Assembly: GCA_964291675.2 (NCBI GenBank)
Contig: OZ219866.1
Span: 160,001 to 224,000 of the forward strand
Reading direction: 5' to 3'
DNA: 64,000 nt
DNA from: Alphaproteobacteria bacterium
GTDB taxonomy: Bacteria; Pseudomonadota; Alphaproteobacteria; MPNO01
Shown here: positions 1 to 64,000 of the stretch, in pieces
Layout of the letters: the number at the start of each line of letters is the position of its first letter
How positions within the stretch are numbered: position 1 is the stretch's first letter
Program-made: the position numbers and the translations under genes
Notes under the pieces: model-generated
The model's database searches: none
Told to the model about the DNA's origin: nothing
What the model saw: the letters and a program-made list of their open reading frames with translations, nothing else

Positions 1-13269: not shown

Positions 13270-13754
13270 GACGTCTCCCCGGCCACGTCGAGGATCGCGC
13301 GCACCATGCCCTCATAGCCGGTGCAGCGGCAGATATGGCCCGACAGCATATCGCGCACCTCGTCCTCGGTCGGGTTCGGGTTGGTCTCGAGGAACTGCGT
13401 TGCCGAGATCAGGATTCCCGCCGTGCAGAACCCGCATTGCAGCGCGTGGCGCCGCCGGAACGCCTGCTGCAGCGGGCTCAGCGTGCCGCCATCGGCCAGC
13501 CCCTCGACGGTGCGGATCCGGGCGCCGTCGACCTGCACGGCGAGGCGCAGGCAGGAACGCACCGCGCGCCCGTCGATATCGACCGTGCAGGCGCCGCACA
13601 CGCCGTGCTCGCAGCCGACATGGGTGCCGAACAGTTTTAGCTCGTGGCGCAGAAAATCGCTCAACAGCGTCCGGGATTCGGCGAAGCCGGCACGCGGCCT
13701 GCCGTTCACCGTGACGGCGATACGGTGCCTGGTACCGGGTTTCACCCTCAGCAT
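13266..13754 (-). CDS. hmfC: Molybdo-hydroxylase 2Fe-2S subunit
   Basis: GCEHGVCGACT, QCGFCT, CRCTGY; start MLRVK. Confidence 0.78.
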   Translation of the reverse strand: MLRVKPGTRHRIAVTVNGRPRAGFAESRTLLSDFLRHELKLFGTHVGCEHGVCGACTVDIDGRAVRSCLRLAVQVDGARIRTVEGLADGGTLSPLQQAFRRRHALQCGFCTAGILISATQFLETNPNPTEDEVRDMLSGHICRCTGYEGMVRAILDVAGETS

Positions 13755-14620
13755 GGCGGGACGGCCGCTCTCGCCATGGACCGTTCGAGGACCCGCGCGC
13801 CGAGCACCCGGACGAGCTGGCGCCGGTAGGCGGCGCTCGCCTTGGGGTCCTCGATCGGGTCGACCCGGTCCGCCGCCAGCGCCGCGGCCTCGGCGGCGGT
13901 CGCGGGCGTCGCCGGCGCGCCGGCGAAATCCGCGAGATCCGCAAGCCGCGGACGGTCCTCGACGCCGCCGAGGCCGAGCGACAGCGCCGCGACGGTGCCG
14001 CCGGCGCCGACGGCCGCCGACGCCGCGACCGCGGCGATCGCGAAATCGCCGTGGCGCTGGGCGATCTCGGCGAACGCATGGCCGGCCCCTTTCCCGCGGC
14101 GTGGCCAGCGCAGCGCGGTTACGATCTCTTCGGGCTCGCGCGCGGTAACGAATATGCCCTCGAAGAAGTCTTCCGCCGGCACGGTCCGCACGCGGTCCTT
14201 GCGCCGCAGCGCGATCTCGCCCCCGAGCGTCAGCAGCGCCAGCGGGATCTCGGCGCTCGGGTCGGCGTGGCAGACCGAGCCGCCCAGCGTTCCCCGGTTG
14301 CGCGTCTGGAAATGCCCGACGAAGGGTAGCACCTCGGCGAGCAGGGGCACGGCGTCGCGGAGCCATCCGCAGCCGAGCGCGTCGACCTGGCGGCAGAGCG
14401 CGCCGGTCTCGACCCCGCCGTCGGCTTCCCGGATGCCGGCGAGCGCCGCGACCGGGTTGATGTCGACGACGGCGGCGGGTCTCGCCAGCCGCATGTTGAG
14501 CATCGGGCCGAGCGACATCCCCCCGGCAAGCACCGAGGCCTCGGCGCCGAACTCCGCCATCAGCTCCAGCGCCTCGTCGAGCGTATCGGCCCGGCAGTAT
14601 TCGAACGGCGCGGGCTTCAC
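13748..14620 (-). CDS. hmfB: Molybdo-hydroxylase FAD subunit
   Basis: VKPAPFEY, AGGMSL, RNRGTLGGS, RHGDFA. Confidence 0.78.
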   Translation of the reverse strand: MKPAPFEYCRADTLDEALELMAEFGAEASVLAGGMSLGPMLNMRLARPAAVVDINPVAALAGIREADGGVETGALCRQVDALGCGWLRDAVPLLAEVLPFVGHFQTRNRGTLGGSVCHADPSAEIPLALLTLGGEIALRRKDRVRTVPAEDFFEGIFVTAREPEEIVTALRWPRRGKGAGHAFAEIAQRHGDFAIAAVAASAAVGAGGTVAALSLGLGGVEDRPRLADLADFAGAPATPATAAEAAALAADRVDPIEDPKASAAYRRQLVRVLGARVLERSMARAAVPPC

Positions 14621-17028
14621 CCGGCACCCCCGGCTTCGGCCGCCAGCTCCCACAGCCTGTTCAGGGTGAACGGCGGCTCGACATCCTCGCGCCCGAGCGC
14701 GTCGGCGACCGCGTTGGCGATTGCCGTCGGCGCCAGCATCGAACAGCCGTCGCCCATCCCCTTGGCGCCGAGCGCGGTGTGCGGCGAGGGCGTGTCGACA
14801 TGGCCGATGGTGAGCTTCGGCATCTCGGGCGCGGTGATGCAGAGATAGTCGGCGAAGCTGCCCGAAAGCGGGTTGCCGTCGGCGTCGTAGACCATCTCCT
14901 CCATCAGCGCGCCGGCGATGCCGTGGGCGAACCCGCCGACGATCTGACCCTCCACGATCAGCGGGTTGAGCTGGGCGCCGACATCGTGCACCGAGACGTA
15001 TTTCCGGACCTCGATTCGGCCGGTGCCGGGATCGATCTCGACCGCCGCGAGGTCGCAGATGAAGCCGAAGGTTACCGCCGAGGCCACCCGGTCCTGCTCG
15101 TCGGGCGGGCCGAGCTCGGGCGGCGACAGGATCGCCGTCTCGAAGACACCCGGCGCCATGCCGTCGGGGAGCCCGGCCGGGTGCCAGTGGGTCTTGGCGG
15201 CGACGCGGCGGAAGGGCAGCGATTTTTCCGGCACGCCCACCACCCGGGCGGCGCCGCCGGCGAGCTCGACATCCTCGGCCGCGACCTCGAGGTCCTCGGC
15301 GGCGACCTTGCGGATCTTCTCGGCGACCGACCGCGCCGCCTCGCCGATGGCGTCGACCACCACCGAGGAGAACCGGTTCGCGTAGTTGCCCGAGGCGAGC
15401 GACCAGGCGCCGGTCAGCGTGTCGATCTCGGTCACCACGTCGATGTCGTCGGGCGCAAGCCCGAGCGCATCCGCCGTCACCTGCGCCGCGACCGTGGCGT
15501 GGCCCTGCCCGGCCGGGGTGGAGACCGTCTTTACGGTCACCGAGCCGGACGGGTCGATGGAGATCGTGCAGGTGCCGAGCCCGCCCGACCGGCCGCCCGC
15601 GCGGGCGCGCTCCTCGGGCGTCTGTGCGAGCGTGACATAGGCCATGTTGGAGCCCGAGGGCTCGACCGCCGCCGCCAGGCCGATGCCGAACGGCCTTCCC
15701 TCGGCCTTCGCCCGGTCGCGCTCGGCGCGGAGCGCGTCGTAGCCGGCGAGCTCCAGCGTCTTGTCGAGCGCCGCCTCGTAGTCGCCCGCGTCGTAGAGCG
15801 CCCCGGCCGGCGCGCGGTAGGGGAAGGCGTCGCGGGGCACGAAGTTGCGCCGCCTGATCTCGGCGATGTCGATGCCGAGCGCGCGGGCGCCGGCGTCCAT
15901 CGCCCGCTCCAGCGCGAAGAAGAACTGCGGACCGCCATAGCCCCGGTTGAGGCCGATCGGCAGGCGGTTGGTGGTCACCAGCCGATTGTTCACAGCGATG
16001 TCGCGCACCCGGTACGCGCCGTTCGACGCCGAGTGCATGCGATAGACCGAGGCGGGCTCGGGCGCGCGGATATAGGCGCCGACATCGACCGTGTTGCGGA
16101 AGCGGAGCCCGGTCAGCGTGCCGTCGCTGCGGAACGCGGCCTCGACGGCGTCCTCGCGGTTCGACGCGGAGGAGGAGCCCACCAGATGCTCGAGCCGGTC
16201 CTCGATCCACTTGAGCGGCACTTCCAGCAGGCGGCTCGCCGCGGCGAGCAGCACCAGATAGGGGTACATGCCCTGCTTGATGCCGAAGCTGCCGCCGCTC
16301 TGCGGCGCGGTGATCAGGCGCAGCCGGTTGCCCGGCACGCCGAGCGCGCCCGCCATCAGCGCGTGCAGGATGAACGGCCCCTGAAAGTTGGACCAGATCG
16401 TGTAGCGGTCGGGCGCCGGCTCGAACTGCGCGACGGCGCCGTAGGTTTCCATCGGCGTCGAGGAATAGCGCGGGAAGGTCCAGTCCAGCCGGACGATGCG
16501 GTCGGCCTCGGCGAAGGCGGTCTCCGGGTCGCCGTAGCGGAATTCGCGGTGGTGGACGACGTTGGAGCCGACGGCCTCGTGCAGCAATGCCGCGTCGTGT
16601 TCCATCGCCGCCTTCAGGTCGATGACGGGCGGCAGCGGCCGGTAATCCACCTCGATGAGTTCGAGCGCGTCCTCGGCGACGTAGCGGTCGTCGGCGGCGA
16701 CCAGGGCGACCGGCTCGCCGGCATAGCGCACCTTCTCGAGCGCGATGGGGTAGTAGTCGATGGGCACCCTGACGGCGCTCGGGATCGGCCCGATGGCGGC
16801 GGCGATTTGGGCGCCGGTCAGCACGCCGTGGACGCCGGGATGCGCGGCTGCGCGGGCCACGTCGACCGAGCGGATTTCGGCATGGGCGTGCGGCGAGCGC
16901 AGCAGGGCGGCGTGGCGGATGCCGGGCACCGGCTCCATGTCGTCGATGAACCGCGCGTGCCCGGTGAGGAGCGCCTCGTCCTCCTTGCGCGGGACCGGAG
17001 CCCCGACCCAGCCTTCGCCCGCGCTCAT
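14617..17028 (-). CDS. hmfA: Molybdo-hydroxylase large (molybdopterin) subunit, 2-furoyl-CoA dehydrogenase-like
   Basis: LRSPHAHA, GGSFGIKQ, GAYIRAPEPA, NRGYGGPQ, GQGHAT, GAKGMG. Confidence 0.78.
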   Translation of the reverse strand: MSAGEGWVGAPVPRKEDEALLTGHARFIDDMEPVPGIRHAALLRSPHAHAEIRSVDVARAAAHPGVHGVLTGAQIAAAIGPIPSAVRVPIDYYPIALEKVRYAGEPVALVAADDRYVAEDALELIEVDYRPLPPVIDLKAAMEHDAALLHEAVGSNVVHHREFRYGDPETAFAEADRIVRLDWTFPRYSSTPMETYGAVAQFEPAPDRYTIWSNFQGPFILHALMAGALGVPGNRLRLITAPQSGGSFGIKQGMYPYLVLLAAASRLLEVPLKWIEDRLEHLVGSSSASNREDAVEAAFRSDGTLTGLRFRNTVDVGAYIRAPEPASVYRMHSASNGAYRVRDIAVNNRLVTTNRLPIGLNRGYGGPQFFFALERAMDAGARALGIDIAEIRRRNFVPRDAFPYRAPAGALYDAGDYEAALDKTLELAGYDALRAERDRAKAEGRPFGIGLAAAVEPSGSNMAYVTLAQTPEERARAGGRSGGLGTCTISIDPSGSVTVKTVSTPAGQGHATVAAQVTADALGLAPDDIDVVTEIDTLTGAWSLASGNYANRFSSVVVDAIGEAARSVAEKIRKVAAEDLEVAAEDVELAGGAARVVGVPEKSLPFRRVAAKTHWHPAGLPDGMAPGVFETAILSPPELGPPDEQDRVASAVTFGFICDLAAVEIDPGTGRIEVRKYVSVHDVGAQLNPLIVEGQIVGGFAHGIAGALMEEMVYDADGNPLSGSFADYLCITAPEMPKLTIGHVDTPSPHTALGAKGMGDGCSMLAPTAIANAVADALGREDVEPPFTLNRLWELAAEAGGAG

Positions 17029-17582
17029 CTTGCGTTGAGAGCCTCCGCCGTCGCCAGGTAGTCCTCGATCATGCCGCGCAGCATGCTGGCGAGCGCGTCG
17101 TTGCCGAGCTTGCCGTCCTCGCCATAGGCCTGGCCCGCCTGGGCGAGTGCGAACACCTTGGGGTAGACCCAGCAGCCCAGCACTTCGAGCGGCAGGCGGA
17201 GGCTCATCAGCCCGCGCGCGCCGCCGACCAGCGACGGCGAGGCCGAGAGCAGCAGCGCCGACTTGCGGTCCAGCGGCACCGGCTGCATGCGGGACAGCCA
17301 GTCGATCGCGTTCTTGATGGTTCCGGGCGCCCCCCAGTTGTATTCCGGCGAGGCGAGCAGCCAGGCATCGGCGCCGGCGATGCGCGCACCGAGCGCCTCG
17401 GCGCCGGCGGGAACGCCCGATTCCTCCTGCAGGTCGCCATCGTAGAGCGGGATGTCGAAGTCGCGGAACTCGGCGTGGTCGACCTGGTGACCGCATTCGC
17501 GGACAATGTCCTCGGCGAGCAAGAGGAGGCGCCGGTTGATCGAGTCCTTCCTGAACGACGCGGCGAGCCCGAATACCTTCAT
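17025..17582 (-). CDS. NADPH-dependent FMN reductase
   Basis: SFRKDSIN, SPEYNWG, KNAIDWLSR. Confidence 0.85.
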   Translation of the reverse strand: MKVFGLAASFRKDSINRRLLLLAEDIVRECGHQVDHAEFRDFDIPLYDGDLQEESGVPAGAEALGARIAGADAWLLASPEYNWGAPGTIKNAIDWLSRMQPVPLDRKSALLLSASPSLVGGARGLMSLRLPLEVLGCWVYPKVFALAQAGQAYGEDGKLGNDALASMLRGMIEDYLATAEALNAR

Positions 17583-17614
17583 GTCGCGAATGTCCTCCCT
17601 GGCGGCGCGGCCGG

Positions 17615-18115
17615 ATGCCGGCGGCAGAACATAGCGACGGCGCGCAGGGCGGTCCACGCCCGCCCCGGCGCGAAATCTCCATCCGGGACGCGGACGGGCC
17701 GGCCGGCATGGCCGCCTGTCTCGCCATCCGCCGGGAGGTCTTCTGCGTCGAGCAGGGGGTGTCCGAAGAGCTCGAAATCGACGGCCGGGACCCGGAATGC
17801 CGGCATTTTCTCCTGCGCCTGGACGGGCGCGCGGTCGGCACCGCGCGCGTCCGCCCGCTCGAGCCCGGCGTCGCCAAGATCGAGCGCGTCGCCATCCTCG
17901 CCCGCCATCGCGGCGGCGGGCTCGGCAGCGCGCTGATGCGCCATTTGCTGCGGCAGCTCGACGATGCGGGCTGCGCCACCGCGCTGCTCCACGCCCAGGC
18001 GCATAGCGAGACCTTCTACCGCGCGCTCGGCTTCGCGACCGAGGGCGCGCCCTTCGAGGAGGCCGGGATCCCGCATGTCCGCATGACCCGCAAATCCCCG
18101 CCACCGGGGAATTGA
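17615..18115 (+). CDS. GNAT acetyltransferase (ElaA/YjcF-like); start uncertain
   Basis: RREVFCVEQGV, RGGGLG, LHAQ, FEEAGIPH. Confidence 0.82.
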   Translation: MPAAEHSDGAQGGPRPPRREISIRDADGPAGMAACLAIRREVFCVEQGVSEELEIDGRDPECRHFLLRLDGRAVGTARVRPLEPGVAKIERVAILARHRGGGLGSALMRHLLRQLDDAGCATALLHAQAHSETFYRALGFATEGAPFEEAGIPHVRMTRKSPPPGN

Positions 18116-18191
18116 GTCGCGGGGCCTGATTTGGTCTGATGGGGAATCGCCAGGGGCCGGCACGGGACCGGCGCAGACAAGGAGATGGACG

Positions 18192-19205
18192 ATGACAGGC
18201 TTCAAGTGGCTGGCCGTTGCGGCGGCCGGCATTCTGACGGCGGGCGGCGCGCTGGCGCAGAGCCCGGCCGATTTCTACAAGGACCGCCAGGTGACCATCC
18301 TGCACGGATTCGGCGTCGGCGGGACCTACGGCAAGACCTCGCTGTCGCTGGCCGAGGCGCTCAAGCCGCTCCTGGGCACGGATTCGATCATCGTCCAGAA
18401 CCGGACCGGCAGCGGCGGGCTGAAGATGACCAACTACGCCTACAACGTCGCGCCGAAGGACGGCTCGGTCCTGCTGATGCTGCCCGACACCCTGGTCGTC
18501 ACCCAGCTCACCCGCCCCAAGGCGGCGAAGTACGAGGCCGACAAGTTCACCTTCATCGGCGGCGCGCTCAAGGTGAACTCGCTGATGGCGGTCAGGAGCG
18601 ACACCGGCGTCAAGCAGTGGACCGACCTCAAGACCACGGAAGTGCCCTTCGCCTCCTCCGGCGTCGGCTCGCAGACCTACCAGGTCCCGGCGATCGTCAA
18701 CGGCCTGCTCGGCACCAGGATCAAGATCGTCAAGGGCTATCGCGGCTCGCGCAAGATGCTGCTGGCGATGGAGCAAGGCGAGGTCTCGGGCGTCAACTTC
18801 ACCTGGCTCGCCTTCAAGACAAACCGCGAGGTGTGGTTCAAGAACGGCTTCGCGGTGCCGCTGATCCAGATGGGGCCGGAGCCCGAGGCGGAGCTCGCCA
18901 ACGTGCCGATGCTCAAGGACCTGGTGGCCGCCGAGGACCGGCCGATCATCGGCTTCATGTCGACCCTGGTCGCCATCGGCCGCAGCCTCGCCGTCGCGCC
19001 GGGCGTCCCGCAGGACAGGATCGCCTTCCTGCGCGGGGCCTTCGCCAAGGCCGTCGCCACGCCCGCTTTCGCGGCCTCGATGAAGAAGAGCAAGCTCAGG
19101 GTCACCCCGAGCACGGGCGAGGAGATCCAGAAGGTGGTCAACGACAGCCTCAAGATCGACGACGCGACCCTTGCCAAGGCGCGCAAGCTGCTGGCCAGCA
19201 AGTAG
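18192..19205 (+). CDS. Tripartite tricarboxylate transporter substrate-binding protein (Bug/TctC family)
   Basis: Signal peptide, ADFYK, GGTY, APKDG, GYRG. Confidence 0.85.
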   Translation: MTGFKWLAVAAAGILTAGGALAQSPADFYKDRQVTILHGFGVGGTYGKTSLSLAEALKPLLGTDSIIVQNRTGSGGLKMTNYAYNVAPKDGSVLLMLPDTLVVTQLTRPKAAKYEADKFTFIGGALKVNSLMAVRSDTGVKQWTDLKTTEVPFASSGVGSQTYQVPAIVNGLLGTRIKIVKGYRGSRKMLLAMEQGEVSGVNFTWLAFKTNREVWFKNGFAVPLIQMGPEPEAELANVPMLKDLVAAEDRPIIGFMSTLVAIGRSLAVAPGVPQDRIAFLRGAFAKAVATPAFAASMKKSKLRVTPSTGEEIQKVVNDSLKIDDATLAKARKLLASK

Positions 19206-19366
19206 CCGCGCGTCCGTTTCGTACCGGGACGCCCCGGCCCCGCCGGGCCGGGGCGCCCCGTCCGCCCCGCCGTCGGCAGCACGCGCTTGCGGGGCCTATA
19301 CCTCCCCAAAAAGGAAACGATGGGCGGGCCTCTTCCCCGCGCCCCGCGCCGTGCCATATAGCTGGT

Positions 19367-19765
19367 ATGGACGGGCAGCTGACAACCATCGACGGACCCT
19401 TCGGAATGGACCGCGACCCGACCGTCAACCGGGAGAAGCTGGAAGCGGACGAGGCGGTGGTCCGCGGCGGTTTCCGCCGCAAGCTGCGCACGACGCTCGG
19501 CAAGGTGCCGTTCCTGGAAGACGCGGTGGCCGCGTTCTACTGCGCGGTCGACGGCGACACCCCGCTCTACGTCAAGGCGATGCTGATGGGCGCGATCGCC
19601 TATTTCATCACCCCGACCGACGTCATCCCGGACTTCATCGCCGGCCTCGGATATACCGACGACGCGGCGGTGCTGATGGCGGCGATCAGGGCGGTCGGAA
19701 GCAGCCTGAAGCCGGTGCACCGCGAGCGCGCCCGGCGGGTCCTCTCCGAGATGGGCGAGGAGTAG
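19367..19765 (+). CDS. YkvA/DUF1232 family protein
   Basis: AIAYFITPTDVIPDFIAGLGYTDD. Confidence 0.85.
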   Translation: MDGQLTTIDGPFGMDRDPTVNREKLEADEAVVRGGFRRKLRTTLGKVPFLEDAVAAFYCAVDGDTPLYVKAMLMGAIAYFITPTDVIPDFIAGLGYTDDAAVLMAAIRAVGSSLKPVHRERARRVLSEMGEE

Positions 19766-19808
19766 CGGCCTTCTGGACACCGCCACGGGCGGACTCCATC
19801 ATCCGCCG

Positions 19809-21857
19809 ATGCCGCCTCCCCCGCTCTCGCGCCTGTTCGATCCGCGTTCCATTGCCGTGGTCGGAGCGTCGGCGAACGAGGACAAGCCGGGGTTCCAGAT
19901 CCTGCGCGCCCTCGCCCCTTTCCGCGGCGCGGTGCATGCGGTCAATCCGCGCGGCGGCACCATCCTCGGCAACACGGTCTATCGGAGCATCGCCGCGGTG
20001 CCCGGGCCGGTCGACCTGGTGGCCCTGGTGCTCCCGGCGGAACCCTCGCCCGGCGTGCTGCGCGAGGCCGCGGAGATCGGCGCCGGCGCCGCCTTCATGG
20101 TGAGCGGCGGGTTCGGCGAGACCGGCGCCGAGGGCGCCGCGCTCGAGAGCGAGACCGCGCGCGTCTGCCGCGAGGGCGGGATCCGGCTTCTCGGGCCCAA
20201 CACGTCGGGTTTCCTGCGCCCCTCGCGCGGGCTCGCCTGCACCTTCCTGCCGGCGGCGAGCGAGATCCGCGCGGGGCCGATCGGCATCGTCGCCCAGTCG
20301 GGCGGCATCAACCTCACCCTGGCGATGATGGCCGACGCGGCCGGGCTCGGGGTCAGCCTTGCCGTGGGGCTCGGCAACGCGGCCGATGTCGGGCTGGCGG
20401 AGACGCTGGGCTACGCGGCCGCCGACCCGGAAACGCGGGCGATCGTCCTCCATGTCGAAGGGGTGGAGCAGGGCCGCGCCCTGTTCGACGCGGTCAGGCA
20501 AACGGTCCCGATCAAGCCAGTGGTCGCGCTCCCGGTCGGCAAGGCGGATCTCGGCGACTTCGCCCAATCCCATACCGGCGCGCTGATGGGGAGCTGGCGC
20601 CTCACCCGGTCGGCGCTCCGCCAGGCCGGCGCGGTCGTGGTCGAGACCCTCGACGACGCGCTGGACGCGGCCCACGCGCTGTCGCTCGCCAGGCTCCGCC
20701 CGGCGCGCGACCCGGGCGTCGGCGTGCTGACCGGACAGGCGGGGCCCGGGCTGCTGATGACCGACACGCTGAGGCAGGCGGGGGTCCCTGTGCCCGGGAT
20801 CGCGCCGGCGACCCTGGCGCGGATCGAAGCCGCGCTGCCCCCGCTCACCTACATGAGGAACCCGGTCGATACCGGGCGTCCCGGCAAATCCTTCGGGACC
20901 GTGCTCGACGCGCTCGCGGCCGACGACGCCGTCGATGCCGTCCTCGCCTACGCGCTGATCGAGGGCGGCGCGCTCGACATGGGCGGGGCCGTGGCTCGCG
21001 CCGCCGGGGCTGCGCAAAAGCCGGTGCTGTTCGCCACCCAGGGCGTGCCCGCCGAGACGGCGCCGCTGACCGCCCGGCTGCGCGCCGCCGGCATCCCGGT
21101 CTTCCTCGCGCCCGACCGGGCCGCCCGCGCGATGGCCGCGCTGGTCGCCGATGCGCGCGCCCGGGCCGAACCGTTCGAGGGCGCCGCCGCGCCCCACGCC
21201 GCCGACGGGGCGAGGCCGCCGCTCGCCTTCCCGATCGGCGAGGACGCGGCGAAAGCGCTCGTCGCCACCTACGGCATCCCGACGCCGCGGCGGCGCGCCT
21301 GCCGCGGCCGCGCCGAGGCCGAGGCGGCGCGGGCGGCGATGGAGGCGCCGGTGGTGGCCAAGACGCTCGACCCCGCGATCCTTCACAAATCGGATGTCGG
21401 CGGCGTCCATCTCGGGATCGACACCGCCGAGGCGCTGGAGCTCGCGCTGGATGCCATCGACCGGGTCTCGGATGCCGGCTACCTGATCGAGGCGATGGCG
21501 CCGGACGGGCTCGACCTCATCCTCGGCGCGCGCAACGATGCGAGCTTCGGCCCGACGGTGCTGCTCGGCCTCGGCGGCATCGCGGCCGAGGCCGTGGACG
21601 ACGTCGCGGTGGCGCTCGCCCCGCTCGGCCCGGGCGAGGTCGACCGGATGATCGACTCGCTCGCCGGGAGCGCGCTGTTCGGCCCCTGGCGCGGCGCCCC
21701 CGCGCCGGACCGGGCGGCGATACGCGACGCCGCGATCGCGCTCTCGCGCCTGATCGCCGAACACCCGGAGATCGAAGAGATCGACCTCAACCCCGTCCGG
21801 GTGTTCCCGCAGGGCCTGCTCGCGCTCGATGCATTGATCGTGCCGCGGCGGGATTAG
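19809..21857 (+). CDS. NDP-forming acyl-CoA synthetase (acetate-CoA ligase family, alpha/beta fused)
   Basis: IAVVGAS, LLGPN, AQSGG, SHTGAL, HKSDVGGV, EIDLNP. Confidence 0.88.
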   Translation: MPPPPLSRLFDPRSIAVVGASANEDKPGFQILRALAPFRGAVHAVNPRGGTILGNTVYRSIAAVPGPVDLVALVLPAEPSPGVLREAAEIGAGAAFMVSGGFGETGAEGAALESETARVCREGGIRLLGPNTSGFLRPSRGLACTFLPAASEIRAGPIGIVAQSGGINLTLAMMADAAGLGVSLAVGLGNAADVGLAETLGYAAADPETRAIVLHVEGVEQGRALFDAVRQTVPIKPVVALPVGKADLGDFAQSHTGALMGSWRLTRSALRQAGAVVVETLDDALDAAHALSLARLRPARDPGVGVLTGQAGPGLLMTDTLRQAGVPVPGIAPATLARIEAALPPLTYMRNPVDTGRPGKSFGTVLDALAADDAVDAVLAYALIEGGALDMGGAVARAAGAAQKPVLFATQGVPAETAPLTARLRAAGIPVFLAPDRAARAMAALVADARARAEPFEGAAAPHAADGARPPLAFPIGEDAAKALVATYGIPTPRRRACRGRAEAEAARAAMEAPVVAKTLDPAILHKSDVGGVHLGIDTAEALELALDAIDRVSDAGYLIEAMAPDGLDLILGARNDASFGPTVLLGLGGIAAEAVDDVAVALAPLGPGEVDRMIDSLAGSALFGPWRGAPAPDRAAIRDAAIALSRLIAEHPEIEEIDLNPVRVFPQGLLALDALIVPRRD

Positions 21858-21927
21858 CCCCGCGATTCGCGAAATAGCGTGCCGTCGGACCTGCGAAGTT
21901 TCATCCGCCCCGGCTTTCCTCCCACGC

Positions 21928-22021
21928 CGTCATGCCCGGACTTGTTCTGGGTATCTCTCCCGACCGATTGCCTTGCGGCTGCCGGGCGGCGTGGACGACC
22001 GGAACCAGTCGGGCCATGACG
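21928..22021. repeat. REP-like palindrome, family B (GTCATGCCCGG..CCATGAC), degenerate
   Basis: Resembles the near-perfect copy at 57140-57274. Confidence 0.6.
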
Positions 22022-22071
22022 CGGTGCGAACGGGGCACGAAAGCGCACGAATTTCGGAACCAAGCGACTAA

Positions 22072-22749
22072 TCACACGGTCGGCAACTCTCCGCCTAGTT
22101 GTCTGATCTTGCTTTCGATTTTGTCGATCTCCGGTTGCTGCTCGTCATCTGGAATACTGTCCCCGCGCAACAAGAATAGAGCTTCCAAATACGCGTCGCA
22201 GGCCCTCTTTTTCTGTCCCTTGAATTCTAGTTTCTCTGCGCGTTCAATCTCGATGTTCAGCCGTAGGGTATCCAGTTCCTTCCTGACTTTGGTCTCTGCT
22301 GCAGCCAAGTCCCTGGTAAAGGCAACTTCCGAATAGATAGAACTGATGTTTTCCAGCAGCTTGCTGTAGCCGCGAGTTTTCGCAGCGGGAGTTGTCGCTG
22401 CGTCCGACTTAGCGCGCGCCGCCGACATCTCGCGGTCAATCCAGTTCAGCACGCCAGATCGACGGGCAGCCTCGATGTCTTCGATCAATGCGCTAGGTGC
22501 TGGATCCGTCGTTCGGATTCCCTTCCCTTCATATTTCAAGAGTTGGCGGCATCCATTCTCTGCGACGCTCAACCTGGACAACATGGTGTCGAGTTTCTTG
22601 GTCGCGGACGCAATGTCCAAGCTTTGGTTGACCACACGGGTCGCTGAGGAAACTTCGGAAGCAACGGCCACGGCGCATGGTTCGCACAATCCGTCGCGGG
22701 TGGTCTTCAGGAACCATCCAGAATCATTGCACAGTAAGCACTTGGCCAT
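22072..22749 (-). CDS. Hypothetical protein with N-terminal CxxC..CxxC, lower GC
   Basis: GAGGAGG RBS before MAKCLLC; visibly AT-richer codon usage than its flanks. Confidence 0.7.
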   Translation of the reverse strand: MAKCLLCNDSGWFLKTTRDGLCEPCAVAVASEVSSATRVVNQSLDIASATKKLDTMLSRLSVAENGCRQLLKYEGKGIRTTDPAPSALIEDIEAARRSGVLNWIDREMSAARAKSDAATTPAAKTRGYSKLLENISSIYSEVAFTRDLAAAETKVRKELDTLRLNIEIERAEKLEFKGQKKRACDAYLEALFLLRGDSIPDDEQQPEIDKIESKIRQLGGELPTV

Positions 22750-23015
22750 TTTCCGCCTCCTCGTTCTCAACGGCCGCGCACATCGCATAATCTAACCGAA
22801 TGATGTCATGCCAGCGAGTGCTATGTGTGTCCAGTGTTCCGCTTTGTGTTTCAACCGGAGATTCTGGCGTGCGGACCCGATCAGGGATACCTGATCGGCC
22901 GTGTCGTCTTTTCATGGGTCGTGACAGAATGTTCACTGGGCGGGCAAGCTAGTCCGGCCCCGCCAAACCGGCTATCTTCCGGACAAACCGCGATTCACGC
23001 GGGCGGAGACGCACC

Positions 23016-25187
23016 ATGGAACGAAGCTTCGCCAAGGAAGTCGAGCTTCTGCGCCGGGGCGACGGCGAGCATTTCGAGGGCGAGGGCATCCTCGCGATCA
23101 CCAAGGCGCTGCTGCAATCGGGGGTGAGCTATGTCGGCGGCTACCAGGGCGCGCCGGTCTCCCACCTGATGGACGTGCTGACCTCGGACTCGAAGGGGCT
23201 GATGGCCGAGCTCGGCGTCCATACCGAGGTCTGCGCCAACGAGGCCGCGGCGGCGGCGATGCTGGCGGCCTCGATCAACTACCCGATCCGCGGCGCGGTC
23301 ACCTGGAAGTCGACGGTGGGCACCAACGTGGCCGCCGACGCGCTGTCCAACGTGGCGTCGGCCGGCGTCGTCGGCGGCGCGCTGATCATCCTCGGCGAGG
23401 ATTACGGCGAGGGCGCCAGCATCATCCAGGAGCGCACCCACGCCTTCGCCATGAAGTGCTCGGCCTGGCTGATGGACCCGCGCCCGCACCACCCGCGCAT
23501 GGTGGAGCTGATCGAGAAGGGGTTCGAGCTGTCCGAAGCCTCGCACACGCCGGTGATGGTCGAGTTCCGCATCCGCGCCTGCCACGTGACGGGGCGCTTT
23601 GCGACCAGCGACAACCGGCCCGGAAAATTCTCGACCAACGACAAGCTGGAGAAGCCGGTCTTCGACCTCGGGCGCATCGCGCTGCCGCCGGCGACCTACG
23701 AGCAGGAGAAGAAGAAGGTCGAGGAGCGCTTCCCGGCGGCGATCGACTTCATCCGCGAGCACAGGCTCAACGAGGTCTTCCCCGGCAAGCACGACGATGT
23801 CGGCATCGTCTGCCTCGGCGGTCTCTACAACTCGGTGATCCGCGGGCTCCAGCAGCTCGGCCTCGCCGACGTGTTCGGCAATTCCGACATTCCGATCCTC
23901 TGCCTCAACGTCACCTACCCGCTGGTGGACGACGAGATCGCCGCGTTCTGCGCCACCAAGCGGTCGGTGCTGATCGTCGAGGAGGGGTTCCCGGAGTACC
24001 ACGAGCAGGCGATCAACGCGCTCCTGCGCAAGGCCGACCTCAACACCGAGATCGTCGGCAAGGGGGTGTTCCCCAGGGCCGGCGAGTACCAGGCCGAGGT
24101 GATGCTGCGCGGGCTCGCCGGGTTCGTCGAGGGCTCGGTGCCGAAGGGGGTGGATCTGGCGCCGGTCTCGGCCGCGGTCGCCGCGATCGACAGGACCAAG
24201 GAGAAGGCGGCCGAGATGCTGGGCGGGCCGGTGCCCAAGCGGCCGCCCGGTTTCTGCACCGGCTGCCCCGAGCGCCCGGTGTTCAGCGCGATCAAGCTGG
24301 TGCAGCGCGAGGAGGATATCGGCGAGGTCCACATCTCGGCCGATATCGGCTGCCACACCTTCGCCGCCCTGCCGCCCTTCGGGCTCGGCAACACGGTCAC
24401 CGGCTACGGGCTCGGGCTGGCGAGCTCGGCCGGGGTGGCGCCGCATTTCAACGGGCGCACGATCTCGATCATGGGCGATGGCGGGTTCTGGCATAACGGG
24501 CTGTCTTCGGGGATCAGCGGGGCGGCCTATAACGACCACGACTCGGTGCTGGTCATCATGGCCAACGGCTACTCCTCGGCCACCGGCCAGCAGCATTTGC
24601 CGTCGACCACCGCCGGCGGCAACGTGCCCAACGACACCGTCATGCCGATCGAGCGCGCCATCAAGGGGCTCGGCGTCAAGTGGGTGCGCAAGCAGTACAC
24701 CTACCGGGTCGGCAAGATGAAGCGGCTGCTGCACGAGGCGCTGACCACGCCGGAGAAGGGGCTGAAGGTGATCATCGCCGAGGCCGAGTGCCAGATCGCC
24801 AAGCAGCGCCGCCTGCGCCCGCTGATGCGCAAGGCGCTCGATGCCGGCAAGCGGGTGGTGCGCACCCGGTTCGGCGTCGACGAGGAGACCTGCACGGGCG
24901 ATCACTCCTGCATCCGGCTCTCGGGCTGTCCCTCGCTCACCGTCAAGTCCAACCCGGACCCGCTGCGCAAGGACCCGGTGGCGCATGTCAACAACGGCTG
25001 CGTCGGCTGCGGGCTGTGCGGCGAGGTGGCGGACGCGGCGGTGCTCTGCCCGTCCTTCTACAAGGCGGACATCATCCAGAACCCGAGCGGCACCGACCTG
25101 TTCCTCGAAAAATGGCGGGGCGCCGTCATCGGCCGGCTCGGGGGCTACGCCAACGGGGCGGCGAAGGGCAACGGAGCCGCGGCATGA
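23016..25187 (+). CDS. iorA: Indolepyruvate:ferredoxin oxidoreductase alpha subunit
   Basis: GYQGAP, RPPGFCTGCPER, DIGCH, GDGGFWH, C-terminal ferredoxin CVGCGLC. Confidence 0.9.
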   Translation: MERSFAKEVELLRRGDGEHFEGEGILAITKALLQSGVSYVGGYQGAPVSHLMDVLTSDSKGLMAELGVHTEVCANEAAAAAMLAASINYPIRGAVTWKSTVGTNVAADALSNVASAGVVGGALIILGEDYGEGASIIQERTHAFAMKCSAWLMDPRPHHPRMVELIEKGFELSEASHTPVMVEFRIRACHVTGRFATSDNRPGKFSTNDKLEKPVFDLGRIALPPATYEQEKKKVEERFPAAIDFIREHRLNEVFPGKHDDVGIVCLGGLYNSVIRGLQQLGLADVFGNSDIPILCLNVTYPLVDDEIAAFCATKRSVLIVEEGFPEYHEQAINALLRKADLNTEIVGKGVFPRAGEYQAEVMLRGLAGFVEGSVPKGVDLAPVSAAVAAIDRTKEKAAEMLGGPVPKRPPGFCTGCPERPVFSAIKLVQREEDIGEVHISADIGCHTFAALPPFGLGNTVTGYGLGLASSAGVAPHFNGRTISIMGDGGFWHNGLSSGISGAAYNDHDSVLVIMANGYSSATGQQHLPSTTAGGNVPNDTVMPIERAIKGLGVKWVRKQYTYRVGKMKRLLHEALTTPEKGLKVIIAEAECQIAKQRRLRPLMRKALDAGKRVVRTRFGVDEETCTGDHSCIRLSGCPSLTVKSNPDPLRKDPVAHVNNGCVGCGLCGEVADAAVLCPSFYKADIIQNPSGTDLFLEKWRGAVIGRLGGYANGAAKGNGAAA

Positions 25188-26749
25188 GCGGCGCGACGAA
25201 CGGCGCCGACGCGCTTCCCGAGCGCACCTTCGCCTTGGTGGTCGGCGCGCTCGGCGGCGAGGGCGGCGGCGTGCTGACGAGCTGGATCGTGGCGGCGGCG
25301 GAATCGCTCGGCTACCCGGTGCAGAGCACCTCGATCCCGGGCGTGGCGCAGCGCACCGGCGCCACCACCTACTACATCGAGTTCTACCCGGCCCATCGCG
25401 ACCGGCTCGGCGGGCGCTCGCCGACCATGGCGCTCTATGCGACGCCCGGCAACATGGATGTGGTGGTCACCTCGGAGCTGATGGAGGCCGGGCGCGCGCT
25501 CGAGCTCGGCTGGGTGACGCCCGACCGGACCACGCTGATCTCGTCCTCCCACCGGATCTATTCGATCTTCGAGAAATCGGCGATGGGGGACGGGCGGGTC
25601 GAGGTCGGGGACCTGGTCAAGACCGCGAACCATCTCGCCAAGCGGCCCATCCTGATCGACATGGACCGCCTCGCCCAGGCCAACGGGGCGGCGATCAACG
25701 CGGTCATTCTCGGCGTCATGGCGGGCTCGGGCGAGCTGCCGATCCCGGCCGAGGCGTTCGAGCGGGCGATCGAGAAGACCGGCGTCGCGGTCGGCGCCAA
25801 TCTGCGCGGCTTCAAGGCGGGGCTCGACCATGTGCGGGGCGACGCCCCGATGCCGGAGGCGGAGCAGCCGGCGGAGCGCCCGGCGCCGCGCAATGTCGAG
25901 GCGCTGCTGGCGCGGGTCGAGCAGGCCTTCCCGCCCGAGACCCGCCAGATGCTGTCGGACGGGGTGCGCCGCGCGGTGGACTACCAGAACCTCGCCTATG
26001 GCGCGCGCTATCTCGACAATGCCGCGAAGATCCTCGCCGCCGACAAGGCCAGTGGCGGGGCCGACAGGGGGTTCAGGCTGACCGTCGAGGGCGGGCGGTA
26101 TCTCGCGCTCTGGATGTGTTTCGAGGACATCATCCGGGTCGCCCAGCTGAAGAGCCGGCCCGAACGCATGGCGCGCGTCCGCCGCGAGGTCGGCGCCAAG
26201 GACGGCGAGCCGGTGGTCGTCACCGAGTTCCTCAAGCCGGGCTATGACGAGATCGCCTCGGTGCTGCCGCCCATGCTCGGCCGCGCGCTCACGCGGTGGA
26301 AGGAGAGGAAGCCGGGGCGGCAGAAATTCCACGTCGCCATGCGGGTCAGGACCAACACGGTGTTCGGCTATGTCCGGCTCCGGGCGCTGGCGAAGCTCCG
26401 CTTCTGGCGGCCTTACAGCTACCGCTTCGCCGAGGAGTGGTCGGAGATCGCGGCCTGGCTCGCGGCGCTGGAAGGCGCGGCGGCGAGGAGCTACGAATTG
26501 GCGCTCGAGATCGCCGAACTCCCCAACCTGCGCAAGGGCTATTCCGACACCCACCGGCGCGGCGTCGCCAACTACCGCGAGGTGTTCGAGCGGCTCGCCC
26601 GCCCGGCGGCCGGAGCGAGCGGCGATGCCGCCCAGGCGGTGGCCGCGCTGAGTGCCGCGCGCAGCGCAGCGCTCGCCGACCCCGACGGCGACGCGCTCCG
26701 CACCGTGCTCGTCGCCCCGCCCGGCGAACAGGCACAGGCGGCGGAGTAG
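25184..26749 (+). CDS. iorB: Indolepyruvate oxidoreductase beta-family subunit with long C-terminal domain
   Basis: GGEGGGVL, PGVAQRTGAT, DYQN, KGYSDT; start MSGAT overlaps the iorA stop. Confidence 0.85.
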   Translation: MSGATNGADALPERTFALVVGALGGEGGGVLTSWIVAAAESLGYPVQSTSIPGVAQRTGATTYYIEFYPAHRDRLGGRSPTMALYATPGNMDVVVTSELMEAGRALELGWVTPDRTTLISSSHRIYSIFEKSAMGDGRVEVGDLVKTANHLAKRPILIDMDRLAQANGAAINAVILGVMAGSGELPIPAEAFERAIEKTGVAVGANLRGFKAGLDHVRGDAPMPEAEQPAERPAPRNVEALLARVEQAFPPETRQMLSDGVRRAVDYQNLAYGARYLDNAAKILAADKASGGADRGFRLTVEGGRYLALWMCFEDIIRVAQLKSRPERMARVRREVGAKDGEPVVVTEFLKPGYDEIASVLPPMLGRALTRWKERKPGRQKFHVAMRVRTNTVFGYVRLRALAKLRFWRPYSYRFAEEWSEIAAWLAALEGAAARSYELALEIAELPNLRKGYSDTHRRGVANYREVFERLARPAAGASGDAAQAVAALSAARSAALADPDGDALRTVLVAPPGEQAQAAE

Positions 26750-26865
26750 GGGTTCCCCCGCCACGGTCGTCCGGCCGGGCAGCGCGGCCTGGCGGGGTTG
26801 CGCTGTGCGCGCTTGCCGTCATATTGGCAAATTGCATTCATCGAAAGCACGATGGGTATTCGACC

Positions 26866-27117
26866 ATGGCCATGCTGACCGTCCGCAACCTGCCGGACGA
26901 GGTGCATCGCGCCCTGCGCGTTCGGGCCGCCCTGAGGGGCCGCAGCATCGAGGCGGAGGTGCGCGCCATCCTGGCGGAAACGGTGCTGCCGGAAGGGCGG
27001 GCCCAGCTGGGGACGCTGTTGACCGCAATCGGCCGGCGCGCCGGGTTGACGGAGGACGAGTTCGCAAGCCTTGGGCAACGCGATACCGCTCCGGCCCGGC
27101 CGATCGATCTCGAATGA
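26866..27117 (+). CDS. FitA/StbC-like ribbon-helix-helix antitoxin
   Basis: MAMLTVRNLPDEVHRALRVRAA..GRSIEAEVRAIL. Confidence 0.88.
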   Translation: MAMLTVRNLPDEVHRALRVRAALRGRSIEAEVRAILAETVLPEGRAQLGTLLTAIGRRAGLTEDEFASLGQRDTAPARPIDLE

Positions 27118-27160
27118 TTCTGCTGGATCGGTTCGAGGCGGCGGGATTCGTCGATCGTGG
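27114..27160 (+). pseudogene. FitB/VapC PIN toxin remnant (large internal deletion)
   Basis: ATGA overlap, then MILLD joined directly to RFEAAGF (PIN N-terminus plus C-terminal FEAAG motif). Confidence 0.65.
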
Positions 27161-27207
27161 ACCGCGTAGGCGCGCCGGCGCCGCATCGACAGACGCCGCG
27201 GTTCCCC

Positions 27208-28323
27208 CTACGCCTCGCCCCACACCTCGCGCGCGAGGTCGATCACCAGCGACAGCTTGGCGGCCTGGTCCTCGACCGCGATCAGGTTGCCGAGGTCGAC
27301 GCTGGCGAAGCCGCATTGCGGGCTCAGGCCCAGCCGGTCGAGGGAGACGTATTGCGCGGCCTCGTCGATCCGGCGCCTGAGCGCGTCGCGGTCCTCCATC
27401 TCGCCGCGCTTGGTGGTCACCAGGCCGAGCACCACGCAGCCGTCGTCGGGCATGAAGCGCAGCGGCTCGAACCCGCCCGAGCGCACATCGTCGTATTCGA
27501 GGAACCAGGCATCGACGCCCACCACCGGGAACAGGGCCTCGGCCAGCGGCTCGTAGCCGCCCTCGGCGATCCAGGCGCTCTGCGCGTTGCCGCGGCAGAG
27601 ATGGATGGTGAGGTAGGTCTCGGGGTTGCGCCCGGAGATGCAGTCGTTCAGCAGGCGCGCGTATCTGTGGATCAGCGTATCCGGGTCCTCGCCGATGGCC
27701 CTCAGGTTCTCGCGCATCCTGGTGTCGACGAAATAGTTGATGACCGGATCGTCGATCTGGATATAGCGGCAGCCGAGCGCTTCCAGCGCGGCGATCTCCT
27801 CGCGCCAGACCCGGGCGAGGTCGTCCCAGAACGCGTCCTTGTCGGGATAGGCCGCACCGTCGACCGAGGCGTCGCCGCCGTGGAAATGAACCCGCGTGGG
27901 CGAGGGGATGGTCACCTTGGCGGTCTTCGCGGTCTTCCCGTCGAGATACGCGAAGTCGGCGGCCAGGATGTCGCCCTTCCGGCCGAGCCTTCCCGCCGTC
28001 CGCACGTTCTTCGGCACGTAGCCCGACGCTGTGCCCGGCGCCTTCTGGAACCCCGCCGCCTCGTCCGGGCTCGAAATCTCGATCCCCTCGATCGCCGAGA
28101 TGAAGTCGATCCACCAGTTCTCGCGCCGGAACTCGCCGTCGGTGACGGATTCGAGCCCGATATCCTCCTGCAGCCGGACCGCATCGGCGATCGCCGCGTC
28201 CTCGACCTCGCGTAGCGCCGCCGCGCTGATTGCGCCCGACTTCCACGACGCGCGGGCCTCCAGCAGCTCCGGCGGGCGCAGCAGGCTGCCCACGTGGTCG
28301 GCACGGAACAGCGGTTTCTTCAT
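27208..28323 (-). CDS. Cobalamin-independent methionine synthase II family (MetE C-domain-like)
   Basis: RADHVGSLLRP, TDGEFRR, IQIDD, HLCRGN, LEYD, LSPQCGF. Confidence 0.85.
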   Translation of the reverse strand: MKKPLFRADHVGSLLRPPELLEARASWKSGAISAAALREVEDAAIADAVRLQEDIGLESVTDGEFRRENWWIDFISAIEGIEISSPDEAAGFQKAPGTASGYVPKNVRTAGRLGRKGDILAADFAYLDGKTAKTAKVTIPSPTRVHFHGGDASVDGAAYPDKDAFWDDLARVWREEIAALEALGCRYIQIDDPVINYFVDTRMRENLRAIGEDPDTLIHRYARLLNDCISGRNPETYLTIHLCRGNAQSAWIAEGGYEPLAEALFPVVGVDAWFLEYDDVRSGGFEPLRFMPDDGCVVLGLVTTKRGEMEDRDALRRRIDEAAQYVSLDRLGLSPQCGFASVDLGNLIAVEDQAAKLSLVIDLAREVWGEA

Positions 28324-28429
28324 CGACACGCCCTCCCCTCTCGCCGGCGCGTTGACTCGCCCCCGGCCACGCCGAACTATGTACCCCGTTCCCGGTGGTG
28401 CGTCACGACCGGGCCGGCCAGGGGGGGTC

Positions 28430-29248
28430 ATGCGGATCGAGGACTATCCGGCGCAGGAGCCGTTGAGCGAGGCGGGCCAGGCCTTCGCCGACGAGGTCAT
28501 GGCAAGGGGCTCGGGCGTGGCGGCGCTCGACATCCAGTACGGCGCCGATCCCTACCAGTCGATCGCCATCCAGACCCCGGCCGAACCGAACGGTACGGTA
28601 CTCGCCATGATGCATGGCGGCGGCTGGACCTCGGGCTACAAGGAACATCTCAACTTCGCCGGGCCGTGCGCCACCGCGCACGGCGCGATCTACGCCAGCA
28701 TCGGCTACCGCCTCGCGCCGCGGCATCTGTTTCCCGCCGGGCTGGAGGACGCCGCCGACGCAATCGCCTGGCTGCATGACAACGTCGCCGGGATCGGCGG
28801 CGATCCCGGGCGCATCTTCCTCGGCGGGCATTCGGCGGGCGGGCACTACGCGGCGCTGCTCGCGGTGACGACGGGCTGGCAGGCGCCGCGCGGGCTGCCG
28901 CCCGACGCGATCCGGGGCTGCCTGCCGATCTCCGGCGTCTATCGCTTCGGCGAGGGCAGCGGGCTTTCCGGGCGGCCGCGCTTCCTGGGGCCCGAGTCGA
29001 ACGACCGCCCGGCGAGCCCGGTGCTCAATATCGAGGCGCCCCGCCCCTTCCTCATCGCCCATGGCGGCGAGGACTTCCCGCATCTGATGGTCCAGGCGGA
29101 AGAGATGGAGCGCGCGCTCGGCGCGGCGGGCGGCGACGTGGCGCGCATCGAGATGCCGGCGCGCAACCACTTCTCCGCCTGCTACGCCGCCGGCGAGGCG
29201 GACGGCCCCTGGGCCGGCGCCGCGCTCGACTGGATCGCGGCGCGCTGA
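28430..29248 (+). CDS. Alpha/beta hydrolase (esterase/arylformamidase-like)
   Basis: HGGGW, GHSAGG. Confidence 0.85.
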   Translation: MRIEDYPAQEPLSEAGQAFADEVMARGSGVAALDIQYGADPYQSIAIQTPAEPNGTVLAMMHGGGWTSGYKEHLNFAGPCATAHGAIYASIGYRLAPRHLFPAGLEDAADAIAWLHDNVAGIGGDPGRIFLGGHSAGGHYAALLAVTTGWQAPRGLPPDAIRGCLPISGVYRFGEGSGLSGRPRFLGPESNDRPASPVLNIEAPRPFLIAHGGEDFPHLMVQAEEMERALGAAGGDVARIEMPARNHFSACYAAGEADGPWAGAALDWIAAR

Positions 29249-29258
29249 TCGCCGCGCC

Positions 29259-30725
29259 ATGCCGGCAATCGAAGCGCGCGGCCTCCACAAGCAGTTCCAG
29301 GCGACCCGCGCGCTGGAGGACGTGTCGTTTGCGGTCGAGCCCGGCGAGATCCACGCGCTGATCGGCGAGAACGGCGCCGGCAAGTCGACGCTGATCAAGA
29401 TCCTGGGCGGCGTCTACCGGCCCGACCGCGGCACCGTGGCGGTGGGCGGCGAGGAGCGGCGCTTCGCCGGCCCGCGCGAGGCGCTGGCCGGCGGCATCGT
29501 CACCATCCCGCAGGAGATGCGCGTCGTGCCCGCGCTCGGCGTTGCCGAGAACGTGCTCATCGGGCATTTGCCGATGCGCCGCGCGCTCGGCCTGCCGGTG
29601 CTCGACCGGGCGGCGATGGCGCGCAGGGCGGCGGGCATTCTCGACCGCCTCGGGATCGACATCGATCCCGGCACGCGGGTCGACCGGCTGGGCTACGCCG
29701 AGCGCCAGCTGGTGATGATCGCCCGGGCGCTCAGCCACGCGGCGCGAGTGGTGATCCTCGACGAGCCGACGGCGGCGCTGGAGGCGCGCGAGGTCGAGCG
29801 GCTGTTCCGCGCGATCGACGCGCTCAAGGCCGACGGCGTGGCGATCGTCTATGTCTCGCACCGGCTCGACGAGGTCGAGGCGCTGGCCGATACCTGCACC
29901 GTGCTGCGCGACGGGCGGGCGGTCGAGCGCTTCGCGCGCGGCGAGCGCGGGCGGGCCGACATCGTCCGCGCGATGACCGGGCGCGACATCGAGACCGCGC
30001 ACGCCGCCCCCGGCGCGGCATCGACCGGCATCCTGCTGCGCGGGCCGGTGGGCGAGGAGCCCGAGGTCGCGGTCGGCGAGGGCAGCGTGCTCGGCCTCGC
30101 CGGGCTGCTCGGCAGTGGCACGACGGAGCTGCTGCACCGCCTGTTCGGCGGCGCGCGCGGGCCGGTGGAGATCGAGAAATCGGGCGCGGCGGTCCGGCTC
30201 GCACGGCCCGCCGACGCGATCCGGGCCGGCATCGGGCTGGTCCCCGGCGAGCGAGCGCTGGGGCTCGCGATGGCGCTCACGGTGCGCGAGAACATCGTGC
30301 TCCCCAACCTGCCGCTGCTGGCTGGCGGGCTGCGGCTCGACAGGCCGGCGATCGACCGCCTGGTCGCGCGGCTGATCGAGAGCGTCGACATCCGCCCGCC
30401 CGACCCGGACCGGACGGTGCGCCAGCTTTCCGGCGGCAACCAGCAGAAGGTGATCTTCGCGCGCTGGCTCGCCGGCCATGCCGACGTGCTGCTGCTCGAC
30501 GAGCCGACGCACGGCATCGACATCGGCGCCAAGGCGCAGATCCACCGGCTGATGCGCCGCTTCGTCGAGGATGGCGGCGGGATCGTGCTCGCCTCGGCGG
30601 AGATGGCGGAGCTGCTGGCGGTCAGCGACTCGGTGCTGGCGATGCGCCGCGGCAGGACGGTCGGGCGCCTGACGCGCGACGGCGCATACACCGAGGCCGC
30701 GCTGAGATCGGCGCTCGGCGGATGA
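29259..30725 (+). CDS. Sugar-type ABC transporter ATPase (RbsA-like)
   Basis: GENGAGKS, LDEPT (twice), LSGGNQQK. Confidence 0.9.
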   Translation: MPAIEARGLHKQFQATRALEDVSFAVEPGEIHALIGENGAGKSTLIKILGGVYRPDRGTVAVGGEERRFAGPREALAGGIVTIPQEMRVVPALGVAENVLIGHLPMRRALGLPVLDRAAMARRAAGILDRLGIDIDPGTRVDRLGYAERQLVMIARALSHAARVVILDEPTAALEAREVERLFRAIDALKADGVAIVYVSHRLDEVEALADTCTVLRDGRAVERFARGERGRADIVRAMTGRDIETAHAAPGAASTGILLRGPVGEEPEVAVGEGSVLGLAGLLGSGTTELLHRLFGGARGPVEIEKSGAAVRLARPADAIRAGIGLVPGERALGLAMALTVRENIVLPNLPLLAGGLRLDRPAIDRLVARLIESVDIRPPDPDRTVRQLSGGNQQKVIFARWLAGHADVLLLDEPTHGIDIGAKAQIHRLMRRFVEDGGGIVLASAEMAELLAVSDSVLAMRRGRTVGRLTRDGAYTEAALRSALGG

Positions 30726-31669
30726 GAGGCCCGGCGCAGGCCCGGATCGGCTGGCTGGCCGGGCAGATCCCGCTGCTCGCGCTGGTCGTGCTCTGCCTGG
30801 TCGCGAGCGCGCTGTCAGACCGGTTCTTCTCGCCGATCAACATCAACAACGTGCTGATGCAGGGCGCGGTCATGACGGTGATCACCATCGGCATGACCTA
30901 TGTGATCGTCTGCGGCGGGTTCGACCTCAGCGTCGGCTCGGTGGTGGCGCTGTCGGGCTGCATCGCGGCCATGGCGATGCTGGAGGCCGGCATCGTCGCG
31001 GGGGTGGCCGCCGGCGTCGCGGTCGGCGCCCTGGTCGGGCTGGTCAACGGGCTCGTCGTGACCCGGCTCGACGTGAACCCGTTCATCGCCACGCTCGGCA
31101 CCATGGTGCTGTTCCGCGGCGTCACCTTCCTGATCACCGGCGGGCGGCCGATCGTCGGCGAGGAGGGGCTGCCGGAGCTCTTTCTCGACTTCGCCATCGA
31201 ACGCCTGTTCGGCATCCCCTTCCTGGTCTGGCTGCCGGTGCTCCTGTTCGGCGTGTTCCACTGGCTGCTGCACCGCACGGCCTACGGAATCCGCGTCTTC
31301 GCCACCGGCGGCAACACCGAGGCGGCCTATCTCGCGGGCGTCGCGGTGGGGCGTGTGCGGGCCTCGGCCTATGTCTGGTGCGGCGCGCTCGCCGGGCTCG
31401 CCGGGGTGATGCTGGCGTCCCGGCTGCAATCGGGCCAGCCGACGGCGGGCGCGTTCTACGAGCTCACCGCGATCGCCGCCGTGGTGCTCGGCGGCGCCTC
31501 GCTGTTCGGCGGCGAGGGGAAGCTCTACAAGTCGATCATCGGGGTGTTCATCATGGTGGTGCTGGCGAATGCGCTCAACCTCGCCAACGTCCACTCCTAC
31601 TGGCAGCAGGTGGCGATCGGCCTGGTGATCGTCGCCGCCGCCGCCGCCGACCGCCTGCGCCGCCGCTGA
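30722..31669 (+). CDS. Sugar-type ABC transporter permease (RbsC-like)
   Basis: GGFDLSVG, PFIATLG, GGN.EAA, YELTAIAAVVLGG. Confidence 0.9.
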   Translation: MRGPAQARIGWLAGQIPLLALVVLCLVASALSDRFFSPININNVLMQGAVMTVITIGMTYVIVCGGFDLSVGSVVALSGCIAAMAMLEAGIVAGVAAGVAVGALVGLVNGLVVTRLDVNPFIATLGTMVLFRGVTFLITGGRPIVGEEGLPELFLDFAIERLFGIPFLVWLPVLLFGVFHWLLHRTAYGIRVFATGGNTEAAYLAGVAVGRVRASAYVWCGALAGLAGVMLASRLQSGQPTAGAFYELTAIAAVVLGGASLFGGEGKLYKSIIGVFIMVVLANALNLANVHSYWQQVAIGLVIVAAAAADRLRRR

Positions 31670-31695
31670 CGGGCGCCGCGGGCCGAGAGCGGCCG

Positions 31696-32319
31696 CTACC
31701 GAACGAGTCCCTGCTTCCGCGCCATCTCCATGGCGAGGTTTTCCGAAGCATCGAGGAACGCGAAGAACACGCTCAAATCGTCGATGTAGTGCTGCCATTG
31801 CCCGTCGGCGGCATGCTCCCAAGCGTACCGCTTTTTCCACAACTCCGCGTCTTCATCCATGTAGGCGAAGACGTCCTTCAGGCCTTGCAAGCGCCGGTTG
31901 GCGGGGCCTTCGGGGATCGCGGGATCGTCGGTGCTCAGAAACGCGACCAGATCGAACGGATGATCGGTGGAGGCCTTCGCGAACAGACGCTCCAGCTCGG
32001 CTGCCGCAGAGACCCCGCGCGCGTCGAGCCGGTCGTAGAGCCCGGCGAGACGATGCCCGTCGGGGCCCTCCGGGGGCCTGACGCCAACCAGGTGCAGCAG
32101 GCATTTCAGCCTGAGCTCCAGCGCGATCGCGAGATTGAAATGGCTGGCCGTCTTGAGCGATTCCCAGACGGTGTGCGACGGCCAGCCCGATGCGCCTCCG
32201 ACCGGCGAAAGGTCTCCGCCCCTGACCCGCAGCCGGGCGATTTCACGCTCGATCAGCGAGGCGGACTGGCGGAATGCCCGGGCGTCGCCGATCAGCTTCA
32301 GGAACCGCACGCCGTTCAT
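31696..32319 (-). CDS. HEPN-like domain protein
   Basis: ALELRLK..GHRL..KRY pattern matches HEPN ExxLK / HxL / RY. Confidence 0.55.
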   Translation of the reverse strand: MNGVRFLKLIGDARAFRQSASLIEREIARLRVRGGDLSPVGGASGWPSHTVWESLKTASHFNLAIALELRLKCLLHLVGVRPPEGPDGHRLAGLYDRLDARGVSAAAELERLFAKASTDHPFDLVAFLSTDDPAIPEGPANRRLQGLKDVFAYMDEDAELWKKRYAWEHAADGQWQHYIDDLSVFFAFLDASENLAMEMARKQGLVR

Positions 32320-32349
32320 CGCTTCGCCTCCACCGGCTTGCGCTACCCG

Positions 32350-32799
32350 TTAGCGATACTCCGACGCGGGCCTTGCCGGGCGCGTCGCGGAATTCCCGCT
32401 CAACACGTAGAGATCGGGGACCGGCAGCGCGAAGCCGCCGCTCCAGCCGGTCGCGCCATCCCCTTCCGGCACGCCCGGCCCCCGAACGGCCCCCGAGGGG
32501 CGAAGCCGGAGGCCGAGCGCGTTCATCACGCTGACAACGGTCGCGAAACCGGGGTTCCCGTCGCCGGAGAGCGCCTTGTACAGGCTTTCCCTGCCCAACC
32601 CGGTCTTCGCCGCGACGGCGGTCATTCCCCTGGATCGCGCGATATCCCCGAGCGCCGCCGCGATGATGCGCGGATCGCCGTCCTCGAACGCCGCTTCCAG
32701 GTAGGCCACGATGTCATCGAGGTCTTCGAGATAGTCCGCCGCATCCCAGGGGAGCGTGCTCGCCCTTGCGGCGGAAGCGCGGGTTCGCGCATCGTTCAT
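32350..32799 (-). CDS. Addiction-module antidote (HI1420-like HTH) with atypical C-terminal extension
   Basis: WDAADYL, ALGDIARSRGMT, GRESLYKALS.DGNP. Confidence 0.85.
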   Translation of the reverse strand: MNDARTRASAARASTLPWDAADYLEDLDDIVAYLEAAFEDGDPRIIAAALGDIARSRGMTAVAAKTGLGRESLYKALSGDGNPGFATVVSVMNALGLRLRPSGAVRGPGVPEGDGATGWSGGFALPVPDLYVLSGNSATRPARPASEYR

Positions 32800-33014
32800 C
32801 GATCTTCCCCTTCCGCCAACGCCTGCGCGAGGTCGCGCGCTCTCTCGATGTCCTGCCGCCGGGTTCGCTTGTCGCCGCCGACCACCGCCCGCGCATCTCC
32901 CGGATTGCCCAGCGCCAACCGATTGATGCGGATGAGGATCCGCGCCTTCGCCCGCCTGTCGCGAAGTCTCCGAAACCAGCTGTCGTACGCATCGGTCTGG
33001 CGAACTTCGGCCAC
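32796..33014 (-). pseudogene. Addiction-module killer (HI1419/RelE-like) with in-frame core deletion
   Basis: W..LRD..AKARI..RINRLALGNPGD is joined to GGDK; the ELRI..GPGYRVY core is absent. Confidence 0.75.
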
Positions 33015-33023
33015 CGGCCGGTT

Positions 33024-33039
33024 GTATCCTACAAGATAC
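33024..33039. promoter_or_regulatory. Putative TA operator GTATC-N6-GATAC
   Basis: Inverted repeat 10 bp upstream of the killer start. Confidence 0.45.
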
Positions 33040-33114
33040 GCCTCGGCAACGCTGCTGCAATCGGCGAAAGGCCCCGACGGGCTGGCGGAAACGGAGCCGC
33101 GTCCTCCAAGTGCA

Positions 33115-33214
33115 GTTGACGGTGGGAGCTCCCTGATGGTTCAGGGCAGGGTCTCAAAAGCCCGAAGACACGCGATCCCCATTGCGTCGGGTTCGATTCC
33201 CGCTACCTCAACCG
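33115..33214 (+). ncRNA. Irregular tRNA-like RNA (Sec/allo-tRNA-like scaffold, anticodon CAA)
   Basis: 6-bp D stem with TGGT loop, CT-CAA-AA anticodon loop, 7-bp variable arm, 4-bp T stem with TTCGATT, bulged acceptor stem of 8-10 bp. Confidence 0.7.
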
Positions 33215-33218
33215 AACT

Positions 33219-33452
33219 CTAAGTCTTTTCATAATTGGCAGATCGCAGTTCTCGAATCTCTACTCGTATCCCTTTAAGATCGGATCGCATGTCTCTTGTA
33301 ATCTCTTTGAGATCGTTTCGGATGTCTTCAGCGATCTGCTTGAGAGTTTCTCGATCGCTGTTGACTCGTCCTACCCATATTCCGATCACGACGAGGATCG
33401 CGCCAACCGAGACCGCCCCGGCGAGCTTGGCCGCTTCCTGCCAGAACGCCAT
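33219..33452 (-). CDS. Small membrane-anchored coiled-coil protein, low GC
   Basis: One TM segment (AVSVGAILVVIGIWV), then heptad-like DIRNDLKEITRDMRSDLKGIR. Confidence 0.6.
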   Translation of the reverse strand: MAFWQEAAKLAGAVSVGAILVVIGIWVGRVNSDRETLKQIAEDIRNDLKEITRDMRSDLKGIRVEIRELRSANYEKT

Positions 33453-33612
33453 ACCCAACCTCTACTCTTCGAAACTGCTTCGAGAATCAACCTAGTATAC
33501 TCTGAGTTGAGTTCGTGGGCGAAGCAAGACCACAACGCCCAGGGGCCAACGAGTATCCTCATCCCGAACCGGTCCCGCAGGGGCCGCATCGAAAGACGGG
33601 CGCCGCGCTGCC

Positions 33613-35229
33613 ATGACGGATTACGACGGCATCGTGCTCGGCGGCGGGCATAACGGGCTGATCCTCCAGGCCTACGCGGCGCGCGCCGGGCTCAGGGTGC
33701 TGACCATCGAGCGCCGGCCGGTGGTCGGCGGCGGGCTGGAGACCGCGGAGGATCCGCGCCATCCGGGCTTTCTGCACAACACGCACGGCTTCTTCCAGCG
33801 CGCGCTGACCGGGATGCCGTGGTATCGCGACCTGGAGATCGCCCGCCACGGCGCGCGCTATATCGAGCCCGAGCTCAACGTGGCGATGATGCTGGGCGAC
33901 GGCCGGTCGCTGCAATGGTGGACCGATTTCGAACGCACCCATGCCTCGTTCGCCGCGCTGTCGAAGCGGGACGCCGCCACGCTCAAGCGCTGGCACGACG
34001 CGTTCCGCCCGATCGTGCGCGACATCCTGGTGCCCGAGGCGACGTCGCCGCCCTTGCCGGCGGCCGAGCGCCGCGCGCTGCTCGAACGCAGCGCCGCCGG
34101 GCGCCGGCTGCTGGAGGCGAGCGCGCTGTCGCCGCTCGAATTCGTCGAGAGCGAGTTCACCCACCCGACCATCCAGGCGGGGCTCCTGTTCTTCAACGGG
34201 CTGCGCGAGGTCGATCTCAGGGTGCGCGGCTTCGGCCACCACATCGCCGCGCTCCTCGCGAGCACCGCGAAGGCGCAGATGACCGTGGGCGGTGCGCAGA
34301 TGCTGGCCGTCGCGCTGGAGCGCGCGGTGCGCGAGGCGGGCGGCGACATAATGGTGGCGACGGAGCCGCGCCGCATCCTGGTCGAGCGGGGCCGGGCGGT
34401 GGGCGTCGAGACCCAAGCGGGCGAGACCTTCACGGCGCGCCGCTTCGTCGCCTCCTCGCTCAACCCGCACCAGACCTTCCTCGACCTGCTGGAGCCGGCG
34501 CATTTGCCGGACGCGTGGCGGCGCAAGGTCGAGAGCTTCGCCTACAACCTGATCGCGCCGCTGTTCGCGCTCAACCTCAACCTCGCCGAGCCGCCGCGCT
34601 ACAGCGCCGCCGATGCCGACCCCGCGCTGGAAAAACCCTTCATGGTCATCATGGGGCTCGAACACGTCTCGCAGTACCCTGAGATCGTGCGCCACCACGA
34701 GGCCGGGACCATCCCGCCGACGGTGATGTGGGGCTGCTGCCCGACCCAGTTCGACCCCTCGCAGGCGCCGCCCGGCCGGCACACCGCCTTCATGTGGGAG
34801 AAGCTGCCCTACCGGCTCGGCGGCGATCCGGCGAGCTGGGACGCGGCGAAGGACGCCCACGGCGCCGCGATGCTCGATCTCTGGCGCCGCCACGCCCCCA
34901 ACCTCGCCGACGCGGTGATCGACCGCTTCGCGCGCAGCCCGCTCGACGTCGAGCGCACGCTCCCCAACATGCGCCACGGCGACCTGCTGGTCGGCGCCTT
35001 CACCAACGGCCAGATCGGCGCCGACCGGCCGTTCCCGGGCGCCGGGCGCTACCGCGCCCATCTCGACGGTCTCTATCTGTGCGGCTCGGCCTCGCACCCG
35101 GGCGGCAACGTCACCGGCCTGCCGGGCTACAACGCGGCCCAGGTGCTGCTCGCCGATCTCGGCATCGAGGCCGGCTGGGCGCCGCCCCCGATCGCCGACC
35201 GGCTGGCCGCGCTGGGGGATGCGGAGTAG
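33613..35229 (+). CDS. Phytoene dehydrogenase-like FAD oxidoreductase (COG1233)
   Basis: GGGHNGL, GLYLCG..SHPGGNVTG.PGYNAA. Confidence 0.88.
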   Translation: MTDYDGIVLGGGHNGLILQAYAARAGLRVLTIERRPVVGGGLETAEDPRHPGFLHNTHGFFQRALTGMPWYRDLEIARHGARYIEPELNVAMMLGDGRSLQWWTDFERTHASFAALSKRDAATLKRWHDAFRPIVRDILVPEATSPPLPAAERRALLERSAAGRRLLEASALSPLEFVESEFTHPTIQAGLLFFNGLREVDLRVRGFGHHIAALLASTAKAQMTVGGAQMLAVALERAVREAGGDIMVATEPRRILVERGRAVGVETQAGETFTARRFVASSLNPHQTFLDLLEPAHLPDAWRRKVESFAYNLIAPLFALNLNLAEPPRYSAADADPALEKPFMVIMGLEHVSQYPEIVRHHEAGTIPPTVMWGCCPTQFDPSQAPPGRHTAFMWEKLPYRLGGDPASWDAAKDAHGAAMLDLWRRHAPNLADAVIDRFARSPLDVERTLPNMRHGDLLVGAFTNGQIGADRPFPGAGRYRAHLDGLYLCGSASHPGGNVTGLPGYNAAQVLLADLGIEAGWAPPPIADRLAALGDAE

Positions 35230-35338
35230 CGTCCTTCGATACGCCCCCTTCGGGGGCTACTCAGGATGAGGGAGGGGTGTGGGCGGCCGAGAACTTCCCT
35301 CATCCTGAGTAGCGGCGAAGCCGCGTATCGAAGGACGC
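35229..35338. repeat. REPIN-like composite palindrome, family A
   Basis: gcgtccttcgatacg-hairpin-ctactcaggatgagg..cctcatcctgagtag-hairpin-cgtatcgaaggacgc. Confidence 0.85.
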
Positions 35339-37689
35339 GCCCCGGCCACCGCCTCCAGGATGGCCTCCGGCGTGATCGGCAGGCTCGTCACCCGCGCGCC
35401 GAGCGGGCGCAGCGCGTCGTTGACCGCGAGCAGGATCGCCGCCGGCGCGCCGACCGTGCCGGCCTCGCCCGCCCCCTTGGTACCGAGCGCGGTCTCCTCG
35501 ATCGGGGTCTCGACATGGCCGACATGGATGTCGGGCAGCCCCGCCGCCATCGGCACCAGGTAGTCGACGAAGCTCGCGTTGAGCATCTGGCCGTCTTCGT
35601 CGTAGCGGCACTCCTCGAACAGCGCGCCGCCGATCCCCTGCACCACCCCGCCGCGGATCTGCTCCTCGACCAGCAGCGGGTTGACGATGCGCCCGCAATC
35701 CTCGACCACCCAGTGGTCGAGCAGGCGGATCTCGCCGGTCTCGACATCGACCTCCAGGGAGGAGCCCTGCACCCCGTTTGCCAGCGCGAAGGGCGCGGCG
35801 TCGGGGACGTAGTGGCGGGTCGCCGCCAGCTCGGGCTGCACCCCGGGCGGCAGCATGTCGTGGCGGAAATGGCCGATGCGGGCGATCTCGGCGAGCGCGA
35901 TGCGGGCCTCCCCGCTCGCCCGGTCGCACACCGCGCCGCGCGCGAGCGTGAGCGCGGCGGGGTCGGCCTGGAGCATGGAGCCCGCAAGCTCGAGGATGTT
36001 GGCCCGCAGGGCGTCGGCGGCGCGCCACGCCGCCTCGCCGCCGATGGTGAGCCCGCGCGAGGCCCAGGCGCCGCCGCCATAGGGCGCGGACGCGGTGTCG
36101 CCACCGACCACGCCGACATCCGCCGCCGCCACTCCCAGCCGGTCGGCGACGATCTGGGCGATGGCCGCATGGGTCCCCTGGCCGAGCTCGATCACCGAGG
36201 TGACGCAGCGCACCGCGCCCGACGGCTCCAGCCTCACCGTGGCGCCGTCCTGGGTCGAGATGTGGGCGCCCGACGGGCCGTAATAGGCGGGACCGACCGA
36301 GGTCATTTCGAGGAAGGTGGCGACCCCGATGCCGCGCCAGACCCCGTGCCCGCGCAGCCTCTCCTGCTCGGCACGCAAATCCTCGTAGCCCATCATGGCG
36401 ACCAGCCTGTCGAGGCATCGCCGGGGGCTGAGGCGGCGGATCGCGAGCCCGCCCGGCGTCTTCAGCGGGTAGTCCTCGTCCGCCCAGTAGTTGCGCCGGC
36501 GCAGCGCGACCGGGTCGATCCCGGCCGCATGCGCCGCCCAGTCGAGCAGCTGCTCGGCCACCGCGCAGGCGATCGGCTGGCCCACCGCGCGGTACATGCC
36601 GCTCGGCGGCTTGTTGAGGAACGCGACCCTGAGCCGCGCGCCGTAATTTGCGTTGGCATAGGCGCCGGCCGCCATCATGACGGTCATCATGCCCTCGCTG
36701 ATCGGCGCGCGGCCGTATGAGCCGTAGGCGCCGAGCGAGGTCAGCGCGTCGACCGAGAGCCCGGCGATCCGGCCGTCGGCGTCGACGCCGAGCCGTGCCG
36801 TCACCCCCTGGTCGCGGGCATGCACGTCGGTGACGAAGGACTCCATGCGGTCGGCGACGTATTTCACCGGCCGCCCGAGCAGCCTGCTAACCGCCGAGAC
36901 CGCGATCTCCTCGCCGTAGATATGGAGCTTGATGCCGAACCCGCCGCCGATATCCGGCGAGACCACGCGGACCAGGTGTTCCGGGATGCCGAGCATGCGC
37001 GACAGCGTGTCCTGCTGGTGCCACGGCGACTGGTGGCTGCCATGCACGGTGAGCCTGCCCTCGCCGGGGTCGTAATCGGCGATGACGGTGCGCATCTCCA
37101 GCGGCACGCCGGTGTGGCGCGAGAACGAGAAGCTGCCCTCGACGACATGCGCGGCTGCGGCCAGCGCCGCCTCGGGCGCGCCTGCCTCGATCGTCGTCGA
37201 GAAGCAGAGATTGCCGCCGAGCCCGGGATGGACCGGCGCGGCGTCGGCATCGAGCGCGCGGTCGCGCATTGCGGCGGCGGGCAGCGGCTCCCACTCGACG
37301 AGCACCTCGTCGGCCGCGTCCTCGGCCTCGGCGCGGGTCCGGGCGATCACGGCGGCGACCGGCTCGCCCTGCCAGACGGCGCGCTCGACGGCCAGCGCGT
37401 GCTGCGGCGGCGAGACCATGCTCGGCAAGTGGTCCATCGTCCCCTGCCAGGGGGCGCAGATTGCGGCGATGTCGGCGCCGGTGAACACGCGCGCCTCCGG
37501 CACCCGGGCGAGCGCGGGCGCGGGGTCGATGTTCAGGATGCGGGCATGCGCGTGCGGGCTGCGCACGAAGGCGAGGTGGAGCAGACCCGGGAAGCGGAGG
37601 TCGTCGGCATAGCAGCCGCGGCCGACGGCGAGCCTGCGGGCGGCGCTGCGCGGCAAAGGGCGCCCGACGGCGCCCGCGGGATCAGCCAC
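35257..37689 (-). CDS. Xanthine dehydrogenase-family molybdopterin subunit; C-terminus runs into the repeat
   Basis: RSPHAHA, GGGFGIK, YRAVG, GQGT, KGAGE. Confidence 0.88.
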   Translation of the reverse strand: MADPAGAVGRPLPRSAARRLAVGRGCYADDLRFPGLLHLAFVRSPHAHARILNIDPAPALARVPEARVFTGADIAAICAPWQGTMDHLPSMVSPPQHALAVERAVWQGEPVAAVIARTRAEAEDAADEVLVEWEPLPAAAMRDRALDADAAPVHPGLGGNLCFSTTIEAGAPEAALAAAAHVVEGSFSFSRHTGVPLEMRTVIADYDPGEGRLTVHGSHQSPWHQQDTLSRMLGIPEHLVRVVSPDIGGGFGIKLHIYGEEIAVSAVSRLLGRPVKYVADRMESFVTDVHARDQGVTARLGVDADGRIAGLSVDALTSLGAYGSYGRAPISEGMMTVMMAAGAYANANYGARLRVAFLNKPPSGMYRAVGQPIACAVAEQLLDWAAHAAGIDPVALRRRNYWADEDYPLKTPGGLAIRRLSPRRCLDRLVAMMGYEDLRAEQERLRGHGVWRGIGVATFLEMTSVGPAYYGPSGAHISTQDGATVRLEPSGAVRCVTSVIELGQGTHAAIAQIVADRLGVAAADVGVVGGDTASAPYGGGAWASRGLTIGGEAAWRAADALRANILELAGSMLQADPAALTLARGAVCDRASGEARIALAEIARIGHFRHDMLPPGVQPELAATRHYVPDAAPFALANGVQGSSLEVDVETGEIRLLDHWVVEDCGRIVNPLLVEEQIRGGVVQGIGGALFEECRYDEDGQMLNASFVDYLVPMAAGLPDIHVGHVETPIEETALGTKGAGEAGTVGAPAAILLAVNDALRPLGARVTSLPITPEAILEAVAGARPSIRGFAATQDEGSSRPPTPLPHPE

Positions 37690-38161
37690 CGAAGCGGCTC
37701 TCCATCGTCGTCTCGACCGCGTCCACGATGGCGTGGTAGCCGGTGCAGCGGCAGTAATTGCCGGACAGGAACTCGCGGATCTCGGCCCGCGTCATCTTGC
37801 GCCCGGCCTCCATCATCTCGGCGGCGGTCAGCAGCATGCCGGGCGTGCAGTAGCCGCATTGCAGCGCGTTGCGGGCGATGAACGCCTCCTGCAGATCCTC
37901 GATCTCGCCCGAATCCGAGACCCCCTCGATGGTCCACACATCGGCCCCGTCGGCCTGGATGGCGAGCATCAGGCAGCCGCGCACGATCTGCCCGTCGACG
38001 CGCACCGTGCAGGCGCCGCAGACGCCGTGCTCGCAGCCGAGATGCGAGCCGGTCAGCCCGAGCTCGATGCGCAAAAAGTCGACCAGATGCTGGCGCGCCT
38101 CGACCCGCCTGGCGATCTTCTCGCCGTTGACCGTGACTTCGATGTCGGCGAATTCTTCCAT
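37682..38161 (-). CDS. 2Fe-2S subunit (CoxS-like)
   Basis: GCEHGVCGACT, QCGYCT, CRCTGY. Confidence 0.9.
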   Translation of the reverse strand: MEEFADIEVTVNGEKIARRVEARQHLVDFLRIELGLTGSHLGCEHGVCGACTVRVDGQIVRGCLMLAIQADGADVWTIEGVSDSGEIEDLQEAFIARNALQCGYCTPGMLLTAAEMMEAGRKMTRAEIREFLSGNYCRCTGYHAIVDAVETTMESRFGG

Positions 38162-38173
38162 CCTTCCGCCCCC

Positions 38174-39034
38174 TCAGCCTGAAGCGACCATGCGGTCGAG
38201 CGCGCGCCCGGTGAGCACCCGCGCGAGATGCAGCCTGGTCGCCGCCGAGGCATGGAAATTCCCGATCGGGTCGAGGTCGCCGCCGAGCGCCTCCTTGACC
38301 GCCTCCTTGACGTCCTCGGACCAGGGCTTGCCCTCGGCCGCGGCGGATGCGCCCGCGGCGAGGCGGGGCCGGTCGTCGGAGCCGAAATAGGCCAGCCGCA
38401 CGTCGCTCAGCACGCCGCCGTCCACCCTGGCGTGGCAGCACACCCCGGCCAGCGCGAAGTCGCCGTGGCGCCGGGCGAGCTCCATGAAGGACGAGCGGTA
38501 GCCCGCCCCGAGCGCCGGGATGCGGGTCTCGACCAGGATCTCGTCGTCGCCGCGCTCGGTCTCGTAGAGCCCGTTGAAGAAGGAGCGCGCGGCGACCGTC
38601 CGCCGCCCGCGCGCGCTCGCCAGCACGAATTCCGCATCGAGCGCGAGCGCGCAGGCCGGCAGCTCGGCCGCCGGGTCGGCGAGCGCGATGCTGCCGCCGA
38701 AGGTGCCGCGGTTGCGGATCGCCACATGGGCGACATGCGGCATGGCCTCGGCGACCAGCGGCAGCCGCCCGGCGACGACGTCCGAGCCCATCACCTCGGC
38801 GTGGCGGGCGAGCGCGCCGATCCTGACCGTGCCGTTGTCGAGACCGATCCCCTTGAGCGCGTCGATCCGGTTGATGTCGATCAACAGGCTCGGCCGCGAC
38901 AGCCGCATGTTGAGCGTCGGCATCAGGCTCTGGCCGCCGGCGAGGATGCGCGCCTCGTCGCCGTGCTCGGCGAGCAGCGCCAGCACCTCGTCGAGGTTGT
39001 CCGGCCGGGTATAGGCGAAGCGCGGCGCCTTCAC
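38174..39034 (-). CDS. FAD subunit (CoxM-like)
   Basis: VKAPRFAY, AGGQSL, RNRGTFGGS. Confidence 0.88.
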   Translation of the reverse strand: MKAPRFAYTRPDNLDEVLALLAEHGDEARILAGGQSLMPTLNMRLSRPSLLIDINRIDALKGIGLDNGTVRIGALARHAEVMGSDVVAGRLPLVAEAMPHVAHVAIRNRGTFGGSIALADPAAELPACALALDAEFVLASARGRRTVAARSFFNGLYETERGDDEILVETRIPALGAGYRSSFMELARRHGDFALAGVCCHARVDGGVLSDVRLAYFGSDDRPRLAAGASAAAEGKPWSEDVKEAVKEALGGDLDPIGNFHASAATRLHLARVLTGRALDRMVASG

Positions 39035-39158
39035 TGCCAGCCTCCCGTCTTCGTTGTCCGGCAGACATCGTAGCCAAGGCGGCGGTTTGGGCAAGGGCGA
39101 TGGACAGTTCGGCACCCGCCGGCCACAATTCCGCGCAAGCCGGCAAGGGAGGCGGATC

Positions 39159-39779
39159 GTGGAGATCGTCGAGGAATTCACCATCCCCGCGCGCGAGGGC
39201 CGCGCCGTCCGCGTGGAGAAGGGCCAGGTGCTCCGCATCCACCAGATCGTCGGCGGCCAGGTCGGCGACTGCGTGTTCTACAACGCCGACGACCGCCGCG
39301 AGTGGTTCCATGTCGGGCAGAGCTGGGCGACCAACGTGATCCTCGGCACCGGCACGTCGAAATCCTTCAAGCACTTCTATTCCAAGCCGCCGCGCGAGAA
39401 CGTGATGCTCACCGTGCTCGCCGACACCTGCGCCAACCACTGGGGCAATATGGGCGGGCGCTGCTCGGCCAAGCTCTACGAACGGCGCGACAACCTCGCG
39501 GTCCACCGCTCCTGCCAGGAGAACCTGACCGAGGCGCTGGCGCCCTGGGGGCTCGGCGGGGACGAGGTGATGGACGTGTTCAACGTGTTCATGAATGTCG
39601 AGCTGCACGCCGACGGCGGCTTCGCCATCCTGCCGACCGAGGTGGGCGCGGACGACTACATCGACCTGCGCGCCGAGATGAACGTGCTCGCCGCGATCTC
39701 CGCCTGCCCGGCCGACACCTCGCCCACCAACAACGGCAGGTCGGCCCCGCTCGGCATCAAGGTGTTCGCGGGGGGCTGA
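39159..39779 (+). CDS. Urea carboxylase-associated family protein (DUF1989)
   Basis: GGQVGD, SCQENL, FNVFMNV, AEM..ISACP. Confidence 0.85.
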   Translation: MEIVEEFTIPAREGRAVRVEKGQVLRIHQIVGGQVGDCVFYNADDRREWFHVGQSWATNVILGTGTSKSFKHFYSKPPRENVMLTVLADTCANHWGNMGGRCSAKLYERRDNLAVHRSCQENLTEALAPWGLGGDEVMDVFNVFMNVELHADGGFAILPTEVGADDYIDLRAEMNVLAAISACPADTSPTNNGRSAPLGIKVFAGG

Positions 39780-39890
39780 GCCCCGCCGCGTCGTTTCGAC
39801 CGGAGCGCCGGCCCAAGGTTTCGCTTGTCGAATGCTCGACGGGGCCGGATGATGCCGCTCAACCGACGATGAGGCGTCAAGGAGCGGACC

Positions 39891-40043
39891 ATGCTCTCCG
39901 TCAGTCTGCCGGCCGACGTTGAGGACCTCGAAGATCTTGAGGATCTCCATCTCGCGGAAAAGCGCTCGCGCGAAAACCGGGCCGGGTCGTCGCAGACATA
40001 CACGCTTGCGGAGGTAGAGCGCGAGCTTGGCATGGCGGGTTGA
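39891..40043 (+). pseudogene. RelB-like antitoxin with internal deletion (50 aa, absent from the ORF track)
   Basis: AAGGAG RBS; MLSVSLPADVE joined to DLEDLHLAE..TLAEVERELGMAG; the RHH helices are missing. Confidence 0.65.
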
Positions 40044-40100
40044 GTTCGACGCCGGCGCCCCCAAGGACTTGCGAGCGCAGGACCGCGAGCCGGCGGTGCG
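40027..40100 (+). pseudogene. RelE/StbE toxin 5' remnant, cut off by a family A repeat
   Basis: TTG start overlapping the antitoxin end: (M)AWRVEFDAGAPKDLRAQD, then the repeat. Confidence 0.6.
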
Positions 40101-40208
40101 TCCTTCGATACGCGGCTTCGCCGCTACTCAGGATGAGGATGGGTTGGTGCGGGCAACAAAATTACCCTCATCCTGAGTAGCCCCCGAAGGGGGCGTATCG
40201 AAGGACGC
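40098..40208. repeat. REPIN-like composite palindrome, family A (opposite orientation)
   Basis: Same arms as 35229-35338, with the two hairpins swapped. Confidence 0.85.
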
Positions 40209-40209
40209 C

Positions 40210-41475
40210 CTACCCCGCCGCGCGCGCGGGCTCGTCGGCCTCCAGCGCAGCCGTCATCGCGGCCCGGCGGGTGCGCGCCCAGAGCCAGACCAGCAGGCAG
40301 ATCGCCGCGCCGCCGATCACCGGCCATTGCAGCCCGATCCAGCTCGACAGCGAGCCCATGATCAGCGCGCCGATGGCCGGCGCGCCGCGGTTGATCATGC
40401 CGTAGAGGCTCATCACCCGGCCGCGCAGCCCGGGATCGACCGCGTTCTGCAGCAGCGTCTGCTCGCCCACCCCGACCACGATCAGGGCGAAGCCGGCGAC
40501 CGCGAGGCAGGGCAGCGCGAGCCAGAACGCATCGGTGGCGGCGAAGCCGATCAGCACCGCGCCGAGCAACGCGATGCCGGCGACCGTGGTCGCGGTGAGC
40601 CCGGCGACGGCGCCGCGCTGGGCGAGCCAGAGCCCGCCCAGCATGGCGCCGAGACCGGCCGCCGAGGTCAGCCAGGCGAGCCCCTCGGCGCCGCGCCCGA
40701 ACACCGCGTCGGCGAAGCCCGGCAGCAGCTCCAGCACCGGGCGGCCGCACAGCGCGACGATGGTGAGGATGGCGAGCATCGGCCCGATGCCGGCGTGGCG
40801 GGCGGCATAGGCGTAGCCCTCGGCGATCTCGCCCGGCATGTTGCGGATGGCGCGCGCGGCCCTGCGGCTCTCGCCGTGCTCCAGCCGGATGCGCGACAAG
40901 ACGGCGAGGAACACCACGAAGCTCGCCGCGTTGAAGGCGAACGCCCAGCCGATGCCGTAGCGGACGATCAGGAACCCCGCCACCATCGGGCCTATGAAAC
41001 GCGCGCCGTTGAAGATCAGCGAGTTGATGCCGATCGCCGCCGACAGGTCCCGGCGCGGGACCAGGCTCGGCACGATGGCGAGCCGCACCGGCTGACCGAA
41101 GGCGAGCACCGTCCCGCCCGCCGCCACCAGCACCAGCAGGATCTCGATGGTGATCGCGCCGCTCAGCGTGAACCCCGCGAGCAGGACCGCCTGGACGAGG
41201 TTGAGGGCCTGGATCGTCTTGACCGCGCTGAGCCGGTCGACCCGGTCGGCGACCGCGCCGGTGATCGGCGCCAGGAGGACGGTCGGGAACAGATCGGCGA
41301 AGGCGATGATGCCGAGCCAGGTGCCCGAATTGGTGAGCTCCCAGGCGAGCCAGCCGACCGACATGCGTTGCACCCAGGTGCCGACATGCGAGGCCACGTT
41401 GCCGGCCGAGAACAGGCGGAAGTCGCGATGCGCGAGCGCGCTCCGAATGGGGTCGAACCGGGTCGGGAACTTCAT
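40210..41475 (-). CDS. MFS transporter (paralog of 9585-10826)
   Basis: DFRLF..GTWVQR..WLAWELT, GAVADRVDR, RGRVMS. Confidence 0.9.
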   Translation of the reverse strand: MKFPTRFDPIRSALAHRDFRLFSAGNVASHVGTWVQRMSVGWLAWELTNSGTWLGIIAFADLFPTVLLAPITGAVADRVDRLSAVKTIQALNLVQAVLLAGFTLSGAITIEILLVLVAAGGTVLAFGQPVRLAIVPSLVPRRDLSAAIGINSLIFNGARFIGPMVAGFLIVRYGIGWAFAFNAASFVVFLAVLSRIRLEHGESRRAARAIRNMPGEIAEGYAYAARHAGIGPMLAILTIVALCGRPVLELLPGFADAVFGRGAEGLAWLTSAAGLGAMLGGLWLAQRGAVAGLTATTVAGIALLGAVLIGFAATDAFWLALPCLAVAGFALIVVGVGEQTLLQNAVDPGLRGRVMSLYGMINRGAPAIGALIMGSLSSWIGLQWPVIGGAAICLLVWLWARTRRAAMTAALEADEPARAAG

Positions 41476-41684
41476 CGGCGCGTCTGGGCCAGGGCGCGCG
41501 AACGATAGCAGAGCCGCGCGCAAGCGGCCAATCGGGTGCCGCGCGCGCCCGAATCCCGCAGCGACGACGGGGCAAGAAAACCCCTTGCACGGACCAATGC
41601 TACCATGAGTAGAATACCCGAGGAGACGCACTACCGTCATTTCCCCAGACATCCGGCGCATCCGACGCCGAGGAGTCCCCGATC

Positions 41685-44600
41685 ATGAACGGAGCCGCAA
41701 ACCGAGCGGGTCGAGAGCCGAGAGCGCCAGGTGGATCGGGGAGGGACCGGGCAGGGTCCGCGCACCGTCCGGGCGTAAACCCGTGCAGCCGCGCTCCGCG
41801 GACGCGCGCCGGGGGCGCGCTGGCGGCGCTGGCGCTTGCCGCGGCGGTGACCGCGACCGTCCCCGGCGTCGCCGGGGCGCAGACCCGCGCGACGGTGACC
41901 GTCGAGGCGACGCTGCCCACGACCCAGCTCGAGGGGGGCCCGCTCTGGTTCGAGGTCGAGCGTTCGGGCGCCCCGACCGACGCGGCGCTCGACGTGGCGG
42001 TGCAGGTTTCCGAGACCGGGGCCATGCTCCCCGCCGCCGCGAAGGGCGTGCGCACGGTCACCATCCCGGAGTTCGGCGAAGTCGGCCATCTCGTCATCGA
42101 CTCGATCGCCGACCTGACCGACGAGGCGGACAGCACCGTCAGCGTCTTTGTGCTCGAGAGAAGCGGGTATCGCGTCGGATCGCCCGCGCGGGCGCGAGCG
42201 ACCGTCACGGACGACGACATTCCGGTGGTGAACGTGGAAGCGGTCGCGGGCTCGGTGCGGGAGGGAAGCCCGGCCGTGTTCCGCGTCACCCGGGTGGGGC
42301 TGACCGCCCAGGCCCTCACGGTCGAGCTCGACGTGTTCGACCGCAACGGGGCGCTCACCGGCCCGGCGCTGGCCACCGGGTCGGCGACGATCGGGGCCGG
42401 CAGCAGCGCCGCGGAGATCTCGCTCGCCACGCGAGACGACAATGTGGATGGACCCCGGGGCGAGGCCTGGGTCCGGGTGCTGGCGGGCGACGGCTACACG
42501 ACGGGGGTCGGCGCGGAGGCGATGGTGCGCGTCGAGGACGACGAGCTGCCCGCGGTGAGCGTCGAGGCCGTCCAGGACCCGGTCAACGAGGGCACGCCCG
42601 CGCAGTTCACCGTGACCAGGACGGGCGTGCTGGACGACGAGCTCGAAGTGCGGCTCGCGGTCTCCGAGACCGGCGACATGGTCGATGCGGCGCTGCCCGG
42701 CAGTGTCGTCATCCCGGCCGGCCAGAATTCGGCGGGGGTGGAAATACCGACCGTCGACGACTCGACGGACGAGAGCAACGGCAGCGTGCGCGTCTCGCTG
42801 GTCTCGTCGACCGCCTACCGCCTCGGCACCGCGCGATCGGCGAGCGTCGGGATCGACGACGACGAGACGCCGACGGTCGGCATCGTGGCGGTGGGCGCGA
42901 CGGTCACCGAGGGCGCCGCTGCGCATTTCCGCCTCACCCGCGCCGGCCACACCGCCGACACCCTCACCGTCCCGCTGAGCGTCTTCGAGGAAGGCGACGT
43001 GCTCACCGACGCCGCGCGCCAGACTTCCTCGGTCGTCTTCGCCAGCGGTCGCGCCAGCGCGGCGCTTCGGCTCGCGACCGACGACGACGCGCTCGAGGAG
43101 CGCGACGGGCGCGTGACCGTCTACCTCGACCCGGGCGGCACGCACGGCCTCTCCCTGACCGCGCAGAACGCCTCGGTCGCGGTCGGCGACAACGACCGGA
43201 CGGGCTTCTCCATCGAGGCCGAGTCCGATGCCATTACGGAGGGCGGGACCGCCGAGTTCCGCGTGATCCGCGACGGGCTGGGGGAGTCGGCGGTCACCGT
43301 GCGGGTCTCGGTGAGCAAGCAGGGCGACATGTTCGCCGACAGCGCGACCGAGACCGTCGACGTGGCGTTCGCCGCGGATGTCTTCGAGGCAAGGTTCAGC
43401 ATCGAGACCATGAACGACGAGGCGGACGAGATCGACGGCGCGGTGAACGCGACCCTGCTCTCCGGCACCTTGTATTCGCTTCGGGCCGCGCGCAGCGCGC
43501 GGGTCGCGGTCAGGGACGACGACCTGGTCAACATAACCGTCGCCGGGCCCGCCTCGCCGGTCTCCGAGGGCTCGACCGCGGTCTTCACCTTCACCCGCGA
43601 CGGCTTCCTCGACCGCGAGCAGGCGATCAGGGTGTTCCATTACTCGAGCGGCAAGTGGACGGCGGCGGAGACGGGCACGACCACGGTGCGCTTCTCGCGC
43701 GGGTCGAGCACCGCGCGGCTCTCCCTGCCGATCTACGACGACGAGATCGACAACGACACGGACGTCACCGTCGGCGTGGACGTGTTGCGCACCTACGAGC
43801 ATGAGCTGGCCAGCTTCAGGCTGCCGGGGCGGGGCGGGGCGACGGTCACCGTGACCGACAACGACACCGACGACAACCTTCCCGTCGTCTCGGCGAGCGC
43901 GTCCGGGTCCGTCGTCGAGGGGCGGGACGCGGTCTTCACCCTGCGGCGAACCGGCATCACCGGGCACCCGCTGCTGGTCGCGGTCCACGTGACGGAGACG
44001 GGCGCGATGCTGGACGGCTCCCCGCCCCGGGAAGCGATGATCGCCCGCGGGTCGTCCACCGCCGCCGTCAGGGTGCGCACCCGCGCCGACGGCGTCGCCG
44101 AGGAGAGCAGCAGCGTGACGCTGCGGGTCGTGCAGGCCTTCGCCGACTACACCACGAACGCCGCGAGCGAGAGCGCGAGCCTGACGGTGCTCGACAACAC
44201 CGGCTATGTCGAGCCGACGGTGACGATCGCAAGGCTCGGATCGGCGACCGTCGAGGAGGGAACCGACCTGCGCTTCCGGGTCTCGCGCACCGGAACGACG
44301 ATCGGCCGGATCTCGGTCAATCTCGGGATCGGCGAGACCGGGAGTACGCTCAGGGGGCACCGTCCGCGGTCGGTGACGCTCGATCCGGACGCCACCGGCG
44401 CGACCGTCACGCTGTCCACCGACAACGACGACAGGGTCGAGCAGCCGAGCGTCGTCACCGTGACGCTGCGCAGCGGCGACCGCTACACCGTGGGCTCGCC
44501 AGCCTCGGCGACGGTCACGGTGAACGACGACGACACCGCCGGCTCGTCCCTCTCGCTGTCGCGCAGCGTCTCCCCCGACGGTCCCGGGACCGCCTTCGCC

Positions 44601-46298
44601 GCGAGCGCCGGGCCCGCGCTCTCGGTCGCCGATTCCGCGGTCGACGAGGCCCCGGGCGCGACCCTCGACTTCGTCGTGACCCTGAGCCCGGCGGCGGCCC
44701 GGACCGTCACCGTCGAGTACCGCACCGGCAACGGCACGGCGGACGCGGGCACCGACTACCGGCGCACGGCCGGAACCCTCGGCTTCGGGCCCGGGGAGAC
44801 CCGGAAGACGGTCTCCGTGCCGGTGCTCGACGACCCGCTCCACGAGGGCTCGGAGACCATGACGTTGAGTCTGTCGAACCCGTCGGGGGCGGCGATCGGC
44901 GACGGCGAGGCGACCGGCACCATCCGCAATACCGACGTCATGCCCGGGGCGTGGATCGCGCGCTTCGGCCGCGCGGTGGCGGAGCAGGCGATCGGCGCGG
45001 TGGAGGCGAGGCTGGCCTCGCCGCGCGCGCCGGGGCTCGCGGGGTCGGTAGCCGGCCGGGCCCTGGCCGGCGTCGCGGCCGGCGCGGCGGCGGGCGGGGA
45101 CGGCTTCGCGCCGCTTGCCTTCGGGTCCCGCACGGCGACGGACCGCGAGCTTCTCGCCGGCTCCTCCTTCGCGCTGGCCGGAGGGTCGGCGGAGCGCGGC
45201 TCGGCGGCGTTCTGGGGCGGCGGCGCGGCGACCCGCTTCGACGGGCGCGCGGGCGGGCGCGGCCTCGACGGCGAGGTGGCGGGCGCGACGCTCGGCGTGG
45301 ACTACGCGCAAGACCTCGTGCTGGCCGGGCTGATGGTCTCGCACGCGCGCGGCGAAGGCGACTACCGGGCGGGCGCCGGCGGCGCGGTCTCCTCCAGCCT
45401 CACCTCCGTCTTCCCCTACGCCCGCTACGCGCTCGGCGACCGGGTCGCGCTGTGGGGCATGGCGGGCTACGGCGCGGGCAAGCTGACGCTGAAGCCGCAG
45501 GGCGGGGCGAAGCTGCACCCGGATACCGACCTGATGATGGGGGCGGCCGGGTTGCGCGGCGTGCTGCTCGACGGCGCCGGCGACGGGCCGACGCTGGCGG
45601 CGAAGTCGGACGCCTTCGCGCTGCGCATGCGGGCCGACGCGGCGGCCGGGCTGGCGGCATCGGAGGCGCAGGTGACGCGGCTGCGCCTCGCGCTGGAGGG
45701 CGCGCAGGCGTTCGGCCTCGGCGCGGGCGTCGTTCTGACCCCGCGCCTGGAGCTCGGGCTGCGCCACGACGGGGGCGACGCCGAGACCGGCACCGGGGCC
45801 GATATCGGGGCGGGGCTCGACTTCGCCGACCGGGCGCGCGGGCTGTCCGCCGGGATGCGTGCGCGCGGGCTGCTCACCCACGAGGCCGGCGGCTTCCGCG
45901 ACCGCGGCCTCGCGGCGACGCTCGCCTACGACCCGGCGCCGGGCTCCGAGCGCGGCCTCTCGCTCGGCCTGGCGCAGAGCGTGGGCGGTCCGGCGTCGGG
46001 CGGGGCCGATGCGCTGTTCGCCCGCCCCGCGCCGGCGCACGACGGCGGGGACGGTTTCGCCCGGCGCCGCTTCGAGGCGCGGCTCGGCTACGGGCTCGGG
46101 GCGTCGGGCGGGCGCTGGACGGCGGTGCCGGAGCTGCGCCTCGGGCTGTCGCAGGCGGATCGCGAGGCGCGCCTCGGCCTGCGCCTGCGGGCGGCCGCCG
46201 GCTTCGAGATGCGCCTCGAGGCGGCGCGCCGCGAGCCGGCCGACGGCGACACCCCGCCGGAGAGCCGCATCGCCCTCACCGCCGCCGCGCGCTGGTAG
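41685..46298 (+). CDS. Large adhesin-like autotransporter with about nine Calx-beta-like domains
   Basis: Repeats of V.EG..A.F.V.R.G...T.DD...Y.VG....A.V.V.DDD; C-terminal beta-barrel (ELGLRHDGGDAETG) ending in W; start uncertain. Confidence 0.85.
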   Translation: MNGAANRAGREPRAPGGSGRDRAGSAHRPGVNPCSRAPRTRAGGALAALALAAAVTATVPGVAGAQTRATVTVEATLPTTQLEGGPLWFEVERSGAPTDAALDVAVQVSETGAMLPAAAKGVRTVTIPEFGEVGHLVIDSIADLTDEADSTVSVFVLERSGYRVGSPARARATVTDDDIPVVNVEAVAGSVREGSPAVFRVTRVGLTAQALTVELDVFDRNGALTGPALATGSATIGAGSSAAEISLATRDDNVDGPRGEAWVRVLAGDGYTTGVGAEAMVRVEDDELPAVSVEAVQDPVNEGTPAQFTVTRTGVLDDELEVRLAVSETGDMVDAALPGSVVIPAGQNSAGVEIPTVDDSTDESNGSVRVSLVSSTAYRLGTARSASVGIDDDETPTVGIVAVGATVTEGAAAHFRLTRAGHTADTLTVPLSVFEEGDVLTDAARQTSSVVFASGRASAALRLATDDDALEERDGRVTVYLDPGGTHGLSLTAQNASVAVGDNDRTGFSIEAESDAITEGGTAEFRVIRDGLGESAVTVRVSVSKQGDMFADSATETVDVAFAADVFEARFSIETMNDEADEIDGAVNATLLSGTLYSLRAARSARVAVRDDDLVNITVAGPASPVSEGSTAVFTFTRDGFLDREQAIRVFHYSSGKWTAAETGTTTVRFSRGSSTARLSLPIYDDEIDNDTDVTVGVDVLRTYEHELASFRLPGRGGATVTVTDNDTDDNLPVVSASASGSVVEGRDAVFTLRRTGITGHPLLVAVHVTETGAMLDGSPPREAMIARGSSTAAVRVRTRADGVAEESSSVTLRVVQAFADYTTNAASESASLTVLDNTGYVEPTVTIARLGSATVEEGTDLRFRVSRTGTTIGRISVNLGIGETGSTLRGHRPRSVTLDPDATGATVTLSTDNDDRVEQPSVVTVTLRSGDRYTVGSPASATVTVNDDDTAGSSLSLSRSVSPDGPGTAFAASAGPALSVADSAVDEAPGATLDFVVTLSPAAARTVTVEYRTGNGTADAGTDYRRTAGTLGFGPGETRKTVSVPVLDDPLHEGSETMTLSLSNPSGAAIGDGEATGTIRNTDVMPGAWIARFGRAVAEQAIGAVEARLASPRAPGLAGSVAGRALAGVAAGAAAGGDGFAPLAFGSRTATDRELLAGSSFALAGGSAERGSAAFWGGGAATRFDGRAGGRGLDGEVAGATLGVDYAQDLVLAGLMVSHARGEGDYRAGAGGAVSSSLTSVFPYARYALGDRVALWGMAGYGAGKLTLKPQGGAKLHPDTDLMMGAAGLRGVLLDGAGDGPTLAAKSDAFALRMRADAAAGLAASEAQVTRLRLALEGAQAFGLGAGVVLTPRLELGLRHDGGDAETGTGADIGAGLDFADRARGLSAGMRARGLLTHEAGGFRDRGLAATLAYDPAPGSERGLSLGLAQSVGGPASGGADALFARPAPAHDGGDGFARRRFEARLGYGLGASGGRWTAVPELRLGLSQADREARLGLRLRAAAGFEMRLEAARREPADGDTPPESRIALTAAARW

Positions 46299-46346
46299 CC
46301 CGCGCCGCGACCCGGGGCAGGCCAGGACAGCGGCAGGAATTCCGCG

Positions 46347-46664
46347 CTAGCGAACCGCCTCCACCTTGAGGCGAAGCCGCTCGCGATCCTGCAGGCAGCC
46401 GATGACCTCGAAGAGGTTCCGGGCCTGGGGATTTCCGTCGGGACCGAACATGCGCATAAGGCTCTTGGGCGACTTCTCGGTCAGAATGCCAAGCTCCCGA
46501 AACCCGATCGTGGCGTTGATGTAGTCGCGCAGAATTGTCTTGCCGGTGTCCATATCGCCCGAAAGCAGGCGCTCGACCCCCTCCTTGAGCAGCGCCTCGC
46601 GGAAGGCCGGGTCGCGGTCGATGCGTCGCTTGACGGTTTCCTTGAAGTCGCGTGTGAGAGACAT
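46347..46664 (-). CDS. HigA-like antitoxin/transcriptional regulator
   Basis: MSLTRDFKETV..LRDYINATIGF..KSLMRM..GNP. Confidence 0.82.
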   Translation of the reverse strand: MSLTRDFKETVKRRIDRDPAFREALLKEGVERLLSGDMDTGKTILRDYINATIGFRELGILTEKSPKSLMRMFGPDGNPQARNLFEVIGCLQDRERLRLKVEAVR

Positions 46665-46670
46665 GGCTCT

Positions 46671-46743
46671 CAGCCCTCCGATTGAACCACCGCGCATGGA
46701 GGCTGCGGCCCTTGGGATCGACATATTCCCCGATTGCGATCAT
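46671..46743 (-). pseudogene. HigB/RelE-like toxin 5' remnant
   Basis: MIAIGEYVDPKGRSLHARWF (cf. EY...GRSPF..WF) ends after about 24 codons; GTAAC-N6-GTTAC operator at 46753-46768. Confidence 0.65.
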
Positions 46744-46868
46744 GCCTCATTAGTAACATTTGCGTTACCAAACGGTCGGTCAAGCCTGCCGAAGGGACGC
46801 CCGCCTTGCCGTCCGGCACAACCGCTGATAGCTTGCCGGCGACCCTGACCCCGACCCCGGAGCCCGCC

Positions 46869-48194
46869 ATGCCGGACACTGCGCGCAGCACGGCGAACAC
46901 GCTTGAGCCGTATTTCATGCCGTTCACGGCGAACCGTCATTTCAAGTCGGCGCCGCGGATCATCGTATCGGCCGAGGGCGTGCACTACCGCACCGACGAC
47001 GGCCGGCGCCTGCTCGACGGCTCGGCCGGGATGTGGTGCGTCAATGCGGGGCACGGCCGCGAGAAGATCGTGCGCGCGATCCAGGCCCAGGCGGCGGCGA
47101 TGGACTATGCGCCGGCGTTCCAGTGCGGCCACCCGGGCGCGTTCGAGCTGGCCGGGCGTCTGGCGGCCCTGCTGCCGGGCTCGCTGGACCATGCGTTCTT
47201 CTGCAACTCGGGCTCGGAGGCGGTGGACACGGCGCTGAAGATCGCGCTCGCCTATCACCGCCAGAACGGCGAGGCGACGCGGACCCGTCTGATCGGCCGC
47301 GAGCGCGCCTATCACGGCGTCGGCTTCGGCGGCACGGCGGTTGGCGGGATGCCGAACAACCGCAAGCAGTTCGGCAACCTGGTGGCCGGCGTCGACCATC
47401 TGCGCCACACCTACGATGCGGAGCAGATGGCGTTCTCGCGCGGCCACCCGGCATGGGGGGCGCATCTGGCGGACGATCTGGAGCGGCTCTGCGCGCTGCA
47501 CGATCCCTCGACGATCGCGGCCGTGATCGTCGAGCCGGTGGCGGGCTCGACCGGTGTCCTGGTGCCGCCGGAGGGCTATCTGGCGCGGCTTCGGGAGATC
47601 TGCGACCGGCACGGGATATTGCTGATCCTGGACGAGGTGATCACCGGGTTCGGGCGGCTGGGCGCGGCGTTCGCCGCCGAGCGCTTCGCCGTCGAGCCGG
47701 ACATGATCACCATGGCCAAGGGTCTGACCAACGCGACGGTGCCGATGGCGGCGGTGGGCGTGAGCAAGCGGATCCACGACACGCTGATGGAAGGTCCGGC
47801 CGGCGTCGAGCTGTTCCACGGCTACACCTATTCGGGCCATCCGCTGGCCTGCGCGGCGGGTCTGGCGACGCTGGAGGTCTATGCCGAGGAGGGGTTGTTC
47901 GAGCGCGCGCGCACCCTGGCGCCGCTGTGGGAGGACGCGCTGCACGGGCTCCGCGGGCGGCGGGGCGTGATCGACATCCGCAATATCGGCCTGATGGGGG
48001 CGGTCGAGCTGGCGCCGCGCCCGGATTCGCCCGGGGCGCGCGGCCTGGAGGTCTATCTCGAATGCTTCAACACCGGTCTGATCGCGCGCCAGACCGGCGA
48101 CACCATCGCGCTGTCGCCGCCGCTGATCATCACCGGGGACCAGATCGCCGAGCTTGCCGCCATCCTGGGCGCCGCCATCGACGCGGTGGAGTGA
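46869..48194 (+). CDS. Omega-amino acid:pyruvate aminotransferase (class III, BauA-like)
   Basis: MPFTANR, NSGSE, DEVITGFGR, AKG, HGYTYSGHP. Confidence 0.9.
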   Translation: MPDTARSTANTLEPYFMPFTANRHFKSAPRIIVSAEGVHYRTDDGRRLLDGSAGMWCVNAGHGREKIVRAIQAQAAAMDYAPAFQCGHPGAFELAGRLAALLPGSLDHAFFCNSGSEAVDTALKIALAYHRQNGEATRTRLIGRERAYHGVGFGGTAVGGMPNNRKQFGNLVAGVDHLRHTYDAEQMAFSRGHPAWGAHLADDLERLCALHDPSTIAAVIVEPVAGSTGVLVPPEGYLARLREICDRHGILLILDEVITGFGRLGAAFAAERFAVEPDMITMAKGLTNATVPMAAVGVSKRIHDTLMEGPAGVELFHGYTYSGHPLACAAGLATLEVYAEEGLFERARTLAPLWEDALHGLRGRRGVIDIRNIGLMGAVELAPRPDSPGARGLEVYLECFNTGLIARQTGDTIALSPPLIITGDQIAELAAILGAAIDAVE

Positions 48195-48222
48195 GAAAGG
48201 CCTTGAAGTCGGGGCTGGCACG

Positions 48223-48246
48223 GGCTATCTGTCCAGTTAGATAGCC
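48223..48246. promoter_or_regulatory. Putative antitoxin operator GGCTATCT-N8-AGATAGCC
   Basis: Perfect 8-bp inverted repeat upstream of phd. Confidence 0.6.
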
Positions 48247-48262
48247 AGATGAGGCTCGTGCG

Positions 48263-48502
48263 ATGTGGACGCTCCAGGACGCCAAAAACCGGTTCAGCGC
48301 CGTCGTGAACGCGGCGCTCGCGGGCACGCCGCAGGAGGTGACACGGCGCGGCAAGCCAGCCGTCGTCGTTCTCTCCACCCTGGAATACCGCCGCCTGGTC
48401 GCGCGGGCCGGTGAGGCTCGCGGCTCCTTCGTCGATCATCTGCTTTCCTTCCCCGGCCCGATCGAGCGCGCCAGGACCGCCGCCCGCCCCGTCGAGTTTT
48501 GA
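48263..48502 (+). CDS. Phd/YefM antitoxin
   Basis: W.LQDAKNRFS.VV, VTRRGKPAVVV. Confidence 0.88.
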   Translation: MWTLQDAKNRFSAVVNAALAGTPQEVTRRGKPAVVVLSTLEYRRLVARAGEARGSFVDHLLSFPGPIERARTAARPVEF

Positions 48503-48903
48503 AGTTCCTCCTCGACACCGACGTGCTGTCGGCTGCGCGGCGCCCCGGGCGCGCTCCCCGGGCCGCGGCCTGGCTGAGGTCGCGGCGGGAGGAAGACCTC
48601 TATCTCAGCGTCGTGACGCTCGGCGAAATCGAGCGGGGTATCGCGCTCCAGGTCCCGCGCCGACCGGAATTCGCCGCGGACCTGCGCATGTGGATCGAAG
48701 GCACGCTACGCCTGTTCGCGGACCGTCTCCTGCCCTTCGGCGCGGAGGAGGCGCGCATCTGGGGACGGCTCTCCGCGAAGCTCGGCCACGACGGCGCCGA
48801 CCTGCAAATCGCCGCCACGGCGCTGGCGCAGGGCGCCGTCGTCGTTACCGGGAACGTAGCGGATTTCGAACCGACGGGGGTGGCAGTCGAGAACCCGTTC
48901 TAG
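48499..48903 (+). CDS. vapC: VapC PIN toxin (appears intact)
   Basis: LLDTD, GEI, DLQIAATA, TGNVADF, NPF. Confidence 0.85.
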   Translation: MKFLLDTDVLSAARRPGRAPRAAAWLRSRREEDLYLSVVTLGEIERGIALQVPRRPEFAADLRMWIEGTLRLFADRLLPFGAEEARIWGRLSAKLGHDGADLQIAATALAQGAVVVTGNVADFEPTGVAVENPF

Positions 48904-48918
48904 GGCATCGGCAGGCCG

Positions 48919-49100
48919 GTCCTTCGATACGCGGCTTCGCCGCTACTCAGGATGAGGCTGCGGGGTGAGCGCGGGCCGGGAAAAGCACCTCGTCCCGGGT
49001 AGCCCCCGAAGCGGGCGTATCGAAGGACGCCTGGCCCCGGCGTTCCCCCCTTGTCATGCCCGGGCCTGCCCCGGATCACGGTCCGGATCGAGCCCGGGGC
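48919..49100. repeat. Family A repeat (48919-49030) followed by a degenerate family B repeat
   Basis: gtccttcgatacgcggcttcgccgctactcaggatgagg..cgtatcgaaggacg, then gtcatgcccgg. Confidence 0.75.
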
Positions 49101-49185
49101 CCGCTCGCGAGGTCCCGCGGCTTGGAACGGCGCCCGAGCCGCCATATCATATCCGTCATAACCCATGCCGAAAGGGTCATGGACG

Positions 49186-50709
49186 ATGGCGGCGCGACGG
49201 CTGGCGGGGCGGGCGGCTTGTGGGCTCGCGCTCTGCCTGGCCTGGCTCTTCGCCGCCCCCGCCGCCCCGGCGGAGGATGCGAGGTGCCGCGCCGCGCCCG
49301 ACCGTGCCTGCCTGATCCGCCACGCGCTGGCGACCGCCCGGAAGGTCGGGGACGCCGGCGCCAGGGCCGCGGCGCTCAGGGACATCGCGGCGGTGCAGGC
49401 CGAGGCCGGCGAGGCGAGGCGCGCGCGCTGGACCTTCCACCGGGCGCGCGTGACCGCCGAGGGGATCGCGGACGCCTTCGGCCGGGCCGCCGCGCTCAAG
49501 GAGATCGCCGCGGCGCAGGCCGGGGCGGGCGAGGCGCGGGCCGCGCGCGCCACCGCCGATGCGGCGCTCGCCAGCGCCCGGCGCATCGAGGACGCATCCG
49601 AGCGGGCGCTCGCGCTGCGCGGCATCGCCGCCGCGCAGGCCGGGGCGGGCGATCCGCAGGCCGCGCGCGCTACCGCGGCGGCGGCGCTATCGGCCGCACG
49701 GCGCATCGAATGCGCCCTGGTCCGCGCCCATGCGCTGGCCGGGATCGCCTGGGAGCAGGCCGAGGAGGGCGATGCGCAGGCAGCGCTGGCGACCGCCCGG
49801 GCGGCGCTCGCCGCCGCCCGTCGGATCCCGCCCGGCCTCGCCCGGGCCGGGGTGCTGCCGACGATCGCCGCGGCGCAGGCGGCGGCGGGGGATGCCGATT
49901 CCGCGCTCGCCACGGCGCGGCGGATCGGCGACCCCGCCGGCCGGGCGCGGGCGCTCGGCGACATCGCGGCGGCGCGGGCCGAGGCGGGCGACCCGGGCGG
50001 CGCATTCGCCACCGCGCGGCGGATCGCGGACCCCGCCCGCAAGGCGGCGGCGCTGGTGGACATAGCGGCGGCCGAGATCGCGGCGGGCGATGCCAGGGGC
50101 GCGCTCGCCACGCTGGGCGCGGCGCGGTCGAACGCGGCCAGGATCGCGAGCCCGTTCCACCGGACCCGGGCGCTCGCGCGCATCGCCGGAGCGCAGGCCG
50201 GGGCGGGCGATGCGCGCGCCGCGCGCGCCAGCTTCGATGCCGCGCGCGCGGCCGCCGAAGGGATCGCGGCCGACCCCCCCAGGGCCGGGGCGTTCGACCT
50301 GCTGGCGCGGGCGCGGGCCGCGGCGGGCGATGCCGGGGGCGCGCGCGCGGCCTTCGCGGCGGCGCAGGCGGCGGCGGAGCGGATCGGCGACCCAAGCAAG
50401 CGGTTGGCGGCGCTCGCCGACATCGCGACGGCCCGGGTCGAGGCGGGCGACGCCGGGGGCGCGCTCGCGAGCGCCGCCGCGGCGCTGGCGGCGGCCGGGA
50501 AGACGGGCGGCGATGCGGCGGAGGCCGCTTCGGGCGGGCCGACCCGGTTCGAGCCGGGCCGCGGGTGGTCGCTGGCGGAGATCGCCGCGGCGCAGGCCAG
50601 GGCCGGCGATCCGCGGGCCGCGCTCGCCACCGCCGGCCGGATCGAACGCGCCGCGACCAGGCTGTGGGCGCTCACCGCCATCGCCGCCGCCCTCGCCGGG
50701 CGGCGCTGA
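49186..50709 (+). CDS. Secreted TPR-like helical-repeat protein 1
   Basis: Signal peptide, CRAAPDRAC, repeats RA.AL..IAAAQA.AGD. Confidence 0.8.
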   Translation: MAARRLAGRAACGLALCLAWLFAAPAAPAEDARCRAAPDRACLIRHALATARKVGDAGARAAALRDIAAVQAEAGEARRARWTFHRARVTAEGIADAFGRAAALKEIAAAQAGAGEARAARATADAALASARRIEDASERALALRGIAAAQAGAGDPQAARATAAAALSAARRIECALVRAHALAGIAWEQAEEGDAQAALATARAALAAARRIPPGLARAGVLPTIAAAQAAAGDADSALATARRIGDPAGRARALGDIAAARAEAGDPGGAFATARRIADPARKAAALVDIAAAEIAAGDARGALATLGAARSNAARIASPFHRTRALARIAGAQAGAGDARAARASFDAARAAAEGIAADPPRAGAFDLLARARAAAGDAGGARAAFAAAQAAAERIGDPSKRLAALADIATARVEAGDAGGALASAAAALAAAGKTGGDAAEAASGGPTRFEPGRGWSLAEIAAAQARAGDPRAALATAGRIERAATRLWALTAIAAALAGRR

Positions 50710-50753
50710 CGCGGCCCGAAGGGGCGCAAGGCAGGCGCGTTTGGCGTGGCGCG

Positions 50754-51170
50754 TCAGCGGATGCCGTTGGCGCGCTGGAGCTCGCGGACATAGGCCACGA
50801 TCGCCGCCACGTCGCGCCGGGTCAGCCCCTCGACCGGCGGCATGTCGCCGAACCGCCAGTGGTGGGCCCGCACGCCACTTGCGACCGCGCGCTGGAACGA
50901 CTCGTCGCCGTGGTGGCCGGGCTCGTAGACGACGTGGACCAGCGGCGGCGCGACCCCTTGCTGTCCCGCCGCATCGCCGCCGTGGCAGGACGCGCAGTTG
51001 GCCTCATAGGTCTTCCGCCCGGCCTGCGCCCGCGCCGAGAGGGTGTCGGGCACGCGGACCGACACCATCGGCGGGCCGCCTTCGCCGTCGCCGTCGCCGA
51101 AATAGAAATATCCGGCGGCGGCGAGGGCCGCGGCCAGGACCGGCAGCGCCGCGCCGCGCTTCAGTGACAT
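50754..51170 (-). CDS. Class I cytochrome c
   Basis: CASCH, PPLVH..YEP.HH, FGDMP. Confidence 0.88.
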   Translation of the reverse strand: MSLKRGAALPVLAAALAAAGYFYFGDGDGEGGPPMVSVRVPDTLSARAQAGRKTYEANCASCHGGDAAGQQGVAPPLVHVVYEPGHHGDESFQRAVASGVRAHHWRFGDMPPVEGLTRRDVAAIVAYVRELQRANGIR

Positions 51171-51233
51171 GGCTTGCTCCCACACTCGGCCTGCCCTGCC
51201 TCGCCGGTCGCGGCGGCGGCAAGGCGGTTGCAG

Positions 51234-52016
51234 TCAGCGGCGTCTCTCCGGGAGGCGGGGCAGCAGGCTGCGAACATGGCCGAGCAGCAGCCGGTACACG
51301 CTGCGTTCGCGGAGGCTCATGCCCCGGATCTTCTCGGAATAGTACCGTTCCGCCTGCTTGAGGGCGGTCCGGGAGGTCAGCGTCGCGCGGTCCCGGAACG
51401 CTTCGTCGCCCCATCTGGCATCGAGCAGTCTCGTCGTGACGCCCATCCTCAGCCGCTGCGTGTATTCCCCTTCGTTGCCGAGCTCGCCGAGCCCGAGGCT
51501 CGATACCGAGGTGACGCAGATGTCGAGCGCGCCGACCCCGTCATGCGAATCCAGCGCCCGCGCCGCCGCGCCGGAGACGCGCCGGTCGCAGGCGCGAAGC
51601 TCGCCCGGTACAGCGCGCCGGATCTCCCTCTCGAGCTCCCCGAAAGACACGACTTCATACCCCGCGTCGTGCAGGACGCGGCTCATCCCGCTATGCAGGA
51701 CCGCGGCGAATTCCGGATCGATGCCGCCCCCGCCCAGGCGAAGGAACAGCCGGCCCTTGGGTTCGAGATCCTCCCCGCCGAGGATCCGCTTCAGGTCCCG
51801 CTCGGTTTTCGCGAGACCGTCGAACACCTCCGTGACCGCCTCATGCACGCTCTTCTCGGCGTGTTTGGGGTGGGGAACGACGTAGTCGGTCACCGCCTGG
51901 CAGCCGGCGCCGAGGCAGACGACCGCCGACAGGCACAGCGCCGCGAGCCAGGGGTTCCGTCTCGCGGACGCCCCGACCGGCGGGAGGCTCTGCGATCGCG
52001 TTTCGGCTCGTTTCAG
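51234..52016 (-). CDS. Putative lipoprotein, probable CTG start
   Basis: Frame extends upstream through WLAALCLSAVVCLGAGC (lipobox) to a CTG preceded by GGAGG. Confidence 0.55.
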   Translation of the reverse strand: MKRAETRSQSLPPVGASARRNPWLAALCLSAVVCLGAGCQAVTDYVVPHPKHAEKSVHEAVTEVFDGLAKTERDLKRILGGEDLEPKGRLFLRLGGGGIDPEFAAVLHSGMSRVLHDAGYEVVSFGELEREIRRAVPGELRACDRRVSGAAARALDSHDGVGALDICVTSVSSLGLGELGNEGEYTQRLRMGVTTRLLDARWGDEAFRDRATLTSRTALKQAERYYSEKIRGMSLRERSVYRLLLGHVRSLLPRLPERRR

Positions 52017-52401
52017 CTTCGCCCTCCCTGAGTTCCGATCGCCGGCGGCTCGCGGATGTCCGGGCGGTCGCTTACCGCGAGAACCTGCGGGGAGTTTTCC
52101 ATGCGCTACAGCTTACGCCGCTCCCGGCCCGAAGGCGGAACCGAAATGTAACAGGATGTGCCACGCCGCGTGGGCGATGCGCTTGCGAGCCCGGCCAGCC
52201 GGGCGGCGGCGCTCCTCTCCCGATCGCACAATTGCGTGACACCGCACGCGGCGATTGCAATCTCCCGTCCCCGCGACCACCTCCCTGTGCATGGAACGCT
52301 GCCTCGGCAAACCCGCGGGATCGCATCGTCGCCGGCCCTCGCGCGCGGCGCGGCGGTGTCGGTGCCGCTCCCCGGAGAGGCGCGCGACCGGGAGGTTTTC
52401 G

Positions 52402-54153
52402 ATGGCGAACCGGCTTGTGCTGCTGTGTCTGCTGTTCCTGTCGGGCGCCTCCGCCGCGGCCGCGGAGGGCGGCGCGTGTCGCGCGTCTCCCGACTATGAC
52501 TGCCTGATCGGCTTCGCCCGCGCGACCGCCGCAACGATCCAGAAACCCCGGTCCAGGGCCGGGGCGCTCAGGGACGTTGCGGCGGTGCAGCTCCGTGTGG
52601 GCGATGCGACGGGCGCAAGCGCGACCCTCCGTGCGGCGCGCGCGGCCCTCGCGACGATGGAAAACGCTTTCCTCAGGGACCAGGATCTTGCGCGTATCGC
52701 GCCGGCCCAGGCCAAGGCGGGCGATCCCGCGGGCGCGCGCGAGACCGCCGGGACGATCGAGGACGCGGTCTACAGGCGGAGCGCCCGGCGTTTCGTGGCG
52801 AAGGCGCAGGCCGAGGCCGGCGATCCCGAGGGGGCGCGCGCGACCGCCGAGGCGATCGCAGACCCGCGGGCCAGGTCCTGGGCTCTCGCCCTCATAGCGG
52901 CGGCGCAGGCCGCGGCCGGCGATCCCGCGGGGGCAGGCGCGACGGCCGCGAAGATCGGGAGCGCCCGGGGCCGGGACTCGGCGCTCGCCGGGGCGGCGGC
53001 GGCACAGGCCGAGGCGGGCGACCCCGGGGGCGCAAGCGCAAGCGCCGGGAAGATCGGGAACGCCGGGGCCAGGGCCCGGGCTCTCGCGCGGATAGCGGCG
53101 GCGCAGGCCGAGGCGGGCGATGCGAAGGGTGCGCGGGCAAGCCTTGCAGCGGCGCGCGCGGCCGCCGGAGAGATCGAGAATGCCTCGGCCAGGGTCCGGG
53201 CGTTCCAGGAGATGGCGGCGGCGCAGGCCGGGGCGGGCGACCCGGAGGGCGCGCGCCGGTCCCTCGAAACGGCGGGCGCGGCCGCCGGGAAGATCCGACG
53301 CGGCGATGTCAGGACCTGGCTTCGCGTGCGCATAGCGCAGGCGCAGGCCGCGGCGGGCGATCCGGACGGCGCGCTCGCCACCGCTCGAAGAATCGAACAC
53401 GCCGGGTACAGGTTCAACACCCTTGCCATGATGGCGGGGGCGAAGGCGGCGGCGGGGGATCCCGAGGGTGCGCTGGCGGTTGTCGAGGAGTTCGCAGGCG
53501 CCGCCGCCCGGGCCGGGGCCCTCGGGCTGATGGCGAAGGCGCAGGCCGAGGCGGGCGACATCGAGGGCGCGCACCGAACCGCCGGGAAGATCGAAGACGC
53601 CCGTGCCAGGGCCCACGCCCTGGACGAGATAGCCCAGGCCCTGGCCAGGGCGGGCGATGCCGGCGGCGCGCTCGCGACCGCGCGCAAGACCGACCCCGCG
53701 CATGCCCGACCCCGGGCTCTCTCGCGCATCGCGGGGGCGCAGGCCAGGGCGGGCGATACCGGCGGCGCGCTCGCGACCGCGGCGCGGATCGCACGGCCCG
53801 CCTCCAGGGCCATGGCGGTTGCGGGAATAGCCGCGGCGCGGGCCGCGGCGGGGGATTGGCGGGGGGCGCGCGAGACCGCCGGGAAGATCGGCGGCGCCCA
53901 CGCCAACGGCGACGCTCTCGCGCAGGCCGCGAAGGCGCAGGCCGCGGCGGGCGATGCGCAGGGCGCGCTCGCGACCGCCGCGCGGATCCGGCCCGCCTAC
54001 ACCAGGGCCTCGGCCCGGCGGGCGATTGCCGAGGCACAGGCCGCGGCGGGCGATGCGAAGGCAGCGCTCGCGACCGCGGAGACGATCGAACGCGCCGATG
54101 TCAAGGCAAAGGCCCTCGCGCGCATGGCGGAGACCTTGGCCCGGCGCGGATGA
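52402..54153 (+). CDS. Secreted TPR-like helical-repeat protein 2
   Basis: GGAGG RBS, MANRLVLLCL signal, CRASPDYDC, many AQA.AGD repeats. Confidence 0.82.
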   Translation: MANRLVLLCLLFLSGASAAAAEGGACRASPDYDCLIGFARATAATIQKPRSRAGALRDVAAVQLRVGDATGASATLRAARAALATMENAFLRDQDLARIAPAQAKAGDPAGARETAGTIEDAVYRRSARRFVAKAQAEAGDPEGARATAEAIADPRARSWALALIAAAQAAAGDPAGAGATAAKIGSARGRDSALAGAAAAQAEAGDPGGASASAGKIGNAGARARALARIAAAQAEAGDAKGARASLAAARAAAGEIENASARVRAFQEMAAAQAGAGDPEGARRSLETAGAAAGKIRRGDVRTWLRVRIAQAQAAAGDPDGALATARRIEHAGYRFNTLAMMAGAKAAAGDPEGALAVVEEFAGAAARAGALGLMAKAQAEAGDIEGAHRTAGKIEDARARAHALDEIAQALARAGDAGGALATARKTDPAHARPRALSRIAGAQARAGDTGGALATAARIARPASRAMAVAGIAAARAAAGDWRGARETAGKIGGAHANGDALAQAAKAQAAAGDAQGALATAARIRPAYTRASARRAIAEAQAAAGDAKAALATAETIERADVKAKALARMAETLARRG

Positions 54154-54312
54154 GCCCGTCGGCGCCCGCCCCGCCGCGGAAAGCCGGCTTCCCCGAGGCG
54201 CCGCCCGCGCCCCCGCCACGCCGTCGGGCCCGGCGCCGCGCTTCGGTGTGGAACAGCGCGTGCGCGGGGTATATCGTGTCTGTCCTGCAACTCACGCGCG
54301 AGGTCGTGCGCG

Positions 54313-55620
54313 ATGGCCGCGAGGCGGACGGCGGGGCGGACGGTGCCGGGGGCGGCCGGGCTGCTTGCGCTCTGCCTCGCCTGCCTGCTTGGCGCCTCCG
54401 CCGCGGCGCGGGACGGCGGGTGCCGCGCCGCGCCCGATTATGCATGCGCCATCGCACGCGCGCTGGCGGCCGCCGGGGAGATCGAAGACGCATTCCTGAA
54501 AGCCCTGGCTCTCGGCTACGCATTCAACATGCAAATCAAGGCCGGCGACGAGATGGGCGCGCGCGCCACCGTCGAACGGATGCGCGCCGCCGGAGAAGAG
54601 GAGCTGTATGCCGTACACATCGTTTCCGCGCTGATCGTCATGGCGACGATGCGGGCCGAGGCGGGCGACGTGAGCGGGGCGCTCGCGACGGTCGCGGAAA
54701 TCGGAGACGTGCTCGGCGAACCGCCGCCCTTGGTTCTGAGAGCGACGGTCCTGGCCAGGGCGGGAGATGCGGCGGGCGCGCTCGCCACCGTCGAAGAAAT
54801 CGAAGACGCTTCCGGCAAGGCGCAGGCGCTCGCGGTCGTGGCGACGGCGCAGGCCGAGGCGAACGATCCGAAGGGCGCGCTCGCGACCGCCGGCATGGCG
54901 CGCGCGCGCGCCGGCGGAATCGTAGGCGCCTCGGCCAGGGCCGGCACTCTCCTGAGCATCGCGGAGGTGCAGGCGAAGGCGGGCGACGCGAGGACCGCGC
55001 TCGCCACCGTCGAAGCGGCGCTCGCCGCCGCCGGGGACAGCCGAGACACCGTCCACGAGGACCGCGTTCTGGAGGAAGTAGCCAAGGCGCAGGCCAAGGC
55101 GGGCGACGCGAAGGGCGCCCGCGCCACCGCGGAAAGGATCGAACGCGCCGGCGGCAGGGTCCGCGCGCTGGCAAACGTCGCGGCGCTGCAAGCCCCGGGC
55201 TGCGATCCGGGGCGCGCCGGGGCAGGCGGCCCGAAATGCGCGCGCACGACCTTCGAAGCGGCGCTCGCGATCGCCCGGAACATCGAAGACGCGGACTCCA
55301 GGATCGCCGCGCTCGCGTTCATAGGGATCGCGCAGGCCAAGGCGGGCGATCCGAACGGCGCCCGCGCGACGGTTGCCGCGATGCGCGCGACCGTCGACGC
55401 CATCGAAGACGCCGACAGCGTGCCCGGCGCTCTCGCACTCCTGGCGGGTGTGCAGGTCGGGACCGGCGATCGCGAGGCGGGGCGCGCGACCATGACAGCG
55501 GCGTTCGCGGCCGCCGCGAGGATCGAAGCTCCCATGGGCAGGGCGTTCGCATTCGCCGGCATCGCCGCGCTGCTCGGCAAGCGGGAGCCGGCCGGACAGC
55601 CCCCGCCGGCGCCGCGCTGA
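54313..55620 (+). CDS. Secreted TPR-like helical-repeat protein 3
   Basis: Signal peptide, CRAAPDYAC, same repeats. Confidence 0.8.
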   Translation: MAARRTAGRTVPGAAGLLALCLACLLGASAAARDGGCRAAPDYACAIARALAAAGEIEDAFLKALALGYAFNMQIKAGDEMGARATVERMRAAGEEELYAVHIVSALIVMATMRAEAGDVSGALATVAEIGDVLGEPPPLVLRATVLARAGDAAGALATVEEIEDASGKAQALAVVATAQAEANDPKGALATAGMARARAGGIVGASARAGTLLSIAEVQAKAGDARTALATVEAALAAAGDSRDTVHEDRVLEEVAKAQAKAGDAKGARATAERIERAGGRVRALANVAALQAPGCDPGRAGAGGPKCARTTFEAALAIARNIEDADSRIAALAFIGIAQAKAGDPNGARATVAAMRATVDAIEDADSVPGALALLAGVQVGTGDREAGRATMTAAFAAAARIEAPMGRAFAFAGIAALLGKREPAGQPPPAPR

Positions 55621-55649
55621 ACGGCGGGCGCCGGGCGGAGCGGGGCTGG

Positions 55650-55918
55650 CGGGCAACGCGGCGGGCGCGGGCCCTGGCCGCCATCGCCGCGGCTGTCGCC
55701 AGGCGGTGCAGGCGGGGGCGGGCGACAGCGCGGGCGCGTTCGCGACCGCCGGGAAGATCGGGGGCGGCAAGCAACAGGCGCTCCGGGACATCGCGGCGGC
55801 ACAAGCGGCGGCGGGCGATGCGCAGGGCGCGCTTGAGACCGCCAGGCTGATCCTACGCGCCGCGACCAGGCTGTGGGCGCTGACCGCCATCGCCGCCGCC
55901 CTCGCCGGGCGGCGCTGA
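55650..55918 (+). pseudogene. 3' fragment of a TPR-like paralog
   Basis: Frameshifted repeats ending RAATRLWALTAIAAALAGRR, identical to the protein 1 C-terminus. Confidence 0.7.
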
Positions 55919-56011
55919 CGCGGGCCGAAGGGGCGGGAGGCAAGCGGGTTTGGCGTGGCGCGAGTCCCATCCAATCTATATCATATCCGTTATAAGGCGG
56001 AGAAATACCCC

Positions 56012-56239
56012 GTGCTGTCCTTCAAGATCACCACGGTCGGCTCGTCCTCCGGCGTCATCCTCACCAAGGAGGCGATGGCGCGGCTCAGGGTGAAGAAAGG
56101 CGATACGCTCTATCTCACCGAGGCGCCGGACGGCGGCTACCGGCTGACCCCCTACGATCCCGAGTTCGCGCGCCAGATGGCGCTGGCCGAAGAGATCATG
56201 CACGACGATCGCGAGGTGCTGCGGGCGCTGGCGAAGTGA
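56012..56239 (+). CDS. AbrB/MazE-family antitoxin of a Doc module
   Basis: KITTVGSS.GVIL.KE, GDTLYLTE.PDGG.RLTPYDPEF. Confidence 0.88.
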   Translation: MLSFKITTVGSSSGVILTKEAMARLRVKKGDTLYLTEAPDGGYRLTPYDPEFARQMALAEEIMHDDREVLRALAK

Positions 56240-56636
56240 GCGCGGCCGTCTGGCGCCGGGTCGATGCCGGCGTGGTTCTGGCGGTCCATGACCGGCAGCT
56301 CGCCGAGCACGGCGGCGCTGACGGCATACGCGACCGGGGCGCGACCGGGGCGCGGTCGATGCGGCGCTCGCGCGTCCGCGCAACCTCGCGGCCTATGGCA
56401 ACCCCGACGCCGCCGACCTCGCGGCGGCCTATATCCGCGGCCTCGCCGCCGGCCATCCCTTCGTCGACGGCAACAAGCGCACCGCCTGGGTGGCAGGACG
56501 CCTCTTTCTCGCCGACAACGGCTATCGGCTCGCCTTCGACCCCCGCGACGCCGTCGCGCTGATGGAGGGCGTCGCGGCCGGGCGTGTCGACGAGACCGCG
56601 CTGGCGGGCTGGCTCCGCGCGCGGCTGGGGGGTTGA
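56236..56636 (+). pseudogene. doc: Doc/Fic toxin frameshifted by an 11-bp tandem duplication
   Basis: gcgaccggggc occurs twice at 56330-56351; removing one copy gives a 129-aa protein with HPFVDGNKR. Confidence 0.88.
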
Positions 56637-56679
56637 GGGGAAGGCCGCGCCCTCCCCGCGTCGCGCGTCGGCAGAGCGG

Positions 56680-56878
56680 CTATCTGGACGCGCCGAAGGC
56701 GGCCGTCAGGTCGGACCGCTCCAGCGTCCCTGCGGCGCCCTCGTGCGAGCGGCCGGTAAACATGCCCGACAGCGTGCCGGCGTCGCCGCCGGTCTGCCGG
56801 AACCGGTTGCCGCTGACGGCGATCCGGTAGGCGAGGTCGCCGTCGCCCCATCGAGTGCCGGTCCCCGCCGCGCCGGGC
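56680..56878 (-). pseudogene. 3' remnant of a TbpB-like beta-barrel protein gene
   Basis: WGDGDLAY..GMFTGRSHEGAAGTLERSDLTAAFGASR*, with no start codon. Confidence 0.5.
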
Positions 56879-56889
56879 GATGGGAAGGG

Positions 56890-57125
56890 CGCGCTCAGGA
56901 GCGTCGAGGCGGCGTCCGCGGCCGCCGGGAAGACCGGTCACGCCGCCATGGCCGTGGCTCTCGCGCGCATCGCCGCGGCGCTCGCCAAGCGGCGATGACG
57001 CGGACATCCCGCCGCCTCGGCGTGGGGATTGGGGACGCAGGGTCGCGTCGGCGAGCCGGAGCCGGGGCGCGGCCCTTGGCCAACAGTCTCTTCGTGCTGT
57101 GCCTCGCCTGCCCGCTGGCCACGCC
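56890..57125 (+). pseudogene. Fragments of TPR-like paralogs: a C-terminus (..ALARIAAALAKRR* at 56998) and a signal-peptide start (LANSLFVLCLAC from 57076)
   Basis: Resemble the termini of proteins 1-4. Confidence 0.55.
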
Positions 57126-57139
57126 AACGACACTTCTTC

Positions 57140-57274
57140 CGTCATGCCCGGACTTGATCCGGGCACCCATGGCCGGACTTGATCCGGCCACCCACCGGCG
57201 CCGCCACCCCTCCCCACGGCCCGCCGTGCGCGCCATAGGCCGCATGGGTGCCCGGATCAAGTCCGGGCATGACG
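57140..57274. repeat. REP-like palindrome, family B, with perfect 32-bp arms
   Basis: cgtcatgcccggacttgatccgggcacccatg / catgggtgcccggatcaagtccgggcatgacg, plus an internal third half-copy. Confidence 0.85.
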
Positions 57275-57426
57275 AGGGGGGTGCATGACGGGGGTGCATG
57301 AGGAGGTGGGGAAGCATGGCGAGCGTTCCGACGTTCGGGCGCGACGCCGGGGACCGCCGGCGGCCGCGCCGCCCCCCGTGACGCCCGGCCCCCGCTCCGT
57401 CAAGTAATCTGGACAAGCCCCTTTCG

Positions 57427-58227
57427 ATGGCGGCGAGACTGTTCCTACTGTGCCTTGCCTGGCTGCTCGCCTTCCCCTCCACGGCGCTCGACGACGGCCG
57501 GCGCGAGTGTCGCGCCGCGCCCGATTATTCCTGCCTGATCGACTGCGCGCTGGCGACCGCCGAAAGCGACGACAACCCCCACACGAGGGTCTCGCTCCTC
57601 TTGGCCATAGGCGAGGCACAGGCCAAGGCGGGCGATCCGATGGGCGCGCTGGCGACCGCCGACAGGATCGAAGACCCTTACGCAAGGATCCGGGCGCTCG
57701 CGGTTGGCGCGGCGGCGCAGGCCAGGGCGGGCGATCCCGAGGGTGCGCTGGAGACCGCCGGGAAGATCGAAGACCCTTATCAAGAAGCCCGGGCGCTGCG
57801 GGATATCGCGGCGGAGCAGGCCAGGGCGGGCGACATGAAGGGCGGGCTGGCGACCGCCGGGGAGATCGAACGCGCTTCATTCAAGGCCGAGGCCCTGCGG
57901 GATATCGCGGAGACGCAGGCGAGAACGGGCGACGCGAAGGGGGCGCTCGCGACCTTGGTTGCGGCGCTCGCGGCCGCCGGGAAGATCGAGGACGCCGAGG
58001 GCAGGGCACGGGCTCTCATGCGCTTCGCCGCGGTTCTCGCAGGGTGGAAACGATCGGGGAGGGGCCGCGCCCGGAACCGTTCTCTCAGGCCCTCCCGCCA
58101 ACCGTGTGATGTGGCGCGCTTTCACGCCCCTGGCAAACGGCCGCCGCAGGCCCGCCCCGTCCCCCGGGGACGCAAAATTGCCGTATCAGGCCGATATTTG
58201 CCGCCAAAAATAGGTCAGCAACGCTGA
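57427..58227 (+). CDS. Secreted TPR-like helical-repeat protein 4 (non-repeat tail)
   Basis: MAARLFLLCLAW signal, CRAAPDYSC, repeats. Confidence 0.75.
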   Translation: MAARLFLLCLAWLLAFPSTALDDGRRECRAAPDYSCLIDCALATAESDDNPHTRVSLLLAIGEAQAKAGDPMGALATADRIEDPYARIRALAVGAAAQARAGDPEGALETAGKIEDPYQEARALRDIAAEQARAGDMKGGLATAGEIERASFKAEALRDIAETQARTGDAKGALATLVAALAAAGKIEDAEGRARALMRFAAVLAGWKRSGRGRARNRSLRPSRQPCDVARFHAPGKRPPQARPVPRGRKIAVSGRYLPPKIGQQR

Positions 58228-58231
58228 CCAT

Positions 58232-58247
58232 TGTTTCACGTGAAACA
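58232..58247. promoter_or_regulatory. parS: parS site
   Basis: Perfect TGTTTCACGTGAAACA. Confidence 0.9.
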
Positions 58248-58254
58248 TTAGGCC

Positions 58255-59217
58255 TCAGTCGTTGTCGCGCTTGGCCCGGGTCGCCTCGAACTCGCTCAAG
58301 GGCGGCGAGATGTAGTTCCTGAGTTCGGCGATGTCGGCCGGCGGGCCGTCGCCCACCGGGCGGTCGCCCTTGATGGTCACCCGGTGCATCAGCCGGCGCT
58401 CGGGATAGTAGTCGTGCAGCGCCGAGTGCTGGACCGAGCGGTTGTCCCAGAACACCACCATGCCGGGCTGCCAGCGGTGCCGGTAGTGGTACTCGTGGCG
58501 CATCGTCCGGCGGTAGAGGAATTCGAGGATGGCGCGGCCCTCGTCCTCGTCCATGCCCTTGATGTGGGTGGTGAACGAGCGGTTGACGAACACCGCCTTG
58601 CGCCCGGTGACGGGGTGGACGCGGACCAGCGGGTGGGCCCGCGGCCGGTAGACCTCCTCGTAGTGGCGCAGCCGGTCGCGGCCGTGCTTCGAATCGGGGA
58701 ACAGCTTCTTGAAGGTGATGAAGTCGTGCACCGCCTCGAGCCCGTCGAGCAGGCGCTGCATGCGCCCCGACAGCCCCTCCCACAGCGCGTGCATCGAGCA
58801 GAACGCGGTGTCGCCGGCCGGCGCCGGCACGATCTTGGCGCTCAGCATGGTGCCCATCGGCGGGCACTCGCGGAAGGTCTCGTCGGAGTGCCAGATATCG
58901 GTCGAGGGCGGCGGGTTGCCCTCCTTGTTGTCGAACACGATGAGCTCGGGCGTCTCGGCGGAGTTGGTCGAGAACGGGTGCACGGTGAGCTCGCCCATCC
59001 GGCGGCCGAAGGCGACGAGCTGCTCGGCGCTCAGATGCTGGTCGGGGAAGGCGAGCACGCCGTGCCGGGCATGGGCGGCCAGCACCGCGTCCGCCTGGGC
59101 CTGGCTCAGCTCCCGCTTGAGGTCGATGCCGGTCACCTCGGCGCCGCAGAACACGCCGAGCCTCTGGATCCGGATTCCGGTGTCGTCCTGGACGGCATGG
59201 ATGGCGCTGGTGGCCAT
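58255..59217 (-). CDS. TauD/TfdA family 2-oxoglutarate dioxygenase
   Basis: WHSD, GDTAF, HPLVRVHP.TGRK, WDNR..QH. Confidence 0.9.
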   Translation of the reverse strand: MATSAIHAVQDDTGIRIQRLGVFCGAEVTGIDLKRELSQAQADAVLAAHARHGVLAFPDQHLSAEQLVAFGRRMGELTVHPFSTNSAETPELIVFDNKEGNPPPSTDIWHSDETFRECPPMGTMLSAKIVPAPAGDTAFCSMHALWEGLSGRMQRLLDGLEAVHDFITFKKLFPDSKHGRDRLRHYEEVYRPRAHPLVRVHPVTGRKAVFVNRSFTTHIKGMDEDEGRAILEFLYRRTMRHEYHYRHRWQPGMVVFWDNRSVQHSALHDYYPERRLMHRVTIKGDRPVGDGPPADIAELRNYISPPLSEFEATRAKRDND

Positions 59218-59265
59218 GGCGGACCTCCCCCTTCTGACCCGGCGCGAGCCTAGCACGGCCGCGCC

Positions 59266-59856
59266 CTACAGTTCGACCCCGCGATTGGCCCAGGCGCGGC
59301 GCCACTTGCCGGCGAGGTCGGGGTCGAACAGGAGGCGGGCATCGCCCGGCGCGATCGCCCAGTCGTCGCGCGCGAGCTCGGATTCGAGCTGGCCCGGCGC
59401 CCAGCCGGAATAGCCGAGGATGAACAGCGCGCGCCCCTCGCGCCTTCCCATCTCGCGCAGGATGTCGGGATCGGCCGACAGGTACACGTCCTTCGCCACC
59501 TCGACCGAGCCCGCCCCCGGGTAGTCGCCGGAGTGCAGGATGTAGCCCTCCTCCGCCCCCACCGGCCCGCCGTAATGCACCGGGATCCGGCGGCCCTCGC
59601 GCCCGGACGGCGCCGAGCCCGGGTCGAGGATGTTCTCGGCCCAGTCCTCGGCCAGCACCCGGTTGATGACGAACCCCATCGCGCCGTCCGGGCCGTGGCG
59701 GATCAGGTAGATCACCGTGCCGGCGAAGCGCGGGTCGGGCATCGAGGGCGCGGCGACGAGGAACCAGCCCTTCAGGCTGCCGGGCGCCGCGGCCGCCGCG
59801 CCGGGGACCGCGAGCAGCACCAGCGCCACGGCGAGGGCTGCGGCGCGGGCGATCAC
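59266..59856 (-). CDS. YqgE/AlgH family protein
   Basis: DPRF, GAMGFVIN, GGPV, GYSGWAPGQLE.E. Confidence 0.88.
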   Translation of the reverse strand: MIARAAALAVALVLLAVPGAAAAAPGSLKGWFLVAAPSMPDPRFAGTVIYLIRHGPDGAMGFVINRVLAEDWAENILDPGSAPSGREGRRIPVHYGGPVGAEEGYILHSGDYPGAGSVEVAKDVYLSADPDILREMGRREGRALFILGYSGWAPGQLESELARDDWAIAPGDARLLFDPDLAGKWRRAWANRGVEL

Positions 59857-60536
59857 AGCGCGGGCGCCTGGAGCGCGCGGAGGCCGCTTGCGGCGGCGAG
59901 CGGCGCGCCGGTCAGCGCCTGGAGCCCGGCGAGGTCGAGGCCGGCCACGATCTCGCGCACCGCGAGCCCGTCCGCCGTCACCTCGATCACCGCGAGATCG
60001 GTGTAGATCCGGTCGACCGCCGCGCGCCCGGTCAGCGGGTAGGTCGCGCGCTCGACGATCTTGGGCTCGCCGCGCCGGGTCACGTGGTCGGTCATGGCGT
60101 AGACCGCCTTGGCGCCGATCGCGAGGTCCATCGCCCCGCCGACGCCGGGCACCGCGCCCGCCGCCCCGGTCGACCAGTTGGCGAGGTCGCCATTGGCCGC
60201 CACCTGGAAGGCGCCCAGGACGCAGAGATCGAGATGCCCGCCGCGCACCATGGCGAACGAGTCCGCGTGGTGGAACAGCGCGGCGCCGGGCACCAGGGTG
60301 ACCGGCTGCTTGCCGGCGTTGATCAGCTCCTCGTCCTGGTCGGCCTCCGGCGGCTCGGGCCCCATGCCCAGAATGCCGTTCTCGCTGTGGAACACGATCT
60401 CGCGCTCGGGCGGCACGAAGTTGGCCACCAGCACCGGCTGGCCGATGCCGAGATTGACCACCGCCCCGTCCGGGATGTCCTGGGCGATGCGCCAGGCGAC
60501 CTGGTTGCGCGTCAGCCGATGTTTCACGTGTAACAT
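59853..60536 (-). CDS. pcaJ: 3-oxoacid CoA-transferase subunit B
   Basis: VNLGIG, SENG, GDLANW, GGAMDL. Confidence 0.85.
   Translation of the reverse strand: MLHVKHRLTRNQVAWRIAQDIPDGAVVNLGIGQPVLVANFVPPEREIVFHSENGILGMGPEPPEADQDEELINAGKQPVTLVPGAALFHHADSFAMVRGGHLDLCVLGAFQVAANGDLANWSTGAAGAVPGVGGAMDLAIGAKAVYAMTDHVTRRGEPKIVERATYPLTGRAAVDRIYTDLAVIEVTADGLAVREIVAGLDLAGLQALTGAPLAAASGLRALQAPAL
60520..60535. promoter_or_regulatory. parS: parS site inside the pcaI/pcaJ junction
   Basis: Minus strand reads TGTTACACGTGAAACA, matching TGTTNCACGTGAAACA. Confidence 0.75.
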
Positions 60537-61234
60537 TCGCCCCTCAGGATCGCCGCGCGCTCGCTCATCGGCTCGGGGACGCGGACCACGCGGTCGACGA
60601 AGATGCCGGGCGTGACCACGTGCTCGGGGTCGATCCCGCCGAGCTCCACGAGGGTGCGCGCCTGGACGATGGCGGTCTTCGCGGCCATGCACATCAGCGG
60701 GCCGAAATTGCGCGCCGCCAGCCGGTAGGCGAGGTTGCCCCAGCGGTCCGCCCGCTCCGCCTTGACCAGCGCGAAGTCGGCGTGCAGCGGGTACTCCAGC
60801 ACGTAGTCGCGCCCGTCGATGGTGCGCGTCTCCTTGCCCTCGGCGAGCTCGGTGCCGGCGGCGGTGGGGGTGTAGAACCCGCCGAGCCCGGCGCCGGCGG
60901 CGCGCAGCCGCTCGGCCAGCGTCCCCTGCGGCACCACCTCCAGCGCCACCCTGCCCTCGCGGTAGAGCCGCTCGAACACCTCGGAATGCGACGACCGCGG
61001 ATAGGTGCAGACCATGCGCGCGACCCGGCCGCGCTCGAGCAGGGCGGCGAGCCCGACATGGCCGTTGCCGGCGTTGTTGTTGACCACGGTCAGGCCGCTC
61101 GCGCCGAGGTCGATCAGCGCGTGGATCAGCTCGGTCGGCGAGCCCGCCTCGCCGAACCCGCCGATCAGCACCGTCGCGCCGTCGCCGATCCCGGCGACCG
61201 CCGCGGCCGCGTCCGCCACCCGCTTGTCGATCAT
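60524..61234 (-). CDS. pcaI: 3-oxoacid CoA-transferase subunit A
   Basis: MIDK, GGFG.AG, NNAG, PQGTLAER, ARNFGP. Confidence 0.85.
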   Translation of the reverse strand: MIDKRVADAAAAVAGIGDGATVLIGGFGEAGSPTELIHALIDLGASGLTVVNNNAGNGHVGLAALLERGRVARMVCTYPRSSHSEVFERLYREGRVALEVVPQGTLAERLRAAGAGLGGFYTPTAAGTELAEGKETRTIDGRDYVLEYPLHADFALVKAERADRWGNLAYRLAARNFGPLMCMAAKTAIVQARTLVELGGIDPEHVVTPGIFVDRVVRVPEPMSERAAILRGECYT

Positions 61235-61315
61235 CCGCGGAATCTAGGCAAGCGCCGCCCCGCCGTCCACAGTGGGGCGGTTGACCGGCCCCGCCGCCGG
61301 GCCCAGTCTGGCGCC

Positions 61316-62563
61316 ATGCAAGCGCTCTGCCGCGACTGCTTCGCCCAGCCCGACGGGGCGGAATGCGCGGCCTGCGGCTCGGCCCGCATCCTGCGCCACG
61401 CGGAGCTCGGCCGGCTCGCCATCGCCCATGTCGACTGCGATGCCTTCTACGCCGCGGTGGAGAAGCGCGACGACCCCGCCCTCGCCCACCGGCCGGTGCT
61501 GGTCGGCGGAAGGCGGCGCGGCGTGGTGATGGCCGCCTGCTACGACGCCCGGCGCTTCGGGGTGCGCTCGGCGATGCCGATGTTCGCCGCGCTGCGCGCC
61601 TGCCCCGACGCGGTGACGATCCGCCCCGACATGAAGAAATACGCCGCCGTCTCGCGCGAGGTCAGGGCGCTGATGGAGGGGGTGACGCCGGCGGTCGAGC
61701 CGCTCTCGATCGACGAGGCGGCGCTCGACCTCGCCGGCACCGAGCGCCTGCACCGCGCGAAGCCGGCGGCGACGCTCGCCCGACTGCAGCGCCGCATCGC
61801 CGCAGAGATCGGCATCACCGTCTCGATCGGCCTCAGCCACAACCGCTTCCTCGCCAAGATCGCCTCGGGCGTCGACAAGCCGGGCGGCTTCTTCGCCATC
61901 GGCAGGGGCGATGCCAGGCGCTTCCTCGCGCCCCGCCCGGTCGCCCTGATCCCGGGCGTGGGCGAGGCGATGGAGCGCCGGCTCGCGGCCGACGGGATCG
62001 CCACGATCGGCGACCTCCAGGCGCGGCCCGAGGCCGAGCTCGCGAGGCGCTACGGCGCCATGGGCCGCCGGCTTGCCCGGCTCGCGCGCGGCGAGGACCG
62101 GCGCCCGGTGGCCGGCCGGGCGATGCGCAAGAGCCTCTCGGCCGAGACCACCTTCGCGGACGACATCGCCGCCCCGGACGCGCTCGCCGCCCGGCTCTGG
62201 CCGCTCGCCGAGACGGTCGCGCGCCGGCTGAAGGCCGAGGGGATCGGCGCGCGCACCGTCACGGTCAAGCTCAAGCGGGCGGATTTCCGCATCCTGACCC
62301 GGAGGGCCACGCTCGCCCACGCCACCCAGTCGGCCGATGCGATCTGGCGCGCCGGCGCGAGGCTCGCGGCCAAGGAGGCCGACGGCACGCCGTTCCGGCT
62401 GATCGGCATCCGCGCGTCGAACTACGCCCCCGCCCAGGAGTCCGACCCGCCCGACCTCGCCGACCCCGGCGCGGCCGCCCGCCGCGACGTCGAACGCGCC
62501 ATCGACACCATCCGCGAGCGCTTCGGCGAGGACGCCATCGGTCACGGACGGGGGCTGGGTTAG
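61316..62563 (+). CDS. dinB: DNA polymerase IV
   Basis: HVDCDAFYA.VE, SAMP, SIDEA, LAKIAS..DKP. Confidence 0.92.
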   Translation: MQALCRDCFAQPDGAECAACGSARILRHAELGRLAIAHVDCDAFYAAVEKRDDPALAHRPVLVGGRRRGVVMAACYDARRFGVRSAMPMFAALRACPDAVTIRPDMKKYAAVSREVRALMEGVTPAVEPLSIDEAALDLAGTERLHRAKPAATLARLQRRIAAEIGITVSIGLSHNRFLAKIASGVDKPGGFFAIGRGDARRFLAPRPVALIPGVGEAMERRLAADGIATIGDLQARPEAELARRYGAMGRRLARLARGEDRRPVAGRAMRKSLSAETTFADDIAAPDALAARLWPLAETVARRLKAEGIGARTVTVKLKRADFRILTRRATLAHATQSADAIWRAGARLAAKEADGTPFRLIGIRASNYAPAQESDPPDLADPGAAARRDVERAIDTIRERFGEDAIGHGRGLG

Positions 62564-62573
62564 GGGCGGCTAA

Positions 62574-62626
62574 TGTTTCACGTGAAACAATGGTCAACCA
62601 TGCTGACCTATGTTTCACGTGAAACA
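62574..62626. promoter_or_regulatory. parS: Tandem parS sites (62574-62589 and 62611-62626) in a palindromic element
   Basis: Two perfect TGTTTCACGTGAAACA separated by 21 bp. Confidence 0.9.
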
Positions 62627-62915
62627 TTAGCCCGATCCGGTACGACATCGCGTCCCCCGGGGACGGGGGCGCCCCGCGCCCCGCAGCGGCGGGCGCCGCA
62701 TTCGCTCGCCGCGCCAGCACTCTGGCGGAGCGACTTGCGAGAGCGGTTCCGGCAGGCGCCGCAACCTCGCCCGACCCGTCATTTCTCGCGCAACGTCGCC
62801 CTCCGGGCCGAGGTTGCCCGTGGATGAGCGGGAAAATTCGACCAACCGGCTGCGTGACCAAGACCGCCCTTTTTAGACACCCCGATCCGGTCCCGGCTCG
62901 ATGCGGGGTCTGTCC

Positions 62916-62930
62916 TTAACTCCGGGTTAA
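62916..62930. promoter_or_regulatory. CtrA-type box TTAA-N7-TTAA
   Basis: TTAA-ctccggg-TTAA, 62 bp upstream of 62993, in high-GC DNA. Confidence 0.55.
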
Positions 62931-62992
62931 GGCCGACCCGTTACGTTCTTCCTGTCCACGCGATAGGACGACACAAGAGAGGGAACAAGGGC

Positions 62993-63271
62993 ATGGGTAC
63001 GACCGATCTCTTCCGGATCGCCATCTTCGCCACCAGCCTGGCGTTCTTGACCGCCGTGGGCCCCGCTAGCGCGGGCGCCGAGCAGGGGTCGAAGAAAGTT
63101 TGCCAGACCGCATGCGGCAATGCGGCGAACACCATGATGAACCAGAAGAAGACGGTGAAGACCGTCGAGCCGACCGAGTTCGGGGGCCGCTCGAAGAGCC
63201 GTACCGAGCCGGCCTATACGCCCGACCAGGTCAACGACTTCCTCAACAAGTGCTGGGGCAATTGCAAGTAG
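62993..63271 (+). CDS. Small secreted protein with two CxxxC motifs
   Basis: Signal peptide, CQTAC and CWGNC. Confidence 0.65.
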   Translation: MGTTDLFRIAIFATSLAFLTAVGPASAGAEQGSKKVCQTACGNAANTMMNQKKTVKTVEPTEFGGRSKSRTEPAYTPDQVNDFLNKCWGNCK

Positions 63272-63362
63272 CAATAGCCGGCAAAGCCCGGTGACGGGTC
63301 GCGGAACACTACGCCCGCGACCCTCCCACCGGAACCCATCGAATTCCACGAGGAGACAAACC

Positions 63363-63698
63363 ATGAGCATCCGCAACCTCACGCACCTGGCCGTCGCCGC
63401 GATCCTGCTTGCGAGCGCCAGCAACGCCGCGACCGCGAATGCCGAGGAGTCCGGCTTTCGTGTGCTCCCCGGACCGGGCATCAACGCCGGCCGCAACACA
63501 ATCCAGATCAACCCGAGGTTCGAATACAAGCGCCCGGGACGCTCGGGAGGCTACATGCAGCCGAATGTCCTGATTTCGCCGCTTTCCGCTAGGTTTCGAT
63601 CTGCCAAAGTCGGCTACATCTCCCGCAACGGTAGGACCGAAATCTACACCTTCGGCAACGGTCGCACCAGCGGCTTCGGCATTCTGCGGCGTTTCTAG
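63363..63698 (+). CDS. Small secreted basic Gly/Arg-rich protein
   Basis: GAGGAG RBS; signal peptide ending ANA. Confidence 0.65.
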   Translation: MSIRNLTHLAVAAILLASASNAATANAEESGFRVLPGPGINAGRNTIQINPRFEYKRPGRSGGYMQPNVLISPLSARFRSAKVGYISRNGRTEIYTFGNGRTSGFGILRRF

Positions 63699-63766
63699 AG
63701 GAAGCCGCGAACCTGTCGTGGATGCCACGACAACAGGTAACTCATACTCGAACAGGGAAGCGACCG

Positions 63767-64000
63767 ATGAAGAAATACGCAACCCTCAAGTTGGCTGTAA
63801 CCGCCATCGCCGTGCTGGGAGGATCGGCAGTCATCGGGGCAGCGCAGGCCTTTCCGTCTTGCCTGGCTGTTCCGGCCTCCATTTCCGGCGTGTCGGGCGC
63901 CGTGTGCACCGGCGCGCTTACGGCGGCTATCCCCGTTTGCACAACGCTGTGGCCGGTCGACTTCGGTACCACGTGCGGACTCGCGGTCTCGACTGCCGCG
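63767..64000 (+). CDS. Secreted Cys-containing hydrophobic peptide (truncated by the window edge; not in the ORF track)
   Basis: MKKYATLKLAV..AAQA-FPSCLAVP..VCTG..VCTT..TCG. Confidence 0.6.
   Translation, partial: MKKYATLKLAVTAIAVLGGSAVIGAAQAFPSCLAVPASISGVSGAVCTGALTAAIPVCTTLWPVDFGTTCGLAVSTAA

Follow-up and report, generated by a model that had tools for sequence, protein, structure and literature searches.

An irregular allo-tRNA-like sequence bearing a CAA (Leu) anticodon, probably an inactive relic, in inserted DNA of a high-GC proteobacterium

The closest described counterparts of the sequence studied here are the allo-tRNAs. According to their published description, these molecules combine a long D stem closed by a tetraloop and a long variable (V) arm with an 8/4 or 9/3 branch (PMC5389517); their anticodons are sense anticodons, and toxin-antitoxin genes are frequent neighbours (Mukai et al. 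2017, PMC5389517). Most of the allo-tRNAs covered by that account carry the discriminator G73 or U73, which is the basis of their serine identity, and those bearing Leu anticodons inserted serine in Escherichia coli (PMC5389517). Irregular forms are described as well. Stems are destabilised in the allo-tRNA(UAU) species and in a pseudogene, all of which stand beside transposon or toxin-antitoxin genes (PMC5389517), and the six converted allo-tRNA(UAU) variants reported there showed no suppression in E. coli (PMC5389517; likewise the review PMC7609411).

We analysed a 64-kb stretch of genomic DNA (the window) from a bacterium in which a first-pass annotation had proposed an irregular tRNA-like RNA of Sec/allo-tRNA type. 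The element occupies positions 33115 to 33214 on the plus strand, as defined by its sequence, its pair list and a match to the Rfam tRNA-Sec model. The arms claimed for it, with their coordinates, are all present, and 32 of 32 proposed cloverleaf pairs are standard. The 5′ strand of the acceptor (33117–33125, with C33120 bulged) forms eight pairs with the 3′ strand (33203–33210), and a 5-nt connector, GAGCT (33126–33130), leads to a D arm with a 6-bp stem and a TGGT tetraloop (CCCTGA-TGGT-TCAGGG, 33131–33146). The anticodon arm (GGGT-CTCAAAA-GCCC, 33149–33163) presents the CAA anticodon at 33155–33157. Its stem has four standard pairs (33149–33152 with 33160–33163) beside an unpaired A33148, and a fifth pair, C33147–G33164, is possible only across a bulge at that A. 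A 6-nt spacer separates the anticodon arm from the V arm (ACGCGAT-CCCC-ATTGCGT, 33170–33187; 7 bp including one G-T pair, with a 4-nt loop), which directly abuts the T arm (0 nt between them; CGGG-TTCGATT-CCCG, 33188–33202, 4-bp stem). The 3′ end consists of A33211 followed by CCG (33212–33214). The anticodon loop is canonical (7 nt, with U33, A37 and A38) and the same as that of the host's tRNA-Leu(CAA), the T loop is canonical as well and the D loop is UGGU.

Two registers compete for the acceptor. The bulged register yields 8 to 10 acceptor pairs, the last two through T33116–A33211 and G33115–C33212, at the cost of the C33120 bulge and the 5-nt connector. The Sec-type register, with its strand at 33121–33128 and a 2-nt connector, pairs at five of eight positions (−25.7 kcal/mol). 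Five acceptor pairs lie outside the Sec-type register, and a chance origin is unlikely (a few per cent by our own estimate). The cloverleaf has a folding energy of −35.9 kcal/mol, 4.1 kcal/mol above the minimum-energy fold (−40.0 kcal/mol), which retains the acceptor and the D arm and fuses the remaining arms. The element's folding z-score is −2.14, and 5 of 200 shuffles fold equally well; for scale, a true tRNA-Sec has a z-score of −2.44 and a true tRNA-Ser one of −1.63. Folding energy does not discriminate the element from true tRNAs.

Standard tools pass over the element, as the first-pass annotation had expected. ARAGORN calls two tRNAs in the window, neither at 33115–33214, and Rfam at gathering scores returns four matches there, none at the element. 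The general tRNA model RF00005 (cut-off 29 bits), searched against the genome at E ≤ 10, has 47 matches, none at the element; its 44 true matches score at least 50.1 bits. The sole Rfam family that matches is tRNA-Sec, RF01852, which aligns to 33124–33207 with 34.8 bits, below the gathering score of 47, at E-values of 2.7e-5 for a 451-nt stretch and 6.8e-5 for the whole genome. The D arm aligns to this model at full posterior probability. Searched across the genome at E ≤ 1, RF01852 places the element among 19 matches in all, and the remaining 18 coincide with ARAGORN tRNA genes. We also built a covariance model (R1) from the element sequence alone, which matched five tRNA-Ser genes and one chance sequence in the genomes of the order, and two true tRNA-Sec genes and one tRNA-Ser gene in 150 sampled genomes of the class. 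Because the tRNA-Sec model matches with 34.8 bits, and because the best matches of the element-built model are true tRNA-Sec and tRNA-Ser genes, these comparisons indicate true descent from a tRNA; the element combines the Sec/allo-tRNA shape with a CAA anticodon, which upholds the scaffold proposed for it.

The host genome already carries a normal tRNA-Sec (76.7 bits with RF01852) and a normal tRNA-Leu(CAA). The element shares 62 of about 98 positions with the former, a likeness not exceeding that to tRNA-Ser or tRNA-Tyr, and 61 with the latter, again nothing special; across the long-arm host tRNAs (Ser, Sec, Tyr and Leu) the count runs from 57 to 67. We rejected a recent copy of either gene as its source, since BLAST against the genome gives no match and the identity does not exceed that to other long-arm tRNAs. 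Searches of the genome, the family, the order and phage/plasmid records gave no match pointing to a decayed 7/5 tRNA-Leu or an attR fragment, both of which the first-pass annotation had raised. Among canonical tRNA features, the element has no RF00005 match, no 7/5 branch and no encoded CCA; it ends in CCG, and CCA is encoded in 45 of the 45 Rfam-confirmed tRNA genes of the genome. A consensus scan of positions 32600–33700 found 0 promoter-like and 0 terminator-like sites, which is a weak test in a 70% GC, alphaproteobacterium-like genome.

Other tRNA genes of the genome and genus were recorded alongside. ARAGORN lists 55 tRNA genes in the genome, 45 of them Rfam-confirmed; the 10 extra calls (72–96 nt, very GC-rich, mostly without the T-loop motif) look like false positives typical of high-GC DNA. 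Outside the window, at C2:3219672-3219759 (plus strand), a tRNA scoring 50.8 bits with RF00005 has a Leu-like body (long V arm, A73, Leu-type D arm) and the anticodon loop TTACCAA, with anticodon ACC (Gly; not normally used in bacteria). The gene encodes its CCA, has a promoter-like TTGACC box and is followed by a GC hairpin, and it sits between a 410-aa integrase-like ORF and a low-GC island (0.44–0.55). This may be a tRNA carried by the island, with an anticodon at odds with its identity; the element is identical to it at 51 positions. In the congener G011, a second complete tRNA-Sec gene (C313:8565-8660; L043 4070-4161, minus strand) shares about 80% identity with the gene typical of the genus; its 9-kb contig belongs to an assembly with 9% contamination, so it may stem from another organism. 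This match was rejected as a partial att-type copy, as it is a complete tRNA-Sec gene on a small contig and has no bearing on the element.

We compared the element with the published allo-tRNAs (Mukai et al. 2017, NAR 45:2776, PMC5389517) by description rather than by sequence; what the first-pass annotation stated of them agrees with that paper. The likeness lies in a 12-bp branch that can be drawn as 8 + 4, a long D stem with a tetraloop, a long V arm and a Leu sense anticodon, and further in the adjoining toxin-antitoxin pair in mobile DNA, the stem irregularities and detection by the tRNA-Sec model alone. The differences begin with the acceptor. Unlike in allo-tRNAs, the 8/4 branch can be drawn only with C33120 bulged and with the 5-nt connector, and a 9/3 drawing is impossible. 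The anticodon stem is short, whereas theirs is longer than canonical, and the discriminator is A33211 (8/4 drawing) or C (extended stem) instead of G or U, a feature that is not strictly defining. The host is a 70% GC, alphaproteobacterial-type proteobacterium, whereas theirs are Acidobacteria, and the toxin-antitoxin block is unlinked to the element by locus comparison (see below). The 6-bp D stem with its tetraloop and the 7-bp V arm are shared with allo-tRNAs, but because the long anticodon stem and the G/U discriminator are absent, and because the 8/4 rule needs a bulge, the element is allo-tRNA-like rather than a member of that group.

A comparison with tRNA-Sec (selC) is similarly mixed. 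In the class sample, true alphaproteobacterial tRNA-Sec genes are the top hits of R1. The element resembles it in the 6-bp D stem with a YGGU loop, in a possible 8-nt acceptor strand, in the long V arm and in the A36-A37-A38 context of the anticodon loop. It departs from it in its score (34.8 bits versus the cut-off of 47 and the 76.7 bits of the host's own gene), in its anticodon (CAA, not UCA), in the lack of CCA, in an anticodon stem of 4 bp versus 6 bp, and in a T stem of 4 bp versus 5 bp, with T33187 and C33203 not pairing with each other and no 8/5 branch.

tRNA genes and tRNA fragments stand at the junctions of integrated genomic islands, and the locus shares some of this arrangement. 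An ABC permease gene (ending at 31669) and an FAD-type oxidoreductase gene (starting at 33613) flank 1.9 kb of DNA here. This insert is missing in 11 of 11 congeners, where the same two genes are directly joined with about 16 intergenic nucleotides. A 13-bp direct repeat, GACGGGCGCCGCG, frames it at 31668–31680 and 33595–33607 (both on the plus strand), and these are the only two exact copies in the window; the empty site of the congeners has one copy and no tRNA gene. The right 0.5 kb of the insert comprises the element, a low-GC stretch with a gene for a 77-aa protein and, at the right insert end, one REP-like repeat unit of the host genome (33556–33597; dozens of genome BLAST matches, 15 copies aligned). 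The GC content falls from about 0.62–0.66 to 0.53 exactly at the element's 3′ end, in a genome of about 0.70. As in island-junction tRNAs, then, foreign low-GC DNA starts exactly at the element's 3′ end and the insert ends carry a direct repeat. Unlike those, the locus has no integrase (none in or beside the insert by ORF and family searches), no duplicated tRNA 3′ segment (none in the 64-kb window and no convincing one in the genome) and no resident tRNA at the empty site. The REP-like unit, about 40 nt long (CCTCATCC...GCAGGGGCC...ATCGA), occurs genome-wide, in places as tandem arrays (for example, C2:3381349-3381546).

The left 1.4 kb of the insert, from 31673 to about 33052, is a three-gene block read on the minus strand. 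It contains a RelE/ParE-family toxin remnant of HI1419 type (32796–33014, 72 aa), an intact HTH antidote gene of HI1420 type (32350–32799; PF21716, TIGR02684) whose start overlaps the toxin stop (ATGA), and a 207-aa ORF of no known family (31696–32319) that moves with the pair. Aligned to the 102-aa copy of congener G009, the toxin has an in-frame internal deletion of 30 residues; the G009 copy matches TIGR02683 and PF05973, and the window copy matches no family. A palindrome upstream of the toxin gene (GTATC-N6-GATAC, 33024–33039) may be a candidate operator. The block is found elsewhere in the chromosomes of G009, G016 (twice) and, in part, G010, at 70–88% identity; homology among the blocks stops just past the palindrome, at about 33052, and no tRNA-like sequence stands beside the other blocks at these four loci. 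The left junction follows a motif ending in GCGCCGCG in two genomes (block loci: the window, L022 2195-3662, L023, L024 and L025), and the 1.4-kb unit looks like a small site-preferring mobile unit without its own recombinase. A separate contig from the sponge-metagenome run X5 carries the block with an undeleted toxin and an unlike flank beyond 33080. In that relative the block and the element are therefore unlinked. Taken together, the loci identify the block as a separate, decaying mobile unit.

On the other side of the element, and convergent with it, lies the small gene (33219–33452, minus strand; 77 aa by ORF and translation). The gap from the element's end (33214) to the stop codon (33219–33221) is 4 nt. 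The encoded protein begins with a membrane helix at its N terminus and continues as a charged, coiled-coil-like tail, and a GAGG box stands 7–8 nt ahead of the ATG, in DNA with a local GC content of about 0.53. The frame is intact in five of five members of its 90% cluster (90–95% identity). The protein matches no Pfam, NCBIfam or PADLOC family and has no relatives outside its own 90% cluster, and none were found in viral contigs; its nearest look-alikes by features are small phage proteins, which is weak evidence.

By BLAST, the element is single-copy in its genome and has no match in the 19 other genomes of the family. A 0.5-kb piece containing it has none in the 77 other genomes of the order, the element covariance model likewise finds none in those 77, and it finds none in the 150 sampled genomes of the class. 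BLAST against phage and plasmid records returned just two matches, one due to chance and one of 31 nt between the T arm and a phage tRNA-Met. An exact-pattern scan (D-arm motif, gap, T-loop motif) gave 0 matches in viral contigs; its four matches in genome contigs and two in metagenome contigs were rejected, as all six are ordinary tRNA genes or leaders matched by chance.

Relatives of the locus were found in sponge metagenomes. Contigs 88–98% identical to parts of 32600–33700 come from four sponge-metagenome runs (X2–X5) of four studies, so that close relatives of the host bacterium appear to live in or on sponges; the public runs matching the stretch include no RNA run. The element and about 0.4–0.5 kb of low-GC DNA are found together in such contigs at about 90% identity. 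A 725-nt contig of X5 aligns to 33098–33666 (569 nt) with 58 differences and 4 gaps, and therefore the element, the 77-aa gene and the oxidoreductase start are colinear in this relative and the left flank differs: its first 158 nt are unlike the window, and homology starts at 33098, 17 nt before the element. A degenerate third copy of the 13-bp repeat near 33090–33101, where this homology starts, would fit two successive insertions, which we offer as a suggestion; no copy within two mismatches was found there.

The X5 contig also allows the element's rate of change to be judged. Among the 17 of the 58 differences that are listed, at least four substitutions and at least one insertion fall within the element's 100 nt. 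The listed substitutions are at 33137 (D loop), 33144 (D stem, partner C33133), 33148 (the unpaired A) and 33151 (anticodon stem, partner C33161), and the listed insertion is one extra C in the V loop. The element has thus changed at about the rate of its flanks, at no fewer than two stem positions (G33144 and G33151) among others. The true tRNA-Sec across 11 congeners is 100% identical in three, 99% in six, 98% in one and 93% in one, and the flanking genes in those congeners are 85–95% identical. In two contigs of run X4 the homology breaks off within the T arm, at 33189 and 33199. To the left of 33189, one of them has 16 unlike bases that can again fold into a hairpin directly adjoining the T stem, which could mean that a V arm has been kept by selection.

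We consider it most likely, and hold with moderate confidence, that the element is an inactive relic of an allo-tRNA-type gene rather than a working translation adaptor. An allo-type or Sec-type tRNA gene would have arrived with about 0.5 kb of foreign low-GC, possibly phage-like DNA, and would no longer work, or would never have worked, as a tRNA in this host, presumably being either not made or not used. Its adjacency to the toxin-antitoxin pair would go back to two separate insertions at a single short GC-rich site and would have no functional basis, because the block is mobile elsewhere, the linkage is absent in X5 and the site is empty in the congeners.

Several lines of evidence point to such a relic. 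The build is irregular, with a bulged acceptor, a 5-nt connector, a 4-pair anticodon stem, an unpaired A and a 6-nt spacer, and the score stays below the Rfam cut-off (34.8 versus 47) with no RF00005 match. CCG replaces CCA, against 45 of 45 tRNA genes of the genome with CCA, and the consensus scan found no promoter-like or terminator-like site, nor is an upstream region shared in X5. The distribution is that of an orphan, the insert being absent from 11 of 11 congeners. Stems drift in the relatives seen, whereas the true tRNA-Sec is 98–100% identical in 10 of 11 congeners, and the surroundings decay, as the 30-residue toxin deletion illustrates. There is also precedent in the irregular allo-tRNA(UAU) species, for which the published account describes no suppression (PMC5389517).

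Other observations argue against an inactive relic. In the genome copy, 32 of 32 proposed pairs are standard, five acceptor pairs lie outside the Sec-type register, the anticodon and T loops are canonical and the z-score is like those of true tRNAs; the X4 hairpin beside the T stem could reflect selection on the V arm. The X5 differences listed are 17 of 58, and compensating changes may lie among the others. The consensus promoter scan is weak at 70% GC, and CCA could be added enzymatically. Finally, the 77-aa gene is intact in five of five variants, so the cassette is not wholly dead.

It is possible, if somewhat improbable on the sequence evidence, that the element is instead an expressed, working non-canonical RNA, either a UUG-reading allo-type tRNA charged with Ser, Leu or another amino acid, or a tRNA-shaped regulator or decoy, forming a cassette with the 77-aa gene. 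Every stem is intact in the genome copy, the anticodon and T loops are canonical, and A33211 followed by CC resembles a discriminator with a degraded CCA. The element and the small gene have been kept together beside the same oxidoreductase gene in the sponge-metagenome contigs (five protein variants), the X4 variant retains hairpin potential at the place of the V arm, and allo-tRNAs with Leu anticodons are described as inserting serine in E. coli (PMC5389517). However, the discriminator would be A or C, when most allo-tRNAs in that account have G or U (PMC5389517), and the locus shows no promoter or terminator by consensus scan and no CCA. The bulged acceptor and the 5-nt connector would be expected to impair its recognition by RNase P, synthetase and EF-Tu, no fewer than two stem positions differ in the X5 copy, and a normal tRNA-Leu(CAA) is already in the genome. 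No flank pairs with the anticodon arm beyond what shuffles achieve (142, 159 and 182 of 300 do equally well), and an antisense lock on that arm is absent. The missense suppressor, decoy or regulator that the first-pass annotation had suggested gained no support, and several results lean towards a relic.

A bolder version, which we regard as unlikely, would make the element a living member of a small new family of allo-type, tRNA-shaped RNAs in sponge-associated proteobacteria, forming a two-part cassette with the 77-aa gene. Such a family would have to tolerate a bulged acceptor and a long connector, its V arm would be hypervariable, as in X4, and its members might misread UUG or mimic a tRNA so as to control the neighbouring gene.

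Some integrases cross over within the T arm of tRNAs, and the element could have a role at the level of DNA: the part from the T loop to the 3′ end would mark where an integrative element that targets tRNAs joined or crossed over, and the low-GC DNA would be its stump. The GC break from about 0.62–0.66 to 0.53 exactly at the 3′ end, the two X4 contigs that break inside the T arm (33189 and 33199) and the 13-bp direct repeat bounding the insert would all fit such a junction. We nevertheless find it doubtful: no integrase lies within the insert or next to it, the 3′ part does not recur in the 64-kb window, nor convincingly in the genome, the unoccupied site of the 11 congeners lacks a tRNA gene, hence a resident target, and the X5 contig has the whole element, not merely its 3′ part.

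Because the two are convergent and the element ends (33214) only 4 nt short of the stop codon (33219–33221), read-through would also overlap the 3′ end of the 77-aa gene's mRNA, as in a cis-antisense partner acting in the manner of type I toxin-antitoxin systems. The small protein with one membrane helix and the lasting pairing of element and gene in relatives are compatible with such a role. Yet it is very unlikely: the consensus scan found no promoter on either strand, the role needs no tRNA shape, typical type I toxins are unlike a 77-aa protein with a long charged tail, and we know of no precedent for a tRNA-shaped cis-antisense partner. That GC-rich DNA produced the cloverleaf by chance, without any tRNA ancestry, is scarcely credible: the element's score does lie under the Rfam gathering cut-off and ARAGORN does over-call here (10 of 55 tRNA calls without Rfam confirmation), but the E-value is 6.8e-5 per genome, real tRNA genes account for the remaining 18 matches of the search, and the T loop is perfect, the anticodon loop has U33 and A37 and the D loop reads UGGU.

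Irregular sequences of allo-tRNA type were known from mobile DNA before; the present one comes from a high-GC proteobacterium that has relatives in sponge metagenomes. If the element is a relic, as we favour, it would be a further irregular allo-tRNA-like sequence riding mobile DNA and missed by annotation, now in a high-GC proteobacterium. In that case the locus would also illustrate that adjacency to toxin-antitoxin genes can come from repeated insertion at one short site, not from common function. Should it prove to be both transcribed and aminoacylated, the element would represent a naturally occurring tRNA whose acceptor is bulged and whose anticodon competes with the normal tRNA-Leu, and it would be of interest to mistranslation biology and tRNA engineering.
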